Below, piece by piece: positions 1 to 39,498 of a stretch of DNA of 39,498 bases. The notes beneath the pieces are model-generated. The model searched no databases and had not been told where the DNA came from. It saw only the letters and a program-made list of their open reading frames with translations. Within the stretch, counting starts at the first letter, position 1, and every line of letters begins with the position of its first letter. Source of the DNA: Nitrospirota bacterium. Its GTDB lineage: Bacteria; Nitrospirota; Thermodesulfovibrionia; Thermodesulfovibrionales; Dissulfurispiraceae. Location of the stretch: positions 1 to 39,498 of the forward strand of contig JBFMCP010000030.1 of the NCBI GenBank assembly GCA_040754455.1, written 5' to 3'. Position numbers and translations under genes: made by a program.

Positions 1-1
1 G

Positions 2-1885
2 CCCGAAATCGTCCATTCCTGGCAGCGCTGCCGCGAACTGAATGTCAATCCCTACGCAAATGTTGATGACGATATACGAGGTCTAGAGCTTAAGGAGCGG
101 CTCCACTCCCTGCAGCACCTGCTCACCATCGCTCGTCCCTTTATGGATAACCTTTACAATTTTATACGGGGCTCGGGGTTTCAGGTAGTGCTTGCCGACG
201 AGCAGGGTTTACTGCTCGAGGTGATGGGCGACCCCGATATCATCATGATGACCCGCCAGGTGCAGCTCTGTCCAGGCGGCAACTGGAGCGAGGCAGTAAA
301 GGGAACCAACGCCATAGGTACCGCAATCGCCGAGCAGCGCCCTGTGCAGGTGCATGCCCACGAGCATTACTGCCAAGCCAACCACTTCCTCACTTGTTCG
401 GCAGCTCCGATCTTCGATCCTGACGGAAAGCTTATCGGCGTTCTCGATATCACCGGCAACTGCAATGTTGCCAATCCCCATACGCTCGGTATGGTCGTTG
501 CCGCGGTCAACGCAATAGAGAGCCAGCTGCGTCTGCAGAGGGCTACAACAAAAGTATACATGGCCTACAAATATTCGAGTTTTATGATGGAATCCATGTC
601 CGAAGGCCTTCTTTCCGTTGATAATGCCGGGATGATCGTCCAGATGAATGCAAAGGGCGGACGTATCCTTGGCGTAACTCCCAATGACGCGATCGGCAGG
701 CATATCAACGAGGTCATAAAAAAGCAGGCCCCGATACTGCAGGTACTCTCTACTGGGGCAGGATACCAGGACAAGGAGATAACGCTCGAAGCTTCGGGCA
801 GGCGCTTCTACAGTTCAGCTACCCCTCTGCGTGATGATTACGGAAACATCATTGGCGCCGTTGCCACACTTCGTGAACAGGTAGTGAGACCATCCTTAAA
901 AAGAAATCCCTTGCTTGCCGCACGATACGTTTTCGAGGATATCATCGGCGAGAGCGAGCCGATGATGACAGCAAAACAACTGGCACAAAGAGCAGCCCAG
1001 AGCGCCTCCACCGTGCTCCTCACCGGAGAGAGCGGCACCGGCAAGGAACTCTTTGCTCAGTCGATCCACAACGCAAGCAGCCGCAGGGCTGGCCCCTTCA
1101 TCGCGATTCACTGTGCTGCACTGCCGGAATCTCTTATCGAGAGCGAGCTCTTTGGCTACGAGGAGGGTGCATTCACTGGATCGAAGAGAGGCGGCCAGAT
1201 GGGGAAATTCGAGCAGGCCAGCGGAGGAACAATCTTTCTCGATGAAATCGGCGATATGCCGCTCAGTACCCAGGTAAAACTGCTGAGGGTGATCCAGGAG
1301 AAAAAGGTCTCGCGCATTGGTGCCGTCGGAGAAATTCCGATAGATATCAGGATTATTGCAGCTACCCATAAAGATCTGAAGGCGGAGGTAGAGAAGGGGA
1401 ATTTCAGGAAGGACCTCTATTACCGTTTGCATGTCATTACTATCGCTATCCCGGCGCTCAGGGACAGAAGAGGAGACCTTCCTCTCCTTACTGAACATTT
1501 TGTAAGGAATATCTCGGATAAGCTTTCCAGAAAAGGTATTTATTTCGACGATTCCTTTATAGAGCGGATCAAATCTTATGACTGGCCCGGAAATGTTCGT
1601 GAGCTCGAAAGCGCAGTTGAGCGGGCGATAAATCTGATCGATGATTACGGTGTTCTTACTTCGGCATTCCTTCCCTTCGAAAACGATCTATCTGTTGCTG
1701 TTCATGATAATGATGAAGGAACAGCGGTAAAATCACTGAAGACAATCGAAAAGGAAAGTATTATACAGGCTCTCGCAGCATGCAAAGGAAACATTTCTGC
1801 CGTCTCTGCTAAGCTCGGCATCGGGCGCAACACGCTTTACCGGAAAATTAAGGAATACGATATCATTCTCTCACTGTTCCATTAA
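2..1885 (+). CDS. Sigma54-dependent transcriptional activator, AcoR-like (GAF-PAS-AAA+-Fis HTH); 5' end lies outside the window
   Basis: Frame is open from base 2 (PEIVHSWQRC, typical AcoR N-terminus). GAF motif GTNAIGTA, PAS-like region, Walker A GESGTGKE, GAFTGS loop, FLDEIGD, WPGNVREL and C-terminal HTH (LGIGRNTLYRK). Confidence 0.93.
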   Translation, partial: PEIVHSWQRCRELNVNPYANVDDDIRGLELKERLHSLQHLLTIARPFMDNLYNFIRGSGFQVVLADEQGLLLEVMGDPDIIMMTRQVQLCPGGNWSEAVKGTNAIGTAIAEQRPVQVHAHEHYCQANHFLTCSAAPIFDPDGKLIGVLDITGNCNVANPHTLGMVVAAVNAIESQLRLQRATTKVYMAYKYSSFMMESMSEGLLSVDNAGMIVQMNAKGGRILGVTPNDAIGRHINEVIKKQAPILQVLSTGAGYQDKEITLEASGRRFYSSATPLRDDYGNIIGAVATLREQVVRPSLKRNPLLAARYVFEDIIGESEPMMTAKQLAQRAAQSASTVLLTGESGTGKELFAQSIHNASSRRAGPFIAIHCAALPESLIESELFGYEEGAFTGSKRGGQMGKFEQASGGTIFLDEIGDMPLSTQVKLLRVIQEKKVSRIGAVGEIPIDIRIIAATHKDLKAEVEKGNFRKDLYYRLHVITIAIPALRDRRGDLPLLTEHFVRNISDKLSRKGIYFDDSFIERIKSYDWPGNVRELESAVERAINLIDDYGVLTSAFLPFENDLSVAVHDNDEGTAVKSLKTIEKESIIQALAACKGNISAVSAKLGIGRNTLYRKIKEYDIILSLFH

Positions 1886-1934
1886 CGAACACTTATTCCA
1901 TAACAACACACCATAGCTGTATCATTATTGAACA
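1875..1934 (+). promoter_or_regulatory. Three 17-bp TGT-N11-ACA-type sites, putative enhancer (UAS) for the AcoR-like activator
   Basis: TGTTCCATTAACGAACA (1875-1891), TATTCCATAACAACACA (1894-1910), TGTATCATTATTGAACA (1918-1934). They lie 130-190 bp upstream of a sigma54 promoter. Confidence 0.65.
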
Positions 1935-2061
1935 CTCATTGTGCTTAGTTACTTTTTGTATTCCCTTTATTTTCTCATTAATGTTTTTAACTACCTGAAA
2001 ATAATCGTTTGCCCTTGACAACAGAGGGAAATAGTGATATCGATTTATATACAATCGTGCC

Positions 2062-2078
2062 CTGGTATGCATCTTGCT
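2062..2078 (+). promoter_or_regulatory. Sigma54 (-24/-12) promoter of the adh-aor operon
   Basis: CTGGTATGCATCTTGCT: GG at 2064-2065 and GC at 2076-2077 with exact 10-nt spacing, next to a sigma54 activator gene. Confidence 0.85.
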
Positions 2079-2140
2079 CTTCTCCTCTGGAATCAAAACG
2101 CCTTTTATAAGGCTTAAATACAGGTCAGGAGGAAACGAAC

Positions 2141-3307
2141 ATGGCAGTGGGAGAACAGGTATTTGGTTTTTTTATTCCTACCGTAACCCTCATGGGAATC
2201 GGTGCCCATAAGGAGCTCGGAAACAAAATCAAAACACTGGGAGCGAAGAAACCGCTTATCGTCACCGACAAGGGCATGACAAAGGCAGGGCTCACCGACA
2301 AAATCAAGGATATGATCAAGAAGGATACTGGCATCGATGCCGTTGTCTTCGATGAGACAGTACCGAACCCGACGGACAAGAATGTCCATGACGGTGTGGA
2401 CGTCTTCAAAAAAAACGGCTGCGACATGATAATCACCCTGGGCGGCGGCAGCCCCCATGATTGCGGCAAAGGCATTGGCATTGTCGCTACCAACGGCGGC
2501 AGCATCAAAGACTATGAGGGAATCGATAAGTCGACAAAACCTATGCCGCCCTTCATTGCAATCAACACCACCGCGGGTACCGCCAGCGAGATGACCCGCT
2601 TCTGCATTATTACTGACACCAGCAGAAAGGTGAAGATGGCTATTGTCGACTGGAGAGTAACGCCGACCGTGGCGATCAACGATCCTTTACTGATGGCCGG
2701 AATGCCGCCTTCGTTAACCGCAGCAACCGGAATGGACGCTCTGACCCATGCAGTAGAGGCTTATGTATCGACCATTGCGACACCGGTTACCGATGCCTGT
2801 GCGCTGAAAGCGATCGAGCTTATTTCAGAAAATCTCCGTGCAGCCGTCGCCAATGGTGGTGATTTGGTAGCCCGTGACAACATGGCTTACGCCGAGTATC
2901 TTGCCGGTATGGCCTTTAATAACGCCAGCCTCGGTCATGTCCATGCAATGGCGCACCAGCTCGGCGGGTTTTACGATCTGCCCCACGGCGTCTGCAACGC
3001 CATACTGCTTCCCCATGTCGAGCGCTTTAACTTGCTCGCCAAGATGGACCGTTTCGTGGATATTGCCGTTGTAATGGGTGAAGTAGTGGACGGGCTCTCG
3101 ACGCGTGAAGCAGCTGAGCTTGCCATTGATGCTATTCAGACACTCTCACAGGACGTAGGGATTCCGAGTGGCTTGAAAGAATTAGGGGTAAAAGAGCAGG
3201 ATCTGAAGATCATGGCTGAAAATGCCCAGAAGGATGCCTGCGGATTGACCAATCCGCGCTGTCCCTCGCTGGACGACGTTATCAATATATATAAAGCAGC
3301 ACTGTAA
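2141..3307 (+). CDS. adh: Iron-containing alcohol dehydrogenase
   Basis: GGGSPHD, NTTAGTASE, GMDALTHAVEAY and HAMAHQLGG...HGVCNA motifs; AGGAGG RBS. Confidence 0.95.
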   Translation: MAVGEQVFGFFIPTVTLMGIGAHKELGNKIKTLGAKKPLIVTDKGMTKAGLTDKIKDMIKKDTGIDAVVFDETVPNPTDKNVHDGVDVFKKNGCDMIITLGGGSPHDCGKGIGIVATNGGSIKDYEGIDKSTKPMPPFIAINTTAGTASEMTRFCIITDTSRKVKMAIVDWRVTPTVAINDPLLMAGMPPSLTAATGMDALTHAVEAYVSTIATPVTDACALKAIELISENLRAAVANGGDLVARDNMAYAEYLAGMAFNNASLGHVHAMAHQLGGFYDLPHGVCNAILLPHVERFNLLAKMDRFVDIAVVMGEVVDGLSTREAAELAIDAIQTLSQDVGIPSGLKELGVKEQDLKIMAENAQKDACGLTNPRCPSLDDVINIYKAAL

Positions 3308-3321
3308 GGTAACGTAGACAG

Positions 3322-3362
3322 GAAGAATCCGTCCGAAGAGAAAATCAGTGGACGGATTCTTC
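3322..3362 (+). other. Intergenic stem-loop between adh and aor (mRNA stabiliser or partial terminator)
   Basis: GAAGAATCCGTCC (3322-3334) pairs with GGACGGATTCTTC (3350-3362), followed by TGTTTG. Confidence 0.6.
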
Positions 3363-3398
3363 TGTTTGTACAAATGGAGCAAATTCCTGGAGGATCGT

Positions 3399-5135
3399 AT
3401 GGATACCATTCTCAGAATCGATATGGGCGTTGCAGGCGGACCGAAGGCGACTGCTGTTCCCGTGGGAGACTACGCAGGACTCGCGGGAAGGGCACTGACT
3501 TCTGCAATTATTTCGAATGAAGTACCGCCGCTCTGTCATCCGCTGGGCGCTGAAAACAAGCTGGTCATTGCCCCCGGCATGCTCAGCGGCACCATAGCGG
3601 CAATGTCGGGGAGACTCTCTATCGGCTGCAAGAGCCCGCTCACCGGCGGCATAAAAGAGGCCAATGCCGGCGGACAAGCAGCGCAGGTGCTGGCGCGGCT
3701 GGGGTATGCCGCTATTGTGCTCGAAGGCAAGCCGGATGGAGATGACCTCTACAGGATATTCATCAACAAGGACGGCGTCAAGATCATTAAAGATAACAAT
3801 CTCAAGATGCTCCCCAATTACGATCTCATCGACAAAATGAAGGGAGAGTACGGCGAAAAGATCGCCTGCATCTCCATCGGACCTGCAGGCGAGATGAAGA
3901 TGGGCGCTGCTTCTATTGCCTGTACTGATATGGAGCTCCGTCCCACACGCCATGCAGGACGCGGCGGTGTGGGAGCGGTCATGGGCTCAAAAAAGGTGAA
4001 GGTGATTATCCTCGACGATACTGGTATGAAGATGCGCCCGCCGAAGGACCCCGAGAAATTCCGGGACGCCAACAAGCGCTTCGTTGAGGGACTTCAAAAG
4101 CACGCAGTGACCGGCCAGGGACTTCCTGCCTACGGCACGAATGTCCTGACCAATATTCTTAACGAAGTGGGAGGTTATCCTACCTATAATTTCAAACAGG
4201 GACGTTTTGAAGGCGCAGCAAAGATTAGCGGCGAAACACAGGCTGAGCTCGAAATAAAGCGTGGCGGTCTAACCACCCATGGATGCCATAGGGGCTGCGT
4301 CATTCGCTGCTCCGGCACCTACCATGATAAGGACGGCCACTATCTTACCAAGCAGCCGGAATACGAAACTGTCTGGGCACACGGCGGGAACTGCGGCATT
4401 TGCGATCTTGATGCCATTGCAAAGCTCGACTTCCTCGACGACAATTACGGCCTCGATACCATAGAGATGGGAGCGACCATCGGCGTTGCCATGGAAGCAG
4501 GGTTGGCGAAATTCGGCGATGCGGAAGCGGCCATCAATCTGATACATGAAGTAGGCAAAGGCACCCATCTGGGACGTATTCTCGGAAACGGCGCTGCCTT
4601 TACCGGAAAGGCCTTCGGCGTCGAGAGAGTTCCTGTGGTGAAAGGACAGGCGCTGCCTGCCTATGACCCACGTGCGGTGCAGGGAGTAGGCGTTACCTAT
4701 GCAACCAGCCCGATGGGTGCTGACCACACTGCAGGCTATGCCGTAGCTCAGAATGTCCTCAAGGTGGGAGGAGATGTAGATCCGCTGAAGCCCGAAGGAC
4801 AGATCGAGCTCTCGAGGAATCTCCAGATTGCCACAGCTGCGATCGACTCCACCGGCATGTGCCTCTTCATCGCCTTTGCGCTGCTCGATCAGCCCGAGAT
4901 CTTCCAGGCCCTGCTCGATCTGCTCAATGCCTTTTACGGGCTCGATCTCACGGCAGACGGGGTTACCGAGATTGGGAAGAAGGTCCTCACGATGGAACGT
5001 GACTTTAATGCAAGGGCGGGCTTTACCAAAGAGCAGGACCGGCTTCCGCGGTTCTTCAAAACCGAGCCGGTATCGCCTCACAATGTTACATTTACCGTAA
5101 GTGACGAGGACCTGGACAAGGTCTTTAATTGGTAA
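3399..5135 (+). CDS. aor: Aldehyde:ferredoxin oxidoreductase (tungsten/molybdopterin AOR family)
   Basis: KSPLTGGIKEANAGG, AGRGGVGAVMGSKK, CxxxCxxxC, PEYET, GLDTI and VKGQALPAYDPR motifs. Start placed at ATG 3399, after GGAGG. Confidence 0.95.
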   Translation: MDTILRIDMGVAGGPKATAVPVGDYAGLAGRALTSAIISNEVPPLCHPLGAENKLVIAPGMLSGTIAAMSGRLSIGCKSPLTGGIKEANAGGQAAQVLARLGYAAIVLEGKPDGDDLYRIFINKDGVKIIKDNNLKMLPNYDLIDKMKGEYGEKIACISIGPAGEMKMGAASIACTDMELRPTRHAGRGGVGAVMGSKKVKVIILDDTGMKMRPPKDPEKFRDANKRFVEGLQKHAVTGQGLPAYGTNVLTNILNEVGGYPTYNFKQGRFEGAAKISGETQAELEIKRGGLTTHGCHRGCVIRCSGTYHDKDGHYLTKQPEYETVWAHGGNCGICDLDAIAKLDFLDDNYGLDTIEMGATIGVAMEAGLAKFGDAEAAINLIHEVGKGTHLGRILGNGAAFTGKAFGVERVPVVKGQALPAYDPRAVQGVGVTYATSPMGADHTAGYAVAQNVLKVGGDVDPLKPEGQIELSRNLQIATAAIDSTGMCLFIAFALLDQPEIFQALLDLLNAFYGLDLTADGVTEIGKKVLTMERDFNARAGFTKEQDRLPRFFKTEPVSPHNVTFTVSDEDLDKVFNW

Positions 5136-5406
5136 ACTATTAGGAGAATGGTTCATGACCGAGGGATCTAATAAGGGATATATTCATGTAAAGCTTTTCA
5201 ATCTGCTGATTCCAGAACTGGGACCATCGTTGCTCAGGAAAGGGATATTCGTGAAATCTTCAGACCTGTGCACTTTTTTTCCGGGCAACCCTATGATTTC
5301 TGGAAAGGCTGCAAGCAGCTCAGTCTGAATGGTAGCCCTATTGAACCGGGGTTGCTCTGCAAGAGCACACAGATTTTAGAGGGTAAATGGACAAATCTGG
5401 CTATTG

Positions 5407-5649
5407 CTATCGAATGTCAATAGATGAGCCGCCCGCGATAGGAGGGAAGAGGGCGATCTCGTCTCCCTGTTTGAGCGGCTGTTTGATGTCAGCGAATTTG
5501 CCGTTGACGATCTTGAGGAGAGGGAGTTTTTCGGGAAGATCAAGCTGTTTGATGACCTCTTCCAGGAGAGTGTTTTCGGGAATCTCTATCTCCTGGTATT
5601 CGGGGCCGTAGTTCCTCAGGGTGGCAAAAAGTTTGACAATAACTTTCAT
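5407..5649 (-). CDS. moaD: MoaD/ThiS-family sulfur carrier with a 6-aa extension after Gly-Gly
   Basis: MKVIVKLFATLR...LKQGDEIALFPPIAGG-SSIDIR; lies between aor and moeA. Confidence 0.88.
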   Translation of the reverse strand: MKVIVKLFATLRNYGPEYQEIEIPENTLLEEVIKQLDLPEKLPLLKIVNGKFADIKQPLKQGDEIALFPPIAGGSSIDIR

Positions 5650-5809
5650 GTTATTATTATAACCTTGACCGGCATATTTTTAGTGGGTAACGGCAAGGAT
5701 ATGCGCGGGAAGAGTCTTTGTAATGCGCACATTCCTGCCTTCACGTAGTGTATAAGCGAAGGCAACCACGAATCTGCTTGAATAAACAGTGAGATTGCTT
5801 TAAGATACA

Positions 5810-7741
5810 ATGATGAAACAGGTATTTCTCGATAGCCTCTCTCTCGATAAGGCGCTCGACACCCTTTTCAGGCACATCGATGAGATCGGCATACAGCGCA
5901 TGCCTACGGAGAAGATAAGGGTGGTCGATGCGCAGGGCAGGGTTTCTGCAGAGCCGGTCTTTGCGAAATACTCCTCTCCCTTCTACCACTCCGCTGCCAT
6001 GGACGGCTACGCCGTGCGCTTTACCGATACCTTCACCGCCACAGAGACGTCTCCCTCGAAATTGAAGCTCGGAGAGGATGCTGTCTACGTCGATACCGGC
6101 GATCCTCTTCCTGAGGGATTCAATGCCGTCATTATGATCGAAGACGTCAATCTGGTAGATGAGTATATTGAGATCTACCAATCCGTCGCTCCATATCAGC
6201 ATGTCAGGACCATCGGCGAGGACATTGTTGCAACGGAATTGATTATCCCTGAGAACCATACCATACGCGCAATGGATATCGGCGCCCTGCTCGCAAGCGG
6301 TCATCTCGAAATAGCGGTAAGAAAACGACCCGGAGTCGCTGTTATTCCTACTGGCACCGAGATCATTGAACCCGAACAGGTGCGCAACCGTCCGCCTCAG
6401 CCGCCGGAGATTATTGAATACAATTCCGCCGTGCTCTCAGGGCTTGCAAAGGACTTGGGATCTGAAGCGATCAGATGCCCCATTGTTAAAGATAATCTTG
6501 AAGAAATCAAAACAGCGCTCTGTACCGCAGCGGAAACCGCAGATGTGGTGATCATCAACGCCGGATCGGGGAGAGGCTCGGAAGACTACACCCTCACAGC
6601 GATCAAAGAGCTTGGAGAAGTAATTATCCACGGCGTCGCCATAAAGCCCGGCAAACCGGTTATCGTCGGTTTCATCAATAATAAACCGGTCTTCGGGATT
6701 CCCGGCTATCCTGTTTCAGCCTATCTGACCTTCCAGCTCTTTGTCCGTCCGGTCATTGCACGGCTTCTGGGTACCGCACTCGAAGAGTCCGAAAAAATAG
6801 ATGCGATCATCTCGCGTCAGCTCTCGTCATCGCTCGGTATTGATGAATTTGTGAGAGTGAAAGTGGGCGTTGTCGGCGACAAACATATCGCAACGCCGGT
6901 AGGGCGGGGTGCAGGTCTGCTCATGTCGCTCGTCCGCTCTGACGGCATCGTGAAAATCCCTGCCGGATCAGAGGGAGTGAGCGCAGGAACTAAAGTGGAA
7001 GTTGAACTATTGAGGAAGAAGGATGAGATTAACAACACCATCGTCTGCATCGGCAGCCACGATAATGCACTGGACATCCTGGCGAACATTATTAAAAAGA
7101 ACTATCCCCGGTTCTCTCTCTCCTCTGCCCATGTTGGCTCAATGGGCGGATTAATGGCCCTCAAAAAAGGCGAAGCCCATTTGGCCGGGACACACCTGCT
7201 CGATGAGCAGACAGGTGAGTACAATGTGTCCTTTATAAAGAGATTTTTCCCGCGCGAAAAGATCGTCCTCGTCAATCTCGTCTACCGTCAGCAAGGCTTC
7301 CTGGTAAAAAAAGGCAACCCGAAAAACATTACGCGCTTTGAGGACCTTTTGCGCGAAGATGTGATGTTCATCAACCGGCAATCAGGCTCAGGCACCAGGC
7401 TGCTGCTGGACAAGCATCTCAAAGAGCTCGGCATCAACCCTTATATGATCAAGGGCTATGAGAGGGAAGAATACACCCATATGGCAGTCGCCTCCGCAGT
7501 GCTCACCGGCCTCGCCGATACCGGCCTTGCCATTTACTCCTCTGCCAAAGCGCTCGACCTCGATTTCATACCCGTAGCAAACGAGCGCTATGATCTGGCA
7601 ATACCCAGAGACTTTATCGATACCACGATGATACAGATCGTTCTTGATATAATAAGAAACAACGAGGAATTCAGAAGCATCGTCGAATCCCTCGGTGGAT
7701 ATGATACGCGGGATATAGGGAAAGTAGTCTTTGAGAAATAA
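5810..7741 (+). CDS. moeA: Molybdopterin biosynthesis protein MoeA fused to a C-terminal PBP (molybdate/tungstate-binding-like) domain
   Basis: SAAMDGYAV, HGVAIKPGKP and GIPGYPVS motifs; C-terminal GSHD, VGSMGGL and INRQSGSGTR. Start may be ATG 5813. Confidence 0.93.
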   Translation: MMKQVFLDSLSLDKALDTLFRHIDEIGIQRMPTEKIRVVDAQGRVSAEPVFAKYSSPFYHSAAMDGYAVRFTDTFTATETSPSKLKLGEDAVYVDTGDPLPEGFNAVIMIEDVNLVDEYIEIYQSVAPYQHVRTIGEDIVATELIIPENHTIRAMDIGALLASGHLEIAVRKRPGVAVIPTGTEIIEPEQVRNRPPQPPEIIEYNSAVLSGLAKDLGSEAIRCPIVKDNLEEIKTALCTAAETADVVIINAGSGRGSEDYTLTAIKELGEVIIHGVAIKPGKPVIVGFINNKPVFGIPGYPVSAYLTFQLFVRPVIARLLGTALEESEKIDAIISRQLSSSLGIDEFVRVKVGVVGDKHIATPVGRGAGLLMSLVRSDGIVKIPAGSEGVSAGTKVEVELLRKKDEINNTIVCIGSHDNALDILANIIKKNYPRFSLSSAHVGSMGGLMALKKGEAHLAGTHLLDEQTGEYNVSFIKRFFPREKIVLVNLVYRQQGFLVKKGNPKNITRFEDLLREDVMFINRQSGSGTRLLLDKHLKELGINPYMIKGYEREEYTHMAVASAVLTGLADTGLAIYSSAKALDLDFIPVANERYDLAIPRDFIDTTMIQIVLDIIRNNEEFRSIVESLGGYDTRDIGKVVFEK

Positions 7742-7903
7742 TAGAAGATCCCCTCCCTCGTACTACTGTCCCGGAAAATCCCTTTCCCGCCCAATCGAAA
7801 AAACTGAAAGATTCCGAATCAAGCTATCGCTTGCGCGTCGGAGATTACGGTCAACACATCCTTCCTCTTGAGCAAATGACCTGTCGATTTCTCCCCATTT
7901 TTA

Positions 7904-8701
7904 TTACTTCCTGTAATACTTCAATGCCTCTGGCATCATCTTCTCGATATTCCTGATTCTGGTTTTGTCCGCAGGGTGGGTGCTCAGAAATTCGGGAGGC
8001 GAAACGCCTTTTTGCGCCACAGACATTCGCTGCCAGAAGTCGACTGCCTCTCCGGGATCGTACCCGGCCATGGCCATGAAGATGAGCCCGATCCGGTCCG
8101 CCTCCGATTCCTGTATTCTGCTGTAAGGGAGCAGTACACCTATCTGGGTGCCAAGACCGAAGGCGGTCATGAACAGTTCTTGCGTTTCCTTGGGCCTTTG
8201 TGAGAGCGCTGTACTCAACGTCATCCCTCCCATCTGTGCCACGAGCCCCTGGCTCAAGCGCTCCTCTCCGTGCTCGGCAACAGCATGGGCAATCTCATGT
8301 CCCATGACCACCGCCAGTCCGGTCTCATCCTTTGTTACCGGGAGGATTCCTGCATAGACGACTGTCTTACCACCCGGCATGGCCCAGGCATTCATACTCT
8401 TATCATCAATCAAGTTGAATTCCCATTGATACCCGCGCAGTCGATCAGATAGCCCCTGCTGTGCGAAATAGCGTTCAACCGCGCTCTGTATCCTCGATCC
8501 GACTCTCTTCACCATCTGCGCGTCAGGAGTTCCCTTAATAACTCTGTGCTTTGCGAGGAATTCGTTGTACGAGCCCTCACTCATAGAAAGCACCGTCTCT
8601 GAAGGAACCAGGCTTAACTGCTGCCTTCCGGTGATCGGTACGGTCTGACAGGAATACAGGAATACGACGAGTACGATCAACAAGAGGGTCGCTCTTCTCA
8701 T
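7904..8701 (-). CDS. M48-family Zn metallopeptidase lipoprotein
   Basis: Lipobox LYSC, NAWAMPGG, HEIAH, YSRIQESEAD and FLSTHP. Confidence 0.92.
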   Translation of the reverse strand: MRRATLLLIVLVVFLYSCQTVPITGRQQLSLVPSETVLSMSEGSYNEFLAKHRVIKGTPDAQMVKRVGSRIQSAVERYFAQQGLSDRLRGYQWEFNLIDDKSMNAWAMPGGKTVVYAGILPVTKDETGLAVVMGHEIAHAVAEHGEERLSQGLVAQMGGMTLSTALSQRPKETQELFMTAFGLGTQIGVLLPYSRIQESEADRIGLIFMAMAGYDPGEAVDFWQRMSVAQKGVSPPEFLSTHPADKTRIRNIEKMMPEALKYYRK

Positions 8702-8916
8702 ATTTCTCTCCTCACGATCTGCTAAGGTGTATACAAAAAAAGTGCCTGCTCCGGGGAAACAGGATCATTGTTCCTTAATAAAATAGTAGCACCAAAAGTG
8801 TGAAATACAAAGGATGCTTTGAGAGAATCTTTACTTGAAGGGGTGCTGAATAGTTTATAATAGAACTCCTTTATCCATAAGCTTATTTATGAAAAAATTG
8901 CGGAAATAGGGCGGCT

Positions 8917-10176
8917 ATGGAAACTGCGGGCAATACTGCTTCGAGACTTCCCTTTCACTACGGCTGGATCATTGTCGGCTCAGGCACCCTCTGCATTATA
9001 GCCGCCCTCGGCTTCGGACGTTTCACGCTCGGCATGCTTCTCCCCTCTATGGGAGCAACCCTTCATCTCTCTTATGCACAGATGGGGCTTATCAGCACCG
9101 GCAATTTCCTGGGATATCTCATATCCGTACTTATGAGCGGCTCTTTGACGACACGCCTCGGTGCGCGGAAGCTCATCTTTTCAGGGCTCCTTCTCGTCGG
9201 TTTTTCGATGCTGCTGATAAGCTATTCAGAGAGCTTCGCTGTAGTGTTGCTGCTCTATCTCCTGACCGGGTTTGGAAGCGGAGCAGCAAATGTTCCTACC
9301 ATGGGACTCGTCTCAACCTGGTTTGCCAAGCAGAAGAGGGGAAGGGCGGCGGGCTTCATATCCATAGGGAGTGGATTTGCGATCATCTTTTCAGGAAAGG
9401 TCATTCCTTATATAAATAATCTCAAGGGCACTGTGGGATGGAGGACAAGCTGGCTGCTCCTCGGGATACTGGTGCTGCTCATTGCTCTGGTGATACTATC
9501 GTTAATAAGAAATAGGCCTGAAGAGAAAGGACTCAAGGCAGCAGGGAGCGAATATTCCGTACCGGAGCACCATGTGAGTAGTGAGGATCTGAAACCGGTC
9601 CTCTACAAAAAGAAGCTCCTCTATCATCTGGGCGCGCTCTATTTCCTGTTCGGGTATACGTATGCAATCTATGTGACGTTCATCGTAACAACCCTGGTAA
9701 AGGAACACGGATTTTCTGAGTCGGTTGCCGGAAATTTCTGGTCATGGGTAGGTTTTCTGAGTCTCTTTTCAGGGCCGGTCTTCGGTTCGCTTTCTGATAA
9801 ACTCGGCAGAAAAACGGGTCTTATGATTGTGTTCTCCTTCCAGATGCTCGCGTACCTGCTCGCTGCCACAAAACTGCCCGGCATATTTTTATATCTCTCC
9901 ATCTTTTTTTTCGGTATTGTGGCGTGGAGCATCCCTTCAATCATGGCAGCAGCGGTCGGCGATTACGTAGGGCCTGTCAATGCCGCTGCTGCGTTCGGCT
10001 TCATTACGTTTATTTTCGGCTTCGGACAGATATCGGGTCCTGCTGTCGCCGGCGTACTTGCTGAAGTGACAGGGAGCTTTTCGAGCAGCTTCTCTATGGC
10101 GGCATTTTTTGCAGCCGCTGCCGTTGTCGGCGCAGCCCTCTTGAAAAAGCCTTCTCCTGCTGCTCGTACCCATTGA
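8917..10176 (+). CDS. MFS transporter (YbfB/YjiJ-like)
   Basis: About 12 hydrophobic segments; motif A variants TTRLGARK and SDKLGRK. Confidence 0.9.
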   Translation: METAGNTASRLPFHYGWIIVGSGTLCIIAALGFGRFTLGMLLPSMGATLHLSYAQMGLISTGNFLGYLISVLMSGSLTTRLGARKLIFSGLLLVGFSMLLISYSESFAVVLLLYLLTGFGSGAANVPTMGLVSTWFAKQKRGRAAGFISIGSGFAIIFSGKVIPYINNLKGTVGWRTSWLLLGILVLLIALVILSLIRNRPEEKGLKAAGSEYSVPEHHVSSEDLKPVLYKKKLLYHLGALYFLFGYTYAIYVTFIVTTLVKEHGFSESVAGNFWSWVGFLSLFSGPVFGSLSDKLGRKTGLMIVFSFQMLAYLLAATKLPGIFLYLSIFFFGIVAWSIPSIMAAAVGDYVGPVNAAAAFGFITFIFGFGQISGPAVAGVLAEVTGSFSSSFSMAAFFAAAAVVGAALLKKPSPAARTH

Positions 10177-10237
10177 GGCGCACAAACCGGAAGCATCGCT
10201 TCTCTGTGCTATAATAAAAATTTGAGGATACCCTTCG

Positions 10238-11731
10238 ATGCGTCCACTGGTAACGGCAGTTGATATAACACTGGATAGACCTTCTCCCTCTGACAAAAGG
10301 GCGGACAGAGAGCGGTTGCTCGACGGTCTTGTTGCTCAAGGCATCACCGCCCCTGTCGAAATAGATATTGACCTGCTCCGAATATTGCCTTCCACCTTGA
10401 GAGCACACGATTTCAGACTACAGCCTACGCTGGGCTTTACAAGAGATATGGCAAGAGTCCTCTCTTTCGGCGGGAGGCCGGTCTATGCACTCGCTGTTGA
10501 TATCGGCACGACCAACATCGTTGCTTCGCTCGTCGATGTACTCAACAACAAAAAAATATCGACACTTGAATACGAGAATCCCCAGGTCGAATTCGGACTC
10601 GATGTCCTCACGCGAGTCCACCTGGCGATGAGCGGGAAGGCTGCTACATTGCATGAGCACCTTGTTTCGGGCTTGAACACCCTTATCCAGAAACTGTGTG
10701 CAGCTCAAGGCATCACCGCTTCCGACATTTACGCTGCAGCCTTTGCGGGCAACACGATCATGACCCACTTCCTTTTGAATCTTCCGGTCCATAACATCCC
10801 TGTTGAGCCTTATATACCCGCAGCGCACAGGATCGATTTTATGGAACCGAAGGATATCGGCCTCAAAATTAATGACCGGGGGATCATTTATGTCTTCCCC
10901 AACGCAGGAAGTTATGTTGGCGGCGACATCATCTCGGGAATCCTCGCTTCAGGTCTCTATAAGGAAGAGCAGCCGACCATGCTCATAGATGTGGGCACGA
11001 ATGCTGAAATCGTGCTGGGCTGCAGCGAATGGATCATGGTAGGCGCAGGCGCTGCGGGTCCTGCACTCGAGGGCGGTATTTCCGAGATCGGCATGCGCGC
11101 AGCAGAAGGCGCTGTCTATAATGTGGAGATCGACAAAAACAGCCATGAAGTACACATGAAGATTATCGGAAACAGCGAGCCCCGCGGCATCTGCGGCACT
11201 GGCATGATCGCGTTGGTTTCGGAGCTCTATACGAAGGGGATCATCAATCAGCAGGGCAAATTCATCGGCTTCCCGGAGAGGATCAGGGAGGTCAATGGCC
11301 GGCAAGGATTTGTCCTCTACGAATCAGACACGGTCTCACTGATTATCAAGGATACGGATATCGATAATTTCTTGCGGTCGAAGGCCGCCATGTTCTCTTC
11401 GCTCTATGTAATGGTGAAGTCCGTCGGCTTACGGTTTGGAGAGATTCACAAAATCTACATGAGCGGCGCCTTCGGTGCAGGTATCGATGCTGATAAGGCG
11501 GTTGCCATCGGTATGATCCCCGACATCGAGCGCAGCAGGCTTATCGCTATCGGGAATTCCTCGCTCAAGGGAGCGGAGATGCTGCTCATGGAGCGGGAGT
11601 TGCTTCCGGCAATCGACAGGATAGGTGCAATGATCACCTATAAGGAAATGAATACCGAGGGAGACTTTATGAAAGAGTTCCCTGCGGCACTCTTCCTACC
11701 GCATACCGATCCCGAAGTGCTTAAGGGCTAG
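10238..11731 (+). CDS. ASKHA ATPase, RACo/DUF4445 family (reductive activator of corrinoid proteins) lacking the N-terminal [2Fe-2S] domain
   Basis: AVDIGTT, YVGGDI, LIDVGTNAE, AAGPALEG, GICGTG, GAFG and GNSSL motifs. Confidence 0.88.
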   Translation: MRPLVTAVDITLDRPSPSDKRADRERLLDGLVAQGITAPVEIDIDLLRILPSTLRAHDFRLQPTLGFTRDMARVLSFGGRPVYALAVDIGTTNIVASLVDVLNNKKISTLEYENPQVEFGLDVLTRVHLAMSGKAATLHEHLVSGLNTLIQKLCAAQGITASDIYAAAFAGNTIMTHFLLNLPVHNIPVEPYIPAAHRIDFMEPKDIGLKINDRGIIYVFPNAGSYVGGDIISGILASGLYKEEQPTMLIDVGTNAEIVLGCSEWIMVGAGAAGPALEGGISEIGMRAAEGAVYNVEIDKNSHEVHMKIIGNSEPRGICGTGMIALVSELYTKGIINQQGKFIGFPERIREVNGRQGFVLYESDTVSLIIKDTDIDNFLRSKAAMFSSLYVMVKSVGLRFGEIHKIYMSGAFGAGIDADKAVAIGMIPDIERSRLIAIGNSSLKGAEMLLMERELLPAIDRIGAMITYKEMNTEGDFMKEFPAALFLPHTDPEVLKG

Positions 11732-12936
11732 TTCTCGCTTGCGGCAGTTGTTTTTGATTCGATCTCCACTTCAACAACCGGAACCGGGCTCTTTTCTTCC
11801 TGAATAAGCCGCTTGGCCCCTATGTAACGCTGGAAGTAATAGGGTGCCTCGAGACTGTCGATAGTGATCTTCTTCGAGAGCGACGAGGCATGGATGAAAA
11901 GGTTATTGCCGAGATATATCCCAACATGTGAGGGGAAGGATGCGTAGGTCCTGAAGAAGACGAGGTCGCCGGTGACAAGCTTGTCTCTCTCCACCGTCTG
12001 ACCGACGGTGAACTGTTCCCGTGCGCTGCGGGGGATCGTAATGCCTGCGAAGCTGTATGCCTTCTGGACATATGCCGAACAATCCAATCCAAATGCCCCT
12101 GTCCCTCCGAAACGATACGGCATATGGATCATCTTCTTTGCAAAGAGAATGAGCCGATCCTTGATGCCGAGCTTCGAAAGATCTTCAGACTTCGAAAGTT
12201 CCCTGACCTCTTCGAGCTTCATCAAAGCAGGCGAAGGCGCTGCATTCTGATAGGCTACAGTCAATGAGCGTGCGTCCTCCCTGCTCTCCCTGGATTCAGG
12301 AGCCCTCTTTTTTGTCAGAAAGAGTTTTTGTCCGGGCTTCAGCGTATTGCCTTCAAGATCATTTATTTCTTTGAGCATACGGACGCTCATACCGAACCGC
12401 CGGGCGACCTTCTTGACCGTGTCTCCCTTTTTCGCAGTATATATCCTCAGCTCGTTATTCCTTTTGACCATGAGCTGCTGGCCGGGTTTCACTTTGCCTC
12501 TCTTCAGACCGTTCAGCTCTTTCAGCTCATCAACGGAGAGGGAATACTTCCGCGCGATCGTATGCAATGTCTCGCCTTTTTTTACCACATGATATGCTGG
12601 AATCACTTCATCCGACCGCTTTTCATCAAGAGACCTTCTCGAAGAGGCTGATCTGACGCCCTGTTTGCGGGAGGAGCCCTTCTTTTCAGCCAGAGCGCTC
12701 TTTTTCGAGCTCTCTTGCTTAATATCGGGAATGATAAGTTTCGTGCCGGCGCTCACCTTTTTCGACGTGAGGCCGTTTGCCTTTTTGATCTGTGATACGG
12801 AGAGGTGGTGTTTTTGTGCAATTTTCTGCAGGGTGTCACCCTTTTTTACCGTATAAGAGGTGCTCGCAGAAGAGGACACAGAAAAGGCAAGGAAAACAAG
12901 GACTACAAAGAACAGCGTTTCACAGGTTTTTCGCAC
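11728..12936 (-). CDS. LysM x3 + NlpC/P60 peptidoglycan endopeptidase
   Basis: Signal peptide; three Y-x-V/A-KKG-D/E-T LysM starts; PYRFGG, DCSAY, HVGIY and FIHAS. Confidence 0.92.
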   Translation of the reverse strand: MRKTCETLFFVVLVFLAFSVSSSASTSYTVKKGDTLQKIAQKHHLSVSQIKKANGLTSKKVSAGTKLIIPDIKQESSKKSALAEKKGSSRKQGVRSASSRRSLDEKRSDEVIPAYHVVKKGETLHTIARKYSLSVDELKELNGLKRGKVKPGQQLMVKRNNELRIYTAKKGDTVKKVARRFGMSVRMLKEINDLEGNTLKPGQKLFLTKKRAPESRESREDARSLTVAYQNAAPSPALMKLEEVRELSKSEDLSKLGIKDRLILFAKKMIHMPYRFGGTGAFGLDCSAYVQKAYSFAGITIPRSAREQFTVGQTVERDKLVTGDLVFFRTYASFPSHVGIYLGNNLFIHASSLSKKITIDSLEAPYYFQRYIGAKRLIQEEKSPVPVVEVEIESKTTAASEN

Positions 12937-13034
12937 GCCATTTCCCCCTTCCCCTCAGGGCACAAAAGTATTTACGTTGTTATCGGAACCTCTTCCAGAT
13001 ACTTAACTCACTTCGGTGCCCCAGAAAGAAGGGG

Positions 13035-13565
13035 CTATGCGGCTTCTTCTTTTAAAAACTCGGTGATCGGCGGCAACTCGCTCAAATTCTTGAGCCCGAA
13101 ATACTGCAGGAACTCCTTGGTCGTCCCGTAAAGGAACGGTCTGCCGGGTGACTCTTTTTTCCCCACAATCTTGATAAGACGTTTATCGAGCAGGCTCTTG
13201 ACCGCTCCATCCGAGTTCACCCCACGGAGCTGGTCGACCTCCAGCTTGGTAACCGGCTGTTTGTAAGCAATAATCGCCAGCGTCTCGAGTGCCGATGTCG
13301 TCAGCTTATTCGACTGCGTGATATTTTTAAACCGCTTGAGCCAGACGGCATACTCAGGATGAGTGACCATTTGGTAGCCGTCGGATATCTCGGCAATGAG
13401 CAAGCCTGCGTTTCTCTCACGGTACTCAACGATCAGCTCATCCATCAATCTGCGTATTTCCTGTTCCTGAAGATCCGTCGCCTTGGCGATACCGGCTGCG
13501 GTGACGGGTTCACCGGCAACAAAGAGCATCGCTTCGAGGAGTGCCTTTTTTTGCATATCTTCCAT
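13035..13565 (-). CDS. scpB: SMC-Scp complex subunit ScpB
   Basis: LEAMLF, ALETLAIIAYKQP, RGVNSD and GRPFLYGTTKEFLQYFGL. Confidence 0.95.
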   Translation of the reverse strand: MEDMQKKALLEAMLFVAGEPVTAAGIAKATDLQEQEIRRLMDELIVEYRERNAGLLIAEISDGYQMVTHPEYAVWLKRFKNITQSNKLTTSALETLAIIAYKQPVTKLEVDQLRGVNSDGAVKSLLDKRLIKIVGKKESPGRPFLYGTTKEFLQYFGLKNLSELPPITEFLKEEAA

Positions 13566-13651
13566 AGGTAGCGATTATACCTAATAGAGCTCTTGAATTT
13601 CAAATTAAAACTTAACTATTATAAGGTACAGCGACAGGAGGTAACAGTAAC

Positions 13652-14455
13652 GTGAAGCATGTAACGGCAGCAGTTCTTATGCTCATCGGTTTCGCTCTCA
13701 TCGCAATCCCCTCCGCACGTGACGCCGGAGCCTTCAGTGCCGGCGGATGTGATGGCGATTGCAAAAAATGTCATAGCCTTTCGAGAGAGGAAGTAGACGG
13801 GATTTTGAAGAAGATAAATGTACCGGATGCCAAAATTCTGGATGTCAGGCTCAGTCCGGTGAAAAGCCTTTGGGAAATCACCATCGACGATAAAGGAAAG
13901 AGAGGTCTTTTCTATGTCGACTTCTCAAAAAAGTATATTGTCGATGGGAGAATCATAGAGGTCAGGACCGGCTCGAACAAAACGCAGGAGAGCTACGAAA
14001 AGCTCCAGCCGAGAAAGAAAGTCGACGTATCCAAAATCCCGCTGAAAGATGCCTTGACGATGGGGAATGCGAAAGCCCCGAAAAGGGTGGTTGTCTTCAC
14101 CGATCCTGATTGACCGTACTGCGGGAAACTCCATCAGGAGATGGAGCAGGTGGTCAAGGAACGAAAAGACATCGTCTTTTATATTAAACTTTTTCCTTTA
14201 AAGATGCATAAAGATGCCTATTGGAAATCGAAGAGTATCGTGTGCAAGAAATCGCTCAGGATGCTCGAAGATAACTTTATGCAAAAGCCGATTCCGAAAG
14301 TCGAGTGCGACACCACAGAGGTCGATGCAACGATCAAGCTTGCCGAATCGCTGGGCATCACCGGCACCCCCACGCTTGTTCTCCCCGGCGGCAGAGTGCA
14401 TTCCGGGACATTGCCTGCAAAGCGACTGATCGAGCTCATCGACGGGAGGCAATGA
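13652..14455 (+). CDS. dsbC: DsbC-family thiol:disulfide isomerase with in-frame UGA (putative selenocysteine 154, UxxC) and an N-terminal CxxCH; 267 aa if read through
   Basis: ORFs 13652-14113 and 14141-14455 share a frame and join as VFTDPD-TGA-PYCGKLH. Signal peptide, DsbC dimerisation-like region, GITGTPT cis-Pro motif and AGGAGG RBS. Confidence 0.85.
14111..14156 (+). promoter_or_regulatory. Putative bacterial SECIS hairpin downstream of the in-frame UGA
   Basis: CTCCATC-AGGA-GATGGAG, a perfect 7-bp stem (14129-14146) with a G-containing loop 22 nt after the UGA. A lower stem TGACC/GGTCA is also possible. Confidence 0.6.
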
Positions 14456-15300
14456 GCGCCAGCCCCGAAATCCTCATTGTCTTTCTGTCTGCCTCGGCCT
14501 TTCTCGTTGCGCTCCTCCTCGCTGTGCTGCTCTTGCTGCGCCTCGTGAAAAAGAGCGAGCCTGCTCCCGAACGTTTTGAGATGGGCACGGTCATGGGAGC
14601 GTTCAATGCACTCGGAAGCGAGATCCAGTCGCTCAAGGATCAACTGGTGATCAAGGAGCGCCTCGCCGCCCTCGGTGAAATTTCAGCAGGTATTGCCCAT
14701 GAGTTCAGAAATCCTCTTGGCGTTATCGCAGGGTATGCAAAGCTGCTGCTCAAAGAGCTTGAAGCTGATGACAAGCGCCGGGAGGTGGTGCAGGCAATCC
14801 TTAATGAGGTCCAGGAGCTGAACGGTATAATGGAGGAGCTCCTTAAATTTTCACGTTCCGAGCCGCTCAACAACGAGCGTTTAAACCTTCAAGAACTTGT
14901 TAAAGATACCATTGCGAGCATGCCGGAAGGAAAAGGGAATATCCACCTCTCTCCTTCATCAGAAGTCATAATCAGGGGCGATGCAACGCTGCTCAGGCAG
15001 GCCATAAAAAATCTCCTTTATAACGCCCTCGAGGCAGGTGACCATGTCGTGGTGGCGATCGAGAAAGAACCATCACCAGCCGATAACATAATCGCCATTG
15101 CAGTGCAGGACAATGGCAAGGGAATTCCCGAAGAGGAACTCACCAAGGTATTCCTGCCGTTCTATACGACGAAAAGAGGGGGTACCGGGATAGGACTTGC
15201 CCTGGTCCAGAAAATTGCCATGGCACATGGCGGAAGCGTCAGCGTTGAGAGCCGGGAAGGAAAGGGCAGTACGTTTCGTCTGTTACTGCCGGCGCCATAG
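14452..15300 (+). CDS. Sensor histidine kinase (single N-terminal TM, HisKA + HATPase)
   Basis: AHEFRNPL H-box, NLLYNA, DNGKGI, FYTTK and GTGIGL. ATG 14452 overlaps the dsbC stop (ATGA) after GGAGG. Confidence 0.92.
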   Translation: MSASPEILIVFLSASAFLVALLLAVLLLLRLVKKSEPAPERFEMGTVMGAFNALGSEIQSLKDQLVIKERLAALGEISAGIAHEFRNPLGVIAGYAKLLLKELEADDKRREVVQAILNEVQELNGIMEELLKFSRSEPLNNERLNLQELVKDTIASMPEGKGNIHLSPSSEVIIRGDATLLRQAIKNLLYNALEAGDHVVVAIEKEPSPADNIIAIAVQDNGKGIPEEELTKVFLPFYTTKRGGTGIGLALVQKIAMAHGGSVSVESREGKGSTFRLLLPAP

Positions 15301-15306
15301 GTACAT

Positions 15307-16680
15307 ATGAAGAATATTCTCATCATAGAGGATAAAAAGAGCATGGCTGACATGCTCAGCCGGACTTTTGAGGCCGAGGGGCTTACCGTCACGACGGCCT
15401 CAACGGTCAAAGACGGCCTCGCCCATCTCTCCTCGGATATGATCGACGTTGTCCTAACTGATCTCAAGCTGCCTGATGGCGACGGTATGGAAATCGTGAA
15501 GGCTGCCCGTGAGAGCACGCCCTTTCTTCCGATTATCGTTATGACCGCTTTCGGGAGCATCGAGGTTGCGGTGAAGGCGATCAAGACAGGGGCATACGAT
15601 TTCATTGCCAAACCTTTTGATCCTGATCATGCTCTGCTGGTAGTAAAAAGGGCGCTTGCCGAGCGCGGTACACAGAAAGAGAACCTCGTGCTCAAGAGTG
15701 AATTTTCGAAGTTCCTGAAGATGCCCGAGATCATCGGCGTCAGCGCGCAATGGAAAGCGATCATGGACCAGGTGCGAAAGGTCGCCTCCCTGAAGACGAC
15801 GGTCCTTATCCTCGGCGAGAGCGGTACCGGGAAAGAGCTGATTGCGCGTGCAATTCATCATTTAAGCCCGCGGGCGAAGGACTCTTTTGTTGCGGTCAAT
15901 TGTGCAGCTATCCCGAAGGAGCTCATCGAGAACGAGCTGTTCGGTCATGAGCGTGGCGCTTTTACCGGTGCCGGCGAGATAAAGATCGGCAAGTTCGAGC
16001 TCGCCGACCGTGGTACGATCTTCCTCGATGAGATCGGCGATATGGAGCTTTCGCTCCAATCAAAACTCCTGAGGGTTCTCCAGGAAAACGAGATCGAACG
16101 GGTAGGCGGTACAAAAACAATAAAGGTCGACTTGAGGGTTATTGCCGCCAGTAACAAGGATCTCGGCAAGGCGGTCGAGGCCGGCAGCTTCAGGGAAGAC
16201 CTGTTCTATCGGTTGAATGTGTTCCCATTGGTGATCCCTCCGCTGCGGGAACGAAGGGAAGATATTATTCCTCTTGCAAAGCATTTCGTTTCGCTCTTCT
16301 CAAAAGAGATGAACAAACCGGCTCCCGCCTTTTCACCCGAGACAGAGGAGATGCTTCAGTTGCACGAATGGAAAGGGAACATACGGGAGCTCAAGAACGT
16401 CACCGAGCGCGCCGTCATTCTCTGCGACAGTGCCGTCCTGCTCCCTGCGCATTTTGATTTCGGTAAAATATCGAGGAATGCAGATGCTCAGGAGCCTGGA
16501 CCGGATGCGCCGCTCAGCGAGGTCGCCCAGGCAGCGCTCAGAAATGCGGAGACGGCGAAGATACGAAGTGTACTGCTACAGACCCACGGGAACAAGAGCA
16601 GGGCTGCCGAAATACTTAAAGTGAGTTACAAGACCCTCCTGACCAAGATCAGGGAATACGGCCTCGATGATTCACGGTGA
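15307..16680 (+). CDS. NtrC-family sigma54-dependent response regulator
   Basis: Receiver domain (TDLKLPD, KPF), GESGTGKE, GAFTGA and Fis HTH. Confidence 0.95.
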   Translation: MKNILIIEDKKSMADMLSRTFEAEGLTVTTASTVKDGLAHLSSDMIDVVLTDLKLPDGDGMEIVKAARESTPFLPIIVMTAFGSIEVAVKAIKTGAYDFIAKPFDPDHALLVVKRALAERGTQKENLVLKSEFSKFLKMPEIIGVSAQWKAIMDQVRKVASLKTTVLILGESGTGKELIARAIHHLSPRAKDSFVAVNCAAIPKELIENELFGHERGAFTGAGEIKIGKFELADRGTIFLDEIGDMELSLQSKLLRVLQENEIERVGGTKTIKVDLRVIAASNKDLGKAVEAGSFREDLFYRLNVFPLVIPPLRERREDIIPLAKHFVSLFSKEMNKPAPAFSPETEEMLQLHEWKGNIRELKNVTERAVILCDSAVLLPAHFDFGKISRNADAQEPGPDAPLSEVAQAALRNAETAKIRSVLLQTHGNKSRAAEILKVSYKTLLTKIREYGLDDSR

Positions 16681-16721
16681 TTTATTGAAGAGCAGTAATT
16701 CAATGTGTTAGCATAAAAGTT

Positions 16722-18023
16722 ATGACGCAGAAGACAAAGAAATTCCACCTCGTCACCTTCGGCTGCCAGATGAATGTCCACGATTCGGAAAGGATGTCCG
16801 GCATTCTTAAGGCTGCATCCTTTACCGAAGCCGAAGGCCCGAGAGATGCGGACATCATCATATTTAACACCTGCAGCATCCGTGAAAAGGCCGAGCAGAA
16901 GTTCTTCAGTAGCCTCGGGAGGCTGCGGACCCTTAAAAATAAAAAACCCGGACTGAAAATAGCCGTTGCCGGGTGCATCGCCCAGCAGCAGGCTGATAAA
17001 ATTCTCGAACGGGCGCCGTTTGTCGACTACATTATCGGCCCGCAGAACATCCATTTTCTGAAGAGCGCGCTTACTTCTGAGATGCCGCTCATTGCAACCG
17101 AAGATAATCCCGCTATCACTGAAACGGAATTGCCGGTGAGCAGGAAAGACCGGGTCAGGGCATGGGTCAATATCATGTACGGGTGCAACAATTTCTGCAG
17201 CTACTGTATAGTCCCGTATACGAGAGGTCGGGAGCGGAGCAGGGCGAGCGATGCCATCGTGAGAGAGATCCGGGAGCTCGCTGCAAGCGGGTTTAAGGAA
17301 GTAACCCTCCTCGGTCAGAATGTGAACTCCTATGCCGGCGATACCGATTTTCCCGGTCTTATCTCCAGGATCAACGACATCGAAGGCATACAGCGTATCC
17401 GTTTTGTCACCTCCCATCCCAAAGATCTCTCGGATGCATTGATCGGGGCGATGAGAGATCTCGAAAAAGTATGCGAACATATTCATCTGCCGCTCCAGTC
17501 GGGATCATCGAAGGTCCTCGCTGCGATGAACAGGAAATACACCTATGAGTCGTACCTTGAAAAGATAGCGAAGCTGCGCGCCGCGATGCCTGATATTGCC
17601 ATTACATCAGATATTATCGCAGGATTTCCTCAAGAGACCGATGAGGATCACCGATGTACGGTAAATGCGCTTAAGGAGATCGAATTTGACGGTCTCTTTG
17701 CCTTTAACTACTCTCCGCGGCCGGGGACAAAGGCATCCCGAATGGAGGGCCAGATGAGCGATGAAGTGAAATCAGAGCGGCTTTATGAGATTCTCGAGAT
17801 CCAGAATACCATTACCGAGAGAAAGAACAAGAAACTCGAAGGAACCGTTCAGGAAATTCTTATCGAAGGATGGGATGAGAAGAACAAGAAGGCGCTTGCC
17901 GGCAGAACACGCACGAACAAGATCGTTACCCTCCAGAAATCTGACGGTCTTCATCCCGGAGATATAGTGCGGGTAACCATTACCAAAGCCAGCAGGCATT
18001 CTTTACAGGGGATGCCTCTTTAA
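16722..18023 (+). CDS. miaB: tRNA-2-methylthio-N6-dimethylallyladenosine synthase MiaB
   Basis: TFGCQMNVHDSE, NTCSIREKAEQK, GCNNFCSYC radical-SAM motif and TRAM domain (GRTRTNK). Confidence 0.95.
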   Translation: MTQKTKKFHLVTFGCQMNVHDSERMSGILKAASFTEAEGPRDADIIIFNTCSIREKAEQKFFSSLGRLRTLKNKKPGLKIAVAGCIAQQQADKILERAPFVDYIIGPQNIHFLKSALTSEMPLIATEDNPAITETELPVSRKDRVRAWVNIMYGCNNFCSYCIVPYTRGRERSRASDAIVREIRELAASGFKEVTLLGQNVNSYAGDTDFPGLISRINDIEGIQRIRFVTSHPKDLSDALIGAMRDLEKVCEHIHLPLQSGSSKVLAAMNRKYTYESYLEKIAKLRAAMPDIAITSDIIAGFPQETDEDHRCTVNALKEIEFDGLFAFNYSPRPGTKASRMEGQMSDEVKSERLYEILEIQNTITERKNKKLEGTVQEILIEGWDEKNKKALAGRTRTNKIVTLQKSDGLHPGDIVRVTITKASRHSLQGMPL

Positions 18024-18031
18024 CCATTCAG

Positions 18032-19300
18032 ATGAAAGTAGCTGTTATAACACTCGGATGTAAAACCAATCAGGCAGAGAGCTTTCAGTGGGAAAACATG
18101 CTCTGTGCCGCAGGACATCGGGTCGTTGATGTAACAGAGAATCCTGACCTTTGCATAATAAATACTTGTACAGTCACATCTAAAGCAGATTATCAGTCCC
18201 GGCAGCTTGTCCAGCGCGCGTTGCGGACACAGGCAAAGGTGGTTGTGACCGGATGCTATGCCGAGCTCAATCACACAACTTTAAAAACACTTAATAAAGA
18301 TATTGAAATTGTAAGCAACAGCGATAAAGATACGCTCTTGGATCTGCTCGCTCTGGAGACACCAGAAAGAAATAATCCCCGCTGTCATTATTCCCGCCAG
18401 AGGCCGATCATCAAAGTGCAGGACGGCTGCAATTATTCGTGCAGTTATTGCGCCATAACTCTTGCGCGAGGGAGGTCGCGCAGCGTCCCGACAACTGATG
18501 TTATTGAGGAGGTCAAGAAGTACGAGGCTGCCGGGTACCGCGAGGTAGTGCTGACTGGAATCCATCTCGGCACCTATGGATTGGACCTTGCTCCTCAAGT
18601 AACGCTTTCATCATTATTAATATCTCTACTCAATGCCACAACGTCGCTGCGCATACGATTAAGCTCGCTGGAAGTTAAGGAAATTAATGATGAGCTCATC
18701 GATCTTTTAATGAATCCGAGGATATGCAATCACCTCCACATACCGCTGCAAAGCGGGGCTGATACGGTACTGAAGCTCATGAACAGAACATATGGAACGT
18801 CCGACTTTATAAAGGGTATCGAAAGAATTGTTAAGGTGCATCCTTATATCGGGCTCGGAACCGATATTATTGTCGGCTTCCCTGGCGAAGGAGAGGAGGA
18901 GTTTAGACAGACCGTGAACCTTATCGAGACAGTTCCCTTTTCCTATATCCACGTTTTCCCTTTCTCTCCCAGGCCTCATACAAAAGCGGCATCTTTTCCG
19001 CAGCAGGTTGACGGGAAGACAAAAAAGAACCGCGTGGCATTGCTCAGATCGATCGGTGAAGAGAAAAAGAAACTGTTTCTCGAAAAAAATATCGGGACTA
19101 CGACCGATGTCATTATTGAGGAGCCGGCGGAGGGCGGCTATATCGGCACCTCGAGCAACTATATCAGAATATACCTTGAAGAGGCAGGCGGTTACGGACG
19201 GCTCAAAGCGGGAATGCTTGTAAATACACGCGTTGTCGGCACCAAAGATTCTATGGCGCTCGGAAACCCGCTAAAATCGCAACAACTAACTCACTTATAA
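18032..19300 (+). CDS. mtaB: tRNA t6A37 methylthiotransferase MtaB
   Basis: TLGCKTNQAES, NTCTVT, KVQDGCNYSCSYC and LTGIHLG. Confidence 0.92.
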   Translation: MKVAVITLGCKTNQAESFQWENMLCAAGHRVVDVTENPDLCIINTCTVTSKADYQSRQLVQRALRTQAKVVVTGCYAELNHTTLKTLNKDIEIVSNSDKDTLLDLLALETPERNNPRCHYSRQRPIIKVQDGCNYSCSYCAITLARGRSRSVPTTDVIEEVKKYEAAGYREVVLTGIHLGTYGLDLAPQVTLSSLLISLLNATTSLRIRLSSLEVKEINDELIDLLMNPRICNHLHIPLQSGADTVLKLMNRTYGTSDFIKGIERIVKVHPYIGLGTDIIVGFPGEGEEEFRQTVNLIETVPFSYIHVFPFSPRPHTKAASFPQQVDGKTKKNRVALLRSIGEEKKKLFLEKNIGTTTDVIIEEPAEGGYIGTSSNYIRIYLEEAGGYGRLKAGMLVNTRVVGTKDSMALGNPLKSQQLTHL

Positions 19301-19417
19301 AACTTTTTTATATGCCTACACATTGTACAACTCCGCTAAAAGCCTTTTAGCACGCCTTCGGAAGAGGTCAATTCACTAGATTCGTAACAAGTTATCAACA
19401 TTCGCTGTTTATTTATT

Positions 19418-19445
19418 ATGACCGATAAGATATATTATGTTAAAT
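19418..19445 (+). other. dif: dif site (XerC/XerD chromosome-dimer resolution site)
   Basis: ATGACCGATAA-GATATA-TTATGTTAAAT: perfect XerD arm, 6-bp spacer and XerC arm ending ATAA, in an AT-rich intergenic region. Confidence 0.88.
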
Positions 19446-19717
19446 TTTATTTTGATTCTAGGACGGAAAATCAGCGGGTTCCCGGTAAATCTCATTTTAC
19501 TCTCTTGCGCTTCTCTGAAATATCGTTGAGATACAGAAATGCGGCAACACGCTCCTTTCATGCAGACACCCTGCACCCCTTCTGAAACAGCCACCCTGAT
19601 TGAGGCGGAAAAGTGTTAGGAATGTTGGCAAGTGACTGAAGATGTTAATTTCCGTTTGTCATTTGTTGAAAAATAATGATATATTCAATATCACCCTACG
19701 CACATGGAGGCATTTTA

Positions 19718-21406
19718 ATGAGATTTTCGAAGATGTTTATCCCCACCCTTCGTGAAGTACCGTCCGAAGCCGAAGCAATCAGCCATAAGCTTATGCTCAG
19801 GGCCGGCTATATACGTCAGCTTGCTGCCGGACTTTATATTCTGCTCCCCCTGGGGCTCAAGGTGATGAACAGGATCAACACGATAATGAGAGAGGAAATG
19901 AATGCCATAGGCGCCCAGGAGATCTCAATGCCCATTCTTCATCCTGCCGAGATATGGCAAAAGACCGGCCGGTGGTATGACATTAAAGAGGAGATGTTCC
20001 GTCTGAAAGACAGGACCGATCGCGACATGTGCCTCGGCATGACCCATGAAGAGATCATGACCTGGCTTGCAGCCCGGGAGATCAGGTCTTACCGTGACCT
20101 TCCCCAAGTGTGGTATCAGATACAGACAAAACTACGCGATGAAGCGCGTCCCAAGAGCGGCATTCTCAGAACCAGAGAGTTCGTCATGAAGGACAGCTAT
20201 AGCTTTGATATGGATGATGAGGGACTCGATAGGAACTACCGGCTCCATGCCGATGCCTATCACCGGATATTCAGCAGATGCGGACTCCAGTTTTATCAGG
20301 TGCAATCCGATACCGGCATGATGGGGGGCGCGGTCGCCCATGAGTTCATGGCGCCCAGCCCGGCGGGAGAAGATGATATTGTCCTTTGCACTCAATGCGG
20401 TTACGCAGCAAATGTTGAAGTAGCGGACTCAATCCCCTCTCCTCTGGAGGACAAAAGATGGGTGTATGAAGAGGTGTATACCCCTCAAAAGAGGACGGTC
20501 AAAGAGGTCGCCGGCTTTTTAAAAATCGATCCTGCGTATTTCATCAAAAGTCTTTTATTTATATCTTCAGCCGGCCCTGTCCTGGTTCTCGTCCGTGGCG
20601 ATCAGGATTTGCATGAGAAAAAACTCGCCAAATTGATAGGGATCTATCGCGCCGCCGGAAAGGACGAAGTCAAATCCACGCTGGGTGTCGAGGCGGGGTT
20701 CATCGGCCCTATGGGACATACGATTCGGATACTTGCGGATTCATCTTTAAAGGAGGGGACTTTTGTTACCGGTGCGAACAAGGTTGATTACCATGCAAAA
20801 GGTATCAAAGCCTCGGTGCACTTCAAGGCCGAGTGGCACGATCTGCACGTTGCAAAAGAGGGAGACGGCTGTCCACAGTGCAAGAGCCCGGTCCGGTTAG
20901 AAAAAGCTATTGAGATCGGTAACATCTTCAAGCTGGGCACAAAATATTCAGTGCCGCTCAACGCAGTGTTCCTTGACAAGGAAGGAAAGGAAAAACCAAT
21001 AATTATGGGTAGTTACGGAATAGGACCGGCGCGCATTGCCGCTTCCGCGATAGAACAGAACCATGATAAGGATGGGATCATCTGGCCGAAAAGCATTGCT
21101 CCTTTTACGATCGAGCTTATTCCTTTAAATGTAACGGATCAAAAAACCATGGAGATTGCCGAGTTGCTCTATAGGGCGCTGACCGAAAGGAACCTCGACG
21201 TGCTCATGGATGACCGTAATGAACGGCCAGGAGTCAAGTTCAAGGATGCTGACCTCATCGGGATCCCCTTCCATGCCGTTATTGGTGAAAAAGGATTAAA
21301 AGACAATATCATAGAACTGAAAATACGGCGTACCAGGGAGACGATAAAGATACCGGTCGAGCGGGCCGCCGAAGAAATTGTTGCTGTAGTTAATGAAAGA
21401 TCATAA
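19718..21406 (+). CDS. proS: Proline--tRNA ligase (bacterial type, with editing domain)
   Basis: SHKLMLRAG, THEE, RDEARP, EFVMKDSYSF, IEIGNIFKLG and GSYGIG. Start at ATG 19718 after GGAGG. Confidence 0.97.
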   Translation: MRFSKMFIPTLREVPSEAEAISHKLMLRAGYIRQLAAGLYILLPLGLKVMNRINTIMREEMNAIGAQEISMPILHPAEIWQKTGRWYDIKEEMFRLKDRTDRDMCLGMTHEEIMTWLAAREIRSYRDLPQVWYQIQTKLRDEARPKSGILRTREFVMKDSYSFDMDDEGLDRNYRLHADAYHRIFSRCGLQFYQVQSDTGMMGGAVAHEFMAPSPAGEDDIVLCTQCGYAANVEVADSIPSPLEDKRWVYEEVYTPQKRTVKEVAGFLKIDPAYFIKSLLFISSAGPVLVLVRGDQDLHEKKLAKLIGIYRAAGKDEVKSTLGVEAGFIGPMGHTIRILADSSLKEGTFVTGANKVDYHAKGIKASVHFKAEWHDLHVAKEGDGCPQCKSPVRLEKAIEIGNIFKLGTKYSVPLNAVFLDKEGKEKPIIMGSYGIGPARIAASAIEQNHDKDGIIWPKSIAPFTIELIPLNVTDQKTMEIAELLYRALTERNLDVLMDDRNERPGVKFKDADLIGIPFHAVIGEKGLKDNIIELKIRRTRETIKIPVERAAEEIVAVVNERS

Positions 21407-22367
21407 CGAGCGCCCTGCTCCTGTCGCGGTCATCGATATAGGTACCAATACGCTCAGACTCCTCATCGGATCAGTCGCGAAGGGGAAAGTGCTCCGCATT
21501 GCCTCATCGAGATCAGTGACGCGCCTTGGACAAAACCTCCAGACCACAGGCAAGCTCAGCGGTGAAAATATCGATAATTCAATAGCATCTCTTATAACCT
21601 TTAAAGAAATTGGTGATCGATATGGGGTGCGGGAATATAAAGCTGTCGGAACGAGCGCTCTTAGGGAGGCAGCAAACAGCAGAGAATTCCTCGATGAGGT
21701 AAAAAAGAGCACCGGGATATCTGCTGAGGTCATCTCCGGAGATAGAGAAGCGGAGCTTACCATCAAAGGAATAATCGCTGGCACGGAGAGCGGGGATAAC
21801 CTTCAGGGTCCTTCCCTCATTCTTGATATCGGCGGAGGAAGCACTGAGTGGATTATAGTGGACGGGAAAAACCATTCAATGAGCAGCATTCCTCTTGGTG
21901 CGGTCAGGCTGCACGAGCTCTTCATCAGGCATGATCCGCCGACTCCCGAAGAAGCGAAGACCACAGAAAAGTATGTTTTTGAACATGTTAAAGAATCTTT
22001 CCTCAAGAATATTCCTTCTCAGCCGCCGGGCACCGTGATGAGCTCCTTTAAAACAATCATTGCAACAGGAGGCACAGCAACAACAATCGCAGCTATCGAT
22101 TTAGGTCTGGGTACCTATGAAGGGGATAAAATCCACTCTCACCGAATATCAACCTCAAAACTTCAAGTAATTCTGAAAGAGCTTGCTCAATTACCTTTAA
22201 TTGAGCGCTCAAAAATCAGAGGCCTCGAGCCTGAGCGAGCAGATATTATTATCCCCGGACTACTTATATTCAAGACGATTATGGAGATGATGCAGAAGGA
22301 AGAGGCGATTGTCAGCGACTACGGACTCCTTGAAGGATTACTCATCGAACTCTTTAACCACCAATAA
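21393..22367 (+). CDS. ppx: Ppx/GppA-family exopolyphosphatase (short form)
   Basis: IDIGTNT, TSALREA, DIGGGSTE, RADII and GLLEG. Confidence 0.92.
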   Translation: MKDHNERPAPVAVIDIGTNTLRLLIGSVAKGKVLRIASSRSVTRLGQNLQTTGKLSGENIDNSIASLITFKEIGDRYGVREYKAVGTSALREAANSREFLDEVKKSTGISAEVISGDREAELTIKGIIAGTESGDNLQGPSLILDIGGGSTEWIIVDGKNHSMSSIPLGAVRLHELFIRHDPPTPEEAKTTEKYVFEHVKESFLKNIPSQPPGTVMSSFKTIIATGGTATTIAAIDLGLGTYEGDKIHSHRISTSKLQVILKELAQLPLIERSKIRGLEPERADIIIPGLLIFKTIMEMMQKEEAIVSDYGLLEGLLIELFNHQ

Positions 22368-22480
22368 GTTATTTAGAGAAGAATCAACAAAGAGATTTAA
22401 CCTGCCGCCCTGCAATATCTTCTTTGTCTTACAATCTTCAACTCACTCGACGATGGCAACAGCGGAAAGGGTAAGGACTA

Positions 22481-24316
22481 TCATTCTTTTACATACAACG
22501 CCATACTGTGCTCCTTCATATGCATCGCTTCAAGGGGTATCAGCTCATCAGGAAGCATGCTCCCCGGACCGCCCCATCTCTTTTCGGCTGAATCGATGAC
22601 CTTCCTCCACCTCGCTCCGGGAAGGAAATCATTGATAAATATCCTGGTATCGGCAGTATTGTAATTGAGCAGACAGAACACCTGGCTCTCCTCCGACTCG
22701 TCCCACCGCCTCATGAGGATAACCTTCTCTTCCTTGAGAGCTTTTACCCGGGTAAGCTCCTTGCTGCAGTTTGAAAGCGCAGGGGTCTCCCTGCGCATTC
22801 GCAAAAGCAGTTTATAAAATTCAAGTAGTTCCTTATGTTTCCCTATAGTCCTCCGCTCCCACTGCAGTTTTGATCTCCTGAATGTTTCCTCTCCCTCGGG
22901 ATCCGGCGGCTCGTCCTCCCATGCAAAAGAGGTGAACTCACTTTTTCTTCCTTCCCGTACTGCAGTGATCAGATCGGGATCGGAGTGGTTGACAAAATAC
23001 TGGAACGGAGACTCCTCTCCATACTCCTGTCCCATGAACAGGAGCGGTATGAAAGGAGAGAAAATGACCGTTGCTGCCGCGAGCTTGAGGGCCTCGAAAT
23101 GGACAAGGTGTTCCAACCGGTCGCCGACAGCACGATTGCCAACCTGGTCATGATTTTGCGAGAAGACGACAAAGCGATAAGCGGGTATGTCTTGTGCCGG
23201 CCTCCCCCTGCGGCATTTTCTATAGGAGGAATATTCGCCGGTATAGACGAACCCCTCTTGCAAAGCTTTTGCAAGCTGTTCGATTTCACCGTAATCTGCA
23301 TAGTAGCCTTCCCTCTCACCGGTGAGGAGCGCATGAATGCAGTGGTGAAAATCGTCGAGCCACTGGGCATCGAGCCCGAAGCCGCCGCGCTCCTTCGGCC
23401 GCACGAGCTTCGGGTCGTTCTGGTCCGACTCTGCAATGAGGAAGCATTCCTTTCCGTTCCGGCGCGAACAGGTTTTGACATTATCGACAAGCTCCTGAAG
23501 AAACGGATAGGCACTGATGTCAAATATCCTATCGGCAGCATCGAGGCGGAGGACATCGATGTGGTAATGGGTATACCAGTAAAGGGCGTTTTCAATAAAG
23601 TAGTTGCGCACCCCGTCACTGTAGGGTCCGTCTACATTCACCGCCCGTCCCCAGGGGCTTTTGTAGGTATCGGTGAAGAACGGACCGTACTCGCACACAT
23701 AGCACCCCTCAGGACCGAGGTGATTATAGACGACATCGAGTTTCACTGCTATTTCCCGCTTGTGGCACTCGTTGACCAGACGCTTCAGTCCTTCGGGGCC
23801 TCCATAAGAATTCTGGACAGCATAAAGGTAAACGCCGTCGTACCCCCAGTTTCGTTCACCGGGACATTGGGCAACCGGCATGATCAACAGCGTATTGATC
23901 CCAAGTTCTTTCAGTGCATCGAGCCGCGGTATCACGGCATCGAAGGTCCCCTCAGGGGTAAAAGCTCCGATATGTATCTCATAGATAATCATCTTGCAGA
24001 GGTCGGGGCCTTTCCAGTCACGGTCTTCCCAGCTGAACGCCTGGTGATCGATGACCTGTGAGGGGCCGTGCACTCCCTGGGGCTGGTAATGGGATGCAGG
24101 GTCAGGACGATCTCTCGCCTCATCGAGACGAAACATATAAAGGGCGCCCGGAAAGACATCCGACACAACGGTCCTCCAGTATCCCTGTCCGTCGCTCGTC
24201 ATGGGAACTATTCGCTCTTCAGGCGAGAGTACCTTGAGCTCGACTTTTTTCAGGAACGGTGCCCATACAACAAACTCGCAGATGCCGTCTCCCCGGTAAA
24301 GGGCGCCGAGTTCCAC
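22481..24316 (-). CDS. treZ: Malto-oligosyltrehalose trehalohydrolase (GH13)
   Basis: VWAP, PDPAS, WGYDGV, DVVYNH, RLDA, IAESD and QNHDQVGNR. Likely GTG start at 24316 after AAGGAGGAGG. Confidence 0.92.
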   Translation of the reverse strand: MELGALYRGDGICEFVVWAPFLKKVELKVLSPEERIVPMTSDGQGYWRTVVSDVFPGALYMFRLDEARDRPDPASHYQPQGVHGPSQVIDHQAFSWEDRDWKGPDLCKMIIYEIHIGAFTPEGTFDAVIPRLDALKELGINTLLIMPVAQCPGERNWGYDGVYLYAVQNSYGGPEGLKRLVNECHKREIAVKLDVVYNHLGPEGCYVCEYGPFFTDTYKSPWGRAVNVDGPYSDGVRNYFIENALYWYTHYHIDVLRLDAADRIFDISAYPFLQELVDNVKTCSRRNGKECFLIAESDQNDPKLVRPKERGGFGLDAQWLDDFHHCIHALLTGEREGYYADYGEIEQLAKALQEGFVYTGEYSSYRKCRRGRPAQDIPAYRFVVFSQNHDQVGNRAVGDRLEHLVHFEALKLAAATVIFSPFIPLLFMGQEYGEESPFQYFVNHSDPDLITAVREGRKSEFTSFAWEDEPPDPEGEETFRRSKLQWERRTIGKHKELLEFYKLLLRMRRETPALSNCSKELTRVKALKEEKVILMRRWDESEESQVFCLLNYNTADTRIFINDFLPGARWRKVIDSAEKRWGGPGSMLPDELIPLEAMHMKEHSMALYVKE

Positions 24317-24476
24317 GAAGACCTCCTCCTTGTGGTGGCGTGATAAATAGAGGGGCAATAATCTCATTATAAAACAGAAACCATCAGCAGGCAAACCGGG
24401 AGATGGATCGTTTGTGCTCTGTACAATGCTGCTGACATAATCCGGCCTGTTACAAAAATATGGTATAATCACATCC

Positions 24477-25220
24477 ATGCAGCAGATTTTCGGAAGACCG
24501 AAAAGCATCAAGAAAACCCCTTTCCGTTTCTGTCCGGGATGCGGCCACAGCATCGTTCACCGCCTCATTGCCGAAGTGATTGATGAGCTCGGTATCCGTG
24601 AGCGGACCATCGGCATGGCGCCGGTGGGATGCGCTGTCTTTGCCTACGATTATTTCGATTTCGATATGATCGAGGTCGCCCACGGCAGACCTCCTGCTGC
24701 GGCAACAGGCATGAAACGGACCCTTCCCGATGCGGTCGTCTTTTCCTACCAGGGCGACGGCGATCTCGCTGCAATTGGAACAGCGGAAATCGTCCACGCT
24801 GCGAACAGAGGAGAAAACATTACCGTCTTTTTCGTCAACAACGCCACCTACGGCATGACCGGCGGTCAGATGGCGCCGACAACACTTCTCGATCAGAAGA
24901 CAACCACGACCCCTTCGGGAAGGCAGAGCGCGCAGGCAGGCTATCCCCTGCGGGTGGCAGAGATGCTGGCGACCCTCGATGGTGTTGCCTTTATGGCACG
25001 GTCTGCCGTTGATTCATACAAGAACATCGTCACGACAAAAAAATACATCGAGAAGGCCTTTACCTATCAAATCGAGGGCAAAGGGTTCAGCATGGTCGAG
25101 ATACTATCCCCCTGCCCAACAGACTGGGGGCTCTCTCCGGTCAAATCGCTTGAGTGGCTGCGAGAGAAGATGATGAAGATCTATAAACAGGGCGTTATCA
25201 AGGACACTCATCGCGTCTAA
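24477..25220 (+). CDS. 2-oxoacid:ferredoxin oxidoreductase beta subunit (TPP-binding)
   Basis: FCPGCGH, HGR, YQGDGD, NNATYGMTGGQMAPTT and SPCPT. Confidence 0.93.
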   Translation: MQQIFGRPKSIKKTPFRFCPGCGHSIVHRLIAEVIDELGIRERTIGMAPVGCAVFAYDYFDFDMIEVAHGRPPAAATGMKRTLPDAVVFSYQGDGDLAAIGTAEIVHAANRGENITVFFVNNATYGMTGGQMAPTTLLDQKTTTTPSGRQSAQAGYPLRVAEMLATLDGVAFMARSAVDSYKNIVTTKKYIEKAFTYQIEGKGFSMVEILSPCPTDWGLSPVKSLEWLREKMMKIYKQGVIKDTHRV

Positions 25221-25231
25221 CGTTATCGACA

Positions 25232-25789
25232 ATGGAGCAGCGCATTATCATCGCGGGATCGGGCGGACAGGGCATTCTCTTCCTCGGGAAGCTCATATCG
25301 CGTGCGGCTATGCTCGAACAGAAAGAGGTCACGTGGTTTCCTTCGTACGGTGCTGAAATGCGCGGCGGAACTGCCAACTGCACGGTCATCATCGCCGACA
25401 GCATGATCGGATCTCCGGTGATCAGGAATCCGGACACCCTCCTCATCATGAATGAGGCCTCATACAAGCGCTTTCAAGCGCGACTGCTGAGCGGCGGGCT
25501 TCTCATCTGCGATGCATCACTCGTGACCCTCGAAAATCACCGGAATGATATCAGGACCATCCGTATTCCCGCCAGCGGGATCGCCGCATCGCTCCATGCT
25601 ACAAAATCAGCCAATATGGTCATGATGGGCGCCTTTGTCGCAGCGACCCGGTGCCTGAGCATCGATACGGTCCTCGACGCCGTGAACGAGACGATCCCGT
25701 CGCGCAAAAAGGATTTGCTGGAGATAAATAAAACCTTGATCATGGAAGGATATACCTTTGCCGAACGTCAGAAAAGCAACTATCGCTGA
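25232..25789 (+). CDS. 2-oxoacid:ferredoxin oxidoreductase gamma subunit
   Basis: AGSGGQG, PSYGAEMRGGTANC and ANMVMMGA. Confidence 0.93.
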   Translation: MEQRIIIAGSGGQGILFLGKLISRAAMLEQKEVTWFPSYGAEMRGGTANCTVIIADSMIGSPVIRNPDTLLIMNEASYKRFQARLLSGGLLICDASLVTLENHRNDIRTIRIPASGIAASLHATKSANMVMMGAFVAATRCLSIDTVLDAVNETIPSRKKDLLEINKTLIMEGYTFAERQKSNYR

Positions 25790-26213
25790 CATAAAACTGA
25801 TTCATAAATTCATCAATGACTTTGCAAAACGCGAAGAAATGCTCCCCCGGGCGCTCAATGAGCTCTACGAAAGTCTGCGGGATTTTATCGTCGTCGAGGG
25901 AAAGGGTGAGATACGGGGCGTTTGTGCGCTCCGCATTCTGTGGGAAGACCTTGCTGAGATCAGGTCACTGGCAGTAAAGGAAGAGTATCAGCGCAAGGGT
26001 ATCGGGAAGCTGATGGTAAAGAAGTGCCTCAAGGAGGCCAAGGAGCTTGGCATCAAGCGCGTCTTCGCCCTTACCTATCAGCCGGAGTTTTTCAGGAAAC
26101 TCGGGTTCAAAGACATCGACAAAGCCAAGCTTCCCCATAAGATATGGGGTGACTGCGTGAAGTGCCCGAAATTCCCCGAGTGCGACGAGCACGCCCTCAT
26201 CATTGAGGTATAA
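25758..26213 (+). CDS. GNAT N-acetyltransferase (short ArgA-like N-acetylglutamate synthase)
   Basis: LAEIRSLAV, QRKGIG, VFALTY and KIWGDCVKCPKFPECDE; TTG start. Confidence 0.88.
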   Translation: MPNVRKATIADIKLIHKFINDFAKREEMLPRALNELYESLRDFIVVEGKGEIRGVCALRILWEDLAEIRSLAVKEEYQRKGIGKLMVKKCLKEAKELGIKRVFALTYQPEFFRKLGFKDIDKAKLPHKIWGDCVKCPKFPECDEHALIIEV

Positions 26214-26760
26214 GCTGGACGGCGATTTCGGCAGTCAGCCGTAATTCCTCGAGGTGTTGTTTCAGCCGCCGGTTGGTCTCGAGCTCGGTCAGATAGAGCT
26301 CTATTTCATCTCTGACGTCGACGTATTCTTTGCCCTTGAACTCCTCGCGGTGCTCCCGGTAAAAGCGCTCGATCTCCTCTTCCCTGATAATGATCGGGGC
26401 CCTGATCTTTATGTCGATGTAATCCCTTATCATCTCTTCCTTCGACGGCGCGTCGAGACGGATCTTTCTCGCCTCTTTGAGGAGCAGCAAGCTGTTGATC
26501 ATCGAGTTCACGACATCCTCTTCGGTGACAGTGGCAAGGGTTTGCCGGGTCAACGAGTAGTGCTCACGAAATTCCGAAAGGGTAATAGCAGTGTCGTCGA
26601 CGTAGGCGACCACCCGATCTATTACTTCAGCATGACAAACAGCATTCAGGAGCCAGGAGCCAGGGGCCGGAATAATCAAAAGGAGTAGAATAAAGCATGC
26701 TCTGAATACATGATCCTGAATTCTGTATTCTGACTTCTGTCTTCTGTCTTTAGAATGCAT
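26200..26760 (-). CDS. SurA N-terminal-domain-like periplasmic chaperone
   Basis: EVIDRVVAYVDDTAITLSE after a signal peptide (CHA|EV); downstream of the Omp85 gene. Start uncertain (ATG 26760 or 26784). Confidence 0.75.
   Translation of the reverse strand: MHSKDRRQKSEYRIQDHVFRACFILLLLIIPAPGSWLLNAVCHAEVIDRVVAYVDDTAITLSEFREHYSLTRQTLATVTEEDVVNSMINSLLLLKEARKIRLDAPSKEEMIRDYIDIKIRAPIIIREEEIERFYREHREEFKGKEYVDVRDEIELYLTELETNRRLKQHLEELRLTAEIAVQLIPQ
26644..26749. repeat. Imperfect inverted heptamer-repeat element, copy 1
   Basis: Minus strand: AGACAGA AGACAGA AGTCAGA ATACAGA ATTCAGG ... CCCCTGG CTCCTGG CTCCTGA. Confidence 0.75.
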
Positions 26761-29503
26761 GCCCGAGACTGAAATGGATTTCACCTCTACTCTCTCCTTT
26801 CTCTGGGTTCAGTTTATAGCCGTAGTCGATCCGGAACGGACCAACCGGCGTATTGTAACGGAGCCCAAGGCCGGTCGTATATTTGAGGTTTGAAATGTCT
26901 GTATCCTCAACTTTCTGCCATACATTGCCGGCATCGACAAAGGTAACGAGACCGAATCCTCTTCCTATGTCGGTCCTCACCTCGAAGTTCCCCATGGTGA
27001 AGGCGTTTCCACCTGTCGGGTTGTCGTCGACTCCTTTGGGCCCCAGGGCGTCCTGCGCATACCCACGGACCGTGGTCCTTCCGCCGAGAAAGAAACGTTC
27101 GACAATCGGCAACTCTCTCGTATCACCGAAGCCTTTGGCAATCCCGCCGCGCAGCGATACGGCGAGGACATTTCTCCTGCCCAGTCCCATGTACTTGTTC
27201 ACATAGAGCGAGAGCTTGGCAAAGTGTGTCTCTGACAGCAGGAGGGGTGAGGCGAATTTGAACGAGAGTCCTGCAAGCAGCCCTTTCCTCGGCTCAAAGG
27301 GATTATCCCTGGTATCATAGATCAGGCCGGGGCGTATGCCGCTGATGATGAGTGTACCGACGTCCTCTCTGCTCAGTATCACGTCCGGCTTTACATCGAA
27401 GGTCTTCACTACGGAAAAGTCATAGCTCAGTTCGGCTTTCAGTGTCTCAGTCAGCCTTTTCTCGACACCGGCGGTAATGGTATCTCTTTTCAACCGATAA
27501 CGGATTTCATCCTTTTCGATGTTCCGCTCTTTCCGTTCCTCATGGAGCAGCAATGCCCTGAAGGTGAGGTCCTCATTCAAGAACCATGGCTCAAAATAGG
27601 ACAGGATGTAACGCTGCTCCAGGGTGCTCACCTCGGTCCTGAACGACAGCTGCCGGTTCGTCCCCCATAAATTCCTGTAGCTTACATCGAAAAAGGCCCT
27701 GAACGCTTCGTACTCTCCGTAGCCGACACCGAATTCAACGGCACCCGGTCTGGCCTCTTTGACCCTGTACACGATGTCCCGGGTAGCGTCTCTTTTTTCA
27801 GCGGGGGTTACCTCGATATCGGTAAAGAGCCCCAACCTATAGAGCTTCTGCCGCTCCTTGAGGAGGAGACTGTAGTCAAAAGGGGTATCCTCCTTTACGC
27901 TCAATTCTCTTCGGATAACACGCGGCCGCGTCTGTTCGTTACCGATGATGACATTCTTGCCGAAATAAGTGATCCCGCCTTCCTGAACCGTAAATGTTAC
28001 CGATGCCGAGGTGTCGACGATCTCACGCTCCGCAGCAACCTTGGCATCGAGGAACCCTTTTCTGTTATAGAGCTCAAGAATCTTTCTCCGCGCATCGGAA
28101 ACGTCCACTTCATTGTACGGCTGTCCTAACCGCAAAGGGATCGCATCGAGGAGCTCTTTATCCGAAAAGGCGGAATTATTCTTGAGGGAGAGTTCCTTCA
28201 GCACTACCTGGGGACCTTCACGGAGATCAAAGACAATTGCAGCGTTGCCGTTTGTCAGGGACACCTCAGGCTCCTGCACCTCCAGGTAAAGATACCCAAG
28301 GGCGTGATAGAACTCGGTCAGGTTCTCCACATCGGTTTCCAGGAGCTCGGGGTTGTAGTAGGCTCCTGTTTTATGGGCGATAATATCCTTGAGGCGCTCG
28401 GCAGGTATGGTAACACCTTCGAAGGCGATAGAGCGCACCCGGTACCGTTCTCCTTCGAATATAAAGAAATCAAGATGGATATGATTCCGCTCGGGCACTG
28501 ACTGGACGGGGGCAACCTGCACAAAAGGATAGCCGTGACTATGATAGAGCGACACGATTCTCGATGCCGTCTCTTCGATCAGGTCTTCGCTGATCTCGTC
28601 GATCTCATAAAAAGGTATCTCTTTCATGAGCGTTTTTGAAGATATCCCGGCATTCCCCTTAAAACCCACGGTAAGCTTCTTTCCGGGATCCAGTACAATG
28701 GACAGAATGCCGTTGCTGAACGTGGAGGACAGCGCAGCTCCCACGTATCCCTTTTTCTTGTAGTTTCGTATCACTTTCTCTTCAAGAGATTCCAGTTGCT
28801 TGGCGTCAAAAATATCTCCTGATGAAAGCTTCAGATACGACCTGACCACATCGTCGGGCCCTGCAATGGTTATATCCCTGATCCTCTCCGGGGTCCCTTC
28901 TTGCACGGTGATCACCACCTCGACGGTATTGCCCTTGCGGGGAACAACTGCGGCGGCAATATTGGCGTTGGCAAATCCACGTTTTGCCATCTCCTCCTTG
29001 AGGTTGCTGATGCCTCGCCTTACCTTGAGCCGGCTGAGGCGTTCTCCTTTGCTGAGGGCCGTCTGCTTTTTTATAAAGCTTTTGGAGAAATGGTCATTCC
29101 CCTGTACCTTGATCGCACCGATAACCTTCTTCTCCTTCACCGTCACCCTGATGCGGGTATGCTCCTGATCAAGACTCTCGACCACAATATCATCGAATAC
29201 CCCCTTCAAAAAGGCCCTTTCAATACCTTCCTGCAGCGCCTTTCTGTCCAGCGGTCTTCCCCTGCGGAGATCGAGAAGGTAGAGAAGTTCCCATTCAGGG
29301 ATCGATGAGAGCCCCCGCACCTCGATCGTTGCAATGGGCTGAACTGCTGTCTCTGTGGTCTGGGCATCGGCGAACGTCAGAATCCAGGAGCCAGGAGCCG
29401 GGAGCCAGAAGAAAAGAGAAAGAACAAACGGCAAAATACAAAAAAGCCTTTTGACTTTCTTCTGAATTCTTGATTCTGACTCCCGGCTCCTATTTAAATT
29501 CAA
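26750..29503 (-). CDS. Omp85-family outer-membrane protein assembly factor (BamA/TamA-like, multiple POTRA domains)
   Basis: POTRA repeats, ERFFLGGRTTVRGY, GLRYNTPVGPFRIDYG and C-terminal Phe. Start uncertain; TTG 29503 is proposed. Confidence 0.9.
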   Translation of the reverse strand: MNLNRSRESESRIQKKVKRLFCILPFVLSLFFWLPAPGSWILTFADAQTTETAVQPIATIEVRGLSSIPEWELLYLLDLRRGRPLDRKALQEGIERAFLKGVFDDIVVESLDQEHTRIRVTVKEKKVIGAIKVQGNDHFSKSFIKKQTALSKGERLSRLKVRRGISNLKEEMAKRGFANANIAAAVVPRKGNTVEVVITVQEGTPERIRDITIAGPDDVVRSYLKLSSGDIFDAKQLESLEEKVIRNYKKKGYVGAALSSTFSNGILSIVLDPGKKLTVGFKGNAGISSKTLMKEIPFYEIDEISEDLIEETASRIVSLYHSHGYPFVQVAPVQSVPERNHIHLDFFIFEGERYRVRSIAFEGVTIPAERLKDIIAHKTGAYYNPELLETDVENLTEFYHALGYLYLEVQEPEVSLTNGNAAIVFDLREGPQVVLKELSLKNNSAFSDKELLDAIPLRLGQPYNEVDVSDARRKILELYNRKGFLDAKVAAEREIVDTSASVTFTVQEGGITYFGKNVIIGNEQTRPRVIRRELSVKEDTPFDYSLLLKERQKLYRLGLFTDIEVTPAEKRDATRDIVYRVKEARPGAVEFGVGYGEYEAFRAFFDVSYRNLWGTNRQLSFRTEVSTLEQRYILSYFEPWFLNEDLTFRALLLHEERKERNIEKDEIRYRLKRDTITAGVEKRLTETLKAELSYDFSVVKTFDVKPDVILSREDVGTLIISGIRPGLIYDTRDNPFEPRKGLLAGLSFKFASPLLLSETHFAKLSLYVNKYMGLGRRNVLAVSLRGGIAKGFGDTRELPIVERFFLGGRTTVRGYAQDALGPKGVDDNPTGGNAFTMGNFEVRTDIGRGFGLVTFVDAGNVWQKVEDTDISNLKYTTGLGLRYNTPVGPFRIDYGYKLNPEKGESRGEIHFSLGHAF
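29377..29491. repeat. Imperfect inverted heptamer-repeat element, copy 2
   Basis: Minus strand: AGCCGGG AGTCAGA ATCAAGA ATTCAGA ... CTCCCGG CTCCTGG CTCCTGG ATTCTGA. Confidence 0.75.
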
Positions 29504-32500
29504 ATCTGAACTTGATGTCTCCACCCAGTCCGCCCCTTTCATCACGTACCCCAACGAGTGAAGTGTTCTTTCCCACCTGGTATTCCAGCTTCCATATCTG
29601 TTCTTCACCCGAGCCTACCGCAGCGCTGTAGGTAACGTACAGCTTGTCTCCGAGCAATCTCTTGGCGATCGTCACGCGCGGTGCCACCGTGCCGGTCGTC
29701 TTGGAGACAGAGGGATCGACTTGCACCCGGTCAAATCCGGTCACGGTCTTCAGCCGCTCCTCGATCACATCCTGTAATTTCCCGGTGAGAAAAGACGTGG
29801 CCTCGCCGGCGCCGATGCCGCCTTCCAGCCCCTGCAGACTCTTTCCGACCTGACCGACAGTGAGAAGGCTGAAAATATCGGTCTCGCTCAACGGCGGATC
29901 CGATGCAAGGGAGAGATTGAACTGTTCGGCATAGCCCTCGAGGCTGAGCCGTATATTGTAATTCCTCGCCCTCGTTTCAGCAACCACATCGAAATAAGGC
30001 CGTATCTGGTTCGGATTCGAGAAGTCGATGTTCCCCTTAAGGATTTTGAATTCATTGTTCCTGAAATACACGACGCCCTCTTTTGCCTCGATCTTGCCGA
30101 GCAGTACAGGCTGGCCGATCGTGCCTCGTATGAGCATATCCGTACGGAGCCCTGCACGCGCCACATTGTTGTCAATAATGAGGTTCGGGCTTACTAGCCG
30201 TACATTCAGGGCAGTAGCATCAAACCGGGTGGGTTCTGTTCTGATCCTTTCCCTCTGACGCGCTTTGAGGAGCCAGCTTTTCCACTCTACCCTTCCCGTA
30301 TAGCGGGCCCTCCTCAAGGCGATGTCGCCGAGTATGGTCTGCGCATTCGTGTCGCCCCGGTAGTAGAGCGTGCCGTCGAAGCTGGTCCAGAGGTCCTTGG
30401 AGAGGGAAGCGGTAATGTTTTTAAGACGAGATTCGATGAAAAAACGTTTTATCGAAAACTTCTGGAGGTACGCAGTGCCGAACAACGAGACATCTCCTCC
30501 GGAGAGCTTTCCCTGGGCCCTCTCGAGGACAACTCTGTCTTCGTCGATGTACACATACGCCGACAGCGACGAGAGGCGGTAGTGGATATTCTTGATCCCC
30601 AGCGTGCCGTTGGTGATATCCAAAGCGCCGTTTACCTTGGGCCGTTCCCAATTGCCCGTAACGGACACGACAAAGGTGGCATTGCCTTTCAGCACATCAA
30701 GCGTCTTCGAGAGCGCCTTGAGGGGTGCAAGCGACGAAGCACCTTCGAGCAGCAGGTCGTAGCTCTTGCCGATCACCATACCGCCGCTCACCTTGAATTC
30801 GGTGACGTCACTCTTCATCGTTAAGGTACCGATGGAAAGCCGCTTGTCTTCGAGACGGGCTACGATAGGCGTCGCATTCGTAAAACCGGTCCCGTAGGCA
30901 TAGAGGTGAGCCTTGTTAAGTGTTATCAGCGCATTGACGCTCTCCCTGTCGCCCTGTGCCTTTATCGAGCCCCTGAGGCTGAGCAGCAGATCGTCGGGGA
31001 CATCTTTCAAAAAGCTGGCAATAATGAAATCGTACCGCGCAGGCTGGAGGTCGATGGCGGCTTTCCACGGGAAGGTCCCGGCAAGGTGTGCCTCAGCAGC
31101 GATCCCCATCTTTCTATCCAGCAGCGACGCATTCACCTTGAGATCCTTTCCCTTGAGGCTTCCCGCGATCGATCCCCTGCCGAAGGAGTGCCCGCGGTAG
31201 GCCCCCCCCTGGACATCACCGGCGAACTCGAGAGAGGGATGCATGAACGTGCCTTCACCTTTGACGCTCACCTTTGTCAGGACGATGGTGTCGAAGACAT
31301 TCTCACGCGAAAGTTCCTTGTACTTTTCCTCGATACGCCGCCTTATCTTTGCCGGCAACACATCCGCAATGCTGACCTTCTGGCCACTCGCTTCAAGCGA
31401 GAACACCTTATCAGTCGTAATGCGCCCCTGCGCATGCAGTACGGAGTTTCTGTTTCTTAAGCGAACCGAGGTGAAGGTGAACCCCTTATCCTTATAGGCG
31501 GCACTACCTGCGACATCCTCGACTGCATAGGTATCGTCGAGGATGACATTACTCCCCTGGAAACCGCCGGTCATACGGATGTCATCTGGTGCCCCGTACA
31601 ATTTGAATTCAGCATGCATTGTTCCGGAAAGGCGCGGACTCCCCTGGAACAGGGCGGTCAGCCGTTCAAGATCGATCTGGCGCGCGGACAGGGAGAGATC
31701 ATAGTCAGGCCTTTTCATATCGAACAGCGCATCTGCCCTCGGGAAACGAATGACTCCTGAGCCCCTGTATTCCTCTGAGGAAGAACGTGCAGTGAGTGAC
31801 TTCAGGTTTAGCAGGGTCTTTCGATAGGTCACGGCCCCTTCGACGGTATCAAAACGTATATTCCTGTCATACACGACATCGGAAATGCCGAGCCTCCCGG
31901 TTTTGAGGGTCATGCCTGCAGAACTGAATTTCATATCGAGCACCGGGTCATCAAGATTTCCTGATATGGTCGAAGAGAACCGTACCGGCCCCGAGAGCGC
32001 AGTAACGTATGGAGAGGTGAGCTCGATCATATCTGATGCGGTGCCGTTTCCGGTGATATGCAGCGTACTGTTTTTGATATCGACATCTCCAGTTGCAGCA
32101 ACCTGCGAGGCTCCGGTCGAGATGGTAAGATGCTCGAAATGGAGGACGTCATCTCTCATGACAAACGCGCTTTTCACCTCTCGAACCCTGTCAAGAATAT
32201 CGCGGCCTTTCGGAACACTCCGATAGAAGAAACTTCCGGAAGGGTTGAAGGCGCTTCCTTCCGAGGTGATCTCGCCGCTCACACGGCCTGCGGGTATGCC
32301 GGGATCCCACCCGATGAGCTTGAACACTTCCTTGCTGTGCACCTCTTTTACGGTAATTTTCAGACTATGACGGTCCACCACGGGAAGGGGTATCGCCGCT
32401 TCCGCAGTCGCCGTCCCCCCATAAAGAACAGCCCTGCCCTCGTTGAATCTCATGACGCCTCCACGATAGGAGACGGTGCAGAGCAGCCTGTCGACATCGA

Positions 32501-33509
32501 CATTAAAGATGTTTCCTTTTTTAAGATCAGCCCTGCCCTCGGCAATAAGGTTGGTGAGCGGGCCTTTCATGGTCCCGTTGATCGTGATATGCCCCTTGAG
32601 CGGCTCGGTGACCTTCAACAGCTCCATCAGCGTTTCGAGAAAAAGGTCTCCCTGTACCGTCACATCCACTACGACATCACCGAGACCCCGCTTCAGGCCA
32701 TCAAAGCGGATGGTTCCCTTTGCGGTAAGGGCCCCTTCACCGCTGTTTCTGAGCCCGAATATCTTCCTGAGGGACTCGATCCTGAGCTTGATGTCCGACG
32801 TAAATCTCCCCAGCAGGCCTTTGCTTTCGAGCGTTCCCGAGAGGGCAACGGTGGACTTGAAGGCTTCGGCCTTGAAGCTCTTCAAATCTACCAGCGAATC
32901 TTTTACAAAAAAGGTGGTATCAAAGGAGGTGGTGAGCTCAGGAAGGTCTTTTTTTTTGAGCACAGCCTTTTTTGAGGCAAGGCGGAAGCGCGGCACATCA
33001 GAGAGTACTACCAGGGCGTCGAATTCCTCCAGAGCGATCTGATATTCATTGTCCCGGAAGGAGATGGAGCTATCGACCAGATCAATCGATTTTACTTTTA
33101 CCTTGAATGCACTCTTTTGTTCTTCAGCGAGATATCTCTTTATATTCGTTACGATCTCCTCAACCTGCTCCCGGCTGGTGCGGACTCCGGCACCTTTGAT
33201 CACCAGCCGCTTAACGACGATCTCTTTACTGAGCAGCCCCGAGAGTCCTATATACCCCTTTACACGATCGAGCTCAACGATTCTGGTGCCGTTATCATCG
33301 AATACTTTCAGTCCTTTTATCTCAATAAAAAGGGGGACAACATTGATATAGATCTTCTGCGCAATGAACTTCTTGCCTGTTGCGAGCTCAAGCTCGGGGA
33401 GGATCAGCTTCTTGAGGACATTGGATACGTTCGGCCCTCGCGAAACATAGAGGAACATGCCGAAAATCAGAACAAAAATCAGTATATAAACGATCTTTCG
33501 CTTATTCAT
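29490..33509 (-). CDS. tamB: Translocation/assembly module TamB (AsmA-like, DUF490 C-terminus)
   Basis: 1339 aa with an N-terminal TM anchor, beta-rich body, SDPPLSETDIFSLL and a GDIKFRFEFK end; adjacent to the Omp85 gene. Confidence 0.88.
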   Translation of the reverse strand: MNKRKIVYILIFVLIFGMFLYVSRGPNVSNVLKKLILPELELATGKKFIAQKIYINVVPLFIEIKGLKVFDDNGTRIVELDRVKGYIGLSGLLSKEIVVKRLVIKGAGVRTSREQVEEIVTNIKRYLAEEQKSAFKVKVKSIDLVDSSISFRDNEYQIALEEFDALVVLSDVPRFRLASKKAVLKKKDLPELTTSFDTTFFVKDSLVDLKSFKAEAFKSTVALSGTLESKGLLGRFTSDIKLRIESLRKIFGLRNSGEGALTAKGTIRFDGLKRGLGDVVVDVTVQGDLFLETLMELLKVTEPLKGHITINGTMKGPLTNLIAEGRADLKKGNIFNVDVDRLLCTVSYRGGVMRFNEGRAVLYGGTATAEAAIPLPVVDRHSLKITVKEVHSKEVFKLIGWDPGIPAGRVSGEITSEGSAFNPSGSFFYRSVPKGRDILDRVREVKSAFVMRDDVLHFEHLTISTGASQVAATGDVDIKNSTLHITGNGTASDMIELTSPYVTALSGPVRFSSTISGNLDDPVLDMKFSSAGMTLKTGRLGISDVVYDRNIRFDTVEGAVTYRKTLLNLKSLTARSSSEEYRGSGVIRFPRADALFDMKRPDYDLSLSARQIDLERLTALFQGSPRLSGTMHAEFKLYGAPDDIRMTGGFQGSNVILDDTYAVEDVAGSAAYKDKGFTFTSVRLRNRNSVLHAQGRITTDKVFSLEASGQKVSIADVLPAKIRRRIEEKYKELSRENVFDTIVLTKVSVKGEGTFMHPSLEFAGDVQGGAYRGHSFGRGSIAGSLKGKDLKVNASLLDRKMGIAAEAHLAGTFPWKAAIDLQPARYDFIIASFLKDVPDDLLLSLRGSIKAQGDRESVNALITLNKAHLYAYGTGFTNATPIVARLEDKRLSIGTLTMKSDVTEFKVSGGMVIGKSYDLLLEGASSLAPLKALSKTLDVLKGNATFVVSVTGNWERPKVNGALDITNGTLGIKNIHYRLSSLSAYVYIDEDRVVLERAQGKLSGGDVSLFGTAYLQKFSIKRFFIESRLKNITASLSKDLWTSFDGTLYYRGDTNAQTILGDIALRRARYTGRVEWKSWLLKARQRERIRTEPTRFDATALNVRLVSPNLIIDNNVARAGLRTDMLIRGTIGQPVLLGKIEAKEGVVYFRNNEFKILKGNIDFSNPNQIRPYFDVVAETRARNYNIRLSLEGYAEQFNLSLASDPPLSETDIFSLLTVGQVGKSLQGLEGGIGAGEATSFLTGKLQDVIEERLKTVTGFDRVQVDPSVSKTTGTVAPRVTIAKRLLGDKLYVTYSAAVGSGEEQIWKLEYQVGKNTSLVGVRDERGGLGGDIKFRFEFK

Positions 33510-33565
33510 GACGATCTATCCAGCTTTATTCGATTACCTATTATATATGAGAACATGAGAGGGCG

Positions 33566-36097
33566 TCATGGTGTCAGGGCAACTTTAGCCAGTTCTGACG
33601 CCCCGAGTGACTGCAGCATCGCAAAAAGCCTCTCGCTCTCGAATTTGCCGCCCCGGTATTGCAGATAAAACACATCCTGGGCGATCCCCTCTTCCGTGTT
33701 GATCACCGCCGACGTGATATCCGCTCCCTGCGCGAGAAGACGGTTCGCCACCTCGTACAGCAGTCCGAACCGGTCAGGCAGGAACAACTCGAGGATCGTA
33801 TGCGTCTCTGATGTCTCGTTATCGATCTCGATAAAGCTCTCAAATCTGAAAAAGGGCCCGGGAGTCCGGTAATGATGGAGATCACTGCTTGATGCTACTG
33901 TATCGCGCAGGCGTGTCGGAGCTCCCTCGTTCAAGAGGATGGCGTTGCGCAACTCCTCATACAAGAGCTCCTCTATGCCCTTCCACCATACCTCTCTCCA
34001 GTTCGAGATCACAAATTTATCGATGACCCGGCCGTCCCTGCCGGTATATATACGCGCACGGAGTACGTTGAGCCCGTTAGAGCTCAGCACTCCTGCAATC
34101 TTTGCAAAGAGGCCCGGCATATCACCGGCGGCAATGCAGATTTCAACGGTTGTATCAGCCCTCTCTCTGAGCGCGATCGCAACCCCTTCCTTCTTCCCCC
34201 TCTCGAAGAGGTGATAATCAGCATTAATTATATCATCTGTGCTCGAAATCAGATACCGATCAGGCATGTTTGCAACAAACTCCCGAAGTTTTACATCAAG
34301 GGTCCCGACCGCTTTCCCCTTGCTGCCCTTCAGATGCTCCAGTGTCCTTGCATAGAGCTCGTGAAAGAGGTACGCCTTCCAATCGGTCCAGAACAGAGGA
34401 TTGACGGCACTCATGTCGGCATAGGTCATAAGGTAGAGCGCGTTCAGGTTATCCTCGGTTTCGACGATCTCCGAAAGCTGTGCGATCGTCTCCGGGGCCT
34501 CGACATCGCGCGCAAATGCGAGCTTCGCCAGGATAATGTGGTTCTTAACGAGAAATTCTATTCTCCGGCGGTCGGCGTAATCGATAGTGAAGCGCTCCAG
34601 GATTGTCTTCAGCATCCGGTATCCGGCCTCCTCATGTCTCCTCGAGACACCCTTGCCGATGTCGTGGAGAAGAAGCGCGAGAAACAGTATATCCGGTTTC
34701 ACCTTCCTGAAAATATCGGCAAGATAGGAAAGCTTTGTCTGCTCCGGCTGCCGCAGTGCCTCAAGATTTCTTATGGCGATCAGGGAATGTTCATCAACGG
34801 TATACCTGTGGTAGGGCTCGGAAATGACGAGGTGCCGCAGCTTGCCGAATTCAGGGATGAAGCGGTCCAGAATTCCAGTCTCATGCATCGCCCGTAGCGT
34901 TACATACACCCTGTCACCCCTGAGTATGTTGAGGAAATGGTGAACCGCCTTCTGAGAGGCCCTTGTCTTCCTATTGATAAAGAGGAATCTGCCTTTTATG
35001 TGCTCTTTCACCTGACTGCTCAGCTTTTTCCCGGTAACCGAAGAGTGATAAAAAACCTCGATGATTTTATCGGTGTCCTTGAACAGCGTCCTGTCCCGAA
35101 CAATGATCTCGTTCTTCGATATGAAGAAATCGCTGGTGATCTTTTTGAATGAAAAAGAGACCGGAAAGAAGCTGACCAACTGGCTGCTGCAATGATGCGC
35201 CACCTTGGATAGTGTTTCCATTACCGTCGCGGCTTTTTTATAGTACAGACGCATCATAATTTCCGCGGCACTGAAGCGTTTGGTCGTTTTAAATCCCAGC
35301 AGTCGGGCTGTCCCTTCGTGAAATTCGAAAGAGAGCAGATCGTTCTTTCTCTTCGAGAAGGCATGCAGACATGCCCTCGCTCTCAGAAGAAAATCGAATG
35401 AAGCCATGAAGTGTTTGTAGTCCTGCGGCGGGAGCAGACCATGGAGCGCATTAAAATCATCGAAGCGAAGGACGGTCTTGGCGAGCCACGCTATCGAGTG
35501 GATATCACGCAAGCCCCCCCGCCCTTCCTTTATATTAGGCTCGAGCAGGTAGACCGATTCTCCATAGAGCCGGTGCCGCCGATCGATTTCGCGCAGCATA
35601 TCGCCGATAAAGTCCCTCTTCCTTTTGAAGAGGATCTTGGGGTAAACATCTCTGATAAACTCTCTGAAAAGCTCCTGATTTCCGGAGAGAAACCTCGATT
35701 CGATGAGCGCGGTCCGCGTTTGTATGTCGGCAAGCGAATCTTCTACGCACTCCTCCAGCGTTCTGAAGCTGTGGCTTATGGCAGCCCCCGTATCCCAGAG
35801 GCGGTAGAGCACGGATTGTGCGGCCTCGGTAGTGCTCCTATTTCTGTCCTTTGCGAGCACCATGATATCAATATCCGAAAAAGGGGCCATCTCACGTCTT
35901 CCATACCCCCCAACGGCGACGAGCGCCAGGGGAGCAGAGGGAGCAACGCCCTCACACAGCAGAGCATCCTCAAGAACTCCGGACAGAAGCCTGTCGACGA
36001 GGTCGGTAAGGGTACGGGCAAGCGACAGGCCGCCACACCCCGAGCGCATGCATTCCTCGGTCTTTTCGCACAATTGCTCGCTTATGAGATGTCCCAT
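33566..36097 (-). CDS. glnD: [Protein-PII] uridylyltransferase/uridylyl-removing enzyme
   Basis: AVGGYGRREMAPFSDID, EPNIKEGRGGLRD, HRYTVDEH, LLHDIGKG and two ACT domains. Confidence 0.95.
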   Translation of the reverse strand: MGHLISEQLCEKTEECMRSGCGGLSLARTLTDLVDRLLSGVLEDALLCEGVAPSAPLALVAVGGYGRREMAPFSDIDIMVLAKDRNRSTTEAAQSVLYRLWDTGAAISHSFRTLEECVEDSLADIQTRTALIESRFLSGNQELFREFIRDVYPKILFKRKRDFIGDMLREIDRRHRLYGESVYLLEPNIKEGRGGLRDIHSIAWLAKTVLRFDDFNALHGLLPPQDYKHFMASFDFLLRARACLHAFSKRKNDLLSFEFHEGTARLLGFKTTKRFSAAEIMMRLYYKKAATVMETLSKVAHHCSSQLVSFFPVSFSFKKITSDFFISKNEIIVRDRTLFKDTDKIIEVFYHSSVTGKKLSSQVKEHIKGRFLFINRKTRASQKAVHHFLNILRGDRVYVTLRAMHETGILDRFIPEFGKLRHLVISEPYHRYTVDEHSLIAIRNLEALRQPEQTKLSYLADIFRKVKPDILFLALLLHDIGKGVSRRHEEAGYRMLKTILERFTIDYADRRRIEFLVKNHIILAKLAFARDVEAPETIAQLSEIVETEDNLNALYLMTYADMSAVNPLFWTDWKAYLFHELYARTLEHLKGSKGKAVGTLDVKLREFVANMPDRYLISSTDDIINADYHLFERGKKEGVAIALRERADTTVEICIAAGDMPGLFAKIAGVLSSNGLNVLRARIYTGRDGRVIDKFVISNWREVWWKGIEELLYEELRNAILLNEGAPTRLRDTVASSSDLHHYRTPGPFFRFESFIEIDNETSETHTILELFLPDRFGLLYEVANRLLAQGADITSAVINTEEGIAQDVFYLQYRGGKFESERLFAMLQSLGASELAKVALTP

Positions 36098-36285
36098 TGC
36101 TCCTCACCGTTACGTACCTGATTCTCCGGCGTTTCGCTCACGCAGCAGAGCGAAATCCTGACTTTTGAGTTTAACATATTAGAGAGGGCAGAGCGTGTAC
36201 GGCTCGTGCGGAAGAAAAACGATCCCTACAAAATTGTTCAGCCATTCCACCCTGTTCATGACGTTCGGGAGCGCTCATTTTGATA

Positions 36286-36314
36286 TTGAAGAATGCCGAC
36301 GATGCTGTTATAAT
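36286..36314 (+). promoter_or_regulatory. Sigma70-type promoter of fhs
   Basis: TTGAAG-17 nt-TATAAT with extended -10 TG. A second TGCTGTTACAAT lies about 50 bp downstream. Confidence 0.55.
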
Positions 36315-36422
36315 TCCTGGATGTACTTGTCTTTTGCCGTTGACAAGATACGTGTGCTGTTACAATGACGAACGGTCAGTCTGTCCTTATCACATAAAAA
36401 AAGAAAGAGTAAGGAGGTCAGT

Positions 36423-38186
36423 ATGCCACTTGATCCAACGAAGCACGCCGATTGGGAAATCGCCGAAGCAGCAGAGAAGAACATGAAGACCGTCTACCAG
36501 CTGGCAGAACAGCTGGGATTGGAGAAGCACGAACTTCTCCCCCACGGTCACTACGTCGCAAAGGTTGATTTTAAAAGCGTTCTTGAGCGCCTCAAGAACA
36601 AGCCTGACGGCAAGTACATTGACGTTACCGCCATTACGCCGACTCCCCTCGGCGAAGGAAAATCGACCACGACCATCGGATTGACCCAGGGTATGGGAAA
36701 GCGCGGCAAGAATGTTATCGCCGCGATCCGTCAGCCCTCCGGCGGACCGACCATGAACATCAAAGGTTCGGCAGCAGGCGGCGGTCTCTCTCAGTGCATT
36801 CCCCTCACCCCGTTCTCGCTCGGACTTACCGGCGACATCAATGCGATCATGAACGCCCACAACCTCGCCATGGTCGCCCTTACCTCCCGCATGCAGCACG
36901 AATTCAACTACACCGATGAGCAGCTCGCAAAGCGTAAGCTGAAGAGGCTCAACATCGATCCCCGCAACGTGGAAATGAAGTGGATCATCGACTTCTGCGC
37001 CCAGGCGCTCAGGAATATCGTGATAGGCCTCGGCGGCAAAACTGACGGCTTCATGATGCAGTCCGGCTTCGCCATTGCGGTCTCATCCGAGGTCATGGCG
37101 ATTCTCGCGGTCGCAAAAGACCTGAAGGATATGAGAGAGAGAATGGGCAAAATCGTTGTCGCCTACAGTAAGAGCGGCGAGCCCGTCACCACCGAAGACC
37201 TCGGCGTTGCCGGTGCAATGACCGCGTGGATGGTCGAGGCGCTCAACCCGAACCTCATGCAGACCATCGAGGGCCAGCCGGTATTCGTCCATGCAGGACC
37301 GTTCGCCAATATCGCAATCGGCCAGTCATCAATTATCGCCGACAGGGTCGCCCTCAAACTCGGTGATTACAATATTACCGAGTCGGGCTTTGCCGCCGAC
37401 ATCGGCTTCGAAAAGTTCTGGAACCTCAAGTGCCGCTACTCCGGACTCAAACCCAATGCAGCAGTCCTCGTCGCAACCATCAGGGCGTTGAAGTGCCACG
37501 GCGGCGCGCCCATTCCGGTCCCGGGCAAGCCTATTCCCGAGGAGTACAAGGGCGAGAATGTCGGCTGGGTCGAGAAGGGGTGCGACAACCTTATTCACCT
37601 GGTGAATGTCATCAAAAAGGCGGGGATCAATCCCGTCGTCTGCATCAACGCCTTCTATACCGATACCGATAACGAGATCAAGGCCGTTCGCAGAATTGCA
37701 GAGGCTGCAGGCGCCCGTGTCGCCCTTTCCAAGCACTGGCAGTACGGCGGCGAGGGTGCGCTCGAGCTTGCCGATGCGGTCATCGACGCCTGCAACGAGC
37801 CGAACGATTTCAAATTCCTCTATGAGCTCGATACCCCGCTCCGTAAGCGTATCGAGTTGATCGCAACCCAGGTCTACGGCGCCGACGGAGTTGATTACTC
37901 TGCCGAAGCTGCTGCAAAGGCAAAGCGGCTCGAAGCAGACCCCGAGATGGCAAAGCTCGGCACCTGCATGGTGAAGACCCATCTCAGCCTCTCGGACAAT
38001 CCGAACCTGAAGGGTGTGCCGAAAGGCTGGAGGCTCTATATCCGTGACATCCTCACCTACAAGGGAGCAGGCTTCGTTGTCCCTGTTGCAGGCTCCATTA
38101 CCCTGATGCCGGGAACAGCTTCAGACCCTGCATACAGGAGAGTCGATGTTGATGTCGAGAGCGGAAAAGTAAAAGGGCTGTTCTAA
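36423..38186 (+). CDS. fhs: Formate--tetrahydrofolate ligase
   Basis: [38 protein letters not shown] and LMPG; AAGGAGG RBS. Confidence 0.97.
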
Positions 38187-38210
38187 CAATACGCTCAACG
38201 AGCATTGCAG

Positions 38211-38248
38211 GAAGGCCTCCGGACCGGATGTCCGGAGGCCTTTCTTTT
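38211..38248 (+). terminator. Rho-independent terminator after fhs
   Basis: AAGGCCTCCGGAC-CGGAT-GTCCGGAGGCCTT followed by TCTTTT. Confidence 0.85.
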
Positions 38249-38441
38249 CCTTGCAGCCGTAGCGTAACCAGACATCTCGACAGACACGCCGGAGGTATGG
38301 TATATAGAATTATAGTTTGAACATACGGTCGTACAATCGCTTTACCGTAAAGAGGGGGGACTTTATGCGGGAAGTGCCTTCCGAATAAAGAAACCCTTTG
38401 CCGCCGAAGAGATACTCGCTTCAATCAATGCGCTGACGGCG

Positions 38442-38855
38442 ATGGCGACTGATGCTTCCAAGCGGCAGCATGTTTCGCTCTCCTGTGCGCCTGCAGAGCA
38501 AAAACACCGCAGTGATATCCCGCAGCATATCCTGGAGCGTCTTCTCACATTGAGAGAGTATATAGAAGAGCGCTTCCCTGAAAAGCTGGATCTCCAGGAG
38601 GCCTGCCGTCTCGCCTCGGTGAACAGGACGTACCTGAGTTCTTTTTTCAAACTGCTCACCGGGTACACGCTGACGGATTATCAGAACCGCATCAGGATAC
38701 AGAAAGCCGAAGAACTCATCCGAGAAACTGACCTTCCCGTCCACGAAGTGGCGCTGCGCGTCGGCTTCACCGATCCGAACTACTTCTGCAAAAGGTTCAA
38801 ATCACTCACCGGCCACCCGCCCCTGCGCTTCAGGAAGCTGCACAATTTTTTGTAA
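38442..38855 (+). CDS. AraC-family transcriptional regulator (HTH_18 domain only)
   Basis: YLSSFFK..TG, RIQKAEELI and VALRVGFTDPNYFCKRFKSLTGHPP. Confidence 0.88.
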   Translation: MATDASKRQHVSLSCAPAEQKHRSDIPQHILERLLTLREYIEERFPEKLDLQEACRLASVNRTYLSSFFKLLTGYTLTDYQNRIRIQKAEELIRETDLPVHEVALRVGFTDPNYFCKRFKSLTGHPPLRFRKLHNFL

Positions 38856-38984
38856 AAAATCCAGAAATTTTTGTAAAAAGTTAAGGAAAGTACCTTTTCT
38901 TTTTGGTAAGCTCCTCTTTAGGTGTAAAAGTTTCCGGCATTAGCAAAGCTGCCATGTGTTCACCACCGTAGAGGAGGGCTTTAC

Positions 38985-39099
38985 ATGAACGTGCGGCTCG
39001 TCGCGTGTCTCTGGCTTGTCCTTGCCTTTATCGCAGTTCCATTCTATAGCAGCCATGCTCAGGAGGTCATTGTCCCTTCGGGCGCTAAGGTAACCGACC
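38985..39099 (+). pseudogene. 5' fragment of a secreted-protein gene interrupted by the IS
   Basis: GAGGAGG RBS; MNVRLVACLWLVLAFIAVPFYSSHA|QEVIVPSGAKVTD is a signal peptide. The frame runs into the IS end and stops at 39137. Confidence 0.7.
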
Positions 39100-39149
39100 C
39101 GACTCCCCCCGGGTTTACCGGAGGCTCTCTAATTTGAGAGGATAGAGCT

Positions 39150-39470
39150 ATGAACAAGACAACGAAGTACTCTCCGGAGGTCCGGGAGCGGGCAGTGCGG
39201 TTGGTATTTGAACAGCAGAAGGACCACGGCTCACAATGGGCAGCTATTGGTTCTATCGCCGGCAAGATCGGTTGTACAGCGGAGACCTTGCGGAAGTGGG
39301 TACGGCGTGCAGAGATCGATCAAGGGATGCGGGGCGGGCTGACAAGCACGGAGCGAGAGCGACTCAAGGCATTGGAGCGAGAGAATCGTGAACTGACGCG
39401 TTCCAATGAGATATTGCGCAAGGCGGCGGCTTTTTTTGCCCAGGCGGAGCTCGACCGTGGACGGAGATGA
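39150..39470 (+). CDS. IS3-family transposase OrfA
   Basis: [42 protein letters not shown] and FFAQAELDR. Confidence 0.93.
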
Positions 39471-39498
39471 TGGCATCGTCCATCGATAAACACCGGGC
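39467..39498 (+). CDS. IS3-family transposase OrfB, start only (partial)
   Basis: ATG overlaps the orfA stop (ATGA) and reads [11 protein letters not shown]7 run at 39431-39437 upstream. Confidence 0.7.

Follow-up and report, generated by a model that had tools for sequence, protein, structure and literature searches.

On the forward strand of a 39,498-nucleotide stretch of DNA from a Nitrospirota bacterium (the window), a gene resembling those for periplasmic disulfide isomerases is interrupted by a single TGA codon, placed where the first catalytic cysteine would be expected. A preliminary description of this locus, made from the sequence alone, proposed an exported selenoprotein encoded by a recoded gene, and named as alternatives a UGA read as cysteine by a specialised tRNA and a recent nonsense mutation. 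The question is therefore whether this UGA encodes selenocysteine (Sec), encodes cysteine, or ends translation. The evidence assembled below indicates that positions 13652-14455 very probably form one intact gene for an exported DsbC-family oxidoreductase, with Sec at residue 154 inserted by SECIS-directed decoding of UGA. The source genome is 3.27 Mb in 92 contigs and is 100% complete by marker estimate.

An interrupted gene of the DsbC family

The frame runs on the forward strand from a GTG at 13652 to a TGA at 14453-14455 and is broken solely by the TGA at 14111-14113, across which it reads VVVFTDPD-U-PYCGK. As the preliminary description had it, two open reading frames in one frame are parted by nothing but this codon. 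ORF calling with translation table 11 splits the gene into 13652-14113 (153 aa) and 14141-14455 (104 aa). Public collections likewise list the N-terminal half (153 aa) and the C-terminal half (104 aa) as separate predicted proteins, and one source calls the C-terminal half DsbC, so pipelines do split this gene, as had been suspected. Comparison of ORF lists made with and without TGA read as U revealed no further TGA-interrupted gene in the window. A scan for promoter candidates returned 2 sites in the region against 0.8 expected. The features of the gene and of its downstream neighbours are collected in Table 1.

Table 1. Positions of the DsbC-like selenoprotein gene, its parts and the genes that follow it in the window
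Feature	Position	Strand	Basis
Sigma-70-like promoter candidate, TTGAAT-18-TATTAT, 9/12	13593..13622	+	Consensus match only
Shine-Dalgarno AGGAGG, 10 nt 5' of the GTG start	13636..13641	+	Direct reading
Complete coding sequence of the DsbC-like selenoprotein, 267 codons and TGA stop	13652..14455	+	
Predicted Sec-type signal peptide, aa 1-27, ...ARDAGA/FS	13652..13732	+	Inferred from sequence
C33-x3-C37-x2-C40-H41 motif (CXXCH, haem-c-attachment-like)	13748..13774	+	Invariant in 12-sequence alignment
DsbC_N dimerisation domain, aa 56-111	13817..13984	+	Pfam PF10411, 33.2 bits (cutoff 25)
Thioredoxin-fold catalytic domain, aa 145-262	14084..14437	+	Pfam PF13098 (Thioredoxin_2), 61.5 bits (cutoff 27)
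UGA Sec codon, aa 154, first residue of U-P-Y-C (14111-14122)	14111..14113	+	Homologue column
SECIS hairpin: 7-bp stem CTCCATC (14129-14135) / GATGGAG (14140-14146), loop AGGA (14136-14139)	14129..14146	+	
Second, structural Cys pair, C198 (14243-14245) and C219 (14306-14308)	14243..14308	+	Alignment
Cis-Pro loop G238-T239-P240 (GTPT)	14363..14371	+	Alignment
Histidine kinase (HisKA + HATPase_c), ATG overlapping the selenoprotein TGA stop (ATGA)	14452..15300	+	
Sigma-54-dependent response regulator, third gene of the conserved block	15307..16680	+	

When the gene is read through the TGA, its product has the layout of E. coli DsbC (1EEJ), a DsbC_N domain followed by a thioredoxin domain, and the first of these places the protein in the DsbC branch. 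A phmmer alignment pairs FTDPD-[U]-PYC-GKLH with FTDIT-C-GYC-HKLH of 1EEJ, so that U154 stands opposite the first Cys of the CGYC active site within a shared VFTD..C.YC.KLH context. The same alignment pairs C198 and C219 with the second Cys pair of the E. coli protein and GTPT of the cis-Pro loop with its GTPA. The preliminary description considered the second Cys pair and the GTPT to be intact, and this was upheld, as C198, C219 and G238-T239-P240 are invariant in a 12-sequence alignment and match the residues of E. coli DsbC. The two proteins differ in that the window protein is only about 23% identical to E. coli DsbC, has Sec in place of the first Cys, carries an additional C-x3-C-x2-CH near its N-terminus that is absent from the aligned E. 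coli chain, and is encoded in an operon with a two-component system.

Structure prediction agreed with this assignment. The full-length AlphaFold2 model is of moderate quality (mean pLDDT 75.9, pTM 0.57), with the thioredoxin domain mostly above 85, and its best Foldseek matches are the DsbC structures of Salmonella (4I5Q), E. coli (1EEJ) and Yersinia (4NPB), each with a probability of 1.00 over 223-233 columns. The score against the NCBIfam DsbC equivalog NF008129 is 67 bits, far under the cutoff of 215, and E. coli-type DsbC function is for that reason not assured. Other Dsb families fit less well: the DsbG equivalog NF008657 gave 36.8 bits, well under its cutoff of 124, the DsbA Pfam match was restricted to residues 146-190, and the DsbG-like selenoprotein model NF041057 was absent from the NCBIfam matches at E <= 0.01. 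Read by eye, the N-terminus has K2, a hydrophobic core at residues 6-19 and AGA at 25-27, and the structural model places a helix at residues 2-17. The protein is a DsbC-family oxidoreductase, predicted from this N-terminal sequence to be exported, and is not an equivalog of E. coli DsbC.

The UGA codon and its hairpin among homologues

If the UGA is a Sec codon, homologues should have either TGA or a Cys codon at precisely this position. A six-frame protein search of 41 related genomes, the source genome among them, found a homologue in 39 and yielded 54 strong rows, of which 29 had one internal TGA, 24 had no stop and one had a TAA. Reading of all 29 TGA-containing rows placed the TGA at the active-site column each time, within the motifs UPYC, UPFC, UPHC, UPWC, ULYC and, once, UPFS. 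The other strong rows have TGC or TGT at that column, so the codon is TGA or TGY exactly where the preliminary description had placed it. At least 22 of the 41 genomes encode one or more Sec forms. A second set, drawn from 80 named contigs with retrieval patterns that favoured Cys forms, came mostly from Nitrospirota, Thermodesulfovibrionales and Dissulfurispiraceae, with additions from Syntrophales, Desulfuromonadales and Nitrospinota, and contributed 6 TGA and 76 TGY rows. With 4 duplicates dropped, the combined collection holds 125 distinct homologues, with TGA at the column in 34 and TGC or TGT in 91. An in-frame UGA thus stands opposite the Cys of homologues, as in bacterial selenoproteins.

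The distribution of the two forms indicates repeated exchange between them. The closest relative, a member of the same genus, is a Cys form with TGC and a decayed hairpin, and Sec is thus dispensable for the function of the family. In a maximum-likelihood tree of 107 rows, computed with this codon masked, at least 8 changes between Sec and Cys are required (shuffled mean 16.9), and at least 4 of these are forced by well-supported branches. Relatives with TGA and relatives with TGY share the gene order scpB (reverse strand), dsbC-like gene, histidine kinase and sigma-54 response regulator, and TGA occurs in both paralogue groups. The source genome itself holds a paralogue (G000:C3) of 255 aa with the active site SDPDUPYC and the same SECIS.

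A perfect CTCCATC/GATGGAG hairpin with an AGGA loop had also been described after the UGA, and it is found exactly at the positions given in Table 1. The hairpin by itself folds with -9.3 kcal/mol, and the 71 nt around it with -22.6 kcal/mol (z = -2.55; 3 of 200 shuffles fold as well). The bSECIS model, as set out in the Fig. 2 legend of a 2026 review (PMC13188914), calls for a loop of 3-9 nt, an upper stem of 4-16 bp and a minimum free energy of at most -7.5, as well as a G in the first two loop positions and a distance of 16-37 nt from the UGA. The window hairpin agrees with all four criteria as worded there, with a loop of 4 nt, a stem of 7 bp, a UGA-to-loop distance of 22 nt, its own folding energy, and a G at loop position 2 that is followed by another G. 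An Rfam scan of positions 13400-14700 at E <= 1 gave, as expected, no match. The SECIS of E. coli fdhF has a bulged nucleotide; none is evident in the window hairpin. The hairpin was also considered as an intrinsic terminator, and this was rejected, since no run of T follows the stem and the scan reported no terminator-like site on the forward strand.

The hairpin was then compared among homologues in a fixed register, with the stem at +19 to +25 and +30 to +36 from the U of the UGA. The stem pairs fully in 33 of 34 TGA rows versus 6 of 91 TGY rows, and the remaining TGA row forms 6 of the 7 pairs; the hairpin is therefore kept with TGA and decayed in the Cys forms, which answers in favour of Sec the question of its conservation raised in the preliminary description. 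The association greatly exceeds what chance would give. Fisher's exact test on an earlier set of 109 rows gave p = 8e-16, a value made too optimistic by the non-independence of related sequences. Of the 34 TGA rows, 32 have an NGGA loop (AGGA in 25, GGGA in 3, TGGA in 3 and CGGA in 1), and the other two have GTGA and AGGT. With stems identical in 31 of the 34 TGA genes, the element is unusually uniform. All 126 cells pair in an alignment of 18 TGA genes, and 2 of the 7 pairs show a compensatory double change, an outcome reached by 3 of 500 shuffles; as five of the seven pairs never vary, the support from covariation comes from two single-sequence events. One of these is the window's own stem, which has C-G for U-A (CUC...GAG versus CUU...AAG).

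These comparisons also bear on the possibility that the gene is a pseudogene, produced by a recent TGY-to-TGA nonsense mutation, with the hairpin a by-product of coding sequence. A single base change does separate the TGA from the TGC of the same-genus orthologue, and the stem doubles as the coding sequence for a conserved LHQEMK, which by itself constrains part of its letters. The perfect stems in 6 of the 91 Cys-form genes would also fit such an origin. The codons chosen for LHQEMK, on the other hand, differ between the two forms. The TGA genes retain CTT CAT CAG GAG ATG AAG, and of three listed Cys genes with an identical LHQEMK, two (L055 and L117) break the stem by synonymous codons and the third (L097) keeps a perfect stem. 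Intact stems in the TGA genes, set against decay at synonymous sites in the Cys genes and the compensated double change in the window, argue against a by-product, and a recent mutation does not account for a TGA that 34 distinct genes share at this column, across at least 22 of 41 related genomes and both paralogue groups.

The sequence beyond the UGA points the same way. The part before the UGA shares 71% identity with the same-genus orthologue, and the part after it 86%. Conservation is thus no lower past the UGA than ahead of it, and the nonsense-mutation reading fails on this count. Contigs from four public sequencing runs, belonging to four studies, show no difference at 14111-14113, and the hairpin is unchanged in those that reach it; the X8 contig stops at 14115, short of the hairpin. 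Of these contigs, that of run X5, from another study and a divergent strain, is 97% alike with 21 differences and keeps both the TGA and the hairpin. Downstream of the UGA it has 7 changed codons, 6 of them synonymous and 1 nonsynonymous. Among the sequencing runs listed as containing the gene none was of RNA, which has no bearing on whether it is expressed. The TGA therefore reflects neither faulty assembly nor a newly arisen inactivating mutation, and we regard a pseudogene, which the preliminary description had entertained, as extremely improbable.

Decoding of the UGA

A Sec codon requires the machinery to read it, and this was found in the genome, as the preliminary description would have it: selA (626 bits), selB (376 bits) and two selD genes (344 and 328 bits), all above cutoffs, and a tRNA-Sec with anticodon UCA (68 bits; SeC(tca) in ARAGORN). 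Each of the two selD genes has one in-frame TGA. Among the 48 tRNAs that ARAGORN reported for the whole genome, the only UCA anticodon is that of tRNA-Sec, and tRNA-Trp has CCA. TGA terminates 3 of 12 nearby ORFs, including the gene's own stop. A global reassignment of TGA to Trp, Gly or Cys was rejected on these grounds.

The genome also encodes a SelC*-type tRNA-Cys with anticodon GCA, located within a cluster of selenium-metabolism genes; it matches the Rfam tRNA-Sec model at 58 bits and has the discriminator U73 and an encoded CCA. The section on such tRNAs in Mukai et al. 2017 (PMC5389517) reports SelC* tRNA-Cys from Thermodesulfovibrio and Nitrospirae, with the anticodon GCA or UCA, and UGA-to-Cys decoding for the UCA form. 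A tRNA-Sec-like tRNA of this lineage might, then, deliver Cys at UGA 14111 by SelC*-type recoding, an alternative foreseen in the preliminary description. The anticodon here is GCA, which reads UGC and UGU rather than UGA, and the sole UCA belongs to the canonical tRNA-Sec; the specialised Cys-tRNA reading fails for these reasons. Moreover, just one SelB-class factor lies above cutoff in the genome, with no second selB*, and the complete Sec pathway is in use by the two selD genes. We consider decoding as Cys highly improbable.

For selenocysteine, the favoured reading, decoding would proceed as follows. SelB, with GTP and Sec-tRNA-Sec(UCA), would bind the 7-bp hairpin with its AGGA loop 22 nt 3' of the UGA and deliver Sec at 14111 in competition with release factor 2 (RF2), whereupon translation would run on to the TGA at 14453. 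The exported, mature protein would probably dimerise through DsbC_N. Sec154 is expected to be the attacking residue on substrate disulfides, with the U154-C157 selenylsulfide couple then resolved, and the protein would in this way reduce or reshuffle disulfides. The genome has three genes of the DsbD_TM family, and one of its CcdA/DsbD-type membrane proteins might re-reduce the enzyme.

Sec insertion competes with RF2 in bacteria generally, and it is conceivable that the UGA serves chiefly to stop or attenuate translation, with the 153-aa fragment the usual product and the full-length protein made only when selenium is available, as a selenium-dependent switch. The fragment would hold complete modules (signal peptide, CXXCH motif and dimerisation domain), and the overlap of the gene's stop with the kinase start could couple read-through to downstream translation. 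However, no sign emerged that the fragment has a function by itself, and Cys-form orthologues in the same operon context yield only the full-length protein. A switch of this kind is a quantitative variant of Sec decoding and compatible with it; as the main mode of expression it seems very remote.

Known selenoproteins, the operon and the CXXCH motif

A Dsb-type thioredoxin-fold protein with Sec in place of Cys is an already recognised kind of bacterial selenoprotein. DsbG-like and DsbA-like selenoproteins have been catalogued (Zhang and Gladyshev; entries in PMC1088965 and PMC13188914) and, like the window protein, combine a UxxC motif with the thioredoxin fold of periplasmic Dsb-type proteins. 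'Thiol:disulfide interchange protein' selenoproteins (PF13098, UxxC; for example WP_011366075.1) are described in a passage of PMC13188914 as 'predicted with high confidence', and in a table of Zhang et al. 2006 (PMC1794560) such proteins are given for Syntrophus aciditrophicus, Geobacter metallireducens and G. uraniumreducens. The window protein resembles this family in having PF13098 as its best Pfam match, Sec as the first residue of UxxC, and a thioredoxin fold of a thiol oxidoreductase with Cys homologues. The passages on the family in PMC13188914 and PMC1794560 differ in that they are without Nitrospirota or Thermodesulfovibrionia, an N-terminal CXXCH or a conserved SECIS with an NGGA loop. 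Membership in this published family is likely, the comparison being one of domain and motif and not of sequence. The preliminary description thus needs correction in its novelty only, as UxxC thiol:disulfide interchange selenoproteins had already been catalogued.

Syntrophales and Desulfuromonadales have Cys-form relatives of the window protein. Of 121 sampled Desulfuromonadia genomes, 100 contain a homologue at E <= 1e-20, and no Sec form was found in any of the 121. One row of this sample (G057) had been scored with one TGA and was rejected as a Sec form, the TGA being the gene's own stop and the active site CPYC. With only Cys forms in the sample, a tie to the published Geobacter example is not established. 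A literature search on DsbC with an N-terminal CXXCH returned no such protein by title and abstract, and one on DsbC selenoproteins in Nitrospirae returned, by title and abstract, no description of the window protein in Nitrospirota. What remains new is the CXXCH motif, the two-component operon, the frequent switching between Sec and Cys, and the SelC* tRNA-Cys(GCA) in the selenium cluster.

Standard gene callers cut this gene, and the Sec forms of at least 22 of 41 related genomes, into two fragments, so that counts of periplasmic redox proteins and of selenoproteins in this Nitrospirota lineage come out too low. Sec and Cys in a disulfide isomerase can also be compared in this family as in a clean natural experiment: on the tree, syntenic orthologues switch at least 8 times and the SECIS decays after each loss, making a paired biochemical comparison possible. 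The compact 18-nt SECIS, being so highly uniform, could serve in the engineering of Sec insertion. Further leads are the conserved CXXCH, the two-component operon and the SelC* tRNA-Cys(GCA) in its selenium gene cluster.

The CXXCH motif invites a more speculative proposal, that the family may be a haem-c/selenothiol hybrid. The C-x3-C-x2-C-H that follows the signal peptide would carry a covalent haem, or a metal, and this would exchange electrons with the U-x-x-C selenylsulfide centre, making the protein a redox-sensing partner, in the periplasm, for the co-transcribed histidine kinase and sigma-54 regulator. We consider the hybrid unlikely.

Several observations on the motif and its surroundings can be added. 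The downstream histidine kinase appears to be without a periplasmic sensor domain. Residues C33, C37, C40 and H41 are invariant in the 12-sequence alignment, and CxxCH is present in 119 of the 120 top database homologues. No cytochrome Pfam domain was found in the window protein. Genes for cytochrome-c assembly are encoded in the genome.

The N-terminal cysteine motif and the neighbouring genes

The C-x3-C-x2-C-H motif of the window's DsbC-like selenoprotein shows no variation in an alignment of 12 sequences and is found in 119 of the 120 top homologues. The aligned E. coli DsbC chain does not have it. The genome encodes cytochrome-c assembly genes. A literature search, judged by titles and abstracts, turned up no description of a DsbC with an N-terminal CXXCH.

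The histidine kinase that follows has a single, N-terminal hydrophobic segment, with no periplasmic sensor domain evident, and is followed by a sigma-54 activator. This three-gene block and the divergent scpB are kept in most of the same-family relatives searched. The RACo-type gene of the window (reductive activator of corrinoid proteins) adjoins an MFS transporter gene.

Coordinates of the features discussed
Feature	Location	Strand	Remarks
C-x3-C-x2-C-H motif	window 13748-13774 (aa 33-41)		CXXCH, haem-c-attachment-like; immediately past predicted signal peptide
Histidine kinase and sigma-54 activator	window 14452-16680		downstream of selenoprotein gene; kinase start overlaps its stop codon
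RACo-type gene	window 10238-11731	+	RACo linker, middle and C-terminal domains
Second DsbC-like selenoprotein	G000:C3:26125-26892 = L134:1626-2393	- (on C3)	255 aa
selD	G000:C21:48405-49331	-	one in-frame TGA
selD	G000:C37:23899-24813	+	one in-frame TGA
tRNA-Sec-like tRNA	G000:C21:54195-54289 = L133:9196-9290	- (on C21)	Rfam tRNA-Sec, 58 bits
Selenium-metabolism gene cluster around this tRNA	L133:1-10220

Further selenoproteins and unusual homologues

A six-frame search of the same genome (G000) recovered a second DsbC-like selenoprotein with 51% identity to the window protein, the active site SDPDUPYC and a CSKCH. Its gene carries the same type of hairpin, with the sequence CTTCATC-AGGA-GATGAAG. 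Each of the two selD genes contains an in-frame TGA, so that one genome has two Sec-containing selenophosphate synthetases.

A perfectly paired SECIS-like stem is retained in six of the 91 TGC/TGT homologues (L026, L045, L049, L063, L097 and L107), four of which likewise retain the NGGA loop; these six may be recent Sec-to-Cys conversions. Another homologue, L167 (G030:C1:2087594-2088556, from a related genome), reads U-P-F-S, with Ser in place of the resolving Cys, and lacks the N-terminal CxxCH while its hairpin is intact. This homologue could represent a family variant with a single selenol.

The tRNA-Sec-like tRNA and its surroundings

The tRNA-Sec-like tRNA has a GCA anticodon, a U73 discriminator and an encoded CCA, and matches the 'SelC* tRNA-Cys' described by Mukai et al. 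2017 (PMC5389517). It is flanked by a selenium-metabolism LysR regulator on one side and by a double-cubane reductase and its activase on the other, and YdjY, rhodanese, SelD(U), YedF and a 'dicluster near Sec' oxidoreductase lie further along the cluster. A canonical tRNA-Cys(GCA) of 75 nt is also present, on contig C29.
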